Assembly: GCA_965223545.1 (NCBI GenBank)
Contig: OZ245006.1
Location: 3,744,001 to 3,808,000 of the forward strand
Direction of reading: 5' to 3'
Length of the DNA: 64,000 bases
Source: Planctomycetota bacterium
GTDB taxonomy: Bacteria; Planctomycetota; UBA1135; UBA2386
Each line of letters starts with the position of its first letter. Within the stretch, counting starts at the first letter, position 1. This document shows, piece by piece, positions 1-64,000 of the stretch. A program made the position numbers and the translations under genes. Below the pieces are notes generated by a model. The model had not been told where the DNA came from and searched no databases. It saw nothing but the letters and a program-made list of their open reading frames with translations.

Positions 1-94
1 CCCAAGTCTCGAAGTCACCGTTGAGCAGGTTGCCTTGCGCGGTGGTGACCGTCGATAGAGTCGCGATCAAGAGAAGGTGCCGGGAACGAACCAT
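1..94 (-). CDS. 5' end of a secreted protein running off the window (MVRSRHLLLIATLSTVTTAQGNLLNGDFETW...)
   Basis: ATG at 94 preceded by AAGGAG RBS; signal peptide, then an NLLNGDFE motif typical of CBM4/9- or DUF642-like domain starts; not in the ORF track. Confidence 0.75.
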   Translation of the reverse strand, partial: MVRSRHLLLIATLSTVTTAQGNLLNGDFETW

Positions 95-367
95 GCTCCT
101 TCTTCCGTTGGAGGAAGAACGGACCGGAACCAGTTCCTGGGGAATGTTCGGTCTCCCGGTCCCCACGGGTTCTGTCACCGACAACCCAGAATTCGGCACG
201 GCGAAACCTCACTCACCCGCGGTATCTGCCGGGCCCTGGAGCTGTCGACAGACCAATCGGCGGCGCGGGGACGGGATCCAAGGCCAACCGCACTCCCGGA
301 ACACACCTCGTCTCGACCTCGGCACAGACTAGGCTTGGGGCCAGGGCCCCGAGTCCCGAGAAGCGCC

Positions 368-2545
368 ATGAAGTCGAAGCTCACGCTCGTCACACTCGCC
401 ACTCTGTCGGGAACGCCGACGGTCAAAGCACAGGTCGATTGGCACCACGACGGTCTCGGCACGCGCCGCGAGCACGCGATCGCGGCCGCCCCGACGACGT
501 CGCCGGCGACCGTGGTCCTGTTCGGCGGTCGGGACGACGGCGGCGAGCTGTTCGGCGACACGTGGACTTGGCGCGCGAGCGCCTGGCAAGAGGAGCATCC
601 GGCCCGCTCCCCCGCGCCGCGCGCCGGCCACTCCATGGTCTTCGACCCGCGGCGCAACGTCACCGTGCTGCACGGCGGGCACGGCCGCAACGACACCTGG
701 GAGTGGGACGGCAGCCAGTGGCGACAGGCGGTCACCGCCAACACACCGCCGGCGCTGACCGGCCCGGCGATGGCGTACGATCCCGTCGGGCGCGCCGTTC
801 TTCTCTTCGGCGCCGCGCTGGGCGCTCCCTCGGTCGCCGAGCTCTGGCGCTACGACAGCAACGACTGGACCCGCCTGACCCTGCCGGGACCATCGCCGCG
901 CGTCGGCGCGCGGATGGCGACTGACAGCCAGCGCCAGCGCGTGGTCTTGTTCGGCGGCACCGACCTCGGCTCGGGTGCGATCCTGGCGGAGACCTGGGAG
1001 TGGAACGGTTCGAGCTGGCAGCGGCATTCTCCGGCCAATGCGCCGGCCCCGCGGACCGGTCACGTGCTGGCCGACGCGAACGGCTCCGTGATCCTGATCG
1101 GCGGCGGCGGCAGCCCCCTGGAAACCCGGGAGACGTGGTGGTGGGACGGCAGCACCTGGACCCGAGGCGCCGACGGCCCGGGACTCGTCGACACCGCTGC
1201 CGTCGGCGAAGGCCCCAACGGGGTGCTGGTCCACGGCGGCGCGTCGATGGCGTTCACTCCGGCCGGCACCAGCCTCGGCGACACCTGGCACACATCGCCG
1301 GCCGGCTGGTTGCAGGTCCATGCATTCGCCACCCCGGACGGCCTCGGCCGCCACGCGATGGCCTACGACCCCCACCGTGACGTCCTGCTGGTCTGCGGCG
1401 GCCAAGACCAGAGCTCGATCCCCTACTTTCCGACTTGGGAGTGGGATGGCGCGGCTTGGGCCCGCGTCGGTGGCTCACCGCCGCCGTTCCGCATCGATGC
1501 CGCGATGGCCTACGACGCCGCGCGGCGGCGCATGGTCTTGTTCGGCGGCCGGGGCTTCTCGGCCCCGATGGGGGACACCTGGCTCTGGGACGGCATCGCG
1601 TGGATTGCGGTCGCGAGCAGCCCACCGCCGGCGCGCGAGGGAGCCGCCATGGTGTGGGATGCCGCGCGCAAACAGATCGTGATGTTCGGCGGAGTCGGCC
1701 TTGCCGATACGTGGCTGTGGGACGGCACCAGCTGGAACGCAGCGACCCCACCAGTGAGCCCTCCGTCGGGCGCGCACCCGATGCTGTTCGACACCTGGGC
1801 CGGCGTCGGCGTGCTGTTCACCAAGACCGACTGGTGGATCTGGAACGGGGGTTCTTGGAGCCGTGTGCCCGGCCGCGGCCTGCCACCGATCTCCGCCTCG
1901 ACCACTCCGTCCGAGCTGCACGCGGTGCACGACATCGAGCGAGACCGCTACCTGATCTGGGACGAGAGCGACCTGTGGGAGTTCGACGGCAGTTCCTGGG
2001 TCCAGCGCGTGGTTTCCGCCAGCCCACGGGCCACGAGCCAAGCGCGCATCGCCTATGACAGTAAGCGCGCGCGCACGATCAAGTTCGGCGGCAGGGGCAA
2101 CAACGCGTTCAGCAATTCGCTCTGGTCCTACGGACCGGTCGCCCGCGCGGCCCACGTCAAGATCGGCACCGGCTGCGCCGGCAGCGGAGGCACTCCAAAC
2201 CTGACTCCGTCGGGCCTGCCGTGGCTGGGCGACCGGCCGCGGTTGCTGCTGTCCAACATGCCGGCGGGCCCCAACCTGATCGGCTTCGGCATGTCGGCCA
2301 GCCAGTGGGCCGGCCAACCGCTGCCGCGCTCACTCGCGTCGATCGGGCGACCCGCCTGCCAGGTCTGGAGCTCGTGGGATGTGGTGTTTCCGATCGTCGC
2401 GCCAGGCGGCGCGACGGCCATTCCCGTGCCGATCCCCAACCGACCGAGCTTGCTCGGTCAGACCTTCTTCAGCCAAGCAGCCGGCGTCGACAGCGCCGGC
2501 GTCGTGGTCAGCGCCAGCGTGGGCAGCACCGTCGGCGGCAAGTGA
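368..2545 (+). CDS. Secreted kelch/galactose-oxidase-type beta-propeller protein with shared C-terminal domain
   Basis: Repeated AMAYD..R...VLFGG...DTW.WDG..W units; signal peptide from ATG 368; C-terminal GTGC...PWLG...PIPN...LLG...Q domain. Confidence 0.85.
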   Translation: MKSKLTLVTLATLSGTPTVKAQVDWHHDGLGTRREHAIAAAPTTSPATVVLFGGRDDGGELFGDTWTWRASAWQEEHPARSPAPRAGHSMVFDPRRNVTVLHGGHGRNDTWEWDGSQWRQAVTANTPPALTGPAMAYDPVGRAVLLFGAALGAPSVAELWRYDSNDWTRLTLPGPSPRVGARMATDSQRQRVVLFGGTDLGSGAILAETWEWNGSSWQRHSPANAPAPRTGHVLADANGSVILIGGGGSPLETRETWWWDGSTWTRGADGPGLVDTAAVGEGPNGVLVHGGASMAFTPAGTSLGDTWHTSPAGWLQVHAFATPDGLGRHAMAYDPHRDVLLVCGGQDQSSIPYFPTWEWDGAAWARVGGSPPPFRIDAAMAYDAARRRMVLFGGRGFSAPMGDTWLWDGIAWIAVASSPPPAREGAAMVWDAARKQIVMFGGVGLADTWLWDGTSWNAATPPVSPPSGAHPMLFDTWAGVGVLFTKTDWWIWNGGSWSRVPGRGLPPISASTTPSELHAVHDIERDRYLIWDESDLWEFDGSSWVQRVVSASPRATSQARIAYDSKRARTIKFGGRGNNAFSNSLWSYGPVARAAHVKIGTGCAGSGGTPNLTPSGLPWLGDRPRLLLSNMPAGPNLIGFGMSASQWAGQPLPRSLASIGRPACQVWSSWDVVFPIVAPGGATAIPVPIPNRPSLLGQTFFSQAAGVDSAGVVVSASVGSTVGGK

Positions 2546-2573
2546 AGGTCCGCGCGGCGGGGCCGACGCCGCA

Positions 2574-4598
2574 CTACTCGTGCACGAACGGCGCGCGCGA
2601 ACGCGGTCCGTTGCGCAGGAAGTTGTCGACGCCGATGCGCATGTCCTTGGTGGCACACACTTCGCCAAAGCACTGCGCCTCGAACGCGATGCCGTCGCGC
2701 AGCGACTGGCGCGCACCCTCGGTGATCGCCTTGCACAGGATCGCATCCACCGCGCGACTGAGGTGACCGATGTCGACCGCGGGCAGCTCGGCCGGCACGT
2801 CGACGAGCGGCTCGCGCTGGATCGGTGCACACTCCACGGCCCCATCGGCGATGCCGCGCGCGAGCTCGATCGCCGCCGGCACCAGCTCGCCCTCGACCTC
2901 GGCGCGCACCAGACCGAGCTCGGCGGCGCGCGCCGACGAGATCGGCTTGCCGGTCCGCAGCAGCTCGGCAGCGGCCTGCATCCCGATCAGCCGCGGCAGC
3001 CGCTGCGTTCCACCGGCGCCCGGGATGATGCCCAGATTGGGCTCGGGCTGGGCGGCAAACACGGCGATCCCCGCCTTCGCCAGCCGCGCGGTGCAGGCCA
3101 TCGCGAGCTCGTTGCCGCCACCGAACGCGAGGCCGTTCATCGCGCACACCACCGGCTTGGCGGTGTCCTCGATGAAATCGAGCACGCGCTGTGAGCCGCG
3201 CGACGTCGCCTCGCCGTGCGCGGCGTTCTCGATGCCCGCGAGAAAGCGCACGTCGGCGCCCGACACGAACGCCTTCTTGCCGAAGCCGGTCAGCACGACG
3301 GCGCGGATCGCCGCGTCGGCCTCGGTCTCGCGGAAGCGTTGCTCGAGCTCGTCGAACACCGCCTCGCTCAGGGCATTGAGCACCTTGGGCCGGCGGATCG
3401 TGAGCACCGCGACGTCACCGTGATCCTCACGCATCACCACCGGCACGGCGAAGGGGCGGTTGTCCGTGCCGTGCTCGGCGAGGCAGCGCGGCACCGGAAA
3501 GCCCGGATGGTCCGCGGCGTATGCCCGGACCAAGCGCAGGGCCTCGGCCGTGCCCAGTTCGTTCATGAAGCGAAACGCCGGCTTCAGGTCGAGCGCCAAC
3601 TCCGTCGCCATGTCCAGGTCGGCGACGCTGGCGAGCCCCGCGTCGACGATCTCGCCACACAGACCGAAGTAGGCCCCGCGCAGCGCCGCGGTGACCGCTG
3701 CCCGCGTCTCGGCCGACACCTCGACGGTTTCGCCGCGGCGCGGCACGTCCCACGGCTCGCCGGTCTCGACGCGCTCCTTCAGCGACGCCGGGGTGCGGAA
3801 CCACGAGTGGATCTTGGTGGTGTAGTGGTCGAGCCCGACCGCGGTGATCGGGTTGCCGCCGGTGAGGTTCATCGCGGTGAACGAGCCGACCGTCAGCCCG
3901 AGCGCCTCGGTCGCCACCTGGTCGATCTGCGCCGTGGTCGCCACGCCGCTCTCGGCCAACAATGCCGAGGCGAGGAACAGGCCTTCGAACACGGGATCCA
4001 ACGCGTAGCCGTAGCGGGACCGCACCTGGATCGGCACCTTGCCGATCGCCTCGTAGAACGACATCAGCCACCGCGCCACGTCCGGATCGGTGGCCTCGCT
4101 GGGCACGACCTCGACCATCAGATTGCGCTCGGCCGGGAAGAAGTAATGGATCACACAGGTGCGGCCAGCGTGCTTTGCCTCGGCGAAGATGACTTCGGGC
4201 TCGAGGTGCGACGAGTTGCTGGCCAGGATCGCATCGGCAGAGACCAGCTGCTCGACCTGCGCGAAGATCCGCCCCTTGAGCGCGCGATCCTCGGTCGCTG
4301 CCTCGACGACCAAGTCGGCGCCGCGGATCGCGTCGTAGTCGGTGGTGAACTCGACGTGCGACAGCATCGCCGCCTGCTGGTCGGTCGAGAACGCGCCGGT
4401 CTCGACGCCCTTCGCCACCTTCTTCTCGAGCTTGGCCCGCCCGCGCGCCAGCGCCTCGTCAGCGACGTCGACGACGACGGTGGACACGCCGAACGGCGAC
4501 AGCACCTTGGTGAAGTACAGCGCGATATCGGGACCGATCTGTCCCGAGCCGATGACCGCGACCTTGGTCAGCGTGCGCCCGGCGTGAGTGAACGTCAT
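2574..4598 (-). CDS. 3-hydroxyacyl-CoA dehydrogenase / enoyl-CoA hydratase fusion (dehydrogenase N-terminal)
   Basis: VIGSGQIG Rossmann motif, VVEAATE, ASNSS; C-terminal crotonase AFVSGAD, GGGNE, PEPNLGIIPGAGGTQRLPRL; start MTFTHAG at 4598. Confidence 0.9.
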   Translation of the reverse strand: MTFTHAGRTLTKVAVIGSGQIGPDIALYFTKVLSPFGVSTVVVDVADEALARGRAKLEKKVAKGVETGAFSTDQQAAMLSHVEFTTDYDAIRGADLVVEAATEDRALKGRIFAQVEQLVSADAILASNSSHLEPEVIFAEAKHAGRTCVIHYFFPAERNLMVEVVPSEATDPDVARWLMSFYEAIGKVPIQVRSRYGYALDPVFEGLFLASALLAESGVATTAQIDQVATEALGLTVGSFTAMNLTGGNPITAVGLDHYTTKIHSWFRTPASLKERVETGEPWDVPRRGETVEVSAETRAAVTAALRGAYFGLCGEIVDAGLASVADLDMATELALDLKPAFRFMNELGTAEALRLVRAYAADHPGFPVPRCLAEHGTDNRPFAVPVVMREDHGDVAVLTIRRPKVLNALSEAVFDELEQRFRETEADAAIRAVVLTGFGKKAFVSGADVRFLAGIENAAHGEATSRGSQRVLDFIEDTAKPVVCAMNGLAFGGGNELAMACTARLAKAGIAVFAAQPEPNLGIIPGAGGTQRLPRLIGMQAAAELLRTGKPISSARAAELGLVRAEVEGELVPAAIELARGIADGAVECAPIQREPLVDVPAELPAVDIGHLSRAVDAILCKAITEGARQSLRDGIAFEAQCFGEVCATKDMRIGVDNFLRNGPRSRAPFVHE

Positions 4599-4744
4599 TT
4601 GCAGTCCGAGGGGTTCGAAAGTGGGTCGAGAGTGGGAAATTCGCGGCGGAGTATAGGGACGGTCTTGCGGCGACCGGAGGTTTTCTGCCCGGGTCACCAG
4701 TTCTGCGGGAGACTCGCCGGTGGCCGACGAATAGAGGAACAAAG

Positions 4745-5614
4745 ATGCTCGCCCACAGCCTCGCTCTCATGCTCTGTGCCGCATTCACCGGGGCCGCGCC
4801 GGTCTCGGCACAAACCGATGCCAGCGCCCGGCATGAGCCCGCCCGACCGGCGGGTGATCTCATCGGGCTGCGGCGATGGCGCGACCGGGCGGCGCGCGAC
4901 GGCCTCGTCCGGCGGCTACGGGCGCTGCCAGTCCGCGCGGACTTCGACGCGATGGGGCCGATCGAGCTGGCGCGCTTCCTGGGCGCGGCGACGGGCGACA
5001 CGACGTTCGTCGTGAAGGACAAAGCAGAGATCGAGCCGCTGACCCTCGAGGCGGGCAAGATCCCGATGACGGCCCTGATCGACCAGGTCCAGCGCGCCCT
5101 CGAGGTGCGCTTCGTCTACCACAGCCCCGGCGTCGTCGTGCTCTCGCCGCGCGCGAACGCGAGAGAAGCACGGCGCACGGTGATGTACGACGTCCGCGCC
5201 GCGACCACGGTGCTTCCCGACCGCCCGGGGCCGGAGCTGCGGCTGACCCGCCCGGGCGACGAAGACGAGGTCTGGCAAGACGAAGACGCGGAGGGCACCT
5301 CCATCAGCGGGTTCGACACCGACAAGCTGATCGATCTCGTGACGACGTACGTCCTGCCCGACACTTGGGACGTCGACGGCAACTCGATTCAGGCCGTGCG
5401 CGGCGTGCTCTGGGTCCGGCAGACCGAACAGGGACACGCGCAGGTGCGCCGGCTGCTGGAGACCCTGGGCGTGATCCCGCGCCCGATCCGGGTCAACGCG
5501 TCTCGTCTTCCCAGTCCTGCGCTTCGCGCAGCCGGGCGCCGGGCGACCCCATCGACCAAAACTCCTCGCTCCGCCGAGGCTTCCCCAAGACGCGCGCCAG
5601 AGCGCGGAAGCTGA
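4745..5614 (+). CDS. Secreted protein with STN/secretin-N-like domains
   Basis: GAGGA RBS, signal peptide; YDVR...LIDLV...PDTWD...LWVRQT..GH.QV..LL pattern resembling secretin N-type repeats. Confidence 0.65.
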   Translation: MLAHSLALMLCAAFTGAAPVSAQTDASARHEPARPAGDLIGLRRWRDRAARDGLVRRLRALPVRADFDAMGPIELARFLGAATGDTTFVVKDKAEIEPLTLEAGKIPMTALIDQVQRALEVRFVYHSPGVVVLSPRANAREARRTVMYDVRAATTVLPDRPGPELRLTRPGDEDEVWQDEDAEGTSISGFDTDKLIDLVTTYVLPDTWDVDGNSIQAVRGVLWVRQTEQGHAQVRRLLETLGVIPRPIRVNASRLPSPALRAAGRRATPSTKTPRSAEASPRRAPERGS

Positions 5615-6698
5615 ACACGCGCACCTGTGGATCCAGATCTCCCAACAGCTCGAACAACGCTCCCCGACTGCGCCACGTCGCGGTGTCGGCCAAGACGCGC
5701 GCCGCGCGGCGCCGCGGCACGCGCTGCTCTTCTGCATCCATCTCCGCCAAGAACTCGACCAGCACGTTCTCCGCACACGCACTCGCGCGGCGCAGGGCCT
5801 CTTCCGCCATCTCGGCCGCGTCCGGCATCGTCAGCATCTCGACGAGCGGCGCGGTGATCTTGCGCACCGCGTAGGGATCGCGCATCCCGCACAGCAAACC
5901 GAGCTGCCACTCCATCACCGAGAACGTCCAGTAGATCCGCTCGCGATCGCGCAGGATGCCGGACTCGATCGCACACGTGGTCATCGGCGGCAGCCGCCGG
6001 CGCGTGCGGTCCATGCTGATCAACATCGCGGTGCCGTCGATGGTCGTCGCCCGGAACCGCTCGCCTTCGGCCCACAGATCCAGGGTGAATCCCTCTTCGC
6101 CTTCGAGCACTCCTTGAGAATGCACGACGCGACGCGCGAGCGGCTCGGGTGCCGCCCACCACGCGCGGCCGCGATCCAACGAAAGCTCCGCCGGCGACAC
6201 GATCGTCAAACGGGTCCGCTCGCTGATTCGCATGACGCTACCGTCACGGAGCTCGAGCTCGACGAACGCGGCGGCGGCCGTCTCGATCGAAGCGCCGCCG
6301 GCAAACACGCTCCCCGCCTCGAGGCCGCGCCTGCCGGCCTCGGCCGACTCGGCGATCACGTCGCCGACCAGCATCCGCACGCGCCCCAACGGCGGTGCCT
6401 CCGGCGGTGGCGCATCGGGCGGTGGCGCATCGGGCGGGCCATCGGGCGGGCCATCGGGAACGGGGTCCGTCCGGACCGTCTGCACGCCGGGCTCGACCGC
6501 GCCACTTCCCAACCCCGACATCCAGGCCACCGCCAAGCCGATCAACACACCGGCAGCCGCGGCGGCCGGCACCGGCCACCGGCGCACCGGACGGTACGGT
6601 TCCGCCGGCAGCTGCGGCGCCAGCTGGCGCCACACTTCCCGACTGTCCCCGGCCAATGGCCGCAACGCTGCGCGGAGGTCGTCGTCGAAAGAGTTCAC
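5493..6698 (-). CDS. FecR-like anti-sigma factor with TM helix, Pro-rich linker and C-terminal HEAT repeats
   Basis: GTG start overlaps the ECF stop (GTGA at 6698-6695); TM AAAAAGVLIGLAVAW; FecR-like LRDGSVMRISERTRL; HEAT-like LLGDLDPQVR. Confidence 0.75.
   Translation of the reverse strand: MNSFDDDLRAALRPLAGDSREVWRQLAPQLPAEPYRPVRRWPVPAAAAAGVLIGLAVAWMSGLGSGAVEPGVQTVRTDPVPDGPPDGPPDAPPPDAPPPEAPPLGRVRMLVGDVIAESAEAGRRGLEAGSVFAGGASIETAAAAFVELELRDGSVMRISERTRLTIVSPAELSLDRGRAWWAAPEPLARRVVHSQGVLEGEEGFTLDLWAEGERFRATTIDGTAMLISMDRTRRRLPPMTTCAIESGILRDRERIYWTFSVMEWQLGLLCGMRDPYAVRKITAPLVEMLTMPDAAEMAEEALRRASACAENVLVEFLAEMDAEEQRVPRRRAARVLADTATWRSRGALFELLGDLDPQVRVFSFRALARVLGKPRRSEEFWSMGSPGARLREAQDWEDETR
6393..6465 (-). 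repeat. Coding tandem repeats giving PDGPPDGPPDAPPPDAPPPEAPP linker
   Basis: 12-bp and 15-bp duplicated units in the anti-sigma gene. Confidence 0.7.
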
Positions 6699-7270
6699 GA
6701 TCCGTGCTCCGTCCCGACGCCCATGCCCGAGCGCAGCCGACGGCGGGCGCGGCTGAGCCGCTGGTTCACCGCCGCCTCGGTGATGCCGAGGCGCTTCGCC
6801 ATTCCGGCGTAGCTCATCTCCTCGAAGTAGAACAACAACACGGCCTCGCGGAGAGCCTCGGGCAACTTGCCCACCATCGACCGCAGCCGATGGCGGCGCT
6901 CGTCCTCGGGAGTCCCCGCCGGCCCGGCGTCGGCCACCTCCGGCTCGAGCCGGACCTCGTCGAGCGACACCGTGCTCTTGCCACGCTTGCGCAATCGGTC
7001 GACCGCAAGGTTTTGCGCGATGCGGTGCACGTACGGCCCGAACCGGCGTGGGTCCTTGAGCCGGGCGAGACCGTGATAGGCGCGCAACAGCGTTTCCTGA
7101 ACCATGTCGTCGAGGTCGCGGTGCTGTCCAAGACGGGCCAGGATGGTACCGCGCACCGTCTTTGCATAACGGACCACCAGAACGCCAAAGGCGTCCCGGG
7201 ACCCTTGCAGACTCAGCCGGACGAGTTCGGCGTCCGCAGGCTGCGGATCTTGGACGTGCACGCGATCCAA
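6695..7270 (-). CDS. ECF RNA polymerase sigma factor
   Basis: Sigma2 DDMVQETLLRAY and sigma4 LPEALREAVLLFYFEEMSY...RLSRARRRL; exact start uncertain. Confidence 0.9.
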   Translation of the reverse strand: MDRVHVQDPQPADAELVRLSLQGSRDAFGVLVVRYAKTVRGTILARLGQHRDLDDMVQETLLRAYHGLARLKDPRRFGPYVHRIAQNLAVDRLRKRGKSTVSLDEVRLEPEVADAGPAGTPEDERRHRLRSMVGKLPEALREAVLLFYFEEMSYAGMAKRLGITEAAVNQRLSRARRRLRSGMGVGTEHGS

Positions 7271-7343
7271 TGAATCGAAGTGCGGTTCTAGTCGCCCGTG
7301 GGGCCGCGGCTCTCACCCGGATTCGAGAAAATTCCCAACCGCC

Positions 7344-9392
7344 CTACTGCCCGCGGAGTTCGGCCAGGATCCGGTCGCCGCCGTAGACCCCGAGCGCCTG
7401 GACGATCGCATCGACGTGCACGGAGACCGCCCGCGGCACGCTGTCGGTATAGACGAACCGGTTCGGCAGCATCTCGATGTTGCCGTCGAAGACCAGGCCG
7501 ACGACCTCCAGCTGCCGGTTGACGATGCCACTGCCCGAGTTGCCACCGATGATGTCGTTGGTGCTGACGAAGTCGACGGCCGCGCTCATGTCGATCCGCT
7601 CCGCGGCGTCGATCCAGATCTGCGGCAGGCTGAACGGGTACTTGCCGTCGAACTCGGCGTGGCGCGCGTAGAGTCCGTAGAACGACGTGCGGTACGGCGC
7701 GATCGTGCCATTGAACGGAAAGCCGCGGACAACGCCGTCGCTGAAGCGCAGCGAGAAGGTCGCGTCCGGCGAGATCTTGTTGCCGTAGACCGCGAACAGC
7801 GCCCGGCCGACCTGCTCGCCGAGCGCCTCTTCCTGCTCGGCGAGCCAAGACTGCACTCGCTCCACGCCGCGCACCAGCCGATCGAGCACCAAGGCAATGC
7901 GCAGCGCCAGGTCGTCACTCTGCGCCAATGCGACCTCGTCCTGCGCCAACGCCTGGTCGACGAACGCCGCGTCCGCCATCCCGCCGCGTTCCAGCGCCTG
8001 CGCGATGTCCTCGGGTTCGCGCCCGTCGAGCAAGACGGCGCGGTACGGGTCGCTGCGCGGCAACCAGTCGGCGGCCCGCGCCAGGTGATCGATGAACGAA
8101 GCCCGCTCGTAGGCCGACATCTCCACCTGCATCTCGCGGGCGCTCACGGCGTGGGCCTCCCTGCGCGCGGCGGTGGGGGCGCGCACCGCGCGGACAATCT
8201 CGAGCGCGCGCGCCAGATGCTTGGAGCCACCCGGCGTGTGGAACCGCCGCTGCGGCTCGAGCGCGGTCTTCGCCGCGGCCACCTCTTCCAGGCGCTCCCA
8301 GAGCTGTCCGAACCGCTGCCGCAGACCGTCATCGGCGAACACGTGGCGGCGGAACTCGGCCTCGGCTTCGACCTTCGCTTGCATCAAGCGCTCGTCCAGC
8401 AGCCCGCCGTGGTAGCCGGCGTAGGCTTTCTGCGCGTTCTCGTAGTTGAGGATCTGCGGCCGCAGCGCGCGCTCTTGCTCCTCGTCGTCGGAAGCGAGCT
8501 GTCGCATCACTGCCAACCGGTTGTCGATCAGCTGGCGCACCATCGGGTAGGCGGCGTCGGCCAAGAAGTCCATCTGCGCTTTGGTCTTCAGCCGCTCGGT
8601 CGAACCCGGGTTGCCGGTGACGAACACAACCTCGCCCTCGATCGGGCCCGTGCTGCTCCAGCGAAAGTAGTGCGCCGCAGTGTCGGCGGGGGCGCCGTTC
8701 TCATAGGCGCGGCAAAAGGCGAAGTCGATGCTGTAGCGCGGGTAGGTGAAGTTGTCGGGATCGCCGCCGAAGTGCGCGATCTGCAGGTGTGGCGCGCACA
8801 CCAACCGCACGTCGGCGAACACCTTGTAGAGATACAGCTGATAGACCGCGCCCTGGTGCAGCGAGATGATCTCCGGTGTCAACTCGGGCTGCGCCGCCGA
8901 CGCCTCGGCTTCGATGCGCGCCCGGTTCTCCGCGCGCCGCGCGGCGGCATCGGCCGCCGGCATCTCGGACGTGATTCCGGCATTGATCTGGTCGGTGATG
9001 TCGCGCATCGAGACGAGCTGCTGCACGGTCAGGTCGGGGATCGGCACCTCCTCACCGAGGGCGGTGGCGTAGAACCCCGTCTTGACCCAGTCCTCGGCCG
9101 GCGGCGACACGGCGGCGATCTGACCACGCACGCAGTGGTGGTTGGTCATGATCAATCCCTTGGGCGAGACGAACGACGCCGAGCAGCCATCACCGAACCG
9201 CAGCGACGCGAGCCGCAGTGCGTCCAGCCATTCCTGGCTGGGCTTGAAGCCGTACTCCTTCTCCAGGTACGCCAGCGGTGGATTCTCGAAGGTCCACATC
9301 TTGCCCAGCTCGAGCTTGCCCTGGGCCGGCGCCGTGGCCGCGGAAAGGACGAGGACAGCGAGCGCGGAAGAACGAAGAGCGAGTCCTGTCAT
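7344..9392 (-). CDS. S46 family dipeptidyl peptidase (DPP7/DAP BII-like), secreted
   Basis: GKMWTF, CSASFVS..GL.MTNHHC, FGGDPDNF.YPR, NDIIGGNSGS, FDGN. Confidence 0.92.
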   Translation of the reverse strand: MTGLALRSSALAVLVLSAATAPAQGKLELGKMWTFENPPLAYLEKEYGFKPSQEWLDALRLASLRFGDGCSASFVSPKGLIMTNHHCVRGQIAAVSPPAEDWVKTGFYATALGEEVPIPDLTVQQLVSMRDITDQINAGITSEMPAADAAARRAENRARIEAEASAAQPELTPEIISLHQGAVYQLYLYKVFADVRLVCAPHLQIAHFGGDPDNFTYPRYSIDFAFCRAYENGAPADTAAHYFRWSSTGPIEGEVVFVTGNPGSTERLKTKAQMDFLADAAYPMVRQLIDNRLAVMRQLASDDEEQERALRPQILNYENAQKAYAGYHGGLLDERLMQAKVEAEAEFRRHVFADDGLRQRFGQLWERLEEVAAAKTALEPQRRFHTPGGSKHLARALEIVRAVRAPTAARREAHAVSAREMQVEMSAYERASFIDHLARAADWLPRSDPYRAVLLDGREPEDIAQALERGGMADAAFVDQALAQDEVALAQSDDLALRIALVLDRLVRGVERVQSWLAEQEEALGEQVGRALFAVYGNKISPDATFSLRFSDGVVRGFPFNGTIAPYRTSFYGLYARHAEFDGKYPFSLPQIWIDAAERIDMSAAVDFVSTNDIIGGNSGSGIVNRQLEVVGLVFDGNIEMLPNRFVYTDSVPRAVSVHVDAIVQALGVYGGDRILAELRGQ

Positions 9393-9437
9393 GGCTGTTG
9401 GAGGGGCGGGGGACGACCCGGCAACGGGTCGTCGGAT

Positions 9438-10424
9438 TCAGTCGTAGGCGATCGCGCTGTAGCGCATCAGCTTCTCGAGACGGTGGCGGGATTCGATGTA
9501 GCGCACCGTGCCCGAGCGCCCGCGCATCACCAGCGAGTGGGTGATGGCGCCGGACCGCGTGTAGCTGACGCCGCGCAAGAAGGTGCCGCCGGAGATGCCG
9601 GTGGCGGCAAGGAACGTGTCGTCGCTGCCGACCAGGCGGTCCAGGTCGAGGATCTCGTCGACATCGGTCCCCGCTTCGGCGAGCTGCGTCCGCTCGGCGT
9701 CACTCTGTGGATCGAGACGGGCCAGCATCTCGCCGCCGATCGAACGGATCGCCGTCGCCGCCAGCACGCCCTCCGGAGTGCCGCCCGTGCCCATCATCAC
9801 GTCGACTTCGGACGTCGGGTCGACGGCCATCAGCGCACCCGCGACGTCGCCGTCGGTGTGCAGCTGGATGCGCGCGCCGCTCGCGCGGATCCGACCGATC
9901 AGCTCGCGGTGCCGTGGCTTGTCCAAGACGAAGACGACCAGGTCGTCGACGTCCTTGCCCAACGCCTGCGCCACGCTGGCGAGATTGGTCTCCACCGAAG
10001 CATCGAGGTCGACCGTACCGGCGGCGGCCGCCGGCACGACCAGCTTCTGCATGTAGTAGCTGGGCCCAGGATCGTACATCGTGCCCGCCGGCGCGATGCC
10101 GACGACCGCGATGGCGTTCGGCCGGCCCAGCGCCAGCAGATTGGTGCCTTCCACCGGGTCGACGGCGACGTCGACCGCGGGCCCGTCGCCGGTACCGACG
10201 TCCTCGCCGTTGAACAGCATCGGCGCCTCGTCTTTCTCGCCTTCGCCGATGATGACCCGGCCGCGGATCTCAAGGCTGCCGAACATGAAGCGCATCGCCT
10301 CGACCGCGGCCCGATCACCGTCGTTCTTGGCGCCCTTGCCGAGCCATCGCCCGGCACTGAGTGCCGCGGACTCGGTCACGCGAACGAGGTCGAGGGCGAG
10401 ATTGCGGTCTGGGGCAAGGCTCAT
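9438..10424 (-). CDS. glpX: Class II fructose-1,6-bisphosphatase
   Basis: LVRVTESAAL, IGEGEKDEAPML, AVDPVEGT, DGDVAGA, GTGGTPEGVL. Confidence 0.96.
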   Translation of the reverse strand: MSLAPDRNLALDLVRVTESAALSAGRWLGKGAKNDGDRAAVEAMRFMFGSLEIRGRVIIGEGEKDEAPMLFNGEDVGTGDGPAVDVAVDPVEGTNLLALGRPNAIAVVGIAPAGTMYDPGPSYYMQKLVVPAAAAGTVDLDASVETNLASVAQALGKDVDDLVVFVLDKPRHRELIGRIRASGARIQLHTDGDVAGALMAVDPTSEVDVMMGTGGTPEGVLAATAIRSIGGEMLARLDPQSDAERTQLAEAGTDVDEILDLDRLVGSDDTFLAATGISGGTFLRGVSYTRSGAITHSLVMRGRSGTVRYIESRHRLEKLMRYSAIAYD

Positions 10425-10455
10425 GACGGGCTATCGGGGCGGTGGGCGAAGGCCG

Positions 10456-12519
10456 TCAGTTTGCGGCGCCGGCGCGTAGCTCGTCCAGCACCCGCTGCGC
10501 CTCATAGATCACCTGCAGCGATTCTTCGATCGCCTCGACGTGCACCGACACCGACCGCTGGCTGTCACTGCGAAAGACGAAGCGGTTGGCGAGCTGCTCG
10601 ATGTTCCCATCGAAGATCAAGCCGACGACGCGGAGCTCCGTATCCACCACCGGGCTGCCGGAGTTGCCGCCGATGATGTCGTTGGTGCTGACGAAGTTGA
10701 CCGCCTTGCGCATGTCGACGCGGTCTTGGCGTTCGAGCCACAGCTCCGGCAGGTGGAACGGGTCCTGATTGCCGAACTCGGTATTGCGTGCGAACAAGCC
10801 GTAGAACGTGGTGCGGTAGGGAGCCAGCGTCCCGTTGTAGGGGTAGCGCAGCACGCGGCCGTCGCTGAAGCGCAACGTCATCGTCGCATCCGGGCTGATC
10901 GAGTCCCCGTACACGGCATACAAGGCCTGGCCGACGAGCTGCTCCTGCGAAGCCTCGCGCGCCGCGATCTCCTCGGAACGCCGCAGGTTCTCCGCCATCA
11001 TCGGCACCAGCTGGCGCGCGACGACGACAGCGTGGTCTTCCGACGCGTTCACCGCCTCCATCCCGCCTCCGAGCAGCGCTTGCACCAGCTCCGGATCGCC
11101 GATCTTGCTACCGGCCAGCAGCACCGAGGCCATCGCCGCCGGACCATTGCCGGTCAACAACGCCACGTACGGGTCCTCCTCGCCGAGCCAACGCACCGCC
11201 AAGTTGACGTGATCGATGAACAGCGCCTGCTGCAACGGGCTCATGCCCACCTCGATCTCACCGACCATTTCGCGCGCGATCTCGCGCTCTTCCTCACTGG
11301 TCTGCGGATCGACGGCCTGCACGATGGCGACCGCCTTTGCCAGGTGCGGCGAATAGCTCGGCACTTGCAGCTGCAGCTTGGCCTCGAGCGCAGTCTTCTC
11401 GGCGGCGAGATCGGCCAGCGACGACCAGACTCCACCGAAACGCTCGGCCAGCGCGGGCTCGGCCTCGACGGCGGCGCGGAACTCCCCCTCGAACGCGCGC
11501 TTCTGCTGCATCAGGGTCTCGTCCTGCAGACCACCGAGATAACCGTCCAGCGCCTTCACCGAGTTTTCGTCGCCGAGAATGATCGTGCGCAGCTGCTCCT
11601 CGAGCACCGGAAACCGCCGGACGAAGTCGCGCAGGATCGCCAACCGGCTGCGCAACAAACCCAGCGTCACCGGGTAGTTCGCATCCCGCATGTACTCCAT
11701 CTGTGCCGTGGTCAGCAGCCGCCCGGTCGAGCCCGGATTGCCGGTGACGAACACCAAGTCCCCCTCGCCCGCACCGGCCGAGTTCCACCGGAAGTAGTGC
11801 GCGCCAGTGTCGGCGGGCTCGCCGTCGACGTAGGCCCGGCAGAAAGCGAAATCGATGCTGTAGCGCGGGTAGGTGAAGTTGTCGGGATCGCCACCGAAGT
11901 GCGCGGTCTGCAGATGCGGGGCACACACCAGCCGCACGTCGTCATAGACGTTGTAGAGGTAGAGGTGGTACGCGGCGCCTTGGTGCAGCTTGACGATCTC
12001 CGGCTTGAGGCCCGGGTGGTCCGCCTTGGCAGCGGCGAGGATCGCCTTCTGATTGGCATCCCGCTGCTCGGCCGCGGCCGCGTCGTCCAACCCCTCGGTG
12101 GCTTCGAGCATTGCTTGGGTGACGTCGCGGGTCGACGCCAGCTGCTGCACGGTCAGCCCCGGAATCCGCACCTCGTCTTCGAGCGATCGCGCGTAGAAGC
12201 CGTGCTTGACCCAGTCCTCCCCCGGCGGTGACACCTCGGCGATGTTGTCGCGCACGCAGTGGTGGTTGGTCATGATCAACCCCTTGGGCGACACGAACGA
12301 CGCCGAGCACCAATCGCCGAAGCGCAGTGAGGCCAGGCGGAGCGCGGCCAGCCAGTCGGCATCGGCTGCAAACCCGTACTCCTCTTCGAGATAGGCGAGC
12401 GGTGGGTTTTCGAACGTCCACATCTTGCCCAGCTCGAGCTGGATCTGGGCGCGTGTCGGGGCGGCGGCCAGGGCCAGGGCGATCAGCGCCGCGGGCCCAC
12501 GCAGAACGGTCATGTGCAT
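10456..12519 (-). CDS. S46 family dipeptidyl peptidase, paralogue 2
   Basis: Same S46 motifs (TNHHC, DIIGGNSGSP, FDGN); signal peptide; start 12519 or 12513. Confidence 0.92.
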   Translation of the reverse strand: MHMTVLRGPAALIALALAAAPTRAQIQLELGKMWTFENPPLAYLEEEYGFAADADWLAALRLASLRFGDWCSASFVSPKGLIMTNHHCVRDNIAEVSPPGEDWVKHGFYARSLEDEVRIPGLTVQQLASTRDVTQAMLEATEGLDDAAAAEQRDANQKAILAAAKADHPGLKPEIVKLHQGAAYHLYLYNVYDDVRLVCAPHLQTAHFGGDPDNFTYPRYSIDFAFCRAYVDGEPADTGAHYFRWNSAGAGEGDLVFVTGNPGSTGRLLTTAQMEYMRDANYPVTLGLLRSRLAILRDFVRRFPVLEEQLRTIILGDENSVKALDGYLGGLQDETLMQQKRAFEGEFRAAVEAEPALAERFGGVWSSLADLAAEKTALEAKLQLQVPSYSPHLAKAVAIVQAVDPQTSEEEREIAREMVGEIEVGMSPLQQALFIDHVNLAVRWLGEEDPYVALLTGNGPAAMASVLLAGSKIGDPELVQALLGGGMEAVNASEDHAVVVARQLVPMMAENLRRSEEIAAREASQEQLVGQALYAVYGDSISPDATMTLRFSDGRVLRYPYNGTLAPYRTTFYGLFARNTEFGNQDPFHLPELWLERQDRVDMRKAVNFVSTNDIIGGNSGSPVVDTELRVVGLIFDGNIEQLANRFVFRSDSQRSVSVHVEAIEESLQVIYEAQRVLDELRAGAAN

Positions 12520-12613
12520 GTCGCGAGTGGGTTGCCTGAAGGGATGGACCGCGAACAATACGCACGCTCCGGCGCCGGCGCGTGCGCAACTTCACCGTTC
12601 TGTCGGCGCGGAT

Positions 12614-13930
12614 TCAGGGCTGCACGCGCACGTGCACTCCGTTGCTCAAGATCGTCCCCACCAGGGCCTGGACGTAGACATCGATCCCGATCAGCGGGGT
12701 CAACGGCGAGCCGGGCAAGCTGACCACCGATCGGCCGGCTGCATCGAGGACGCCACCGGCGATCGGCGCCCACGGCGGTGCCAAGAACAGCCAGCCGAAC
12801 GGCGGCAGCGTCATGGTCGACTGGTTGAGGGCGGCCACCGCCGCATACGGGGCACCGGCACGGCCGCGCAGGTGCAGGTCCAGCGGACCGCCACCGCTCG
12901 GCCAGACCGGCACATCGACGGCCACCGGAGCACCGAAGCTCGCGGCACCGGCGAGCACCGTGCGCTCGATCGCCTCCCGGCCCAATTGGGTCAGCACCAG
13001 CGAGTGCGGCGTCGCGGGCACGAAGTCGTACAGCTTCTCGCCGGTCACGGCGTTGTAGAAGAGCAAGCCCGAGGTCACCGAGCCGGTGCAGTCCTGCGCG
13101 CCAAACAACAAGTGCACGCGCGTGTTCGGGTAGTGAGTGTCGGCGGCCGGGTGCAGGATGCTCTCTTCGAGATGCTCTCGTGGCGTCGGATTGGGCGAAC
13201 ACTTGATGCACAACGCCGGGCCGAAGATGCCGGACTGCGCACTGCACGACGGCTGGCCGCACTCGATCACGAAGGGTGGAAACAGCTGCGCGCACTGCGC
13301 AGGCCAAGACGCCGGCGGCGGCTGCGGACACATGAGGTCGTAGCGCGCCATCGGCGGTCCGCCGCTGAAGACCGCCAGATCGAGATACCGCTCCGCATTC
13401 CAGGTGCTCAGCGCGTAGCCGAGAACACCTGCCCCCGACGAGGTGCCGAGCGCGGCGAACATGCCCTCGGTGTGATACCGGTCGTGCACCCACGCCAACA
13501 GCGTCGCGAACCGGCACGACTGCTTGCGCACCGACAGCGGGTCGGAGAACCAACCCGGCGTCATCGCGTGGTCGACGACGCGAAAGCCGTGCGCCTGCAG
13601 CGCGAGCAACACCGGCAAGCCACCCGACTCCGAGCTGTAGAGGGCCTGCCCGGCACCGCCGTTGGCGAGGAGCAGCGTGCCCAAGAACGGCACTCCGGGC
13701 GGCGGCTCACTGATCTGCACGTGCGCCTGCACCGTCGGCAAGCCGGCGCAGTCGATCTGCAGCCCATCGTTCGTGGTGCGCGGGATGGGCTGCAAGCCGG
13801 GCACGCCGGTGAACAAGACCGTGACCGACCCCAGCGTCGTCGGCGGCCCCTCGGTGCACAGGGTCTGCGCGGAGGGCATCGCGGCGAGCGCGAGCACCCA
13901 AACAACGGGCCAGGTCGTCTTCATGAACAT
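12614..13930 (-). CDS. Secreted Cys-rich alpha/beta hydrolase with shared C-terminal domain
   Basis: GGGGAGAG RBS before MFMKTTW; nucleophile elbow GTSSG; GAQD and TPH candidate Asp/His; C-terminal LIG.DVYVQ...LSNG. Confidence 0.75.
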   Translation of the reverse strand: MFMKTTWPVVWVLALAAMPSAQTLCTEGPPTTLGSVTVLFTGVPGLQPIPRTTNDGLQIDCAGLPTVQAHVQISEPPPGVPFLGTLLLANGGAGQALYSSESGGLPVLLALQAHGFRVVDHAMTPGWFSDPLSVRKQSCRFATLLAWVHDRYHTEGMFAALGTSSGAGVLGYALSTWNAERYLDLAVFSGGPPMARYDLMCPQPPPASWPAQCAQLFPPFVIECGQPSCSAQSGIFGPALCIKCSPNPTPREHLEESILHPAADTHYPNTRVHLLFGAQDCTGSVTSGLLFYNAVTGEKLYDFVPATPHSLVLTQLGREAIERTVLAGAASFGAPVAVDVPVWPSGGGPLDLHLRGRAGAPYAAVAALNQSTMTLPPFGWLFLAPPWAPIAGGVLDAAGRSVVSLPGSPLTPLIGIDVYVQALVGTILSNGVHVRVQP

Positions 13931-14028
13931 CTCTCCCCAGAGAAAGCCGCGTTGACAACGCGACTTCCATGGTACTTGGGCCGGCTGCAAGGCCAACCCC
14001 CTGGCCCCCTGGGACCACGGGCTCGCAG

Positions 14029-15831
14029 CTACTTGCCAGGCCGCAACGCCATCGCCGCGAATCCGCACACCGCGGCCACGACCAAGCACACCCCCGCTTG
14101 ACCGTACTCGCCGAAGATCAGTGCGCCGGTGCCCGGCAGAGTCGCGTAGACCAGCCCCGCGCCGCAGAGCGCGGCGAGCACTGCGCGGCCGAGATCGCGA
14201 TCGACTTCGACTTCCGGACAACCCGCGGCGATCGGCCGCCAGCCCGGCCCGCCGGGCCGCACCTTGCGGAAGAAGCGCCGCAGATGGTCCCGGTCGTTGG
14301 CCGGCGTGGCGAAGGTCACCAAGAGCCACGCGGCGATGGTCAACGCCGCCACCATCGCCATCCGGTACTCGTCGCGGCGCAGGTCGGCGGGCAGCGCCTG
14401 GGTGAAACCATCGCGGCTCACCAACCAGTAGAAGCCGAGCGAGGCGACCATGGCCACGATCTCGGTCCACGCGTTGATGCGCCACCAGAACCAGCGCAGC
14501 ATGAAGACCGCGCCGGTGCCGGCGCCGAGCGCGGCCAAGAACTTCCACGCCTCGTCGACCGAGAGTCCGGCTCGGTTCATCCAGTAGGCCACGCCGGCGC
14601 CCACGGCGAGCACGAGCACCGACGCTGCTCGGGAGACCCGCGCCAGCTGACGATCCGAGGCGCCCGGTCGGGAGAAGCGGTGATACACGTCGTTGACCAG
14701 GTAGCTCGCCCCCCAGTTCATCTGCGTGCTGATCGTCGACATGAACGCCGCGAAGAACGTCACCAGCATCAAGCCGCGCAGGCCCTCCGGCGCCAGCTCG
14801 GCCATCACCCTGGGAAAGCCGACGCCCGGGTCGGTGTCGGCGCTGGTGTCGGTCGCCCAGGTGCGCAACTCCGGATACATCGCCAGCGCGGCGAACGCCA
14901 CCATCAGCCACGGCCACGGCCGCACGCAGTAATGCGCGACCTGGTACCAGAGCGTCGCCAACGTCGCGTGGCGCTCGTCCCGACAAGCGGCCATCCGCTG
15001 CACTACGTAGCCACCGCCACCGGGCTCGGCGCCCGGATACCACGTCGCCCACCACTGCACGAACAGCATCACGGAGAACACGCCGACCGGCATCCACGGA
15101 TCCTGCGCGGTGAAGTCGGGGAGGAAGTGGAACGCCTGGTCGCTGCCGAAGTTGGTGGTCACCCGTTCGCGCAGCGCGTCGATGCCGCCGACGTGGTCGA
15201 CCGCGAGCCATGCCAGGGCGATGCAACCGCCCATCGCCAAGAAGAACTGGATGAAATCGGTGACCGCGACCCCCCACATGCCGGACAGCACGCTGTAGAT
15301 GCCGACGATCGCCAGCAGACCGACGATCAGCCACAAGTCGGTGGAGTCGTCCGCCGGCAGGTCGGCAAGCACCGTGTAGCGCAGCACCTTGACCATGGCG
15401 CCGGTGACCCAGCCGATGATGATCGAGTTGATCAACAGAGCGACGTAGATCGAGCGGAAGCCGCGCAGGAACGCCGCCGCCCGGCCGCTGTAGCGCAGCT
15501 CGATCAGCTCGACGTCGGTCATCACCTCGGCGCGGCGCCACAACCGCGCGTAGACGAAGACGGTGAACATGCCGCCCAGCGCAAACGCCCACCAGAACCA
15601 GTTGCCGGCCAATCCGTCCTTGGCCACGATCCCGGTCACCGCCAAGGGCGTGTCGGCGGCGAACGTGGTCGCCACCATCGAGGTGCCCGCCAGCCACCAC
15701 GGCATGGCGCGGCCGGAGACGAAGAACTCCGCCGCGCTCGAGCCCGCGCGGCGCGACAGCGCGGCGCCGATGCCGAGCACGACGGCGAAGTAGCCGGCGA
15801 TGATCGCCCAATCGAGGGTGCTGAGCTGCAT
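14029..15831 (-). CDS. Sodium:solute symporter family transporter
   Basis: FFVSGR.MPWW, SMVATTFAADTPL, VVQR, AAFMST; many TM helices. Confidence 0.93.
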   Translation of the reverse strand: MQLSTLDWAIIAGYFAVVLGIGAALSRRAGSSAAEFFVSGRAMPWWLAGTSMVATTFAADTPLAVTGIVAKDGLAGNWFWWAFALGGMFTVFVYARLWRRAEVMTDVELIELRYSGRAAAFLRGFRSIYVALLINSIIIGWVTGAMVKVLRYTVLADLPADDSTDLWLIVGLLAIVGIYSVLSGMWGVAVTDFIQFFLAMGGCIALAWLAVDHVGGIDALRERVTTNFGSDQAFHFLPDFTAQDPWMPVGVFSVMLFVQWWATWYPGAEPGGGGYVVQRMAACRDERHATLATLWYQVAHYCVRPWPWLMVAFAALAMYPELRTWATDTSADTDPGVGFPRVMAELAPEGLRGLMLVTFFAAFMSTISTQMNWGASYLVNDVYHRFSRPGASDRQLARVSRAASVLVLAVGAGVAYWMNRAGLSVDEAWKFLAALGAGTGAVFMLRWFWWRINAWTEIVAMVASLGFYWLVSRDGFTQALPADLRRDEYRMAMVAALTIAAWLLVTFATPANDRDHLRRFFRKVRPGGPGWRPIAAGCPEVEVDRDLGRAVLAALCGAGLVYATLPGTGALIFGEYGQAGVCLVVAAVCGFAAMALRPGK

Positions 15832-15936
15832 CGGCGCCCAGTCAACGCGGCCGGCCGGGCCCGCGCATCAGGAATCATGGAATCCATGCTCGACCAGCCT
15901 GCGGGGCGGGCGGTAACCGCGTATGACTGACCACAC

Positions 15937-17235
15937 ATGAACCGCCTCAGGCTTCCACTGTTGTTGTGCTGCGCGCTCGCCGGCGAGGGCCTCGCCCAAG
16001 AGCGACCCGTGGCGCTGGTCGGCGCCCGCATCCTGCCGGTGACCGGACCGGCGATCGACGCGGGCGTCCTGGTCGTGCAGGACGGGGTGATCGCCGCGAT
16101 CGGTGACCGGGACACCGCGGTCCCCGCCGACGCCGAGCGCATCGACGCCAGCGGCAAGACGATCATCCCCGGTCTCGTCTGCACCCACAGCCACGTCGGC
16201 GGGCCGGGCGGCGCCGACTCGAGCGCGCCTCTGCAGCCCGAGTGCCGCGTGCTGGACAGCATCAACGTGCGCGACGCCGGACTGCACAAGGCGCGCGCCG
16301 GTGGGCTGACGACGCTCAACATCATGCCGGGCTCGGGCCACTTGCTGAGCGGTCAAACGGTCTACGTCAAGCTGCGAGCTGGCGACACGATCGAGGAGCT
16401 GGCGCTGCGCCTCGACGACGGCTCCTTCGCCGGTGGCATCAAGATGGCCAACGGCACCAATCCGATGCGCGCGGCGCCGTTTCCCGGCACCCGCGGCAAG
16501 TCGGCGGCGCTGGTTCGCGCGCTGTTCACCAAGGCGCGCCGCTACGCCGAGAAGCTCGCCGCCGCCGATGAGGGCGCCCAGCCCGACCGCGATCTGGCAC
16601 TCGAGCCGCTGGTCGAAGTGCTCGCCGGCAAGCGCGTCGTGCACCACCACACCCACCGCCACGACGACATCCTCACCGTGCTGCGCATCGCCGATGAGTT
16701 CGGCTTCCGCGTCGTGCTGCACCACGTCAGCGATGCGTGGAAGGTCGCCGACGAGATCGCCGCGGCCGGAGTGCCGTGCTCGGTGATCCTCGTCGACAGC
16801 CCCGGCGGCAAGCTGGAGGCGATGGACATCGCGCTGGAGAACGGCGCGGTGCTGGAGCGCGCCGGCGTCGACACCGCATTCCACACCGACGACGGCATCA
16901 CCGACTCGCGGGTGTTCTTGCGCATGGCCGCGCTCGCGGTGCGCGCCGGCATGTCGCGGCAGAAAGCGCTGGAGGCGTTGACTCTGGTCGGCGCGCGCAT
17001 TCTCGAGCTGGAGGACCGCATCGGCAGCCTGGAGGTCGGCAAGGATGCGGACCTCGCGGTGCTGTCGGGCGACCCTTTCAGCGTCTACACCAAAGTCGAG
17101 CAAACCTGGGTCGACGGGCAGCTCGTGTTCGACCGCAGTCGGCCCGAGGACCGGCTGGCGGCCGAGGGCGGCATGGGAGCGAGCGACGACCAGGCTTGGT
17201 ATCTGTGCTGCGCCCAAAAGGGCGCGCAGGAGTAG
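15937..17235 (+). CDS. Secreted amidohydrolase family protein
   Basis: IIPGLVCTHSH, HTHR, HHV, HTDD, IGSLEVGKDAD. Confidence 0.9.
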   Translation: MNRLRLPLLLCCALAGEGLAQERPVALVGARILPVTGPAIDAGVLVVQDGVIAAIGDRDTAVPADAERIDASGKTIIPGLVCTHSHVGGPGGADSSAPLQPECRVLDSINVRDAGLHKARAGGLTTLNIMPGSGHLLSGQTVYVKLRAGDTIEELALRLDDGSFAGGIKMANGTNPMRAAPFPGTRGKSAALVRALFTKARRYAEKLAAADEGAQPDRDLALEPLVEVLAGKRVVHHHTHRHDDILTVLRIADEFGFRVVLHHVSDAWKVADEIAAAGVPCSVILVDSPGGKLEAMDIALENGAVLERAGVDTAFHTDDGITDSRVFLRMAALAVRAGMSRQKALEALTLVGARILELEDRIGSLEVGKDADLAVLSGDPFSVYTKVEQTWVDGQLVFDRSRPEDRLAAEGGMGASDDQAWYLCCAQKGAQE

Positions 17236-17239
17236 GGCG

Positions 17240-18466
17240 ATGTCGAGATTCGATGCGATCGTCGGACGGGCCTGTCTCGCAATCCTGCCGGTCCTCCTGA
17301 GCACTGCGCCCGCACAGGTCGCGGTCCGCGGCGACACCGTCCACCCGGTGTCTGGACCACCGATCACCGACGGGGTCGTGGTGGTGCAGGACGGCCGGAT
17401 CACCGCGATCGGTCCGGCCGCCTCGACGCCGATCCCCGAGGGGTTGCGCGTGCTTCGCGCCGCGGTCGTCACGCCCGGCTTGATCGACGCGCATTCGGTG
17501 ATCGGTCTCGCCGGCTACCTCAACCAAGATCAAGATCAGGACCAGCTAGAGCGGAGTGCCGCCACGCAGCCCGAGCTGCGCGCGCTGGATGCCTACAACC
17601 CGCGGGAGCGCCTGGTCGAATGGGTGCGCGGCTTCGGTGTCACGACCCTGCACACGGGCCACGCCCCCGGCGCGCTGGTTCCCGGCCAGACCATCGTGGT
17701 CAAGACGCGCGGCAACAGCGTCGAGGCCGCACTGCTCGACGACTACGCCGCCCTGGCGGTGACGCTCGGCAGCGGCGGCCTCGGCCGCGAGGGCAAGTCG
17801 CCCGGCACGCGCGGCAAGGACGTCGCCATGCTGCGCTCGCTGCTCACCAAGGCCCGCGGCTACGCCGCCAAGCGCGACGCCGCCGATGGCGACAAGCAGC
17901 CCGACGTCGACCTTCGCCTCGAGGCCCTGCTGCCCGTGCTCGCCGGCGAGGTCCCGCTGCTGGTCACCGCCCACCGCCAGCTGGACATCCAGTCGGCGCT
18001 CCGGCTGCGCGAGGAGTTCGGCTTCAAGCTGCTGCTCGACGGTGGCGCCGAGGCCCACCAGATGCTCGACGCGCTGCGGGCGGCCGAAGTGCCGGTGATC
18101 GCCCACGCCCCCCTGGCTCGCCACCGCGGCGACCTGCAAAACGCGACGTTCGAGCTCGGCGCGCTGCTCGAGGGCGCCGACATTCCGTTCGCCTACCAGA
18201 GCGGCTACGAGAGCTACGTGCCCAAGACGCGGGTAGTGCTGTTCGAAGCCGCGATCGGCGCCGCCCACGGGCTGGGCTTCGACGGCGCGCTGCGCGCGAT
18301 CACGCTGGCGCCGGCGCGGATTCTGGGGCTGGCGGACCGCATCGGCAGCCTCGAAGTGGGCAAGGATGGCGACCTGGCGCTCTACGACGGCGACCCGTTC
18401 GAGTACACGTCGCACTGCGTGGCGACGGTGATCGAGGGGGAGGTGGTGTTCGAGGGTCGCCGTTAG
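17240..18466 (+). CDS. Secreted amidohydrolase family protein, paralogue
   Basis: VTPGLIDAHS, IGSLEVGKDGD; ATG 4 nt after the upstream stop. Confidence 0.9.
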   Translation: MSRFDAIVGRACLAILPVLLSTAPAQVAVRGDTVHPVSGPPITDGVVVVQDGRITAIGPAASTPIPEGLRVLRAAVVTPGLIDAHSVIGLAGYLNQDQDQDQLERSAATQPELRALDAYNPRERLVEWVRGFGVTTLHTGHAPGALVPGQTIVVKTRGNSVEAALLDDYAALAVTLGSGGLGREGKSPGTRGKDVAMLRSLLTKARGYAAKRDAADGDKQPDVDLRLEALLPVLAGEVPLLVTAHRQLDIQSALRLREEFGFKLLLDGGAEAHQMLDALRAAEVPVIAHAPLARHRGDLQNATFELGALLEGADIPFAYQSGYESYVPKTRVVLFEAAIGAAHGLGFDGALRAITLAPARILGLADRIGSLEVGKDGDLALYDGDPFEYTSHCVATVIEGEVVFEGRR

Positions 18467-18589
18467 CGGCCGGATCGACGCTCAGCCCCGACCCCGGCCA
18501 GCGCCCCAGCGAGGTCCATTTTGCTGAAACTATCGGGCGGGGGGCCGACACTCACTCCACCCCCAGCTCTGGCTCGAAGACGCAACAGA

Positions 18590-20209
18590 ATGAGAATCGC
18601 TCACCTCGTCACTTGGTGCACCCTGGTCTCCGTTCTCCCGTCGCAGGGCGGGATCCCCCTGTTCGGCGCCAAGTACCTCGGCGGTGAGTTCGAGGAAGAT
18701 GCCGCCGCGCACCCCGTGAGCCGCGCTTGGCCTTCGAGCCTGCCGCGGGCGGGCGCGTTCCGCCAGGTGGTCGCCGCACGATGGACCGCGCAGGTGAGAC
18801 CCGACGCCATCGCGTTGACCGGCGATGAGCTGGTGATCTTCGCGGCGCCCGGGATCCACTCCCACATCGGCACCGTCCCGGGCACGGATGGCCTATCCGT
18901 CCTCGATGTCGCCACCGTGCGCGGCCGCGGGACTCCGGACGACTCCAATCCCGCCCACGACGCCCTGGCACTGGCGTGTGCCAGCGGGCTGAGCATCCTG
19001 CGCTTCGACCCTCTGACCGAAGCTGCTTCCGTGGAGACCGTCTCGAGCTCGACGTGGAGCGGAGCGACACGAATCGCGGTGCATCCCACCGACCCGACGG
19101 CGATCTTCGGCATCAGCGCGGACAACGAGCTGCTCGTCGCGCTGGACAACGGCTCGGGCTACGCCGATGCGTCACTCATCACGCCCCTGTCACAGAACGT
19201 CTTTGCGATCGAGTGCTGCGATTGGGAGGGCGATGGACAGTCCGAGGTGGCGGTACTGACCGACCAGGGCTTGACCGTGTACGACCGGCTGGGCGGCATC
19301 CGCGCCGCGTTCGCCGAGGACACCGGCGCGGGCGCATTGGCCCTTCTGTCGGGCCCCACTGCCGAAGATCAGTTGGCGTGGCTGCGATCGGTCGACAACT
19401 CGCCAGAAGTCGCCGTGGTCGGCCAGATCGTCGCCGCGCCGATGGTGACGCCCCTCGCCCAGGACTACGTCGCGATCACCGCCGCGGACTGGACGCAGAG
19501 TGGCACTCCCGACCTCATGCTGTCGACCGCGGACAATCGCGCAGCGACGCTCCTGTTCAATTCTGGCAGCGAGGTGCCTCAGTACCAACACGCGCCCGGC
19601 ACAGCTGTGGACGTCGCGACGTCGGTGACTGCGACCCGGATCGCCAACACGTGTGCGCCGGTGGCCGACGACTTCGACGGCGACTCCGACATCGACGTGT
19701 TCATGCCGGTCGAGGGCTCGACCGCGCAGTCGATCGACTGCAGCTACACGTGGATTCAGTCCAAAGTCATCCACGGTCAACCGAGCTACGTGACCGGATT
19801 GCTCGCCTCGACCCCCAGCGTGACGTTGACACTCAACCACGTCCCCGGAGCCACCCACATGCAAGTCGTGTACTGGGCGGTTGACGTCACCGGACAGCTC
19901 TCTCCCAAGCCGACGCAATCTGCACTGGTCGCGCCCGAGTTCACCGAATGGACAACCGTGGTCAGTCAGGGCCACCTCGACGCCGGCGGGACTTACGTGA
20001 TCATGGTCCGCCCCGTTCTCGCCTCGAAAGGCATCGTTACCGACGCCAACCCCGCCGAGTTGATCGAGATCCAAACGGACTACACACCTCCCCCGACCCC
20101 GGCAGGCGGAGTCAAATTCTTTGTCGGAGGCACGCGAATCACCGGAGGTACCGTGACGCCCGAAGTCCCGCCCGGACCTCCGCCGGGAAATCCGCCGACC
20201 GTGGACTGA
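18590..20209 (+). CDS. Secreted FG-GAP/VCBS-repeat protein with Pro-rich tail
   Basis: DWEGDGQSE, DWTQSGTPD, DFDGDSDID Ca-binding-like loops; signal peptide. Confidence 0.75.
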   Translation: MRIAHLVTWCTLVSVLPSQGGIPLFGAKYLGGEFEEDAAAHPVSRAWPSSLPRAGAFRQVVAARWTAQVRPDAIALTGDELVIFAAPGIHSHIGTVPGTDGLSVLDVATVRGRGTPDDSNPAHDALALACASGLSILRFDPLTEAASVETVSSSTWSGATRIAVHPTDPTAIFGISADNELLVALDNGSGYADASLITPLSQNVFAIECCDWEGDGQSEVAVLTDQGLTVYDRLGGIRAAFAEDTGAGALALLSGPTAEDQLAWLRSVDNSPEVAVVGQIVAAPMVTPLAQDYVAITAADWTQSGTPDLMLSTADNRAATLLFNSGSEVPQYQHAPGTAVDVATSVTATRIANTCAPVADDFDGDSDIDVFMPVEGSTAQSIDCSYTWIQSKVIHGQPSYVTGLLASTPSVTLTLNHVPGATHMQVVYWAVDVTGQLSPKPTQSALVAPEFTEWTTVVSQGHLDAGGTYVIMVRPVLASKGIVTDANPAELIEIQTDYTPPPTPAGGVKFFVGGTRITGGTVTPEVPPGPPPGNPPTVD

Positions 20210-20235
20210 CGAGGAGAGCAGCCCGGGGGCCCCAT

Positions 20236-22461
20236 TCAGCGGACGCTCCGGGTCGATCGCGGCGGGCCCGGGTCGATGCCCACGACGCGCAGCCCCGCGA
20301 AGTGATGGGGGTGCTCGCGGCCGCGGCGCCCGGCGACGAGCTCTCGACCGGCGCGCATCGCCTCGGCGATCCCCGCGCCCTGTCTCCATTCCGTCAGGCA
20401 GGCCGCCAACAGATCTTCGGTGGCGCCCACCGACAGCGCGCCGTGCGCGAGGACCACGCATTGCGCGCCCGCTCGGATGAACGCGCCACCCAGATGACCC
20501 GCCCCATCGTCGCCGATCCGGTCCGGCCCATCGGCCGCGTCGCACACCCCCAGCAAGACGAGCGGTGGCGCGCGCAGACGCTCGACGCCGTCGGCAAACA
20601 GCAGTTCGGTGCCGGTCTCGCCAGCCAGGACAATCGCTGCGGAGCGCTCGACCGCCAAGTCTTGGACTCCATGGGTGAAGAAGCACCACGCGTCTGCCCC
20701 TCGAGCGGCGGGGGTCGCGAGCACCGACGCGCGCGCGTCCGGCCCCCAGGCATCGACCCGCTCCGCGGGGCCGAACGCGCCGCCGATCGCCTCGCGGCGC
20801 CGCGCGTCCAACGCGAGCGCATCCACACCCCACCGAGCGCCAAAGTCGGCGTCGACGGGCGGATCGCCGATCAGCACCAAGCGTGACCCCGCGTTGGCGT
20901 TCGCGCCCGCCGGGCCGGCTCTCCGATCGCGGAGAGCCGTCCCCAGCGTCATCGAGGGTAGAAAGATCAGTGGCTTCGCCAACCCCAGCCAAGTGTCACC
21001 CCAGGGCAGCGCTTGCAAGACCTGCCCGTTGTCCTCGAAGCCGACGACCACGACTTGGCTCCAGCCATCGATGCGTTCTCGGAGCGCGGGCGAGAACAAC
21101 CGGTCACGGACGGCGGCCGCCCGCTGGCGGAATGCGGACACACCTGCGTGGCTGCGGCGACCCTCGTCGGGAACCTCGTCGATCTCGCGCGCCAAGGCGC
21201 GGAGGTCGCCGCGCAGTGCACGGTCGACCGGGGTCGTATGGGCATCTTGGCCGACGCCGTCGATCGCCAGCATGGTGGCGGAATGCGAGCCAACACACAG
21301 CATCAGCGCTCCGCCGCCTGGCGGGAGCAGTGCGCGGACGTCGGCAAGCTGCGCACGCGGGGCGGCAAACCGCCGCGACAGCATGCCCATGGCCAGCGCG
21401 GATTCGAGATGGTCGAACGCGGCGGCCACGCCGGCCTCGGAGTCGAGGACCATGAGGTCCAGCCGCAACAGGGTGGCCAACAAATCGCGGCGGGCGAGGA
21501 ACTGGAACAGCCCGACGCCGCCCGCGCGCTCGGGCATGTGCGCCAGCTGCGAAAACCACGTCTCGGCAGCTGCGGCGAGCTCGGCGCGCGCCGTCAGAAG
21601 AGCTTGCCGGTCCGCGCCCCGCGCGATGACCACGCGCGCGCGTTGGGCCAACGCCTCACCCGCGTGCTTGGCGTCGGACAACGTGTGGGGATCGATCTTC
21701 AGTGCCAGGTCGGCGGCGCGTTCGGCCTCGCCGGCATCCAACCACGCATCCACCGCCTCGAGGCCACAACGCCAGTGCAAATGTGGAGGTAGACCCTCGC
21801 CGAGCAGGCGCTCCAGCTGTTGCGCCACCTGCCACTGCTCTTCGAGTGGACGTTGCCGGCGCCCGGCGATGGCAGCCCTCGCCTCCAGATCCACACGCCT
21901 GTCGGCGAGCGCACCGACGAGTTGCTCGTCACCGAGCGCGGATCGAGCCCGAATCTCGGCGAGCTCGTAGTCGCCGCCCGCCAGAGCAGCATCGATCGCG
22001 AACAACGTCGCGCGCGCCCGATCTTCGACATCCTCGCTGCACGCCAAGAACGCACGTGCGTCGACCTCGGCGAGATCCGGCAAACCCAGCGCCAGATGGA
22101 CCCGCACCCGCTCTCCCAAGGCAGTGCGAAACGACCTTCGCACCAGACGGTAGTCCCGGTACTCGGGATCGGCCCGCCACTTTTCCAGCAGCCGGAACGC
22201 GGCCCGCAGGTGTCCGACGCCTTCCCACGGTCGGCCGCGCAGCCGCGCGACGGTCGAGAGCCCGGTCCAGGCCCAGGGGTGATACCACGACGTCTTCCCC
22301 GCGACGACCTCGGCAAACCGCGCCTCGGCGAGGACCAGGTCCGGCGGCTCCCCCGCCAGGGCAGCTTGGCCCTCGGTCGCCAACCGCTGCGCGTGCGGTA
22401 CGGCGTCGCTCGCTTCCTGCGCTGGCGACGTGCCGGCACCGCCGAGCACGGCCAATGTCAC
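20236..22461 (-). CDS. TPR + CHAT (caspase HetF-associated) protease
   Basis: FFTHG and LVLLGVC dyad motifs, GAFIRAGAQCVV, HPHHFAG tail; GTG start overlapping the upstream stop (GTGA). Confidence 0.85.
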   Translation of the reverse strand: MTLAVLGGAGTSPAQEASDAVPHAQRLATEGQAALAGEPPDLVLAEARFAEVVAGKTSWYHPWAWTGLSTVARLRGRPWEGVGHLRAAFRLLEKWRADPEYRDYRLVRRSFRTALGERVRVHLALGLPDLAEVDARAFLACSEDVEDRARATLFAIDAALAGGDYELAEIRARSALGDEQLVGALADRRVDLEARAAIAGRRQRPLEEQWQVAQQLERLLGEGLPPHLHWRCGLEAVDAWLDAGEAERAADLALKIDPHTLSDAKHAGEALAQRARVVIARGADRQALLTARAELAAAAETWFSQLAHMPERAGGVGLFQFLARRDLLATLLRLDLMVLDSEAGVAAAFDHLESALAMGMLSRRFAAPRAQLADVRALLPPGGGALMLCVGSHSATMLAIDGVGQDAHTTPVDRALRGDLRALAREIDEVPDEGRRSHAGVSAFRQRAAAVRDRLFSPALRERIDGWSQVVVVGFEDNGQVLQALPWGDTWLGLAKPLIFLPSMTLGTALRDRRAGPAGANANAGSRLVLIGDPPVDADFGARWGVDALALDARRREAIGGAFGPAERVDAWGPDARASVLATPAARGADAWCFFTHGVQDLAVERSAAIVLAGETGTELLFADGVERLRAPPLVLLGVCDAADGPDRIGDDGAGHLGGAFIRAGAQCVVLAHGALSVGATEDLLAACLTEWRQGAGIAEAMRAGRELVAGRRGREHPHHFAGLRVVGIDPGPPRSTRSVR

Positions 22462-23114
22462 CGCAAGGGCGCATCCGCGCTGAAGCGGCGACCTCGATAC
22501 CTGGCAACCACACGCCAGCGCGTCTCTTGCGGCTGCTGCAGCACGAAATCCCGGTCCAGTGTCCATGTCGTCTCCGTCAGCTCGCCACTCTGTCCTCCCG
22601 CAATCGCGCGGTCCGGATCCTCCGGGTCGAAGAGGTGCACGGTGAACACGGCTGCCGGGACGCTGCAGCTCCACTGCAGCCGCACGATATCGCCGGAGAC
22701 GGTTGGCGCTGCCAGCTGCAGCCGCGGATCACCAAGTGAGCGCCGGTCGTCGGGCTGCGGTCCGCCGAACGCGCGGAACAGGATCACCAACAAGACCGCG
22801 GCCGCCGCCACCGCAGCCCACGCTGGCCAGCGCCGCGGCGCGGCGGGTTTGCCGGCCGCCGCCAAGCGCCGCAGCCTACTGCCCACTTCGGGGGCGTCGC
22901 CGCCGGTGCCCTCCAACGCCTCCGCCATGACGACTCGCTCTCGCTCGCCATCGGCGTCGAGGCATTCCTGCAGCGCACGCAGCTCGCGCAACGAGCTGCG
23001 AAACGCCTCGTTGCTCCGCGCGGCCGCGGCGACCTCGGCGTCGTCAACGCGCCGATCACCGGCGAGAACCTCGGTCAGAAGCCGCATGTCACGTTCGTTC
23101 AAGGGCGCGCCCAT
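22458..23114 (-). CDS. Single-TM putative anti-sigma factor
   Basis: TGATG overlap with ECF stop; TM WAAVAAAAVLLVILF; short beta-rich external domain. Confidence 0.7.
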   Translation of the reverse strand: MGAPLNERDMRLLTEVLAGDRRVDDAEVAAAARSNEAFRSSLRELRALQECLDADGERERVVMAEALEGTGGDAPEVGSRLRRLAAAGKPAAPRRWPAWAAVAAAAVLLVILFRAFGGPQPDDRRSLGDPRLQLAAPTVSGDIVRLQWSCSVPAAVFTVHLFDPEDPDRAIAGGQSGELTETTWTLDRDFVLQQPQETRWRVVARYRGRRFSADAPLR

Positions 23115-23719
23115 CACCGTTCCTCCGCCCGACGGAACCATCGGCGCAACGCCTCGAGGCCACGGTAGTAGCGCGTCTTGGCAGTGTTGGGGGAAAGCCC
23201 GAGAGTTCGCGCAATCTCGTCGAAGGTCAGCCCCTCGTAGTGCTTGAGGCGGATCACCGCCGATTCCTCCGGCGCCAGCGTCGCCAAGCCGGACACCATC
23301 TGCTCGGCGTCGAAGAGCCCCTGGATCGTGGCGGCCTCGGGTTCGGCGACCTCTGTGATCGATAGGGTCGACCGCCGTGCGCGCCGCTGCGCGTTGCGCA
23401 GCTCGAGATCACAGACGCGAAACGTCCAAGTCTCCAGCGAGGCGTCGCCGCGAAAATCGGGCAGGCGCCGCCAAACGATCGCCAGCACGTCCTGCGCCAC
23501 GTCGGACAGGGCTTGGGATCCCAGCGGGGACGCGGTACGTCGGTCCAGCGCCGCCAAGAAGCGCGGCACACACGCGAGGCGTTGGATCAGCCGGTCGAGG
23601 CCTTGCGCATCACCGCCGAGGGCCGCTTCGACGAGACGCCGGTCGTCGGCGTGGCCAGCTTTGGGCGGGGTCCCCGGGCGCGCGCCGGAAGGCTCGGTCG
23701 CTGAGTCGCGCCGGAACAT
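23114..23719 (-). CDS. ECF RNA polymerase sigma factor
   Basis: DVAQDVLAIVWRRLPDFRG, LKHYEGLTFDEIA..LGLSPNTAKTRYYRGL. Confidence 0.9.
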   Translation of the reverse strand: MFRRDSATEPSGARPGTPPKAGHADDRRLVEAALGGDAQGLDRLIQRLACVPRFLAALDRRTASPLGSQALSDVAQDVLAIVWRRLPDFRGDASLETWTFRVCDLELRNAQRRARRSTLSITEVAEPEAATIQGLFDAEQMVSGLATLAPEESAVIRLKHYEGLTFDEIARTLGLSPNTAKTRYYRGLEALRRWFRRAEER

Positions 23720-23761
23720 CCGGAAAGATTACTTTGTGCGCGGGGGTCGATGCCATCCCCC

Positions 23762-24895
23762 TCAGTGCGCCTGCGGCGCGCCGGACGCGCCCAGCCGCCA
23801 GGCGAACCGACGCCGCGCGAACAGCCGCACCCGCTGCAGCTCCTGCCGCAAAGACCGGTGCGTGAGGCACGAGTTCGCGCAGTCCACGCTGCCAAACCGA
23901 TCACAGGCGATGGTCTCCGCGCGGATCCTCTCAGCGACCGGACCGCGCCAGATCTGGCGCGCACTGGCATCCCGCACGTTCCCCAGCGGAGGAAAGAACC
24001 AGCAGGTCTCGACGTCGCCGTTCGGCCGAATGTGATAGTCGCGCATTCCCACGCGGCAAGGTGCAGCTCCACTGAACGTGCGGTCGCCCCGGAAGTGGGC
24101 TGGCAGCGCCAACAGTTTGGCATCGCTGGTCTCCACACATCCGCCGGCCCGGCGCAGCGCCACCAACTCGGCGGCGATCTCGGCCAGCTCCGCGAGCTCG
24201 TCCGGATCGCGGATCCAGAGCTGCTGCTCGGTCTCGGAGCTCCACGGCCGCACCGGCGAGAAGTCGATGCTGTCCGCACCGATCTCCGACGCCCATCGCG
24301 CGGTTTGCACCAGCGTGCGGAAGGTCGAGCGGGTGACGACGGCCTTCAGACGAATGGGGAATCCAACCTGCTGCCGCGAACGCTCCGCGCTGAGCGATCG
24401 CACGGCCCGCTCGACCTGCGCGGTGGCCCCGCGCACACCGCGGGTCACGTCGTTGATGGATGGCTCCCAAGAGTCCACCGATACATCGATGTTGAACGGC
24501 CGCGCCGCGACCACGCGCCGCACGGTCTTTGGCCGCAGCGCCGACCCGTTGGTGATCACGCCAAAGCTCAGCCTGCGGCGGTGGCAGAACTCGAGCAAGT
24601 CCACGAACCCCCTCTTCAGAAAGGGCTCGCCGCCGGAGAACTGGATCCGATAACGCCCGATGAACTTCTGCAGACTCGCCAGCGCCGCCTTCCACTCCTC
24701 GATGGAGAGTTCGTCGCGATACTCGTCCAGACGCCAGAACCGGCAGTATTGACAGCGGTAGTTGCAGCGCTCATTGATGTGAGCGCGGATCGAGGAGGGA
24801 CGCGTCCAATCGACCCTGGTCCGCAGGCGCAAGGCTTCGGTCGTCACCGAGCGTGCGTACGCGCGCGCGGCCGCGATTGCAGAACGCGCATTCAT
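23762..24895 (-). CDS. Radical SAM protein with SPASM/twitch domain
   Basis: CNYRCQYC, FSGGEP, TNG; C-terminal CRVG...PNGDVETC...C...C..SC. Confidence 0.9.
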   Translation of the reverse strand: MNARSAIAAARAYARSVTTEALRLRTRVDWTRPSSIRAHINERCNYRCQYCRFWRLDEYRDELSIEEWKAALASLQKFIGRYRIQFSGGEPFLKRGFVDLLEFCHRRRLSFGVITNGSALRPKTVRRVVAARPFNIDVSVDSWEPSINDVTRGVRGATAQVERAVRSLSAERSRQQVGFPIRLKAVVTRSTFRTLVQTARWASEIGADSIDFSPVRPWSSETEQQLWIRDPDELAELAEIAAELVALRRAGGCVETSDAKLLALPAHFRGDRTFSGAAPCRVGMRDYHIRPNGDVETCWFFPPLGNVRDASARQIWRGPVAERIRAETIACDRFGSVDCANSCLTHRSLRQELQRVRLFARRRFAWRLGASGAPQAH

Positions 24896-24944
24896 CCTGC
24901 TGGAAGGGTATCACACAGGGGCCGGGATCGTGTTTCTCGCCGAC

Positions 24945-25826
24945 TCAGCTCTCTCGGCTTGCGGGCTCTGCTCGACGCCCACACCTGGCGCGCATCCCCA
25001 ACATCAATGGCATGTCGGGCACACCTTCTGGCATCGCGAACCGCCGCCCCGGCAACCGCCGCATTCCCTCGAACAGCTGGCAACCATTGGTGTGCGGGTA
25101 CTCGCGCAGCTCCTCGACGACGAGCCCCGCGCCCGCCGCCGCGGTGACGATCTGCGCCACGGTCCACTGATAGCTGACACACGCGTGCGGGTTCTCGAAG
25201 GCCTCGGCGACCGCCGCCCGCTGCATCGGCACCAAGCCGTCACCGGAGCGGGCGACGTAGTCCGACACGCCGCCCTCTTCCTCGATCGGTTGGTCGAGGA
25301 AGTAGCCGTCGATCACGCGCCCCTCGCCGTTGAAGCTCCACGCAATCGGATGAAACTCCAGCAGGACAAGAGCCCCGCCGGGGGACAGCACGCCCGCGAC
25401 GCCGCGCATCCAGCGCGGGAGATCCGCGATCCAGCCGATGGCGCCATAGGTGGCGAAGGCGACATCGAAGGACTCGAAGCCCGCCACATCCTCCATCCAC
25501 GCGCAGACCTCGGCCTGGACGAACGTAGCCCCGATGCCCGCTTCGGCAGACAGCGTCTTGGCGAACGCCACGGCCTCATCGCAAAAGTCGACGCCGGTGA
25601 CCGAGGCGCCGAGGGCGGCCAAGCTCAGGGTGTCCTGGCCGGAGTTGCACTGCAGGTGCAGCACGCGGCGGCCGGAGACGTCACCGAGCAGCTCCAACTC
25701 GTCGGCGAACAGCGTGCTGCCGCCATCGCGCAGGTAGGACGCCTGGTCCAGCTTGTGCCGGTTGTGCGCCTGCGTGGCCGCGTTCCACGAGCGGCGGTTG
25801 CGGTCTTGGATCGGGTCGAGCTGCAT
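24945..25826 (-). CDS. Class I SAM-dependent methyltransferase
   Basis: VLHLQCNSGQD, VTGVDF, LSPGG.L.L.EFHP. Confidence 0.88.
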   Translation of the reverse strand: MQLDPIQDRNRRSWNAATQAHNRHKLDQASYLRDGGSTLFADELELLGDVSGRRVLHLQCNSGQDTLSLAALGASVTGVDFCDEAVAFAKTLSAEAGIGATFVQAEVCAWMEDVAGFESFDVAFATYGAIGWIADLPRWMRGVAGVLSPGGALVLLEFHPIAWSFNGEGRVIDGYFLDQPIEEEGGVSDYVARSGDGLVPMQRAAVAEAFENPHACVSYQWTVAQIVTAAAGAGLVVEELREYPHTNGCQLFEGMRRLPGRRFAMPEGVPDMPLMLGMRARCGRRAEPASRES

Positions 25827-25870
25827 TGGATCAATGTTCGCGCATCGGGGAGCGAAGCGAGAAAATCGAG

Positions 25871-27343
25871 TCAGACACCGTACTTACCGTAGTGGGTCTC
25901 GTAGTGCTTGACGCGGAGCTTGCGGCGGGTGTTTGCGGAGCTCATGTAGCGGACGCGGCCGAAGATCGGGCGCTCGGGCGCCCAGGGCCGGTCGAACCGG
26001 CCCAGGACCCAGCCGATGCCGCTGTAGGAGTTGGGGTTGCGGCCGTCCAGCGCGTAGCGGTTGTTGAGCTCGATCATGATGGCCAGCGCGGCCTCGGGCG
26101 AGCGCGACCACTCGAGGATCTTCTTGCCCCACAGCATCCGCAGGTAGTTGTGGATGCGACCCTCGCGCCGCAGCTGGTTCTGCGCCGCGTTCCACAAGCC
26201 GTCGTGCGTCGCGGCCGCGTCGAACTCGTCGAGGGAGTAGCAGTGCTCGCGTGGATCGTCGGCGTGCTGCGCGAGGGTGGCGCGCGCCCATTCCGGCAAG
26301 GCGGCGAACTCGGCGTAGTCCGGTCGGTGATCGCAGAACACGTAGCCCAGCTCGCGCCAGGTGACGACCTGATCGAGGACGGCTTCGGCCTCGGCCGACA
26401 TCCCCCACCAGCCCTCGCGCTTGCCGTTCGCCGTGGCTGCCAGCCGGTCTGGCGCCCAGTCTTCCGCATCCGTGATCCGCTGCACGATCTCGGCGGCGCC
26501 GATGTGGCCGAAGTGCAGGTGTGCCGACAGCTCGGTGCAGACCTCGACCTCGGGCTGGTTGCGGTCGGAGTAGTGTTGCAGCCGCGCGTCGACGAATCGG
26601 TCGAGCAGCGTCGCCGCGGCGCGCGCGCCGCCGCGCACCCCCGCGACGGCGGCCGGGCCGTCGGGCCGCGCGAGCTGCAACGACGCGATCAACGCGTCGA
26701 GATCGCCGCTCAGCTGCGTCCCGGTCAACTCTGGCCACCGCTGCGAGACCGCGCGCGCGACGCGCGCGCGGCCGTCGGTGAGTCGCAGCGGCCGCTCGTC
26801 GGGCGGCGACTGGAGGTGATCGCGCAGGTTGCGCTGCAAAAAGCGGCGGAAGGCGTAGGCGGTCGGAAAGGCGCGCTCCGCCGCGGCCAACGGCAGCAGA
26901 CCATTGCCGTCGACCTCCTCGAGACAGACCGGCAGCTGCTCGGCGGCGGCGGCAACCATGCCCGGCAAGAAGAAGCACGGAAACCGATCCGTCACCACCA
27001 GGCACGCGCGTTCGGCCAACGCGGCGAGCAGCCCGCGGCCCGCCCCGGGCTTCGGCTCCAGGTAGGCGTAGTAGCGCACGCCGGCCTTGGCACAGGCGCG
27101 TGCGTTGTCGGCCATGCCGTCGACGACGAAACGGTGCAGTCTAGGACTGACCCAAGGGTAGTCGCTGCGCAGCGCCTCCAGCACCAACAAGGGCACCTTC
27201 AGCGCGCGCGCGCGCTCGGCGGCGCGTTGGAGTCCGAAGTTGGACGTCGTGCGCCGCTGCGCGATCATCCAGTAGAGCACGTAGTCGCCGCCGGAGCGCA
27301 ACGGTGCCGCGTTGGCGACGGTGACGCGTTCTTCGGGAACCAT
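25871..27343 (-). CDS. phr: Class II CPD DNA photolyase
   Basis: VLYWM...R, LSAHLHFGHI, THDGLWNAAQ, HNYLRMLWGKKILEW, YALDGRNPN, ERPIFG.VRYM. Confidence 0.92.
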   Translation of the reverse strand: MVPEERVTVANAAPLRSGGDYVLYWMIAQRRTTSNFGLQRAAERARALKVPLLVLEALRSDYPWVSPRLHRFVVDGMADNARACAKAGVRYYAYLEPKPGAGRGLLAALAERACLVVTDRFPCFFLPGMVAAAAEQLPVCLEEVDGNGLLPLAAAERAFPTAYAFRRFLQRNLRDHLQSPPDERPLRLTDGRARVARAVSQRWPELTGTQLSGDLDALIASLQLARPDGPAAVAGVRGGARAAATLLDRFVDARLQHYSDRNQPEVEVCTELSAHLHFGHIGAAEIVQRITDAEDWAPDRLAATANGKREGWWGMSAEAEAVLDQVVTWRELGYVFCDHRPDYAEFAALPEWARATLAQHADDPREHCYSLDEFDAAATHDGLWNAAQNQLRREGRIHNYLRMLWGKKILEWSRSPEAALAIMIELNNRYALDGRNPNSYSGIGWVLGRFDRPWAPERPIFGRVRYMSSANTRRKLRVKHYETHYGKYGV

Positions 27344-27352
27344 CGACCGGGC

Positions 27353-28363
27353 TCACTCCACCGCGATCAGGCCGGAATCGAACAGCGGCGGCTTCGCGCG
27401 CAGGCCGCGGTATCCCTCGGCCAGGACGACGTGCCCGACCGGCGCGCGCAAACTCTCGCCGGGTCCAACGCAGACCAACACCTCCGGACAGTACTCGCGG
27501 ATCGCGGTGCGCACCGCCGCAGTGAAGTCGAAGGTCTCCACCACCTGCGTGCGCGCGGTGTAGTGCAAGATGGCCTGCGGATCCGACGACCACGGCGAAA
27601 CGACGTCGCCGCGGCCGTCGATCATGGCGACCGCAGGGCGGCGGAAGCGCAGCGATGCCAACGCCGCCTCGGCCTCCACCGCGACCGGCTCGCACAGCGG
27701 GGTGTGGAACGGTCCGTGCCCCGCCAACCGGAACGGAAACTCGCGCTTGCCGACCGTTCGCGCCGGCAGCTCGCGCAGCAGCGCACCGACCCCCGCTTCG
27801 GTGCCGGCGATCACCTCGTGACCGCCGAGCCGGATCGACGGCCAGACGAAGTGGTCGGCGCCGCGCGCGCGGACCGCCTCGACGACCTCGCCGACGGCCC
27901 ACCGCGCCTCGGGGTCGATCCGCCAGTCCTCGCCGACACACGAAGTCAGCACCTGGCCGCCGTCGACGCGCGCCTGCAGCCGCGCCATGGTGCGCACCAG
28001 CTGCCAGCCATCCTCGACCGACAGCGCACCGGCAGCGGGCAACGCCGTGTACCAACCCAGGGAGTTGCCGGCGACCGCGACCACCTGGTAGCGCTCGCGC
28101 AACCGCTCGACGTGCGCCATGGAGCAGAAGTAGATCAGCTCGGCCGCGTTGCGCCCGTCCAGGTGCTGGCTGGCGCGAAACCGCGAGGCGCCGTCGAGCT
28201 CGCTGACCGTCGGCTCGGCGGCCTCGCGGCGCGCCGCGTCCGCCAACGCCAGGGCGGCCGCCACCTCGCCGCCGGGACGCAGCGTCGCCGCCAAGGTGCC
28301 CAGCTCCGCGCGGCCATAGCTGCCGCGCCCCGGACAGAACAACACCGCGGTGGGTCCGCTCAC
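27353..28363 (-). CDS. FabD-like (ACP S-malonyltransferase fold) acyltransferase with non-canonical motifs
   Basis: CPGRGSY, GNSLG nucleophile, GPFHT; GTG start overlaps the E1 stop. Confidence 0.82.
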   Translation of the reverse strand: MSGPTAVLFCPGRGSYGRAELGTLAATLRPGGEVAAALALADAARREAAEPTVSELDGASRFRASQHLDGRNAAELIYFCSMAHVERLRERYQVVAVAGNSLGWYTALPAAGALSVEDGWQLVRTMARLQARVDGGQVLTSCVGEDWRIDPEARWAVGEVVEAVRARGADHFVWPSIRLGGHEVIAGTEAGVGALLRELPARTVGKREFPFRLAGHGPFHTPLCEPVAVEAEAALASLRFRRPAVAMIDGRGDVVSPWSSDPQAILHYTARTQVVETFDFTAAVRTAIREYCPEVLVCVGPGESLRAPVGHVVLAEGYRGLRAKPPLFDSGLIAVE

Positions 28364-30585
28364 CTGTCCTCCAACAAGCCGCGCGCGCGCGCCTCGATGT
28401 CGCCGACCTGCACGAGCACGGTGTCGGCGGCCGGCCCCAGCGGCACGTAGCTGTCGGCCGCGGTGAGCCGCGCCACCGCCACGCCCCGCGTTCGCGGGCT
28501 CTCGGCGATCGCGGCCAACAGGGCCGCGCCGGGCCCCCCGCCGGTGTGTCGGCACTCGTCGACGACCAGCACCCGACCGGTCGCGGCAGCGTGTTCGAGC
28601 ACGGTCTCCTCCGGCAACGGCAAGAGCCAGCGCAGGTCGACCACCCGCACGGCGACGCCGTCGGCGCGCAGCCGCGCCGCCGCCGTCAGGCTCATGGTCA
28701 GACCGTTGGCGTAGCTGACAATGGTCAACTCGTCGCCGTCGGCTGCGTCATAGACCCGTGCCTCGCCGAGCGGCACCGCATCTTCCGGCGGTGGGTACGC
28801 AAACTGCCAGTCGCCGACCTCCGGCAGATTCTTGGTCATGTACAGCGCGATCGGCTCCAAGAACACGCACACCTTGCCGTGCTCCGCGGCGGCCGCCACG
28901 CAAGTGCGCAGCATGCCGACCGCGTCGTCGGCCCGCGCCGGCACGGCGATGATCAGCCCCGGGATGTCGAGCAGTGCACCGACGCTGTTGTCGTTGTGGA
29001 AGTGCCCGCCAAAGCCCTTCTGGTAGGCCAGTCCGGCGATCCGCACCACCATCGGGTTGCTGCAACGGCCGTCGCTGAAGAACTGCAGCGACGCAGCCTC
29101 GCCGCGGATCTGATCGAGCGCGTTGTGCACGTAGGCGAGGTACTGGATCTCCGGCAGCGGCAGGCAGCCGGCCTGCGCCATTCCCTGCGCGATGCCGAGG
29201 ATCGTGGTCTCGTCGAGGATGGTGTTGAACACCCGGCCCGTGCCGAACTCCTTGTTGAGGCCGGCGGTGACGTGGTACACGCCGCCCTTCTTGGCGACGT
29301 CCTCGCCGAACAAGAAGGTCTCCGGATAGGCCGCCATCACGTCGTGCAGCGCGCGGTTCAGCTGGAACGCGAGATGGCGCGGCCGCGGGTCGTCCTCGGG
29401 CAAGCGCCCGCCGAACACCCGCTGCCGCCGCTCCGCCGGTGCGACCCGCGGGCGCAGGTCGGCCGCCGGGGGCAGCGCCAATGGGCGCATCACATCGGCC
29501 GCCGTCTCCAGCTTTGGCCGCGACGCGGCCTCTTGGCCGGCGCGCTCGATGCGCCCCCTGAGATCACGGTGCATCGCGCGCAGCTCGTCCGCCGACACCG
29601 CACCGCAGCGCAGCAAGAGATCGGCGAACGCCAACAGGGGATCGCGCTCCTCGTTGGCCTCGATCTGGGCGGGGTCGAGATAGGTCGTCTCGACGTCGGT
29701 GCCGGCGTGCCCCATCAACCGGACGGTGCGCAGATGGAAGAACACCGGCCGCCGGGTCTTGCGGCAGTGGGCGATCGCGGCCAGCGCCTGGGTGTACGCA
29801 TCGTCGAGATCACGCCCGTCGGCGGCGAAGTAGTCGAGTCCCGGCCGCCCCCGGTAGCCGCGCCGGATGAAGTCCGGCGGCGTGCGCACCGAGATGCCGA
29901 AGCCGTTGTCCTCGCAGACGAACAGCACCGGGCACGGCAGGCGGTGCAGGATCGCCGCCGTCGCGGCCGTCAGGCCGGCCTGTGCGGTGGCGTGGTTGAC
30001 CGACGCGTCGCCGAACGAGCAGTAGACCACCGAGTCGGCCGGCAGCGGGCACGGCACGCCCACGCGCGCCATCCGCGCCAGCCCGAACGCGAGGCCGACC
30101 GCCTTGGGGAGGTGGCTGGCGATCGTGCTGGTCTGCGGCGGAACCCAGAGCGCGTGGCTGCCGAACACCTTGTGACGCCCACCGGAAACCGGATCTTCGG
30201 CAGCGGCGACGAACGACAGCATCGCGTCGAACACCGGCGTCTCGGCGCGGCCGCGGCGCTGGCGGGCGGCGACGAACGCGCCGGAGCGATAGTGCAGGAA
30301 CGCCGGATCGGTGGTGCGCAGCAGGTGACCGAAGACCGCGTTCGCCTCGTGGCCGCTGCTGCCGATCGTGTAGTAGCCGACGCCAGCGTCCTTCAGCCGA
30401 CGCGCTTCGAGATCCTGCAGCCGCGACTGCAGACCTGCTTCGAACAGCGCAACGGCGTCGCGCCGGGTCAGGGGCGAACCCGGCGCCACCGGGAGCTCCG
30501 CCGGCCCGACCAGCGCGGGATCGGGACCGGGGTGGTCTTTGAGCAGGCGTTCTAGCCGTCCGGCGACGATCGATTCGCGACGCAC
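28360..30585 (-). CDS. TPP-dependent 2-oxoacid dehydrogenase E1 alpha-beta fusion (2-oxoisovalerate dehydrogenase-like)
   Basis: SSGHE, HYRS, FGDAS...EDNGFGIS TPP motif, FGEDV, EIQYLAY, GGHFH; GTG start at 30585 inferred. Confidence 0.9.
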   Translation of the reverse strand: MRRESIVAGRLERLLKDHPGPDPALVGPAELPVAPGSPLTRRDAVALFEAGLQSRLQDLEARRLKDAGVGYYTIGSSGHEANAVFGHLLRTTDPAFLHYRSGAFVAARQRRGRAETPVFDAMLSFVAAAEDPVSGGRHKVFGSHALWVPPQTSTIASHLPKAVGLAFGLARMARVGVPCPLPADSVVYCSFGDASVNHATAQAGLTAATAAILHRLPCPVLFVCEDNGFGISVRTPPDFIRRGYRGRPGLDYFAADGRDLDDAYTQALAAIAHCRKTRRPVFFHLRTVRLMGHAGTDVETTYLDPAQIEANEERDPLLAFADLLLRCGAVSADELRAMHRDLRGRIERAGQEAASRPKLETAADVMRPLALPPAADLRPRVAPAERRQRVFGGRLPEDDPRPRHLAFQLNRALHDVMAAYPETFLFGEDVAKKGGVYHVTAGLNKEFGTGRVFNTILDETTILGIAQGMAQAGCLPLPEIQYLAYVHNALDQIRGEAASLQFFSDGRCSNPMVVRIAGLAYQKGFGGHFHNDNSVGALLDIPGLIIAVPARADDAVGMLRTCVAAAAEHGKVCVFLEPIALYMTKNLPEVGDWQFAYPPPEDAVPLGEARVYDAADGDELTIVSYANGLTMSLTAAARLRADGVAVRVVDLRWLLPLPEETVLEHAAATGRVLVVDECRHTGGGPGAALLAAIAESPRTRGVAVARLTAADSYVPLGPAADTVLVQVGDIEARARGLLEDR

Positions 30586-30620
30586 TGTGCTTGGGTCTCG
30601 CTTCGGCGGGGACGGGAACT

Positions 30621-32132
30621 CTACGGCTCGCGCCAGCGGCGGCCACCCCGGAGCAGGCGGCTTGTCGCCGCCGGTCCCCAGCTGCCGGCGGGATACTGCA
30701 GCGGCGCCGCGCCGTGGCTGCGCCAGCCGGCGGCGATCGAGTCGACGATCCGCCACGCTTCTTCGACCTCGTCGCAGCGGGCGAACAGGGTCGAGTCCCC
30801 GGTCATCGCGTCCAGCAGCAGGCGCTCGTAGGCGTCCGGCGACGGCCGGCCGAACGACCGGCCGTAGTCGAACTCCAGGCTCTGATCGCTGAGATCGACG
30901 TCGGGACCGGGGAGCTTGGTGGAGAACTGCAGGCGCAAGCCCTCGTCCGGCTGCACCCGCAGCACCAAGACGTTGCGCCCCATCGGCCGTTCCCCGCCGA
31001 ACAATAGGTGCGGGGGTCGACGGAAGTGGATCGCCACTTCGGTGGCGCGCCGCGGCAGCCGCTTGCCGGACCGCAGCAAGAAGGGCGTCTTCGCCCACCG
31101 CCAGTTGGCGACGCTGAGGCGCACGGCGGCAAAGGTCTCGGTCTGCGACAGCGGATCGACGCCCGCCTCGGCGCGATAGGCCGCGACCTCCTCGCCGTCG
31201 ATGATCCCGGCGTCGTACTGCCCGCGCACCGTGTGCCGTTCGACGGCGGCGGGATCGAACGTCGGGATCGCGCGCAGCACCTTGACCTTCTCGTCGCGCA
31301 CCGCGTCGGGGTGCAGCGACGCCGGCGGCTCCATCGCGATCAGCGTCAGCACTTGCAACAGGTGGTTCTGGATCATGTCGCGCAGCACGCCCGCCCGCTC
31401 GAAGTACGGCGCGCGGCTGCCGACGCCGATCGACTCGGCCACCGTGATCTGCACGTGGTCGACGTACTTCTCGTTCCACAGCGGCTCGAAGATCCGGTTG
31501 GCGAAGCGCAGCACCAGGATGTTCTGCACCGTCTCTTTGCCGAGGTAGTGATCGATGCGGAACACCTGGCGCTCGTCGAAGGCGGCCCGCACCTGCGCGT
31601 TGAGGTCGCGCGCCGAGGCCAAGTCGGTGCCGAACGGCTTCTCGACGACCGCGCGCGCCCAGCAACCCTCCGCCGCGCGCGACAGGCCCGCGCGGGCGAG
31701 CTGCGCCAAGATCGTCGGATACGCCGAGGGCGGCGTCGCCAGATAGAACAAGCGGTTGCCGCCGGTGCCCAGCTCGCGGTCCATCCGCGACAGCCGGTCG
31801 CCCAGAGCGCGGTAGCCTGCCGCGTCCTCGAAGGTCGAGCGGTGGTAGAACACGCGCTCGACCAGGGGAGCCAGATCGGCGCAGTCGGTGCGCCCGTGGC
31901 GCGCGCACGCGGCGGCGAGATCGGCGCGGAAGGCATCGTCGTCCTTGTCCCGGCGCGCGAAGCCGACCACCGCGAAGCGATCCGACAGCAGCCGGTCGCG
32001 CTGCAGGCCCAGCAGGGCCGGCACCAGCTTGCGGTGGGTGAGGTCGCCGGTCGCGCCGAAGATCACCAGCACGCACGGCGGCGCGCCGCGCGGCCGCGCA
32101 GCGGCCTGCCGGTGCGAGGCGTCGGCGGGCAT
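30621..32132 (-). CDS. zwf: Glucose-6-phosphate 1-dehydrogenase
   Basis: IFGATGDL..RKL.P, EKPFG, RIDHYLGKETVQN, DMIQNHLLQ, AYERLL. Confidence 0.97.
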   Translation of the reverse strand: MPADASHRQAAARPRGAPPCVLVIFGATGDLTHRKLVPALLGLQRDRLLSDRFAVVGFARRDKDDDAFRADLAAACARHGRTDCADLAPLVERVFYHRSTFEDAAGYRALGDRLSRMDRELGTGGNRLFYLATPPSAYPTILAQLARAGLSRAAEGCWARAVVEKPFGTDLASARDLNAQVRAAFDERQVFRIDHYLGKETVQNILVLRFANRIFEPLWNEKYVDHVQITVAESIGVGSRAPYFERAGVLRDMIQNHLLQVLTLIAMEPPASLHPDAVRDEKVKVLRAIPTFDPAAVERHTVRGQYDAGIIDGEEVAAYRAEAGVDPLSQTETFAAVRLSVANWRWAKTPFLLRSGKRLPRRATEVAIHFRRPPHLLFGGERPMGRNVLVLRVQPDEGLRLQFSTKLPGPDVDLSDQSLEFDYGRSFGRPSPDAYERLLLDAMTGDSTLFARCDEVEEAWRIVDSIAAGWRSHGAAPLQYPAGSWGPAATSRLLRGGRRWREP

Positions 32133-32134
32133 GC

Positions 32135-33085
32135 TCAGCTCAGCTCGAGCATGCGCTCCAGCGGCACCCGCGCGCGTTCCAACAGCGCGGGCTCCATGTC
32201 GATCCGCGGCTCGAGGTCGCGGAGCGCCGTGTACATCTTCTCGATGGTGTTGAGCTTCATGTACGGGCACTGGCTGCAGCCCTCGCAACCGGTGCCGTCC
32301 TCGACGGGGGCGGGGATCAGCTCCTTGTCCGGCGCCGCCTTGCGCATGGTGTGGATGATGCCGGTCTCGGTGCCGACGATGAAGGTGCGGCCCTCGTCGT
32401 TGGCGACGTGCTCGAGCAGGCGCCGCGTCGAGCCGACGAAGTCGGCGTGCCGCAGGATGTGCTCCTCGCACTCGGGATGGGCGATGAACTGCGCCTCCGG
32501 ATACCGCGTCTTGAGCTCGACGATCCGCCGCTCGGAGAACGTCACGTGGACGATGCAGGTGCCCGGCCACAGGTCCATCTCGCGGCCGACCTTCTTCATC
32601 AAGTAGGCGCCGAGGTTCTTGTCGGGCGCGAACAGGATCGGCCGGTCCTCGGGCACCGAGCGGATGATCTTCTCGGCGTTGCTCGAGGTGCAGATCACGT
32701 CCGACTGCGCCTTGGTGGCGGCCGTGCAGTTGATGTAGCTGACGACGTAGTGGTCGGGGTGCGCCGCCCGCCATGCCGCCAACTCGTCGGCCGGACACGA
32801 GTCCGCCAGCGAGCACCCTGCCTCGAGATCCGGCAACAGCACGGTCTTGCTCGGGTTGAGGATCTTGGCGGTCTCGGCCATGAAATGGACGCCGCAGAAC
32901 AGAATCACATCGACGTCGTCCGCCGCCTTGGCGCGCCGCGCCAAGTCGAGCGAGTCGCCGAGAAAGTCGGCGACGTCCTGGATGTCGCCGTCCTGGTAGT
33001 AGTGCGCCAAAATGATCGCGCGGCGCTCGCGCTTGAGCCGTTCGATCTCCTCGAACAGATCCAGAGCAGGGTCGATTGCGGTCAT
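32135..33085 (-). CDS. nadA: Quinolinate synthase A
   Basis: [42 protein letters not shown]. Confidence 0.97.
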
Positions 33086-33170
33086 GACATGGGCCTCCGG
33101 CCGCGGGTCTCGATAGGGCGTCGAGGGGCCTTGGCGACGCAGCTTATCCGGGGCGGAGCAGCTCCGTGGC

Positions 33171-35915
33171 CTACTCCGAGTCGCCGGTCTTCTTCGCCGC
33201 CTTCTTGGCTGCCTTCTTCTTGCTCGCCTTCTTCTTGGTGGTCTTCTTGGCCGTCTTCTTCGCGGTCTTCTTCTTGGCCGCCTTCTTCTTGGCCGCCTTC
33301 GCCGGCGCGCGGGCCGCGCGCTCGGCCAACAGCTCGATCGCCCGCTCGAGGTTGACGTCGGCGACGTTCTCGCCCCGCGGCACGCTGGCGTTCAGCGTGC
33401 CGTCCGTGACGTACGGTCCGAAGCGGCCGTCGAGGATCTTGATCGGTGCTCCGCTGTCGGGGTGTTCCCCGAGCTCGGCGAGGGCCTTGCGCGGCGTGCG
33501 CGCCGCACGTCCGCGCGCCTTCGGCTGGGCCAACAGCTCTTCCGCCTGCTGCTGCGAGATCGTCAGCGGCGACATCCCCTCGGGGATGCTGCGCGTTTCC
33601 TTGCCCCAGCGGATGTAGGGACCGAACCGGCCATTGGCGGCGGTGATCTCGACGTCCTCCGCCGGCGCCTCATCGGTGGCCTCGGTCTTCTTGGTGCCCA
33701 CCGTGCGCGGCAGCGCCAGGGTGGCGAGCGCCTCCTCCAAGGTCACCGTCTCGGGCTCCATCCCCTTCAACAGGGACGCCATCTTCGGCTTCTCGCCGTC
33801 CAACTCGTCCTGGTCTCCCAGCTGGAAGTAGGGCCCGAAGCGGCCGATCTTGACCAGCACCGAGTGCCCGCTCTCGGGATCGGCGCCGAGCTTGCGCGGC
33901 CCCTCTTCGCCCTTGGCCAGCAGCTCCAGCGCCACCTCGAGCGTGAGCTCGTCGGGCGCCATCTGATCGGGCACGCTGACCCGCGTCTCGCCGCACGACA
34001 AGAACGGACCGTAGCGGCCGACCCGCACTTCGACGCGCGTGCCCTCCTCGTTCTCACCGAGCGGAATGCCGCAGATCACGCGCGGGTCGATCTCCTGCTC
34101 CACCTTCTCGACGTGCGTCTTCAGGCCCGGATTGCCGTTGCCGTGGTAGAAGTCGCGCAGGTAGGCGAGGCCCTCGACGCGGCCGTTGCTGATCTCGTCG
34201 AGGTCGTCCTCCATGCGCGCGGTAAAGGTGTAGTCGACCAGGTGCGACAAGAAGCCGTCCAGCAGGTTGACGACGGCGAACGCGGTGAAGGTCGGCACCA
34301 GGGCGGTGCCCTTCTTGAAGCAGTACTCGCGCGCCAGGATCGTCTCGATGATCGACGCGTAGGTGCTCGGCCGGCCGATGCCGCGCGCCTCCATCTCCCG
34401 CACCAGCGAGGCCTCGGTCAACCGCGCCGGCGGCTGCGTCCGGTGGCCGTTCGCCTCGATCGACTCGGTGTCGAGGCCGTCGCCCTCGGTGACGTCGGGC
34501 AGCAGCTTGTCGCCACTCTGCTCGCCGCCCTTGTCCGCCTCGCTCTCATCGCTCTGCACGTACGCCAGCCGATAGCCCGGGAACTGGATGACGCGGCCGG
34601 TGGCCTGGAACGTCGCGTCGTCGATGCCGAGCTGCAGCGTCGTGCGCATGCCGCGCGCGTCCCTCATCTGACAGGCGACGGTGCGCTGGAAGATCAGGGT
34701 GTAGAGCTTGCGCTCATCGTCGTTGAGCTCACCGGCGAGCTCCGCCGGCGTGCGGAACGTCGCGCCGGCCGGACGGATCGCCTCGTGCGCCTCTTGCGCG
34801 TTCTTGACCTTGGTCTTGTAGGTGCGCGGAGCATCGGGCCGGTTCTCGGCGCCGTACTGCTCCTCGATCAAGGTGCGCGCCGCGGTCAACGCCTCGTTGG
34901 ACAAGGTCGTCGAGTCGGTGCGCATGTAAGTGATGTAGCCGTTCTCGTACAGACGCTGCGCGGTGCGCATGGTGCGCTGCGCGCTGAAGCGCATCTTGCG
35001 CGACGCCTCCTGCTGCAACGTCGAGGTGGTGAACGGCGGCGCCGGGCGCTCGGTGAACGGCTTCTGCTCAAGGCTCTTGACCACTGCCCGGCCGGCGAGC
35101 AAACGGTCGCACAGCGCGCGCGCCGCGGACTCGTCGAGCTGCAGCGGCGCGTCGGCACCCTTCTTCTTGAGCGCGCCGGTGTCGGGATCGAAGTCCTTGC
35201 CGCTGGCCACGCGGCGGTCGCCGACGGCGATCAGCGTGGCGGCGAACGGCTCGCTGCCCTCGGCCGCGAACCGGCCTTCGAGATCCCAGTAGTCGGCAGC
35301 GCGGAATCGCATGCGCTCGCGCTCGCGCTCGACCACCAACCGCACCGCGACGCTCTGCACGCGGCCGGCCGACAACTTCGGCCGTACCTTCTTCCACAGC
35401 AGCGGCGACACCGAGTAGCCGTAGAGCCGATCCACCAGCCGCCGGGTCTCCTGCGCCTCGACCAGGTCTTCGTTGATCTCCCGCGGGTTGGCCAGCGCCG
35501 CTTGGATGGCGGTCTTGGTGATCTCGTGGAACACCAGCCGCTTGACCTCGCCCTTGGGCTTGAGCTCCTGCACCAAGTGCCACGAGATCGACTCGCCCTC
35601 GCGGTCTTCATCGGTCGCGAGGTAGACGACGGAGGCATCCTTGACCAGCTGCTTGAGCTTGCGGATCTGCTCCTTCTTCTCGCGCGGCACGACGTAGAGC
35701 GGACGGAAGTCGTTCTCGATGTCGATCCCCAGCCGGGCCCACGGCTCCTTCTTGTACGCGGCCGGAATCTCGGCGGCGTTCGCGGGGAGGTCGCGGATGT
35801 GGCCGACGGAGGCCTCGATCACGTAGTCCTTGCCGATGAACCGGCCGACCGTACGGGCCTTGGCCGGGGACTCGACGATCACCAGTGCTTTTCCGGTCTT
35901 TTGCTTCGTGGCCAT
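33171..35915 (-). CDS. topA: DNA topoisomerase I (type IA) with Topo_C repeats and Lys/Ala-rich tail
   Basis: [51 protein letters not shown](F/Y)GP repeats; KKAAKK tail. Confidence 0.98.
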
Positions 35916-35925
35916 CGGGTCGGCG

Positions 35926-35958
35926 CGAGTGTTAGGGCGCGCGGTGACCGCGTGTCAA
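35926..35958 (-). promoter_or_regulatory. Candidate sigma70 promoter for topA
   Basis: Perfect TTGACA (35958-35953, minus) with weak TAACAC 18 nt downstream, shortly before the ATG. Confidence 0.4.
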
Positions 35959-36069
35959 GGGTTGGGTCGTCGAAGCGGGGGACCGGGCCGATCACCCGGG
36001 CAATCGGCAGCCACCGCGAACCCGGCCTTTGCAGTAGCCTGGCCCATTCTCCCCAACTGGAGCAACGAC

Positions 36070-36843
36070 ATGCACTTGAAGGCGTTTTCGTGGGTGCTCG
36101 CGGCGACCCTGGGCAGCGCACTGGACGCACAGACCATCAGTCGAGTCGTGCCCGACGCGGCCTCTCCCGGCGACCTGGTGATCGTTCAGGGCAGCGGCCT
36201 CGGCGCGGTGGCGAGCGTGCGCTTCCGCGCCACCGTCGGCGGCTTCGCCGGATCCTGGACCGTCGACGTGACCCCCCTGTCGCTCTCCGCCACCGCGCTC
36301 ACGGTGCGGGTCCCGCAGATGGCCGGCTTCGCCCCGCCGACCGCGGTGCCGCCGGGAGACCCTATGGGCCGCATCTCGATCGGCGCGAGCGGCACGCGCT
36401 TCTTCTTCCTGCAGGGCACGTTCGACCCGCGCACCAACCTGGCGCCGCAGTCCGTGACCCAGGGGGTCGGCACCACCCAGTCGACCGGCGCCGGCCGACC
36501 CGTCGTCTGCTTCGACCTGGACGGAGGGGCGCCCGTCGCCGGCAATGCGGGCTTCGTCTTCGAGCTCGAGAACGCGGTGCCCGCCAGCGCGGCGACCGCC
36601 GTCATCGGCCTGCCGGCTCCGCTGCCGTACCTGCCGATCGGCGACGGCACGCTGACGGTCGGCACGGCGGTGATGGTGTTCGTCGGCCCGATCGCGACCG
36701 ACGCCGCCGGCGACGCCCGCCTGCCGCTGCCCGTGCCCGGCGCGCCGGTGAGCAGCGTCGACATCGCGCTGCAGTGGGCAGTGCTGGATGCCGGCCTTGC
36801 CGGCGGCGTCGCGGTCAGCAACGGCCTGCGCATCACCCTGTAG
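36070..36843 (+). CDS. Secreted IPT/TIG-like protein with shared C-terminal domain
   Basis: Signal peptide; ISRVVP..ASPGD.V.VQGSGL IPT-like start; C-terminal LPVP...LQW...VSNGLRITL. Confidence 0.75.
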   Translation: MHLKAFSWVLAATLGSALDAQTISRVVPDAASPGDLVIVQGSGLGAVASVRFRATVGGFAGSWTVDVTPLSLSATALTVRVPQMAGFAPPTAVPPGDPMGRISIGASGTRFFFLQGTFDPRTNLAPQSVTQGVGTTQSTGAGRPVVCFDLDGGAPVAGNAGFVFELENAVPASAATAVIGLPAPLPYLPIGDGTLTVGTAVMVFVGPIATDAAGDARLPLPVPGAPVSSVDIALQWAVLDAGLAGGVAVSNGLRITL

Positions 36844-36857
36844 CACCCCGCCGGGGG

Positions 36858-37019
36858 CGCGTTTCGACGCGGGGAAAACACTTGACGCACGCAGTCGCTA
36901 CGGATAGGCCGTGCGCTTGGTTCGCCTGGTCGAACGGCGGTTGCCGCCCTCGATCAGCAACCCCTTAAATTAGCTACTGAAAAGGGTTTCCGTCAATCGC
37001 GGCGGACTGAGACGGCGCC
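36858..37019 (+). ncRNA. Candidate structured intergenic/leader RNA upstream of the GH63-like gene
   Basis: Four consecutive hairpins read by eye, one with a UUCG loop; no known riboswitch recognised. Confidence 0.3.
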
Positions 37020-37119
37020 TCCCACCGCGGCCGTCCATCGACACCAGCGGCGTCCATCCACGCTTCGAGCACTCCGCCGCACCCCGCGATTGACCACGGA
37101 ACTTTTGCAGGATCCGAGC

Positions 37120-39255
37120 ATGAACCAGACCGAGAAGATCGTCCTCGGCGGCGGCGGCTATTGCACCTACGCGCCCCGCTTCCCCCGCTATCAGACTTCG
37201 CCCGGCTTCTTCGACGACGTCTCGATCTACAACGCGACGGTGCGGCCGCTCTACGCTCTCCACGTCCTGAGGGGTGGGGTGCCGGTGACGCTGAGCTGCA
37301 CCGGGGTGGAGCGCAAGGACGGCTGCGCGGTGTTGACCTTCAAGAGCGGCGACGGCGTCAAGCTCATCGAGACCCGGATGGTGACCACCGACGACCGCTT
37401 CGTCTCGAAGGTCGAGGTCACCAACGAGACCAAGACCGAGACCGAGCTGGTGCTGGTGCAGTGGACCACCGTCGACCCCGAGGGCGAGGCCGTGTCGCTC
37501 GAGGGCGACAGCTTCCGCGTGCGCCGGACCCTGCAGCCCGACGACACCGACGCGATCCCGGTGGAGATCGTCTGGAGCAGTCCCGACTCCAAGGGCGCGC
37601 GCTGCATCCAGGCGATGTTCGGCGAGGGCGGCAGCGACCGGCCCGACTACGAAGAGACCCCCTGGTTCGAGCTCGAGGACATGCCGACGCCGCGCGCCAA
37701 GCGGCCGATGGTCAAGCCGAGTCCCATCGTGCCGACGTCCCGGGTCTACGCCGGCGTGTTCCGCCCGATCAAGCTCAAGGGCGGCGCCACCGCGAAGCAC
37801 CGCTTCGAGGCCAACGTGATCTTCAAGGGCAAGGGCATCAACTATCGCCCGCGCCGGCCCGACCCCAAGGACGAGAACGGCTACTCCGCCTTCATGGACA
37901 AGGCGCCGCGCTTCGTGTGCGAGGACAAGCGGCTCGAGCGCCTGGTGCGGCACCGCTTCGAGACGCTGCACGTGCTGCGCCTGCCCAACGGCGTCGGCAA
38001 CATGAGTGCGCACAGCGTGTGCGAGGGCGACGGCGATCTGCACGTCCCGTGCGCGTTTACCGCGCCGTCGATCCTGCGCGAAGCGCGGTGGTTGACCGAC
38101 CCGTCGCTGGCGCGCGGCGTGCTGCGCAGCTTCTTCGAGAACATCCGCCAGAGCGGCATGGTCCCCGGCCACATCCGACTGGTGACGATGCCGACCTGCG
38201 GCTTCTACCACGCCGACTGGGGCGGTGGCTTCGAAGCACTGGACGCCATCCATCCCGATCGCGCGACCAAGCGCGCGGTGCTGATGGCGATGCAGCGCTA
38301 CGTCAAGTGGCTGGCCAACAACCGCGACCCCGAGGGCAGCGGTCTCACCGACGTCGTCAACCAGCGCGAGTCGGGCCAGCGCATGTCGCGCCGCTTCACG
38401 CTGTTCGACGACAAGTGCGACCGCGCCGAGGACTTCGGCGAGCACTTCCGCGTCAAGGCGGTCGACGCCAGCATCTTCCGCTACCGGCTGGTGCGCTACC
38501 TGGCGCAGGTGGCGGACGAAGTGCAGGAAAAGGCGATGGCCAACCGCTTCATCGCCGAGACCGAAGTGATCCACGACGTGATCCGCAAGCGGCTGTGGGA
38601 CGAGAAGACCAAGCTGTTCATGGACGTCGACCCGAAGACGCGGCGCAAGACCGGCGTCAAGTCGGCCGTCGGCTTCTACCCGCTGGCCACCGACGTGCCC
38701 AAGCCGGCGCAGGTCGACGGCCTGCTGGCCTCGCTGAGCGACCGCAAGGAGTTCTGGAGCAAGTACCCGGTGCCGACGGTGGGCATGAGCGATCCCTCGT
38801 TCAGCGCCGACGGACAGTGGAAGGGCACGCGCGCGACCTCGCCGTGGAACGGCCGCACCTGGGGCATCGTCAACTCCCACATCCTCGAGGGGTTGGCCTA
38901 CGTCGCCGAGCGCGGCAACAAGAAGGCGCAGAAGCTGTGCGGGGATCTGTTCGAGCGCACCGTGGCGATGATGTCCGGCCAGCTCGAGGACCGCGAGCAG
39001 GCCAACTCGTGCGCGCACTTCCACCCGATCACCGGCCGCGGCAACCGCGCCAGCGGCACCGGGTGCACCACCGGCACGTTCATCCTCGACAACATCTTCC
39101 GCATCGGCTGCGGCTTCGCGGTCCGCTTCGGCGAGGTGCAGGACGACCCGGTCATTAAGGACATGCCCGACTTCAAGCTGCAGGACCTGCCGGTCGGCAA
39201 CAAGCGCTACACCGTCGAGCGCAAGGGCAGCAAGCTGAAGATCGCCCAGCAGTAG
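37120..39255 (+). CDS. MGH1/GH63/trehalase-like (alpha/alpha)6 protein, apparently lacking catalytic acids
   Basis: ESG..MS.R, VD, LWDE....F.D, GFYPL, EFWSKYPVPT, WNGRTW, HPITG motifs; no signal peptide. Confidence 0.75.
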   Translation: MNQTEKIVLGGGGYCTYAPRFPRYQTSPGFFDDVSIYNATVRPLYALHVLRGGVPVTLSCTGVERKDGCAVLTFKSGDGVKLIETRMVTTDDRFVSKVEVTNETKTETELVLVQWTTVDPEGEAVSLEGDSFRVRRTLQPDDTDAIPVEIVWSSPDSKGARCIQAMFGEGGSDRPDYEETPWFELEDMPTPRAKRPMVKPSPIVPTSRVYAGVFRPIKLKGGATAKHRFEANVIFKGKGINYRPRRPDPKDENGYSAFMDKAPRFVCEDKRLERLVRHRFETLHVLRLPNGVGNMSAHSVCEGDGDLHVPCAFTAPSILREARWLTDPSLARGVLRSFFENIRQSGMVPGHIRLVTMPTCGFYHADWGGGFEALDAIHPDRATKRAVLMAMQRYVKWLANNRDPEGSGLTDVVNQRESGQRMSRRFTLFDDKCDRAEDFGEHFRVKAVDASIFRYRLVRYLAQVADEVQEKAMANRFIAETEVIHDVIRKRLWDEKTKLFMDVDPKTRRKTGVKSAVGFYPLATDVPKPAQVDGLLASLSDRKEFWSKYPVPTVGMSDPSFSADGQWKGTRATSPWNGRTWGIVNSHILEGLAYVAERGNKKAQKLCGDLFERTVAMMSGQLEDREQANSCAHFHPITGRGNRASGTGCTTGTFILDNIFRIGCGFAVRFGEVQDDPVIKDMPDFKLQDLPVGNKRYTVERKGSKLKIAQQ

Positions 39256-39263
39256 GGCGGCCG

Positions 39264-40223
39264 GTGGCGGCGCCCGACCTCGACAGCGTGCGCGCGGCGC
39301 ACGCGCGCATCCGCGCCCACGTGCACCGCACGCCGGTGCTCACGTCGACGACGTTCGACCGCGAGCTGGGCGCACAACTGTTCTTCAAGTGCGAGAACCT
39401 GCAGAAGGTCGGCGCCTTCAAGGCGCGCGGCGCGGTCAACGCCGTGCTGTCGCTGGACGATGCGGCGCTGCAGCGCGGCGTGCTGACGCACTCGTCCGGC
39501 AATCACGCCGCGGCGCTGGCCTACGCGGCGAGCTTGCGCAGTGCGCCGTGCGTGGTGGTGATGCCGCGGTCGGCGGCCCCGATCAAAGTCGCGGCCGTGC
39601 GCGGCTACGGCGCCGAAATCGTCTTCTGCGACGAAGGCCAGAGGGCCGAGACCGCGCAGCGCGTGCAGGGCGAGCGCGGCCTGACGTTCGTCTCGCCGTT
39701 CGACCAGGACACCATCGTCGCCGGACAGGGCACCGCGGCCCTCGAGCTGCTCGAGGACGTGCCCGACCTCGACATCATCATCGCCCCGGTCGGCGGTGGC
39801 GGCCTGCTGGCGGGGACCGCCCTGGCCGCGCGCGCCGCCGAGCCGGCGCCGCGCGTGTTCGGCGCCGAGCCGGCCGCCGTCGACGATGCCTACCACTCGC
39901 TGCGCAGCGGCGAGCGCCAGCCCGCGGTTGCCAACCCGCAGACCTGGGCCGACGGCCTGCTGACCGGCCTGGGAGAGCTCAACTTCGCGATCCTGAAGCA
40001 ACGCGGCGTGCAGGTCGTGCGCGTCGAAGAGGATGCGATGCTGCGCGCGGCGCGCGACGTGCTGCAGCGCATGAAGCTGCTCATCGAGCCGTCGAGCGCA
40101 ACCGTGCTGGCGGCGGTGCGGGCCCAACGCGCGGCGTGGGCCGGATTGCGCATCGGCGCGATCATCAGCGGCGGAAACACGGACCTCGCGTGGCTGGCGG
40201 CAGTGGACGGCGCCGGCGACTGA
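39264..40223 (+). CDS. PLP-dependent serine/threonine dehydratase / serine racemase family
   Basis: KCENLQKVGAFKARGA, SSGNHA, GQGT, PVGGGGL, IEPSS, ISGGN. Confidence 0.93.
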   Translation: MAAPDLDSVRAAHARIRAHVHRTPVLTSTTFDRELGAQLFFKCENLQKVGAFKARGAVNAVLSLDDAALQRGVLTHSSGNHAAALAYAASLRSAPCVVVMPRSAAPIKVAAVRGYGAEIVFCDEGQRAETAQRVQGERGLTFVSPFDQDTIVAGQGTAALELLEDVPDLDIIIAPVGGGGLLAGTALAARAAEPAPRVFGAEPAAVDDAYHSLRSGERQPAVANPQTWADGLLTGLGELNFAILKQRGVQVVRVEEDAMLRAARDVLQRMKLLIEPSSATVLAAVRAQRAAWAGLRIGAIISGGNTDLAWLAAVDGAGD

Positions 40224-40265
40224 CTCCGGCTCGAGGCAGCGCTTGGGGCGCTACAATCCCACGCG

Positions 40266-41930
40266 ATGGTGAGCAGCATGGGGTTCTCGTCGGCGCGGCA
40301 ATGCGCCACCTGCGGCGACGGTGAAGCCGCGCTGCAACGCATCGCTCTCCCCTTCTTCGAAGTCGACGGACGGCGGCTGTGCCCGCGCTGCATCGCGGCG
40401 CACGGCATTCACGGGGACCCACCACCGGCGCTCACGCTGCCGAGTGGACCGAGCCTGGCGGTGCAGTGGCCGGCGTCAGGCCTGGACGACGCCGTGCTCC
40501 TGCGTGACGCTGCGGCGGAGGTGCGCGCGGAGCTCGAGGCACCGGCGGCCGCATTGATCGCCGCGCTGCGGGGAGCAACGCCGCCGATCCCGCTCGCGGA
40601 CGCCGAGCGCCGTGTCGCGAAGCACCGCGACGTCGACGCGTTGCAGGGCCTGTTCGGCTGCTACGCCCTCTGGCTGGCGGCGTCGGGCCAGCGCCGGGAC
40701 GCCACCGGTGACGACCGCGCTGCATGCCACGAGGCTGCGCGCCAGACCGCGCTGCTGGTCACGCCGGTGCGCATTCGCGATCGCACCGACGTGGCGTTGA
40801 CCCTGCTCCGCGTCTCATTGGATGTCGCCACGGGTCAGCTCGACGCCGCGGCGCAAAGGCTGGAGAGCGCGGTACGCGGCACGCTGCCACCGGAGGCAGG
40901 GCTCCGCCTCCAGCTCGCACTGGCGTTCGTCCACGGGCAGCGCGGCCACTCCGCCGCCGTCGACCACGCCCTGGCCCAAGCGAGTCAACACGCCGGGCCA
41001 GCGACTCCCGCGGAGCGCGCCGCCCTCCACCGCGCGCAGGCAGCGCGCGCCATCGAGCGCCAGCGTTGGCTCGACGCGGAAACGGCCCTCGCGGGCTACT
41101 TGGCGATTTCGCCAGACGACGGATCGGCGTGGCACGCCCGCGTGCTGGCGGCGCTCCGCCGCGGCCAAGCCGGCACCGCAGCCGCCGTCGCCGCTGCGCA
41201 CGAGGCGGTCACCGCCCTGCCCGACGACGGCCACGCCCACTATTTGCTCGCACTGGCGCACCACGAGTCGGGCGACTTCGCGGCGGCCGCAGCGGAGATC
41301 GACGACCGGCGCGCGGCGCAATCCCCGCGCGAAGCGGTGCTGCTCGCGCACGCAGCCGCCAGGACCGGCGAGACCGCCCGCGCCCGGCGCGCACTCGAGG
41401 CTGTGTTCGCCGCGCACCCCAGCTCGGCCGACGTGCAGGCCAGCCTCTGGCACGTGCTGCAAGACGAGCTGGTGGGTGCGCTGCGCAGTGACTCACCGCC
41501 GCGCTGCGCCGCGCTTGCCGACTTGGTCGCCGACCACGCCGACCTGCTCCTGCGGCGCTTCGGCGCCCCCCACGCGTGGATGCTGGCACGCTTCATCCAC
41601 CGCGAGCTGCAAGTCGAAGGCCAAGCCCAGGCCAAGCTCGGCCTCAGCGCCCGCGAGGCCGAAGTCGACACCGGATCACACGACTTCACCGCGATGCAGA
41701 CCTATGCGCTCTTGGCCGAGCGCAACCTCGGCGTGGCGCTCGACAAGAACGCGCGCCTCCGCCGCGCCAACGCGGCCCCGGTGCCGGTCGTGCTGCTCGG
41801 CCTGCTGCTCCAGCAGGCCGTGCACCACTGGAACGCGATCGACCGCGAGATGGTGTGCTCTCAGCTGCGGCGGGTCATCGACGCGTTGCGTGCACGGCTC
41901 CCGACGGCCGATGACTCTGGCCTCGGGTGA
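40266..41930 (+). CDS. TPR-repeat protein with N-terminal CxxC...CxxC zinc ribbon
   Basis: CATC and CPRC near the N terminus; TPR-like PDD..AHYLLALA. Confidence 0.65.
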   Translation: MVSSMGFSSARQCATCGDGEAALQRIALPFFEVDGRRLCPRCIAAHGIHGDPPPALTLPSGPSLAVQWPASGLDDAVLLRDAAAEVRAELEAPAAALIAALRGATPPIPLADAERRVAKHRDVDALQGLFGCYALWLAASGQRRDATGDDRAACHEAARQTALLVTPVRIRDRTDVALTLLRVSLDVATGQLDAAAQRLESAVRGTLPPEAGLRLQLALAFVHGQRGHSAAVDHALAQASQHAGPATPAERAALHRAQAARAIERQRWLDAETALAGYLAISPDDGSAWHARVLAALRRGQAGTAAAVAAAHEAVTALPDDGHAHYLLALAHHESGDFAAAAAEIDDRRAAQSPREAVLLAHAAARTGETARARRALEAVFAAHPSSADVQASLWHVLQDELVGALRSDSPPRCAALADLVADHADLLLRRFGAPHAWMLARFIHRELQVEGQAQAKLGLSAREAEVDTGSHDFTAMQTYALLAERNLGVALDKNARLRRANAAPVPVVLLGLLLQQAVHHWNAIDREMVCSQLRRVIDALRARLPTADDSGLG

Positions 41931-41987
41931 CCTGGCGGACTTGCGCCAACTCGGCGTTTGCGCCAAGCTCATCCCAGGAGGAACGCG

Positions 41988-43142
41988 ATGAGGACGATGT
42001 GTTCTTTGCTGGCCCTGTGCGCACCCGCGATCACGGCCCCCGCTCAGCAGACCTGGATCGTCGACAGCCAGAACCGACCGGGCACGCAATTCACCGACAT
42101 CCAGCCCGCCGTCGACGCGGCCACGCCAGGGGACCGGATCGTGGTCCGCGACGGCAGCTACTCGACGGCGACGGTGGGCAAGGGTGTCTGGATCGACGGC
42201 CAACCAGGCGCCGTCATCTCGACCCCGTTGGTCGGCCCGGCGCTGGTAGTGAGCAACCTGCCTGCTGGGCAAACGTGCCGCGTCTCGTCGCTGGTCGCTG
42301 GCACGCTCGGCACGCGGGTGGAGGTGATCTCCTGCGCCGGCACCGTCCACATCGAAGACTTCGGCTCCGCCGGTCTTCCAGGTCGGATTCTGGACACCAC
42401 CGACAGCGCCCGGATTTCGCTGGCGCGGTGCGGCGGTACGACGCCGGCCGCCATCCGCATAACGCGCAGCAACGTGAACGTCACGCAGTGCACCCTCGAG
42501 GGCTTCGACTCGCAGCTCCTTCTGCCAGGGCCGTCGAGCCCTGCCGTCGACTTGATCGCAGGCACGGCCGAGCTCAGCGACACGGTCGCCACGGGCGGCG
42601 ATGGCCTCTGGGGCAGCACTCCGTGGTACGGCTACTCGGGCTCGCCCGCGGTCAAGGTCGGCAGCGGCGCCCGCGTGCGGGTCACCGGCGACTCGTCGCT
42701 GGCTGGAGGATGGGATCCGTACACCAACGTGCGCGCGGTCGAGGGGGCCGGCAGCGCGTGGATCGACCCGCGCGTGGTCGTGCAGGGCGCCCTTTCGACC
42801 GGCGTCGTCACCACGGTCCCGTCGCTAGCGCTGACCGCGGCGCAGGTTGGCGGCACATCGAACGCTACTCTGCAGAGCGAGCCGGGCCGCGCCTGGGTCG
42901 CCGCCGTGGGCCTCGCGGCCGCGCCACAGCCGACGCCCTGGCAGAGCGACTGGTGGCTCGCCCCCGGCACCGCGACGGTGGCTCGGAGCGGCGTCACCGA
43001 CCCGGCCACGGGCAACGCCACTTTTGCGGTGCGCGTCCCCAACCTATCGGCCCTGCAAGGGCTCTTGGTCTCGTGGCAGGGAGCCACCGATACCGCGGCG
43101 GGGTTGCGACTCACCAACCCCGTCGACCAGCTCATCCGCTGA
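41988..43142 (+). CDS. Secreted beta-helix-like protein with shared C-terminal domain
   Basis: AGGAGG RBS; FTDIQPAVDAATPGDRIVVRDGSY pectin-lyase-like N-terminal motif; C-terminal VPN..AL.G....WQ...LTNP. Confidence 0.78.
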   Translation: MRTMCSLLALCAPAITAPAQQTWIVDSQNRPGTQFTDIQPAVDAATPGDRIVVRDGSYSTATVGKGVWIDGQPGAVISTPLVGPALVVSNLPAGQTCRVSSLVAGTLGTRVEVISCAGTVHIEDFGSAGLPGRILDTTDSARISLARCGGTTPAAIRITRSNVNVTQCTLEGFDSQLLLPGPSSPAVDLIAGTAELSDTVATGGDGLWGSTPWYGYSGSPAVKVGSGARVRVTGDSSLAGGWDPYTNVRAVEGAGSAWIDPRVVVQGALSTGVVTTVPSLALTAAQVGGTSNATLQSEPGRAWVAAVGLAAAPQPTPWQSDWWLAPGTATVARSGVTDPATGNATFAVRVPNLSALQGLLVSWQGATDTAAGLRLTNPVDQLIR

Positions 43143-43265
43143 GAATGCGCGGCGCGAACTCGCGAACGTCGGCGGGAAGGTCGCCCACCGACTCACATTC
43201 AGAGCTCTCCCGCCCCAACGTCTCCCAGAGGCGACCGGCATGAACGCCGATCACAGAGTCCGCGA

Positions 43266-43769
43266 TCATCGGGCGCCCGCGAACACGTCGGCAAGGCTCT
43301 CAGCCGTCAGCAAGCGTTCTGCCCATGCGTCCAACTGCACAGCAGTCGCGGCACGTACGCGCACTTCGACATCCGTATCGATGGGTCCGTAACGGCGCTC
43401 GAGGAGCTTGAGCAGCATGTCCGCCCGACCCTGCGTCCGGCCCTGCGCCCGGCCCTGGGCTCGGCCCTGGGCTCGGCCCTCTTCTCTCAGTCGTTCTGCT
43501 GTGGACATGATCGTGTCTTCTTCGTCACCGACATCATTGGTGAGGAACTCGCGAAGCTCGGGCAACGGAACGTCCGCGACCTCCATGATATACGATAGCA
43601 CGCCTGCCAACGCGGCAACCCCGGTCGGGGAAGCGAAGACACTACGGAACGCATCCGTCCAGTGGCGCAGCTGGGAAAGCAAGTCCTCGGCGTGGCGCGC
43701 CCGCCCAAGGCAGAACAGCGTGAGTCTCGCCAGCGACGACAGCGCCCGGACACGCAGCGCCTCTACCAC
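43266..43769 (-). pseudogene. 5'-truncated Rpn/YhgA-like gene; C-terminal DUF4351-like module (43266-43508) intact
   Basis: MSTAERLREEG(RAQG)n...LLKLLERRYG...A...QLDAWAERLLTAESLADVF; nuclease domain absent; in-frame TAA just upstream. Confidence 0.8.
43424..43480 (-). repeat. 12-bp coding tandem repeat (GRAQ x3, GRTQ) typical of Rpn C termini
   Basis: Repeated cggccctgggct / cggccctgcgcc units. Confidence 0.8.
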
Positions 43770-43885
43770 CGGTGGCCCGAAGGCGGCGCGCGGTTACGCG
43801 CGCGTGGGCTGGCGACCCAGACGCTGCGTGTCCCTTCGGCAAGCGTGCATGAACGTCGGCTGGGCGCCGCCTACGGTCGAGGGCC

Positions 43886-44305
43886 ATGGAACAACTGGAA
43901 ACAACCCCGCTTCCACCGGACATCGAGGCCGTGCGACAGCGCATCGAGGAGTGGCGGCAGACGCGAGAGCGGCGCACGCGCATGCCCGAGAGTCTGTGGC
44001 AGGCTGCCGTCAAGCTGGTGGACGAGCACGGGATGTGGCGGGTGTCGCAGGCCCTGCGCGTGCGGTACGAGGGCCTCAAGTCCCGGGCGGCACCGGCTGA
44101 GGGAGCTGAGGCAGGCGCTAAGCCGAGGACGGCGCCTGGCTTCGTCGACTTGACCCCGGCGCTCGGAAGCGCGCTCGGTGAGGACGTGGCGACGACCGTG
44201 GAGCTATCGCGCCCGGACGGTGCGAGGCTGTCGCTGCGCTTTCGCGGCGGTGATGGCGTCGATCTCCAGTCGCTGGTCCGCGCGTTCAGCGAAGCGAACC
44301 GATGA
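43886..44305 (+). CDS. IS66 TnpA-like accessory protein
   Basis: WR..R...RMPESLWQAAV HTH-like segment, FVDL, VEL..PDG.RL; ATGA overlap with tnpB. Confidence 0.8.
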   Translation: MEQLETTPLPPDIEAVRQRIEEWRQTRERRTRMPESLWQAAVKLVDEHGMWRVSQALRVRYEGLKSRAAPAEGAEAGAKPRTAPGFVDLTPALGSALGEDVATTVELSRPDGARLSLRFRGGDGVDLQSLVRAFSEANR

Positions 44306-44664
44306 TCCAGATCACGCCGCAGATGCGCGTGCTGGTCGCGATCGAGCCCGCCGACTTCCGGCGCGGCATCGACGGACTTGCACGCCTGTGCCGCGAGGCG
44401 CTGCGGTCTGACCCATTCTCCGGCACGGTGTTCGTGTTTCGCAATCGCCGCGAATCGGCCGTCAAGCTGATCGTCTATGACGGCCAAGGCTTCTGGCTGT
44501 GCCACAGGCGCTTGTCCACCGGACGGTTTCGTTTCTGGCCGAAGACCGCGGACGACGGAGCCGCGAGCCTGCAAGCCCACGAGCTGCAGGTGCTGCTCCG
44601 CGGCGGCGACCCGGGCACGACCAAGGCGTCGCCGGAATGGCGGCCGGTCGCCGCGCGAGCGTGA
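44302..44664 (+). CDS. tnpB: IS66 accessory protein TnpB (Orf2)
   Basis: PADFRRGIDGL, DPFSG.VFVFRN, KLIVYDGQGFWL..RRL..GRF.FWP. Confidence 0.93.
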   Translation: MIQITPQMRVLVAIEPADFRRGIDGLARLCREALRSDPFSGTVFVFRNRRESAVKLIVYDGQGFWLCHRRLSTGRFRFWPKTADDGAASLQAHELQVLLRGGDPGTTKASPEWRPVAARA

Positions 44665-44688
44665 TGTCGACGACCGAGAAACTTTGGC

Positions 44689-44717
44689 TTGCGTTCCAAA
44701 TCCACACCAGCTACGAG
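44689..44717 (+). promoter_or_regulatory. Candidate IS-internal sigma70 promoter for DUF4338-tnpC
   Basis: TTGCGT, 17 nt, TACGAG, 7 nt before ATG 44725 with no RBS. Confidence 0.4.
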
Positions 44718-44724
44718 TGTCCGT

Positions 44725-45603
44725 ATGGACTTCGTGCTCGAGCATCGCCATCGGCGCGTCACGGCCGACGAGGTCGCGTTCATCCGCGGTCTCATCGCCG
44801 AGCACCCCGACGCCAGTCGGCGCGCGTTGTCGGCGAAGCTGTGTGAGGCATGGGATTGGCGCCAGCCCAACGGCAGCCTGCGTGACATGGTGTGTCGCTC
44901 GCTGATGCTCGAGTTGCATCGGGCTGGCCACATCGAGCTACCGCCGAAGCGCTGCTCGCCGCGCAACAATCTGGCGCGGCGCAAGAAGCCCGAGTCGGTC
45001 GACGTGGACCAAAGCGCGATTCGTACCGACCTCCGCTCCCTCGGTCCGCTGGCGATCCGGCAAGTGCGGCGCACCGCCGAGGAGCCGCTGCTCAACGGCC
45101 TGATCGAGACGCACCACTACCTCGGGTACACGCAGCCGGTCGGCGAGCACCTCAAGCACCTGGTGTTCGCCGGCGATCGGCCGATCGCGTGCTTCACGTG
45201 GAGCTCTGCGCCGCGGCATCTGGGCCCGCGCGACCGCTTCATCGGGTGGAGCGCACAAGCGCGGCTGCGCAACATCCGGTTCGTCGCCTACAACAGCCGG
45301 TTCCTGATTCTGCCGTGGGTCGAGGTGCCGCACCTGGCGTCACACCTCCTCGGGAGGATGGTGCGCGCGCTGCCCGGCGAGTGGCAGCAGGTGTACGGGC
45401 ACCCGGTCCACTTCGCCGAGACCTTCGTGTACCCGGCCAAGTTCCGTGGCACGTGCTACCGGGCGGCGAACTGGATCGACCTGGGACCGACGACGGGACG
45501 CGGCAAGGACGATCAGACCAAGCGTCCGAACCGACCGCTCAAGGACGTGCTCGGCTATCCGCTGACGAAGCGTTTCCGGGAGCATCTCTGCCGGCTACCG
45601 TGA
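44725..45603 (+). CDS. DUF4338 (Druantia DruA-related, Mom/GNAT-like) protein
   Basis: HHYLGY, RDRFIGWS, NSRFLILPWV..PHLASHLL, ETFV, GTCYRAANW..LG.TTGRG. Confidence 0.85.
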   Translation: MDFVLEHRHRRVTADEVAFIRGLIAEHPDASRRALSAKLCEAWDWRQPNGSLRDMVCRSLMLELHRAGHIELPPKRCSPRNNLARRKKPESVDVDQSAIRTDLRSLGPLAIRQVRRTAEEPLLNGLIETHHYLGYTQPVGEHLKHLVFAGDRPIACFTWSSAPRHLGPRDRFIGWSAQARLRNIRFVAYNSRFLILPWVEVPHLASHLLGRMVRALPGEWQQVYGHPVHFAETFVYPAKFRGTCYRAANWIDLGPTTGRGKDDQTKRPNRPLKDVLGYPLTKRFREHLCRLP

Positions 45604-47273
45604 CGGCCAACAGTACCAAGTCGTCCGGCAAGTCGAAGCCGGACCTGAAGGTCGTCGACATGCGCAAGTTGGAGGACATCGTCGAACGAGCGTCGCGTGC
45701 GCTGCCCGAAGACGATGGCACGACGCTCCGAGCGTCGGTGGAGACTTTGGCGTGGCTGCAGCAGGAGCTGGCGAAGAAGGACGTCGACCTCGCACGGCTT
45801 CGCAGCCTGTTCGGGCTGAACACGAGCGAGAAGACGCGAGACGTGCTGGACGAGAAGGCCGACAAGCCGAAGGGCCGCGGCGACGCCGACAACGACAAGT
45901 CCGACCGCAAGCCGGCGAAGAAGAAGGCCAAGGGCCACGGTCGCAAATCGGCCGCCGACTACATCGGCGCCAACCGGATCGAGGTCGCGCACGGCTCGCT
46001 GAAGTCCGGCGATCCCTGCCCCGAGTGTCCGACAAACAAGTGCGGAAAGATCTACAGACAGGGCAAGCCGAAGACGCTCGTGCGCGTGGTAGGCCAGGCG
46101 CCTCTACAGGCGACGGTCTACGAGCTGGAGCGATTGCACTGCAACCTGTGCGGCACGGTGTTCGTGGCCGAGCCGCCGCCTGGCGTGGGCAAGAAGAAGT
46201 ACGACGCAACGTCGGCGAGCATGATCGCACTGCTGAAGTACGGGAGCGGCATGCCGTTCAATCGACTCGAGCAGCTTCAGGGGAGCCTCGGGATCCCCCT
46301 GCCAGCCGCAACCCAGTGGGACATCGTGAGCGCGGCCGCGACCGAGCTCACGCCGATCCACGACGAGCTGATCCGGCAGGCCGCGCAGGGTCGAGTGATG
46401 CACAACGACGACACCTCGATGCGGGTACTGGCGTTGCGCAAGCACATCGACGAGCAGCAGAAGTCCGGGGAGACGGACCGTACCGGCATCTTCTCGACCG
46501 GCGTCGTGTCGGTGCTCGATGACGGTCACCGCGTCGCGCTGTTCTTCACGGGCCGCCAACATGCCGGCGAGAACATCGAGGATGTCCTCGCGCATCGCGC
46601 CGCCGACCTCGGCAAGCCGACGCAGATATGCGACGGCCTGGACCGCAACCTGCCGAGAGAGTTCGAGACCGTGGTCGGCAACTGCCTCGCGCACGCGCGG
46701 CGGAAGTTCGTCGAGGTGGTGAACAGTTTCCCCGAAGAGTGCCGTCACGTGCTCGAGACCCTGCGCGATGTCTACGCGCACGACGCGACCACGCGCAAGC
46801 GCGGGATGTCGGACGAGGAGCGGTTGCGCTACCACCAGAAGCACAGCCAACCGCTGATGGACGGGCTCAGGGCGTGGATGGACGAACGCTTCGATCAGAA
46901 GCTGGTCGAGCCGAATTCGGCGCTGGGCAGCGCAATCACCTACATGACCAAACGCTGGGACCGGCTGACGCTGTTCCTGCGCGAGCCAGGGGCGCCGCTG
47001 GACAACAATGTTGTCGAACGCGCGCTGAAGAAGGCGATCCTCAATCGCAAGAACGCGCTGTTCTACGAGACCGAGAACGGCGCACGAGTCGGCGACCTGT
47101 TCATGTCGCTGATCCACACTGCCGAGCTCGTGGCCGCCAACCCGCGGGAATACCTGACCGCGGTGCTCACGCACATCGATGTCGCCCAGCGCGATCCCGG
47201 CAGATGGATGCCGTGGAGCTACTCGGCGACGGCAAGTGAGCTGGATGGTGCCGTGCCATCAGCCGCCCAGTAA
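45600..47273 (+). CDS. tnpC: IS66 transposase TnpC
   Basis: Coiled coil then LFG..SEK, CPEC/C..CG zinc finger, HNDDT, CLAHARRKF, PLDNN..ERALK; GTG start overlaps the DUF4338 stop. Confidence 0.95.
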   Translation: MTANSTKSSGKSKPDLKVVDMRKLEDIVERASRALPEDDGTTLRASVETLAWLQQELAKKDVDLARLRSLFGLNTSEKTRDVLDEKADKPKGRGDADNDKSDRKPAKKKAKGHGRKSAADYIGANRIEVAHGSLKSGDPCPECPTNKCGKIYRQGKPKTLVRVVGQAPLQATVYELERLHCNLCGTVFVAEPPPGVGKKKYDATSASMIALLKYGSGMPFNRLEQLQGSLGIPLPAATQWDIVSAAATELTPIHDELIRQAAQGRVMHNDDTSMRVLALRKHIDEQQKSGETDRTGIFSTGVVSVLDDGHRVALFFTGRQHAGENIEDVLAHRAADLGKPTQICDGLDRNLPREFETVVGNCLAHARRKFVEVVNSFPEECRHVLETLRDVYAHDATTRKRGMSDEERLRYHQKHSQPLMDGLRAWMDERFDQKLVEPNSALGSAITYMTKRWDRLTLFLREPGAPLDNNVVERALKKAILNRKNALFYETENGARVGDLFMSLIHTAELVAANPREYLTAVLTHIDVAQRDPGRWMPWSYSATASELDGAVPSAAQ

Positions 47274-47364
47274 CGCGAGGCTCCATCGCGCTGGCAAGCG
47301 GCCGCTCGCGCGGCGACCAAAAACCGGCCGCCTGCGCACGCTTGCCGGAAGGACACGACGCTGC

Positions 47365-47997
47365 TCAGCGCAGCCCGGCGCTCTTGTTCGGGACGGCGCG
47401 GCCGCGATACAGGTAGCCGCCGATCTTCGGCCCATCGAGGATCGGATGGGTCAGGTTCCGAACGTCGAACCCCGCCTCTCGGATCAGTGCATCGATCTCG
47501 CGATCGAGGTGACAACCCCCGGCGCAGACCTTGGACAGTCCGTTCAGCCGTCGCTGCCACTTGGCGACCTTCGGATCGGGAGACAATCCGTGCTCGAGGA
47601 AGTGCAGCGCTCCACCGGGCCGCAGAACCCGCCGCACTTCGGCGAGCGCCGCAACCACGTCGGGAATCGTGCACAGCGTCCAGGTGCTGGCGACCGCGTC
47701 CACCGAGGCGTCACCGAGCGGAATCTCTTCGCCGCGCAGCCCCATCCATTGGACGGGAATCCCGCTCCGCTCGACCCGCCGGCGGGCCAGCCTGCGATTC
47801 ACCACCGCCGGCTCCAGCGCCAAGATCTCGGTCACGGTGTCGGGGTAGTGCGCGAGGTTGTGACCGGCGCCGAACCCCAACTCGAGCACACGCCCCGACA
47901 AGGCGGCGAGGGCCGGGCCGCGGTGCTGGGCGAACTTCTTCGTACCCATGCAGAGGGCAACTCCGCGCGGCAGCAGGTGATCGGCGTAGAAGGCCAT
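47365..47997 (-). CDS. Class I SAM-dependent methyltransferase
   Basis: VLELGFGAG.N, TWTLCTIPD, RVLRPGG.L.FLEHG. Confidence 0.9.
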   Translation of the reverse strand: MAFYADHLLPRGVALCMGTKKFAQHRGPALAALSGRVLELGFGAGHNLAHYPDTVTEILALEPAVVNRRLARRRVERSGIPVQWMGLRGEEIPLGDASVDAVASTWTLCTIPDVVAALAEVRRVLRPGGALHFLEHGLSPDPKVAKWQRRLNGLSKVCAGGCHLDREIDALIREAGFDVRNLTHPILDGPKIGGYLYRGRAVPNKSAGLR

Positions 47998-48101
47998 TTG
48001 GAGTGGGCGTGTCGACCTGCTCGCCTCCATCGGCGTCGATCGACCGCGCCATGCTATCGCTTGAACGTTGCCGCGCGCAGTGATCAGCCCCGTCGCGGGC
48101 G

Positions 48102-48602
48102 TCATCCCGCCGATCGCCTGGACCACGGCGGCCTCGGCAACCACCGCGGCACGCGCGCACAGTAGGCCGGCCACGCTGCCGGAAACCGGCGCGCCGCCTG
48201 GGGCTCCTCGTAGAGCACGACGCGCAAATGGAACGCCACCATCGCGACGACGGCATAGACCGCCAGCGACGGTGAGGCGAACATCCACGCGTGACCGGCG
48301 ATCACCAGCAGCACACCGACGTACATCGGGTTGCGGCACCAGGCGAAGAGACCAGACGTGACCAGGGTGCGCGGTGGATTCCACGGCGCCAGAGTGCCGC
48401 CACCAACGGTGAAGAAGTCGCGCACCGTGCGCAGCAGGATGGCTGTGCCGCACACCGTGCACACCAACGCTTCCCAGCGCAGCGCCCCGCGGCGCGGATC
48501 GCCACTGCCGATCGCCAGTGGGATGACGAAGGCGACCATCAGCGGCAACGCCACGAAGGCGGCGACCGCGCTGCGCAGGCGCGCGCGCGGAGGTTCGGTC
48601 AC
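48102..48602 (-). CDS. Isoprenylcysteine carboxyl methyltransferase / PEMT family membrane protein
   Basis: GTLAPW.PP..LV..GLF...RNPMYVG, YEEP, Y...VPRW. Confidence 0.88.
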   Translation of the reverse strand: MTEPPRARLRSAVAAFVALPLMVAFVIPLAIGSGDPRRGALRWEALVCTVCGTAILLRTVRDFFTVGGGTLAPWNPPRTLVTSGLFAWCRNPMYVGVLLVIAGHAWMFASPSLAVYAVVAMVAFHLRVVLYEEPQAARRFPAAWPAYCARVPRWLPRPPWSRRSAG

Positions 48603-48633
48603 GCCTTCGCCTCGTTTGGCCGCGCAGGTCGGC

Positions 48634-49959
48634 TCACTGTTTCTCCGCGACGACGCCGCGCAGCGGTTGCTTCCGCAGCTCGGCCTCGCGCATCCAGAGC
48701 TCGCGGCCGCCGGCGGGACGCTCGGGGGCACCTGGTTCCAGCTCGACGTGCAGATCGAGATCGCCGTCCACGACGCCCTCGAGGCTGGTCGGCCAGGACG
48801 GGCGCCGGCTGACGTTGCGCGCCGACAGCCGATACCCCGGCACCCTGAGCGAGAGGCTGAACTGCCCGGCCGGGACCGCGTCGAACGCGAACCGCCCATC
48901 GTCTGCGAGCACGACCGTCTGCGAGTCCCACTGCAGCTCGGCAGACAAGAGCAGCCGCACTCCTTCGGGGAGCGCGGACCCGTCGCTGGTCGTGACCCGT
49001 CCGGCGACCCGGTGGCCGGCGGCGACCTCCAGCACACCGACGTCGACCGTGCCCTTGCCGACCCGGATCCTCTGCGGACCGGCCGCGCCGTGCGCAGCCA
49101 GGGAGGCCATCTTGCCGTAGATCACGTACTCGCTACCGGCGGGGACGTTGTTGAAGGTGAAGGCGCCGTCGGCGTCGGTGGCGATGGTGAACTCGCCGAA
49201 GAACTCACCGGCGCTGCGATCGACCTGGGCCAGGCCGATGGCGACGCCGGGCAGACCCGCATCACCATCGACCAAGCGGCCGACGACGGTCGCGCCGGGA
49301 TCGAGAGTGATCCGGTTCGGTGTGGCGCCGGTGCGCAATTGCAGCAGCTTGGGCGCCAGCCCCGGCGAGCGAATGTCGACTCCGATCGCGTCAACCGCTT
49401 CCGCGTGACTCAGGTAGAACGTCCCGTCCGCGCCGGACACCGCGTACGAATCCAGCCCATCAACGGCGCCGAAAGTGCCGCGGCCGTCGTCCCAGTGGAT
49501 CGACCCGGCCGAGATCACCGCGCCGGCGACCGGCGTGCCGCGGTCGTCGACGATGAGGCCGTGCGCCACGCGCTGCGGGTCGGTGGGCGGCGGTGCCAGG
49601 GTCTCCAGCGTCACCGTCGGCGTGTCCACCAGTGGGTCGACCCGCCGCGCGTAGGTCGGCGTGTAGCCTTCGGCGAGCACCAGCACGTTGAACAGGAGCT
49701 CGGGGTCCAGGTCTTCGATGACGAACGCACCGCGCTCGTCGGCCGTTGCGGCTTTGCCGCAGTCGGCGTAGCAGCTGGGTCAATAGGGGCTCAAACCCTC
49801 GCGCAACGCGGCCGTGGCGATGCGCGCCGTGGCCCCGGCGACCGGCTCGCCGGCGGCATCGACGACGGTGCCGTGCAGCGCGGGGCCCGATTGGGCGGCG
49901 ATGGCGGCGGAGGTCGCCCACAACGGGAGAAGAACGCGGATCGGAAGGGTCGTCGGCAT
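48634..49959 (-). CDS. Secreted carboxypeptidase-regulatory-like repeat protein with in-frame TGA at codon 60 (probable selenocysteine, UxxC)
   Basis: ATG 49959 and signal peptide; LHGTVVDAAGEPVAGA...GLSPY-TGA-PSCYADCGK continues in frame into track ORF 48634..49686; four G.V.D..G..-type repeats. Confidence 0.8.
49742..49767 (-). promoter_or_regulatory. Candidate bacterial SECIS hairpin
   Basis: GCCG-AC-UGCGGC-AAA-GCCGCA-A-CGGC begins 12 nt 3' of the UGA at 49782-49780. Confidence 0.55.
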
Positions 49960-50016
49960 AGCTCTCGGGCGTCGTTTGGCGCATCGTAGCAGGATCCACC
50001 CCCTACTCGCCGATCC

Positions 50017-51513
50017 ATGCGCGCATCCATTCCACTCCTGCTTCTCGCGTTGACGGCGTGCCACTCGCCGCGGACCGCCCTGCCGCGCATCGCGGAGCTC
50101 TACAACGACGCCGCCAAGAAGGAGACCCGCAATCCCGTCGTCGTCATCCACGGGATCCTCGGCGCGCGGCTCGCGCAGCGCTCGACCGACAAGACCGTGT
50201 GGGGCGCCTTCACCTCGCGCAGCATCAATCCGAACACCGACGAGGGAGCGCGCGCGATGGCGCTGCCGCTGAGCCCGCCGGCCAACGCGATGGAGTACGA
50301 CGCCGAGACCGCCGACGTGTACCCGACGGGTCCGCTCGAGGCGCTCGAGTTCAACTTCTTGTTCCAGGTGCTGTCGGTCGACGTCTATGCCGCGATCCTG
50401 CGCACGCTGGGCGCCGGTGGCTACACCGACAACGTCGTGCTCGATCCGCTGAGCCCGGCCTACAGCGAGAACCACTTCACTTGCTTCTCGTTCTTCTACG
50501 ACTGGCGGCGCGACAACGTCGAGAACGCGATCCGCTTCGGTGAGTACCTCGACGAGACGCGCGCGCACATCTACGAGACGGCGGGGAAACGCATCATCGA
50601 GCTCCGCGCGAGCGGCAGCGAACAAGACCGCCGCGAGGCCGATTCCATGCAAGCTTGGCTGGACGAGGGCTTTCGCTTCGACGTCGTCGCGCACTCGATG
50701 GGCGGCCTGGTCGCGCGCTACTTTCTGCGCTACGGCGCCACCGACCTGCCAGCCGACGGCTCGATACCCGAAGTCACTTGGCGCGGCGCGGAGCAGATCG
50801 ACCGCCTGATCATGGTCGGCACGCCGAACTTCGGCGCCATGGACGCGCTGCGCAACCTGACCGAGGGCTTCCAGGTGGCGGCGATCTTCCCCCACTTCCA
50901 CCAGGCTTTGCTCGGCACGATGCCGTCGATCTATCAGCTGCTACCGCGCACGCGCCATCGGCTGTTCGTCGACTCCAGTGGGCGCGAGCTCGAACTCGAC
51001 GTGTTCGATCCCGAAGTCTGGGAGCGCTTCGGTTGGGGGTTGATGGATCCGAGCAGCGAAGCGGTCCTCGCTCGGCTCGAGCCGAACCTGGACGCCGCGG
51101 CTCGACGGGCGAAGGCGAAGGAGTACGTCACCTGGTCTTTGCAGCGCGCCAGCCGCTTCCATCGAGCGCTGGACCAAGTCCCACCGACCGCGCCGCCGAC
51201 CCGCCTCTACCTGTTCGCCGGTGACACCGAGGACACCCTGTCCTTGTGCCGCATCGAGCAGCATGGCGCGCGCACGGTGCCACAGTTCGATCGCCGCGAC
51301 TTGACGCTGCCCGGAGACGCGACGGTGCCGCGCTACAGCGCCGTCGGTGACGAACGGCGCACGACGCGCGATCCGAAGATGTACCTGCGATCGCCGATTC
51401 CGTGGTCCAACGTCACGTTCTTGGCCGACGACCACATCGGCATCACGAGCAACCCGCACTTCTCCAACAACACCCTGTTCCTGCTGCTGGAGACCCCACC
51501 GCCGGCGCGGTGA
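50017..51513 (+). CDS. Lipoprotein alpha/beta hydrolase (lipase/LCAT-like)
   Basis: Lipobox LTAC; VVVIHGILG, YDWR, AHSMGG, VGTPN.G, GDATV, DHIG. Confidence 0.85.
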   Translation: MRASIPLLLLALTACHSPRTALPRIAELYNDAAKKETRNPVVVIHGILGARLAQRSTDKTVWGAFTSRSINPNTDEGARAMALPLSPPANAMEYDAETADVYPTGPLEALEFNFLFQVLSVDVYAAILRTLGAGGYTDNVVLDPLSPAYSENHFTCFSFFYDWRRDNVENAIRFGEYLDETRAHIYETAGKRIIELRASGSEQDRREADSMQAWLDEGFRFDVVAHSMGGLVARYFLRYGATDLPADGSIPEVTWRGAEQIDRLIMVGTPNFGAMDALRNLTEGFQVAAIFPHFHQALLGTMPSIYQLLPRTRHRLFVDSSGRELELDVFDPEVWERFGWGLMDPSSEAVLARLEPNLDAAARRAKAKEYVTWSLQRASRFHRALDQVPPTAPPTRLYLFAGDTEDTLSLCRIEQHGARTVPQFDRRDLTLPGDATVPRYSAVGDERRTTRDPKMYLRSPIPWSNVTFLADDHIGITSNPHFSNNTLFLLLETPPPAR

Positions 51514-51539
51514 GCGGGCGGGACGCTCGAAGTCCTCGC

Positions 51540-54128
51540 CTATCGACCGCGCGCCGACAATGCCGCGTCGGCGCGCGGATCCTCGGGGCATGCCGCACGC
51601 CAATGCGCTGCAACCTGCCGTGCGAGCTCCGGTGACTCGAGATGCTGCGCGGCTTGTAGCAGGATCTCGTGCTCGTAGCCGGTGGTCGACCACGCCAGCA
51701 ACCGCTCGACGGTCGAGCGGTACCCATCGCGCACGCCTTCGCCATCGGCGTCCTCATCGAACTGCCGGCCACGAATGGTGAGCAGCAAACCCAAGACCCA
51801 CCGCTGCGAGAACACCGACGGGCGCTCGAGCGCAGCCTCGAGGTCCTCGATCCCGGCACGCTCATCGCCGAGTCCTGCCGCCAGCGCCCCGCGCAGCACG
51901 AGCAGGAGTGGGTCGGTCAGGTGCTCCAGCGCTTCGGAGCAAACCTGGCGCAGCTTCTCGCGACCCCGAGCACTCAAGATCGCCATCGGCACCGCGCGGA
52001 TCAGGGGCACGTAATGCCGGGCGATCACCGGCGGCAGCGGGAATGCCGTGGTCGCGCCGGCGCCGTCCGTGCGGTTCGCGGTCTTGCGCTGGTTCAGCAT
52101 CGCGACGAGAGGGCCCGCGATTCGCAAAGTCCGCCGCACCAGAGAGCCCACGCCTGACTCGCGTTCGACCGCCCATGGCCCGTGGAAGACCGAGATCAAC
52201 TCGCCGAGCCCCGCCACCGCCGACAACAAGTCCACTGCGCGCTCTTCATCCGCGGCGCGCGCCTGTTCGATCAGGATCCGCACGCGGGCTTCGTCTCCGC
52301 GCAGGCAGCTGACAAAACCGGCGTAGCCCATCGCGGTCGGGTCCTCCGGATACAACGCGCGCAGGGTCACGGAGAAGTCGGCCGCTTCCGCCAACCGCCC
52401 CTGACCGATCAGGGCGATGGCGAACGCGCCATTCGCCCGCCGATGAGTGGGCTCATGGCGGCGTGCGCGTTCGAGGTGGTCGACCAGCTCGTCCAAATGC
52501 TCCGCCAGCATGGCCTCGGCGTATGCCTCGTCCGCGGGCGTGAGCCCCAACTCGATTGCCTCGCGCACCTGCGCGAGCTTGGTGTCGGGATCGACGAGCC
52601 GATTGACATCGAGGTCCGCGTCGAGCAACAGCAACTTGGCGCGATGCTCCGGCGGGACTCCTTCGGCTCGCAGCTGCCTGAGCTCGGCGATCGCCTCGCT
52701 GCCGCGCAGGGCGCCGTCGAGCGCTTCGACCCTGGCCAACCGGCAGGCGATCGGATCGTAGCCCGATTCGGAGGCCCCCTCGTAGCTGCCGATCGCCTCC
52801 TCCCAACGCCCCCGCTGGGCGAACAGCCGCGCGGTGAGGAAGGTCGCCTGCGCCCGCGCCGCGAGCGTCTGTTGTTGCTCTTCCGCCAACCGCTCCCGCG
52901 CGGAGCGCTCCACGATGGCAATCGCCGTCGGCCCCCCGGTGAGCAAGATCAAACCCAGCGCCGCCAACGCGCTCGCCTGCCGGTGGCGCGCCACGAACAT
53001 CGCGGCACGCACCGGAGCCGGCGGCGGCGTCAGAATGCTCGGTCGCCCAGCCAAGAAGGCACGCAGCTCCTCCGCGATCTCCGCGACCCGCGGCCGGGCC
53101 TTCGGATTCTTGCGCAGCGCCGCGCGGCACAACCCATCCAGCGCTGCCGGCACGCGCGGATCCCGGCTGCGCGCAGGCGGCGCGTCGGAGCTCAAGACTG
53201 CTTGGCGTAGTGCGCGCGAGCTGCTCGCCCGGAACGGCACTCTCCGCACCAGCGCCTGATACAGCGTCACGCCGAGCCCGTAGCTGTCGGTCGCGGCTCC
53301 GACGGCACCGACCGCACCATCGATCTGCTCGGGCGCCATGTACAACGGCGAGCCCGCCCCGAAGCCGCCGTCGTCGACGTCGCCACCGAGCGCGCGCGCC
53401 AAGCCGAAGTCCAGCAGATGAGGAGCGCCGCTGTCGTCGACGAGAATGTTCCCCGGTTTGATGTCGCAATGGATCACGCCGCGACCGTGCGCGTGATCCG
53501 TCGCATCCGCGACGGCGGCCACGATGCGCGCCACGCAGCGGAAGTAGCCGGCCGGATCGGAATGGCCCGGTGGCCCGGGATCGGTAGCGAACGCGCGCGG
53601 TGACAGCGGCGCGGTCGGGCTCGGCAAGACGGACTCGAGCACCTTCGCCAGCGACCGCCCTTCGATCACGTCCATCACCAGGTAGGGCTCGCCGTCGTCG
53701 GTCGTCCGCGCCCCGTGCACCGTGACGATCGCCGGGTGGCGGAGGCGACCAATCAGTTTCGCCTCGGCGAGAAAGCGCGCCTTGGCGTCGCCGCGCAATG
53801 CGACTCGCGGCGCCAGCACCTTGATGGCGACTTCGCGCCCGAGCGAGGCCTCGTATGCGCGGTAGACCCAACCCATACCGCCGTGCCCCAGCACCTCGCG
53901 AACCTCGAAGCCACCGATGCTCGCGGGCAACGGCGGCACAGGCGGCGCTGTCTCGGTTCGCGACTGCAGCAAGCCCTCCGTGTCGCTCACCCACTCACTC
54001 TCGACCGCGTCGATGTAGTCGCGCAGGTCGGGCCGCCGCTCGCGCGCTCGGGCGAACGCGTCCGCCCCGCATTCGTCGGCGAGTGCGAGACAGAGATCCT
54101 CTGCTTCTCGTCGTTTTGCGTCAGTCAT
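51540..54128 (-). CDS. Hanks-type Ser/Thr protein kinase with TM helix and TPR-like C-terminal region
   Basis: LGHGGMG.VY, VAIK, HCDIKPGN, DFGLA, GSPLYMAPEQ; start MTDAKRR. Confidence 0.93.
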   Translation of the reverse strand: MTDAKRREAEDLCLALADECGADAFARARERRPDLRDYIDAVESEWVSDTEGLLQSRTETAPPVPPLPASIGGFEVREVLGHGGMGWVYRAYEASLGREVAIKVLAPRVALRGDAKARFLAEAKLIGRLRHPAIVTVHGARTTDDGEPYLVMDVIEGRSLAKVLESVLPSPTAPLSPRAFATDPGPPGHSDPAGYFRCVARIVAAVADATDHAHGRGVIHCDIKPGNILVDDSGAPHLLDFGLARALGGDVDDGGFGAGSPLYMAPEQIDGAVGAVGAATDSYGLGVTLYQALVRRVPFRASSSRALRQAVLSSDAPPARSRDPRVPAALDGLCRAALRKNPKARPRVAEIAEELRAFLAGRPSILTPPPAPVRAAMFVARHRQASALAALGLILLTGGPTAIAIVERSARERLAEEQQQTLAARAQATFLTARLFAQRGRWEEAIGSYEGASESGYDPIACRLARVEALDGALRGSEAIAELRQLRAEGVPPEHRAKLLLLDADLDVNRLVDPDTKLAQVREAIELGLTPADEAYAEAMLAEHLDELVDHLERARRHEPTHRRANGAFAIALIGQGRLAEAADFSVTLRALYPEDPTAMGYAGFVSCLRGDEARVRILIEQARAADEERAVDLLSAVAGLGELISVFHGPWAVERESGVGSLVRRTLRIAGPLVAMLNQRKTANRTDGAGATTAFPLPPVIARHYVPLIRAVPMAILSARGREKLRQVCSEALEHLTDPLLLVLRGALAAGLGDERAGIEDLEAALERPSVFSQRWVLGLLLTIRGRQFDEDADGEGVRDGYRSTVERLLAWSTTGYEHEILLQAAQHLESPELARQVAAHWRAACPEDPRADAALSARGR

Positions 54129-54192
54129 GGGATCGCCGCCGGCGCCGGACCGGAGCTTGACCACGGATCTCGGACAACGGGATGATACCGGC

Positions 54193-54900
54193 GTGTCCCC
54201 CAGACCATCCGACCACGGCGAAAGCGAGGCAACCGCCGCGCTGGCGGAGTTGCTCGCCCGCATCCGCGCCGGAGACGCGGAGGCCGAGACCGAGTTCCAC
54301 GGCCGGTTTGCCGCCGGACTCGACCTCGACTTGGCAAAGACCATGCGGGGCGCGACGCCCGTCCAGCGCAGCTATCACGACCAGCTCGTACACGAGACGA
54401 TGCTCACGGCGTTCGACCAGATCCGGGGGGAACACGTCGAGCTGCGCGGCACCATCGAGCTGCGTGCGTGGCTCCGTCGTGTGTTGCGAAACAAGTTTCT
54501 CGACCTCTGTCGGAAGCTGAAGGCGGAACCGCTCGAGCAGGCCCCCGCGGCGTCCGAGTCCTCGACGAGTTGGTTGCACGGCGTGTGGTCCGACTGCACC
54601 GGCATCCTCACCCGGCTCGCACGGCAAGAGGATGGTCGGCTGCTCAGGCAGGCCATTCGCAACCTGCAAGACCGCTCTCGAGAGCTCGTCGAGTTGCGCT
54701 TCTTCTGGGACCACAGCTGGTGGGAGGTCGCCCTGGAACTCGACGCCGGCCGCGTCGACCCGGAAGCGAGTGCCGGGCAGCGGCGAGACCACGCGGAACG
54801 CGTGCGCAAAGAGTTCGAGGGCCCGGTCCTTCGAGAACTCGCCCTGAAGCTTCAACAACAACGCCGCCTCGCCGACGACGCCACTGCGTACGGCCCGTGA
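54193..54900 (+). CDS. Divergent ECF-type sigma factor transcribed away from the kinase
   Basis: LLARIRAGD..A, LVHETML.AF, LRAWL..VLRNK..D, AI.NL....RELVELRFF; start at GTG 54193 or ATG 54127. Confidence 0.8.
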   Translation: MSPRPSDHGESEATAALAELLARIRAGDAEAETEFHGRFAAGLDLDLAKTMRGATPVQRSYHDQLVHETMLTAFDQIRGEHVELRGTIELRAWLRRVLRNKFLDLCRKLKAEPLEQAPAASESSTSWLHGVWSDCTGILTRLARQEDGRLLRQAIRNLQDRSRELVELRFFWDHSWWEVALELDAGRVDPEASAGQRRDHAERVRKEFEGPVLRELALKLQQQRRLADDATAYGP

Positions 54901-54907
54901 GCGGAGG

Positions 54908-56029
54908 CTACTGGCCGAGCACCATGAGCAGGCCGGGTGAGAACGCCAGCTGGCCCGGAGTCGCCGGATCGATCACGATCGACTGCGCTCCGATGCCGAG
55001 GCCCACCAACAACTGCTCGTTGGGCCAAGGCAGGACGACCTGCTGCGTGGCAGGCGCGGCGGGCAGGTTGACCGTGGCGAAGAGGATCGGATCCGCCAGC
55101 AGCAGCGTGCCGCCGAACGCCGACGCGAAGCTGGCAGCACGGTGGCTGAGTAGCAACACCGCGGTGGCCGGTTGGGTGTAGGCATTGCCCACGTCAATCT
55201 GCGTCACGGCACCGATGCGCGGCTCCGTCGCGGCGGTCAGAGTCGGCACGGTGCCGCCACCGGAAAAGCCCTGGCCATAGTTGCCGGAGTAGGACTGCGT
55301 ATCGCACGGCGAGAACGGCCATGCCGTGCAGACCACCGAAGCGGTGAACCAACCGCGCGCCTGTTGATCCCGCGCACCGACGTAGAGCGTGAAGACGCCG
55401 GTGTGCGGAAAGCTGAACGGCTTCTGCGCCGCGTTGCCGGTGACCGTCGCCACGGAGTTCCCCTGCGCGTCGAGCAGCTCGGCGTAGTGGTACGGCGTGT
55501 AGTTCGGCCACCCGCTGTCCTCACTGCGCAGCGCCAGCTCGGCGCTGGCGCCCGCCGCGCCGTGGATGGTGTAGCACGCGTACTCCGTCGCAGCGCCAAC
55601 GCCGCCCTGCATCTGCCAATCGAAGGCGATCCGGTCGGCGCCAACCGGGTTGTTGAGCCGGTTGACGTAGAAGGCGTACCAGCCAGTCGAGGCGTTGTTG
55701 ATCGCCTTCACCTTCACCGAGTAGAGGCCACTGGTCTGCAGCGTGAAGGTCGCGAGGCCATAACCCGAGACGGTGGCCACGGGACCGGCAGCGTCCGAGA
55801 CATCGATCTGATGGTAGTAGGTGAAGTTCGGCCAACCGCTGTTCTCACTGGCGAACGCCAGGCGCACGACGTCGCCAGCCTGGCCGTTCATCAGGTAACG
55901 CACGACCTGGGTCGCGGACGTGATGGACCCGCTCGTCACGGGACCGCCATAGTCGACCTGTACCTGGGCCTGTGTGGTCGCGACCAGCACCGCAGGTGCG
56001 AAGAAGAAAGAGGCGTACTTGATCGTCAT
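54908..56029 (-). CDS. Secreted protein with two PPC-like beta-sandwich repeats and shared C-terminal domain
   Basis: Signal peptide; duplicated SE(N/D)SGWPN(F/Y)T.YH...G.(Y/F)...GW; C-terminal YGQG...PRIG...LPWPN..LLVG...AQ...FSPGL. Confidence 0.78.
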   Translation of the reverse strand: MTIKYASFFFAPAVLVATTQAQVQVDYGGPVTSGSITSATQVVRYLMNGQAGDVVRLAFASENSGWPNFTYYHQIDVSDAAGPVATVSGYGLATFTLQTSGLYSVKVKAINNASTGWYAFYVNRLNNPVGADRIAFDWQMQGGVGAATEYACYTIHGAAGASAELALRSEDSGWPNYTPYHYAELLDAQGNSVATVTGNAAQKPFSFPHTGVFTLYVGARDQQARGWFTASVVCTAWPFSPCDTQSYSGNYGQGFSGGGTVPTLTAATEPRIGAVTQIDVGNAYTQPATAVLLLSHRAASFASAFGGTLLLADPILFATVNLPAAPATQQVVLPWPNEQLLVGLGIGAQSIVIDPATPGQLAFSPGLLMVLGQ

Positions 56030-56362
56030 GGGCTCTCGGTCGGGGCAAACCTGTCGATGCACGGGACCTCGTCAAACGCACGAGGCCGCATGTGGAAGCC
56101 GATTCGGGCATCGGCAGGACGCTGGTGAGCTTCCGTCTGAGAGACCAACGAGTGGAGCCGTGGGGTGCGGAAAGCGCGCGGCAAGAAAAAGGCCGGTGCG
56201 CGACTCTCGCCAGCGCGCCATCACCGCGCCACGGGGAGGATGCGTGCGGCGGGCATCGAGGCCAGTGTGTCGGGGGCGTGGTCGCGGCTGCGCGACCCGG
56301 CGTGGCACCTGACCGGCTGGAGGTCAACCATCAGCACTTGGGCGCGTGGCGCGGCGTCTCGC

Positions 56363-56368
56363 TATACT
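56363..56368 (+). promoter_or_regulatory. -10 element for a probable leaderless transcript
   Basis: TATACT 6 nt before ATG 56375; no SD sequence. Confidence 0.5.
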
Positions 56369-56374
56369 CCCGCA

Positions 56375-57709
56375 ATGGAGTGCAAGTTGGTCGTGCCGGC
56401 GTGCGTGTGGGGCGCCGTCCTCGCACCTGCAAGCCTGTGCGCGCAAGTGCAACCCAACTGGACCGCTCTGCGCGACACGCCAGCGCAGAGCCGCGGTCAG
56501 GCCGCGATGGCGTACGACGCTGCGCGCGGCAACGTGCTGCTGTTCGGCGGGCGCAGCGATGGCTTCGGCACGTCCCTGCTCGGCGACACTTGGACGTTCG
56601 ACGGCGTCCGCTGGCAGCGGCATCTGGTCAACACCGCGCCGGCCCCGCGCTACGACGCCGCGACCACCTACGACAGCCTGCGGCAGGAGGTACTGCTGTT
56701 CGGTGGGACCGACGACACACGCGTGTTCGCCGACCTGTGGGCTTGGAACGGCAGTCGGTGGCGCCAGCTGCAGACCGGTGCCGCCAGCCCCGGGCCGCGC
56801 GTGCGCGCGGGCCTCGCGTTCGACCCGACGACACAGGCTGCCGTCCTCGCCGGCGGGCTCGGCGACCTGCCGTTCATGAACCCGCTGGGCGACACCTGGA
56901 TCCTGCGCGGCACCCTGTGGCAGCGGCTGCCCGCCGCTCTGCCGGCGGGCGGCGTCGCGCTGGCCTACTTCGGCCGCCGCAGCCGCGTCGTGGCGCTGAC
57001 GTCCGCGGGCGGGGGCTACGAGCTGGGCGTGGCAGGCGCCTGGCAACGCTACCCGGTGCTCGATCGACAGCCGGCGTGGCCATTGGTCGCGGACACGCAG
57101 CGCGGCCTTCTCGTCGTTCCCGCGGCGCGCCCCGAAGTGTTCGACGGCAGCGGCTGGCGCGTCGAGTCGCCGGAGTTTGCGCGCCCCTACGGCGCCGAGA
57201 ACTTCACCTACGACCACGGGCGCGCCGCGCTGGTCGCCTTCGGCGCCTGGAAGAACCGCGGTGAGTTCGCCGAACGCTTCACCTGGGAGTATCGCGTGCC
57301 GCCTGCGCCAGGGCTCGGCGCGGCCTTCCGGCCCTACGGCACCTTGTGCGCGAGCGCGAGCAGCCTCGGACGCGTGCTCATGGGCCGGGCGGGAACGGCG
57401 CCGCGGTTGGGAAGCACCGCCGTGCTCGAAGTGGTGACCGACCGGTTCGGCACGCCGTCGTCGACGGTGGCCCTGGGGCTGGCGCCGACGACGAGCACCT
57501 CACCGGTGCTGGCGCCGGGCTGCTTGGTGCAGGCCGCGCCCGCGCTCGTGGCGGCCGCCGTCGACCGCGGCAGCCACTTCGAGCTGCCGCTGCTCTTGCC
57601 CGGAGTGGCCTCGCTCATCGGCGCGGAGGTCTACGCCCAGGATTTCGGTCCAACCTGTCCTTGGGCTTGCTACGCGTCCAACGGGCTGGTGCTGCAACTC
57701 GGGCGCTGA
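56375..57709 (+). CDS. Secreted kelch-type beta-propeller protein with shared C-terminal domain
   Basis: AMAYD..R..VLLFGG...DTW.FDG..W repeats; C-terminal YG..C...PRLG...LP...SLIG..VYAQ...SNGL. Confidence 0.85.
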   Translation: MECKLVVPACVWGAVLAPASLCAQVQPNWTALRDTPAQSRGQAAMAYDAARGNVLLFGGRSDGFGTSLLGDTWTFDGVRWQRHLVNTAPAPRYDAATTYDSLRQEVLLFGGTDDTRVFADLWAWNGSRWRQLQTGAASPGPRVRAGLAFDPTTQAAVLAGGLGDLPFMNPLGDTWILRGTLWQRLPAALPAGGVALAYFGRRSRVVALTSAGGGYELGVAGAWQRYPVLDRQPAWPLVADTQRGLLVVPAARPEVFDGSGWRVESPEFARPYGAENFTYDHGRAALVAFGAWKNRGEFAERFTWEYRVPPAPGLGAAFRPYGTLCASASSLGRVLMGRAGTAPRLGSTAVLEVVTDRFGTPSSTVALGLAPTTSTSPVLAPGCLVQAAPALVAAAVDRGSHFELPLLLPGVASLIGAEVYAQDFGPTCPWACYASNGLVLQLGR

Positions 57710-57751
57710 GTGGACGCCCCGCCTGTGGGCGGCAAGTCAGACCACTCGACC

Positions 57752-58540
57752 TCAGCCGTCGCGCGGCGCGCGCATCAGCCGCGGCGTGACCAACAGGAGC
57801 GCCCCGCGATCGGCAGCCGAGAACGCCCGCACCACCACGGTGTGTCCCGAGGGTACGACTGCCAGTCGCGGCGTAGTGTCGTCGAGGCCGGTTGCCTCGG
57901 GCGCGGCGAACTCGAGGTCCAGGACGATGCGGTCGGTTCCACCGACGCACATCGGGCGGACCGCCACTTCGACGCCGTCGTCCGGTTGGCCGCGCCGGCG
58001 CTCACCGACGAACAGCGTCGCTTCCTGCCGATCGAGTGCGATGACCTTCGGCAGCTGGCGCACGCGGGACTTGGGGTCCTTGGCCAACAACTCCAGGACC
58101 GCCGTTTTTTGGGTTGGCAACAGCGTGCCGACGCCATCCTTGAGCACCTTGCCATCGACCACGATTCCCTCAGCGTGGAGGTCGGCGTTGGTCGTCGACA
58201 CCAGCTGGACATCGACGAACACTTGCGCGGGCGGCGTGTCGAGCCGCTCGATCAGCCGCGCGACCGTGTCGGCGATCGCCGGTACGTCGCGCACCGAGAC
58301 GACGCGGCGGTCGGCGCGCCACTCGAGCCGCCCGGCAGGAGTGAGGCATCCGCGCGCCGCCGCGATCGCGGCTCGTGCCTGCGCATCGTCGAGGTAGGTG
58401 ATGCAGAGCTCGCGCACCTCCAGCATGTGCCCGGCTTCGACCGAGGCCGCCGCCGGCGAGGCGATCGGAGAGAGCTGTGGGGCCGCTTGCACGGGGGCGA
58501 GGACGCCGAGCGCCATCAACGAGAAGAGCACGTTTTGCAC
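57752..58540 (-). CDS. Short secretin (GspD/PilQ)-like protein
   Basis: Signal peptide; LIERLD.P..QV.VDV.LV, PKVIALD.QEATL.VGE, GV...VRP, LLLVTPRL. Confidence 0.7.
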   Translation of the reverse strand: MQNVLFSLMALGVLAPVQAAPQLSPIASPAAASVEAGHMLEVRELCITYLDDAQARAAIAAARGCLTPAGRLEWRADRRVVSVRDVPAIADTVARLIERLDTPPAQVFVDVQLVSTTNADLHAEGIVVDGKVLKDGVGTLLPTQKTAVLELLAKDPKSRVRQLPKVIALDRQEATLFVGERRRGQPDDGVEVAVRPMCVGGTDRIVLDLEFAAPEATGLDDTTPRLAVVPSGHTVVVRAFSAADRGALLLVTPRLMRAPRDG

Positions 58541-58693
58541 GGAAAGCTCCGGGGGGGTTTGGGGGATGCGACGGTGCGGCGGAACCCGTCGATTCGCGCG
58601 TCGAGTTCTGGCGCCACCGCCGGACGCGGCGGGCACACTGACCATTTCGACGACAGCGGGGTCTCGACTTGAGCCCGGTCACCGCAAGTCGCA

Positions 58694-58910
58694 CTACTTG
58701 CCGGGATCGCGGCGCACGTGGGCGTTGCCGCTGCGTACCCCCTCGGGCAGCTGCCGCGCGCGCTTGTCGTTGAGCTGCTTCTGCAGATACTCGGGAAGGC
58801 ATTGCGCGGCAGAATCTTCTTCGCCCAGCATGAAGCGGACCATGCCCAGCACTAGCCCCGCTTCGCCGGCTCCGAGTGCCAGAGCCTTCTCGAAGTAGGC
58901 CGGGCTCGCC
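58694..58910 (-). pseudogene. Possible TPR gene remnant
   Basis: AYFEKALALGAGEAGLVLGMVRFMLGEEDSAAQCL resembles a TPR; no credible start codon. Confidence 0.35.
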
Positions 58911-58931
58911 CGTTGGCCGGGCCGCACCGAT

Positions 58932-60977
58932 CTACCGGTCGCCCGAGTCGAGCCCGTCCAAGTCGATGTCGATCGGCGGCAGCGCCGCGCGCCGGCGCTC
59001 ACCCTGCCGCAGATAGTGGTCGAACCAGCGCAGCGCGCGCACCGCGTAGTCGTACTGGTAGACGTTGCGGCGGTTGCCGTGGCCCTCACCCGGGTAGCGC
59101 ACGTAGCGTACCGGCGTCTTGGTGGCGAACTTGACCGCCCGGTAGAGCATGAACGGCTGGTTGGGGTGCACGCGAGTATCGGCGTCGCCGCCGGCCAACA
59201 GCAGCGGCGTTCGGCAGTCGGCGGCGTAGGTCGTCGGACTGCGGTCGATCAGGAACCCACGCTGGCGGTGCGGCCAAACCTCGCCCTGGTGCACGTGGTA
59301 GCCCTCGAACGGCGTATCGCTGACGTAGAGCTTGGTCGGCATGTCGGTCACCGGCACGAAGCTCACCGCCGCGGCGAAGTGCTCGCTGTGGCGGGTGGCG
59401 CCCCAAGCGGCCATCAGCCCGCCGTAGCTGCCGCCGCCGATGCCGACGCGCGCGGGATCGACCAGGCCTCGATCGACGAGGTGCCGGACGCCATCCAGGA
59501 GGTCGTCGAACTCCGCGCCGAGCACGTCGCCGTGGTTGGCCTTGGCGAACGCGACGCCGTAGCCGGTGCTGGCCCGATAGTTCTGGTAGAAGGCGAAGTA
59601 GCCGCGCGCCGACAGCATCTGCCCCCAGCGGCCGTAGCTGGTGTTCCAGCCGTCCGAGTAGTGCGACTCGGGGCCGCCGTGCACCACCAGCACGAGGGGG
59701 TAGCGCTCCTTTGGCCGATAGCCGAGCGGATAGAGCAGCACGCCTTCGACCGAGGTTCCGTCGCGGGCTGCGTAGCGCACCACCTCCTGCCGGCCGAGGC
59801 CACGATCGGCGAGCCAGGGATTCGAATCCGTCAGGCGAGCGACCCCTCCGTCGCGCCCCACGCGGCAGAGCTCGTCGGGATGCCGCGCGGTCGACCCCGC
59901 GACAACGTATCCGTCCCCCGACTGGGCAAACGAACGGAACGCGAAGCCCTCGCGCGCGAACACTCGCGCTCGCACGCCATCACGCAGGTCGACGTGTTCG
60001 ATCGCGCTCCGCGCCCCGTGGCTCACTGCCAACAACAACCCACCGGCGCGCAGTGGGTCGTCGCGCACCCATGCCACGTGATGCACCATCGCTTGCAGAT
60101 CCGGGGTGCAGTGCCGCCGCGAGCCATCGCGCACATCGACGACGAACAGGCTGCCGGCGTGCGGATCGGTGCGGTCGACCGCGCCCACGTACGCGAGACG
60201 ATGCCCGTCGGGCTCCCAGGCGAACTGCCCCAGCTTGCCGACCGGATCGGTCAGACTGGTCACCCGCCCGCGGCCCACGTCGACGAGATGCAGAGCGGCG
60301 AACATGTAACCGTCGTCGACGGTGTTGCGCGGCGCGATGCGCGCCGCGATGCGCTCACCGCGACTGTCCCACTCGAAGTCGAACACCGAGCCCACCTGCG
60401 TTAGCCGCCGCAGGGCTCCGCCGGGAGCCAACAGCCACAGCTGGGATTGCACGAAGTCCTCGTCGACGACGACCTGACGGAAGCCGGCATCAACCGCTCG
60501 GGTGCGCTCTCCCGGCACCTCGTCCAGCATGGTCAGCGCCAGCTGGGCGCCGTCCGGGTGCCAGCGGTGGCCGCGCACGGCGCGGGGCACCTGAGTGACC
60601 CGCTCCGGCTCGCCGCCCTCGAGCGGCACCGACCACACCTGCGCGGCGTCTTCGCCGGCGCGCCGGGCGATGAACGTCACGCGCGTTCCACTCGGATGCA
60701 GCTGGACATCGCGAGGCCGCTCGTCGGCACCGAGCAACAACCGCTCCTCGCCAGCGCGCCAGAGGTAGACGCGGGCGCGGGCTGTGCCTGCCGCATCTTG
60801 CAGCGACCGCGGCTCCGACCGGGTGAACACGACCGCGCCATTCCCCGCGGGCAGCACCACGCGCACCGTGCGCAGCGAGACCACGTCGCGAGGCGACAGG
60901 CCCTGTCGCGCATCGTCCTGGGCCGACACGGTGCCGGCGACGAGCACAGCGAGAAGCATCGTCGTGCGCCGGATCAT
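58932..60977 (-). CDS. S9 family (prolyl oligopeptidase/acylaminoacyl peptidase) serine peptidase
   Basis: VHGGP, NYRASTGYG, GGSYGG, DTRV, YPGEGHG; ATGA overlap with upstream paralogue. Confidence 0.93.
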   Translation of the reverse strand: MIRRTTMLLAVLVAGTVSAQDDARQGLSPRDVVSLRTVRVVLPAGNGAVVFTRSEPRSLQDAAGTARARVYLWRAGEERLLLGADERPRDVQLHPSGTRVTFIARRAGEDAAQVWSVPLEGGEPERVTQVPRAVRGHRWHPDGAQLALTMLDEVPGERTRAVDAGFRQVVVDEDFVQSQLWLLAPGGALRRLTQVGSVFDFEWDSRGERIAARIAPRNTVDDGYMFAALHLVDVGRGRVTSLTDPVGKLGQFAWEPDGHRLAYVGAVDRTDPHAGSLFVVDVRDGSRRHCTPDLQAMVHHVAWVRDDPLRAGGLLLAVSHGARSAIEHVDLRDGVRARVFAREGFAFRSFAQSGDGYVVAGSTARHPDELCRVGRDGGVARLTDSNPWLADRGLGRQEVVRYAARDGTSVEGVLLYPLGYRPKERYPLVLVVHGGPESHYSDGWNTSYGRWGQMLSARGYFAFYQNYRASTGYGVAFAKANHGDVLGAEFDDLLDGVRHLVDRGLVDPARVGIGGGSYGGLMAAWGATRHSEHFAAAVSFVPVTDMPTKLYVSDTPFEGYHVHQGEVWPHRQRGFLIDRSPTTYAADCRTPLLLAGGDADTRVHPNQPFMLYRAVKFATKTPVRYVRYPGEGHGNRRNVYQYDYAVRALRWFDHYLRQGERRRAALPPIDIDLDGLDSGDR

Positions 60978-63034
60978 CGCTCCTCCCCACCGAGCACGGC
61001 CGAGTAGTCAAAGTCGAACGGCGGCGGCGCATCGGTGCGCCGGGCCCCGGGCCTCAAGTAGTGGTCCAGCCAGCGCAGAGTGCGCACCGCGTAGTCGTAG
61101 CGATAGACGTTGGTCCGGTTGCCGTGACCCTCGCCGGGATACTGGACGTAGCGCGTCGGCGTATCGGTCGCGAACTTGACCGCGCGATAGAGCATGAAGG
61201 GCTGGCTCGGGTGCACGCGCGGGTCGGCGGTGCCCCCCAGCAGCAGCAGCGGCGTGCGGCATCGGGCGGCATACGTCAGCGGACTCCGGTCGGAGAGGAA
61301 CCCGCGCTGCTCGTGCGGCCACGCCTCCTGATAGTGCACGTAGAAGAATTCGTAAGGGATGTCCGACGTCAGCCACTTGGTGCGGATGTCGACGAACGGC
61401 ACGAAGCTCACCGCCGCGGCGAAGTGCTCGCTGTGCCGGGTCGCGGCCCACGCCGCGGTGTAGCCACCATACGAGCCGCCGCCGATCGCAACGCGGTCGG
61501 GGTCGATCAGGCCGCGCTCGTCGAAGTACGCGATCGCGTCCAAATGGTCGCGAAACTCGGCGCCCATCGGGTCGCCGTGATCGGCCTTGGCAAAGGCCAC
61601 TCCGTATCCCGTGCTGGCGCGGTAATTGGGATACCAGGCGTAGTAGTTGCGCGCAGCCAGCATCTGCCCCCAGCTGCCGTAGCTGGTGAGCCAGCCGTTG
61701 CTGTAGTGCGACTCCGGCCCGCCATGGGCGACGATCACCAGCGGCCGCCGGGTCCCCTCGCGGTGCTCGAGGGGATGGATCAACAACCCCTCGATCTCGA
61801 GACCGTCGCGCGCGCGATAGCGAACGATCTCCTGCTCGCCCAGCGCGACGTCGGCCAACCACGGGTTGGAGTCGGTCAGCGGCGCGTAGAACGGCAGCCC
61901 GTTGCCCGCGCCGTAGAGCTCGGGGGGGTGCCCCGCGGTCGAGCCGACGAAGTAGCGCCCGTGCGGGCCGTCCCATGCGCCCGCCACTGCTTGGAAGGCC
62001 GGCCCCTCGGGAGCGGGCGATCGCTCGTCCAGAATCTCTCCGCTCCGTGGCTCGAGCAGAGCCAGGTTGGTCTGCACGCCGCGGCTGAGCACCACCGACA
62101 GCGCCGGGGACCCGGCATGCGTCGACCAGTGCACGTCGTGCACCATGCCGCGCAGCGCGCGCGTCAGGCAGCGCACCGCACCCGAACGTCGCTCCACCAC
62201 GAACAGCGTGCCGGCGTGCGGATCGTTGCGATCGGCCGCGCTGATGTAGGCCAGCTCGGACGCATCGGCATTCCAGCGAAAGCCGCCCAGCTTGCCCGGG
62301 TTGTCGACCAACAGCGCGCTCGCACCGGTCGCCGGGTCGATCTGGTGGAGCCGCTTGAACATGTAGCTGTCGTCGACCAGGTTGCGCGGCGCGATCGCGG
62401 CCGCGATCACGCTGCCGTCCGGCGACCATTCGAAGTCGAAGACGGTTCGCTCCCGCGTGAGCTGCCGCGTGGATCCATCCCCTCGATCCCACAACCAGAG
62501 GCTTCGATGAGAGTAGTCCTCGTCGACCACCTCTTGGCGAAAGCCGCGCTCCCGCGCGGCCGCGCGGGCCTCGGGCGCGGGATCGAGGACGGTGAACGCG
62601 ATCTGCGCGCCGTCCGGCTGCCACGCGTAGCTCGACACGCCATGCGGCGTGCGGGTCACGCGCACCGGCTCGTCCCCATCGAGCCCGATCGCCCAGACCT
62701 CGGGGTGCGGGTCGTCCTCGCCCTTGTGCACGAAGCAGATCCTCTCCTCGCGCGGATCCCAGCTCACCCCGCCCACACCGCGTTGTCCGCCCAGCAGCAA
62801 CCGCTCGCCGCCATCCTCGAGCAAGAAGAGGTGCGCGTAGCTCGTGCCGGGACCATCGCTGATCGGGCGCGGCTCGGTGCGGGTGAACGCGACGCGGCCG
62901 CCATCCGGGCTCGGGTAGACACCGATGACCGCACGCAGGCGCATCATCTGCTCTGGAGTCAAGCCTTGGGCCAAAGCCGCGGGCGCCGCCAGCGCGAGAC
63001 TCACGGCGAAAAAGCTTCGAGATGTCGGTGTCAT
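60974..63034 (-). CDS. S9 family serine peptidase, paralogue
   Basis: AHGGP, GGSYGG, DPRV, YPGEGHG; WD40-like WSPDG repeats; signal peptide. Confidence 0.93.
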   Translation of the reverse strand: MTPTSRSFFAVSLALAAPAALAQGLTPEQMMRLRAVIGVYPSPDGGRVAFTRTEPRPISDGPGTSYAHLFLLEDGGERLLLGGQRGVGGVSWDPREERICFVHKGEDDPHPEVWAIGLDGDEPVRVTRTPHGVSSYAWQPDGAQIAFTVLDPAPEARAAARERGFRQEVVDEDYSHRSLWLWDRGDGSTRQLTRERTVFDFEWSPDGSVIAAAIAPRNLVDDSYMFKRLHQIDPATGASALLVDNPGKLGGFRWNADASELAYISAADRNDPHAGTLFVVERRSGAVRCLTRALRGMVHDVHWSTHAGSPALSVVLSRGVQTNLALLEPRSGEILDERSPAPEGPAFQAVAGAWDGPHGRYFVGSTAGHPPELYGAGNGLPFYAPLTDSNPWLADVALGEQEIVRYRARDGLEIEGLLIHPLEHREGTRRPLVIVAHGGPESHYSNGWLTSYGSWGQMLAARNYYAWYPNYRASTGYGVAFAKADHGDPMGAEFRDHLDAIAYFDERGLIDPDRVAIGGGSYGGYTAAWAATRHSEHFAAAVSFVPFVDIRTKWLTSDIPYEFFYVHYQEAWPHEQRGFLSDRSPLTYAARCRTPLLLLGGTADPRVHPSQPFMLYRAVKFATDTPTRYVQYPGEGHGNRTNVYRYDYAVRTLRWLDHYLRPGARRTDAPPPFDFDYSAVLGGEER

Positions 63035-63136
63035 GGCGCCGCGAATCATAGATCGAGCGCGAACTCCGAGGGGAAGTCGATCGCGACCCGTCGATCGCGC
63101 TTGGCGGTGCGCGACCAGCCGATAGCATGCGCAGCC

Positions 63137-64000
63137 ATGCGAGCCATTGCCCTACCGCTGCTGGTGATCGGCGGCGCGGTGGTTGTCCTGGCCATCTTCG
63201 GCGAGATCTTGGGTTGGAGAGAAGGCCGGGGGCTGCGGTGGCGACAGGCTCAGCTGTTCGTCCTCGGCGTCGCACTCATGGGTCTCGGGGTCGCCGCGTG
63301 GCCGACGCTGCGCCAACGCTTTGCCACCTGGCACCGCTCGCAGGCCAAGATCGGCGCGCTGGCGGTCCTGCTGTTCTCGGTCTGGGTCGGGCTCTTGACC
63401 GGCGTCTTCGAGATCATCCACGGCATCGTCCGCAGCCTGCTGCAGGACACGCTCGATCACCCGGTCGATCTGCTCTGCCTGAAGCCGTTGTGCTACGCCG
63501 TGTACAGCGCGATCCTGGCGGCACCGCTCGCCTTGCTCAACGCGATCCGGCCGGGCACTGTCCGTTTGGCCGAAGTGGTCTTCTGGCTCGTGTTGGTCAT
63601 GGCGTGGGCCCAGTTCTTGGTCCACCGCCGACTCGACAGCGGCGCGGTGTTGGCGCTGTCCGCGGGAATCGCCTGGACCGCCGCGCGCAGCTCGCCGGTC
63701 GGCTCCGGCGCCGTTTGGCGGGTCTGCCGCCGCACCCTGCCGTGGATAGTCGGCCTGATGGTCGTCTCGCTGGGACTCGTGCTGTTGATGCCCTGGTGGC
63801 GCGCGCGCGCGCACCGGCCGCCTGCCGGAGTAACGGCGCCGGCGGCCGCCCCCAACGTGCTGTTCATCGTGCTCGATACGATTCGCGCCGATCACCTGCG
63901 CTGCTACGGCTACGAGCGCGAGACCATGCCGACGATCGACCGGCTGGCGGCGGCCGGCACGCAGTTCGACGCGATGATCGCCAGCTCACCGTGGACGCTG
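63137..64000 (+). CDS. Membrane-anchored sulfatase-like protein (truncated by window end)
   Basis: Several N-terminal TM helices, then PNVLFIVLDTIRADHL.CYGY.RETMP.ID.LA..G..F....ASSPWT; absent from the track because there is no stop in the window. Confidence 0.85.
   Translation, partial: MRAIALPLLVIGGAVVVLAIFGEILGWREGRGLRWRQAQLFVLGVALMGLGVAAWPTLRQRFATWHRSQAKIGALAVLLFSVWVGLLTGVFEIIHGIVRSLLQDTLDHPVDLLCLKPLCYAVYSAILAAPLALLNAIRPGTVRLAEVVFWLVLVMAWAQFLVHRRLDSGAVLALSAGIAWTAARSSPVGSGAVWRVCRRTLPWIVGLMVVSLGLVLLMPWWRARAHRPPAGVTAPAAAPNVLFIVLDTIRADHLRCYGYERETMPTIDRLAAAGTQFDAMIASSPWTL

Follow-up and report, generated by a model that had tools for sequence, protein, structure and literature searches.

A fourth gene, here called X, lies between tnpB and tnpC in an intact and recently inserted insertion sequence of the IS66 family, of a subgroup with GTG-type ends, which is located in the 64,000-nucleotide window of a Planctomycetota genome (contig OZ245006.1) that was analysed here. 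X belongs to an optional cassette rather than being a fourth gene that transposition requires. Our best reading, held tentatively and at close to even chances, is that this cassette regulates itself and encodes a nucleic-acid acyltransferase, by which DNA in transposition is marked or protected. No description of DUF4338/DruA inside IS66 was found among the papers listed in a full-text literature search.

Structure and Integrity of the Element

The element spans positions 43828-47356 (3529 bp) with the gene order tnpA-tnpB-X-tnpC. It is bounded by 21-bp terminal inverted repeats (TIRs) at 43828-43848 (plus strand, beginning GTG) and 47336-47356 (minus strand), which differ by two mismatches (19/21 positions identical), and by the 8-bp target site duplication (TSD) GACGCTGC at 43820-43827 and 47357-47364; the four-gene element of the preliminary description was thus borne out. 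The chance of the same 8-mer at both flanks is about 5e-5 at 70% GC, and perfect 8-bp TSDs were found at nine more X-bearing loci. The right TSD copy directly follows the stop codon of a SAM methyltransferase gene on the minus strand. The element was found once in the genome when its copy number was checked, as had been proposed earlier, and contigs from three runs of one study (possibly the source sample) span the stretch with no differences. No empty site was found: the relatives are too distant, and none of the contigs joined the two flanks.

Both IS66 accessory genes are located upstream in the element and all genes are on the plus strand. The tnpA-like ORF (43886-44305, 139 aa), the stop of which overlaps the tnpB start, had no Pfam or NCBIfam match but is 27-53% identical to the ORF in the equivalent position of relatives, and the name tnpA is assigned by this position and weak homology among relatives only. 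TnpB (44302-44664, 120 aa) is an IS66 accessory protein (PF05717, E 1e-29; NF033819). The gene tnpC (45600-47273) has a GTG start and encodes the IS66 DDE transposase of 557 aa, which matches PF03050 and NF033517, both above the cut-off; D270/D271, D345, E473 and four Cys are invariant in an alignment of 50 relatives.

Canonical three-gene elements (tnpA-tnpB-tnpC) are known under names such as IS66 and IS679, and the ends of the canonical IS66 group begin with GTAA. The present element is like these in its TnpB and DDE TnpC families, gene order, TIRs and 8-bp TSD, but it has four ORFs, the fourth with a putative promoter of its own between tnpB and tnpC. Its ends begin with GTGTCC and have the IS66-like G(C/T)AAGCG core 11 bp inward. 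The two other IS66 families of the same genome begin with GTAA, in contrast to the GTG ends with 11-bp outer extension found here, and their TnpC is about 25% identical to the present one. The GTG end type is common to the whole subgroup, whether X-bearing or X-less, and three-ORF sister elements without X exist. A tie between this end type and X was considered and rejected, since X-less elements have the identical end type. The ISBst12 group of IS66 consists of single-ORF elements (PMC12898284). In L013, L021, L071 and L211, transposases of the ISBst12 type (DUF6444 and DDE) are preceded by close relatives of X that have the same promoter box, but the present element retains tnpA and tnpB and its TnpC is on a different branch.

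Coupling of X to tnpC

X (44725-45603) most likely starts at the ATG at 44725, which gives a protein of 292 aa with a pI of 10.2 that matches PF14236, DruA (DUF4338), with E 3e-25. The TTG at 44689, which opens the longest X ORF, is the conserved -35 box. The putative X-tnpC promoter/operator (44689-44724, plus strand) contains a TTGCGTTC box at 44689-44696, then a 17-nt spacer, and its -10-like hexamer at 44712-44717 is imperfect in the present copy. A generic sigma70 promoter scan called nothing here. The exact TTGCGTTC box was found in 135 of 146 X loci, 35-38 nt upstream of the start in 126 of these, and in 0/20 X-less elements. One exact copy near an X-less tnpC (L259) was discounted, as it is inside the tnpB coding sequence. 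The loss of the box in X-less elements may be simple co-deletion. No Shine-Dalgarno site precedes X, an SD-like 4-mer occurs at just 9/146 X loci, and the X-tnpC transcript is predicted to be leaderless.

The X stop overlaps the GTG of tnpC (GTGA), which confirms the overlap reported in the preliminary description, and the same -4 overlap was present in 66 of the 116 loci with both genes intact, so that the coupling to tnpC is conserved. The X-tnpC junction was kept where tnpA and tnpB are inverted behind it (8/80 relatives).

Distribution and Conservation of X

The best 80 relatives of X in GTDB all adjoin IS66 genes; tnpB-X-tnpC was found in 59 of these and X-tnpC in 8 more, in many phyla. 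One genome contains six X copies; over 3.6 kb, three of its elements share 99.8% identity. The idea that a single IS66 copy captured a host druA once, which would agree with the single copy in the present genome and with the many X-less relatives, is refuted by these layouts across many phyla and retains next to no credibility. Copies without the gene had been named beforehand as the mark of such a one-off capture; many close relatives are indeed X-less, but the capture was not one-off.

X is intact in 146/157 loci, and its dN/dS is about 0.10, against 0.14 for tnpC. In a phylum sample, a transposase domain lies behind X or is fused to it at 21 of 28 scanned X loci (IS66 at 12, IS4/Tn5 at 7, ISAs1 at one and DUF772 at one), and distant X relatives are fused or coupled to transposases of the IS4/Tn5, ISAs1 and ISBst12 types. 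Anchoring on the transposase instead, X was found in 12 of 29 relatives from phylum samples (6/20 and 6/9) and was absent in 17. X-less relatives are common, and those with the same GTG-type ends carry perfect TSDs; X is therefore optional and any benefit it brings must be conditional. A metagenome search with TnpC found X in 76/76 loci having upstream DNA (among the best 80 of 271), but given the low share in the phylum samples this reflects a biased sample, and the idea that X is obligatory in the subgroup was rejected. A phage collection of 50,697 records contained no real X match and a plasmid search found X in two records.

Similarity of X to Mom

The predicted model of X (pLDDT 93.8) contains an HTH/winged-helix-like domain (approximately residues 1-75), a linker and a GNAT domain (approximately 105-290). 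The N-terminal domain, when folded alone, gave weak HTH/winged-helix matches (top Z 5.7). Mom of phage Mu (reference: PF25680, PDB 8bv8) ranked first for the GNAT domain in a Foldseek search of the PDB (E 1.6e-6) and in VIA (48,161 chains; Z 13.7, rmsd 3.5, 160 residues aligned, next match Z 12.2), and a phage Mom ranked second for X in BFVD. Ordinary GNATs follow closely behind Mom (RimI E 1.7e-5; Z 12.2). Similarity in sequence is weak: hhalign of X and Mom gave a probability of 15% and E 0.0017, the present X did not match Pfam Mom (PF25680) at E<=0.1 and matched a Mom-like PHROG with E 0.049, and the X alignment had no match at E<=10 when PDB sequences were searched. At the same threshold of E<=0.1, 23 of 66 X family members match Pfam Mom, weakly (best 1.7e-6).

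Mom of Mu is a Gly-tRNA-dependent N6-adenine modifier of dsDNA, in which H58, Y59, R111, S124 and Y159 are essential or important (PMC13219725). Four of these, H58, Y59, S124 and Y159, align with H131, Y132, S206 and Y245 of X, residues that 90-91 of the 91 dereplicated relatives retain. R192 of X is invariant (91/91) and probably corresponds to R111; a single HMM alignment pairs these two residues, whereas hhalign and MAFFT do not. D149 of Mom is the same in all 58 Mom sequences compared. The equivalent position is Tyr236 in the present copy, D in 84/91 relatives and Tyr or His in 99 of 116 parsed nearest homologues; the change to Tyr/His occurred about three times, including in a 34-row clade. 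For R151 the nearest conserved basic site is 239, Lys here, one residue off. The CoA-loop pattern that we take to be the canonical one was found in only 2/66 X family members. Where Mom has its essential HTH-like insertion (approximately 175-209), hhalign opens a gap of more than 20 residues, and X has a far shorter, basic loop with one short helix.

X thus shares with Mu Mom the GNAT core, the H-Y, S, Y and probably R positions, a basic surface and the lack of a canonical CoA loop. It differs in being only 18% identical, in its extra N-terminal HTH-like domain and in its location in insertion sequences. The motifs HHYLG and GTCYRAANW on which a Mom-type GNAT had been suggested are present in X; of that suggestion the GNAT fold and the top rank of Mom in structure hold, and the weak sequence similarity and the Tyr at D149 speak against it. 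Mom-family domains of jumbo phages are fused to REase-fold endonucleases and proposed to protect self DNA (PMC7824862). There as here, a Mom-like modifier is paired with a DNA-cutting enzyme, but the partner of X is a DDE transposase, encoded by a separate, coupled gene.

Proposed Function and Alternatives

A tentative scheme can be proposed from these features. The cassette consists of a predicted leaderless promoter and X, which is placed directly before tnpC and translationally coupled to it, and X would be produced together with TnpC. The HTH domain would bind the TTGCGTTC box and limit expression of both X and tnpC. The Mom-like GNAT domain would transfer an acyl or aminoacyl group, perhaps from a charged tRNA as in Mom, to DNA bases in the vicinity of the element or in transposition intermediates. 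This mark may shield moving or incoming element DNA against host nucleases or tune transposase binding, and it would be a fitness aid rather than a required step of transposition.

An explanation that we consider unlikely but serious is that X regulates the transposase and does not modify DNA, with the HTH domain repressing the shared promoter and the GNAT domain acylating TnpC or a host factor, or sensing a ligand or modified DNA. The operator-like box that is linked to X would fit this, and the way X is coupled or fused to transposases points to production in a 1:1 ratio. Protein N-acetyltransferases score close after Mom, and repeated change of the D149 position is expected if Mom chemistry is dispensable. 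However, X is partnered with transposases that are unrelated to one another, and a specific protein substrate is less probable for that reason; the conserved residues are the Mom-type set without the canonical CoA loop. A further explanation, in which X and its promoter are a selfish hitch-hiker that settles upstream of transposase genes and persists as the supplier of their promoter, with an enzyme that serves the cassette only, appears very improbable. The TnpC tree shows 11 switches in X presence, of which strong branches force at least seven; of 28 strong splits in X, 14 disagree with this tree; the X of ISBst12-type elements nests within the X tree of four-gene elements; and a 35%-identical X occupies the same slot in L278. 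All of this would suit a hitch-hiker. Against it, the co-divergence of X with TnpC is about as good as that of TnpB (Mantel 0.54 vs 0.60), the cassette is without a mobility gene or ends of its own, and the strong purifying selection on the active site still needs a function.

X could also be cargo for defence or addiction. It would then benefit the host or addict it, as an antiphage protein of the DruA kind or as a GNAT toxin directed against tRNA. Type I Druantia (druABCDE; PMC7251935) has a DruA with the same Pfam domain as X, PF14236, X is optional as cargo would be, and tRNA-acting GNAT toxins exist (PMC13219725). Weak matches to PADLOC DruA models were obtained for 31/66 X family members (best 2e-7), but the present X matched 0 families at E<=0.1 and its Pfam match spans only positions 45-224 of 297. 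Unlike Druantia type I, X is part of a transposase operon inside an insertion sequence, and a Pfam scan of 10 neighbouring ORFs (37-54 kb) found no DruE-type (DUF1998) helicase. Judged by its sequence and surroundings, X is not a Druantia system, and a Druantia defence reading finds no support, given the missing PADLOC match and the absence of such a helicase from these 10 neighbours. No antitoxin-like ORF was found inside the element, and free cargo would not easily account for the transposase fusions and the fixed slot just ahead of the transposase; we regard the cargo explanation as improbable.

Implications

Insertion sequences are thought to need transposase functions only, and the DNA marks that regulate them usually come from host methylases. 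If our reading of X as a DNA-marking enzyme is true, a conserved, promoter-linked Mom-like enzyme that is coupled or fused to several unrelated transposases would be a DNA-marking function encoded by the elements themselves. More broadly, and with doubt outweighing belief, it is possible that an autoregulated relative of Mom, which adds aminoacyl groups to DNA bases whenever transposase is produced, was taken up repeatedly by insertion sequences of at least four families. Transposons would then have an epigenetic self-mark of their own, serving anti-restriction on transfer or self/target discrimination; the subclade with Tyr/His for Asp, to which the present copy belongs, may mark differently, and DruA in Druantia would be explained by the same chemistry. 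Sister elements that bear or lack X but share their type of ends form a natural controlled comparison, and the small X protein is an easy entry to DruA/DUF4338 function. An annotation as ‘Druantia DruA’ next to a transposase is no ground for counting a phage defence system. Some transposons may mark their own DNA besides moving it.

The IS66 Element and Its Insertion Site

The IS66 element spans positions 43828–47356 of the window (3529 bp) and is bordered on both sides by copies of the 8-bp target site duplication (TSD) GACGCTGC. Its 21-bp terminal inverted repeats (TIRs) differ at two positions and it contains a tnpA-like ORF, tnpB, a gene assigned to PF14236 (DruA/DUF4338, E 3e-25), hereafter X, and an IS66 tnpC. 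All parts of the intact four-gene element claimed in the preliminary description (TIRs, TSD and four ORFs) were thus found. The overlap of the X stop codon with the GTG start of tnpC that it reported was also seen, and a -4 overlap occurs in 66/116 loci in which X and tnpC are both intact. TnpC retains four Cys and acidic catalytic candidates that are invariant among 50 relatives. The element is single-copy in the host genome (8.1 Mb), where X is the sole PF14236 gene, and it was inserted immediately past the stop codon that ends a SAM methyltransferase gene. Contigs from three sequencing runs, which may represent the source sample, cross it without change.

Immediately left of the insertion, a short ORF on the minus strand (43266–43769) has DUF4351 at its end and no second copy in the host genome. 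It resembles Rpn-type proteins in their C-terminal part and is either a fragment or a small stand-alone gene. Target sites lean towards G-x-W-x-x-W-x-C (G in 52, W in 74, W in 80 and C in 44 of 94 flanks from 47 loci). Two more IS66 families occur in the host, one with about 8 tnpB copies and the other with about 9 (e.g., at 1795728 and 4535219 of its contig G000:C1), both with GTAA ends and no X gene.

Distribution of the tnpB-X-tnpC Layout

The homologue search with X scored 8000 candidates, every one at E ≤ 0.001, and the best 120 were 72–91% identical to X. Among the best 80 of 573 GTDB loci, 59 had tnpB-X-tnpC, eight had X-tnpC followed by an inverted tnpB and three had X ahead of an ISBst12-type transposase; only X-tnpC was visible in five and only tnpB-X in another five. 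The hosts of these 80 belong to Planctomycetota, Myxococcota, Acidobacteriota, Pseudomonadota, Thermodesulfobacteriota and other taxa. The layout is a lineage. The one-off capture that the preliminary description would have recognized by related copies without the gene does not fit this recurrence across phyla, but X-less relatives exist too. X is intact at 146/157 loci, the window copy included, with eight copies truncated by a contig end and three broken. X had a median dN/dS of 0.10, against 0.14 in tnpC and 0.07 in tnpB (216 non-independent pairs). A perfect 8-bp TSD was seen at nine further loci with X; the majority of TIR pairs lack one, probably because repeats collapsed in short contigs. 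One genome has six X copies, and three elements there are 99.8% identical across 3.6 kb, though they lack matching TSDs.

Some related elements are larger. Those at loci L086, L097, L098, L113, L123, L131, L141 and L159 measure 4.5–5.1 kb, about 1–1.5 kb longer than the window element. Locus L005 (1061–3612) contains an rve transposase and AAA ATPase pair, which we take to be IS21-like, between tnpB and X.

Optional Presence of X

X is optional within its subgroup. A metagenome search anchored on TnpC (best 80 of 271 loci) recovered X in 76/76 loci having upstream DNA, which would make it obligatory, but this sample proved unrepresentative and the phylum samples overturned that view. In 300 genomes of the host phylum X was present at 6/20 testable TnpC relatives (44–57% identity; two loci untestable), and in two other phyla at 6/9, with three centre-genome loci and two fragments left out. 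In the X-less elements L247, L252, L254 and L261, both ends are present and the TSDs are perfect. A Thiodictyon plasmid carries a pair of identical X-less copies, of which one has a TSD; other X homologues in this strain could possibly help them in trans. A more distant X-less sister element, with TSDs, occurs on Vibrio, Klebsiella and Shewanella plasmids. A FastTree phylogeny of TnpC required 11 changes in X presence, of which strongly supported branches force at least seven. Mantel correlations with TnpC were about equal for X (0.54) and TnpB (0.60), and many splits conflict in the X/TnpC comparison.

Ends of the entire subgroup begin with GTG, 11 bp outside the IS66-like core, unlike the GTAA of the host's other families. 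Dependence of this end type on X was ruled out, since X-less elements have the same ends. In the X-less elements L238 (3924–3965) and L255, the spacer between tnpB and tnpC encodes a short ATG-led peptide that by eye resembles the first residues of X, possibly a deletion scar or a leader peptide. At L278 a 35%-identical X without the TTGCGTTC box described below occupies the same slot upstream of tnpC, which suggests independent capture or replacement.

A Promoter Box Accompanying X

The conserved -35-like box TTGCGTTC lies upstream of X at 135/146 loci (background 0.0006 per 75 nt), and in 126 of these 135 it is placed 35–38 nt ahead of the X start. A (C/T)AnnnT-type hexamer follows 17 nt after the box and a Shine–Dalgarno-like word was found at 9/146 loci only. 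From this box and hexamer geometry, a leaderless mRNA beginning at the X ATG is predicted. The exact box precedes tnpC in 0/20 elements that lack X, although looser promoter-like sites persist in some of these; it also precedes X in ISBst12-type elements. Most simply, TTGCGTTC is read as a putative operator bound by the N-terminal domain of X, but co-deletion of the box with X would produce an identical pattern of presence and absence. In forms fused to IS4/Tn5 transposases (L222, L223, L225, L227, L229) a CT(T/G)GACA-type box replaces it.

Fold of X and Comparison With Mom

The structure model of X (pLDDT 93.8) combines a GNAT domain with a small helical domain at the N-terminus, for which HTH/winged-helix matches are weak (top Z 5.7). 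X is a basic protein (pI 10.2) in which the canonical CoA loop is missing. The top Foldseek match was phage Mu Mom (8bv8, E 1.6e-6; RimI E 1.7e-5), and Mom was also the top VIA match (Z 13.7, rmsd 3.5, 160 aligned, 18% identity; runner-up Z 12.2). The best viral match in BFVD, the uncharacterised Faunusvirus protein A0A3G4ZXG3 (E 2.7e-9, 303 columns), outranks phage Mom.

DUF4338 has been named a GNAT before, in a passage of PMC10853773. Mom moves glycine from Gly-tRNA onto adenine N6, and needs H58, Y59, R111, S124, D149, R151, Y159 and an HTH-like insertion (PMC13219725). H58, Y59, S124 and Y159 correspond to H131, Y132, S206 and Y245 of X, and R111 probably to R192; the mapped residues are kept in 90–91 of 91 dereplicated relatives. 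The D149 position is Asp in 84/91 relatives, Tyr in the window copy and Tyr or His in 99/116 parsed nearest homologues, and this change arose about three times. The Mom-type GNAT suggested earlier is partly supported by the predicted fold and the conserved active-site positions, but the Asp is absent here and the profile match to Mom is weak (probability 15%). The insertion is also far shorter than that of Mom, and X falls outside the family under a strict membership test. X plausibly works like Mom.

X Beside Other Transposases and Possible Function

The X profile matched in 31/301 host-phylum genomes. Of 28 scanned frames downstream of or fused to X, 21 had a transposase domain (IS66 12, IS4/Tn5 7, ISAs1 1, DUF772 1), one had DUF6788 and six showed none. 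Scanning 16 longer X relatives revealed fusions to IS66 (1), IS4/Tn5 (4) and ISAs1-type (3) transposase domains. On a Thiodictyon plasmid (L269:2968–6170) an X homologue stands ahead of a site-specific integrase gene and a transposase gene of the IS91 family.

With the anatomy, conservation, fold and optional presence of X established, we tentatively propose a role that has nearly an even chance of being correct: an autoregulated nucleic-acid acyltransferase made together with the transposase. X would be expressed from the leaderless mRNA, its N-terminal domain would bind TTGCGTTC as operator, and acylation of a presumed nucleic acid substrate may mark or shield element DNA to the element's benefit. 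A comparable pairing occurs in jumbo phages, in which Mom domains are fused to endonucleases, and PMC7824862 proposes that these protect self DNA. A regulator that does not modify DNA would suit the link of the box to X and less readily the kept Mom-type residues; we consider it less likely, though the strongest of the rival readings.

Defence or toxin cargo is improbable. A defence role, among the options named in the preliminary description, is not supported: PADLOC gave no match for the window X (31/66 relatives matched weakly) and no DruE-type gene was found among 10 scanned neighbours, with the make-up of the system taken from PMC7251935. A Druantia reading is not indicated. That X is a hitch-hiking cassette appears quite improbable; the repeated changes in X presence on the TnpC tree would agree with this, its conservation less so. 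As an acyltransferase of the proposed kind, X would give the element a DNA-marking function of its own.

A search of full-text literature found no description of the four-gene tnpB-X-tnpC layout; work by Iyer and colleagues from 2013 is said to perhaps mention Mom-family genes beside transposases. New here are the optional presence of X inside one IS66 subgroup with GTG-type ends, the operator-like TTGCGTTC box that tracks X, and the position of the window copy in a subclade that lost the Mom-type Asp.
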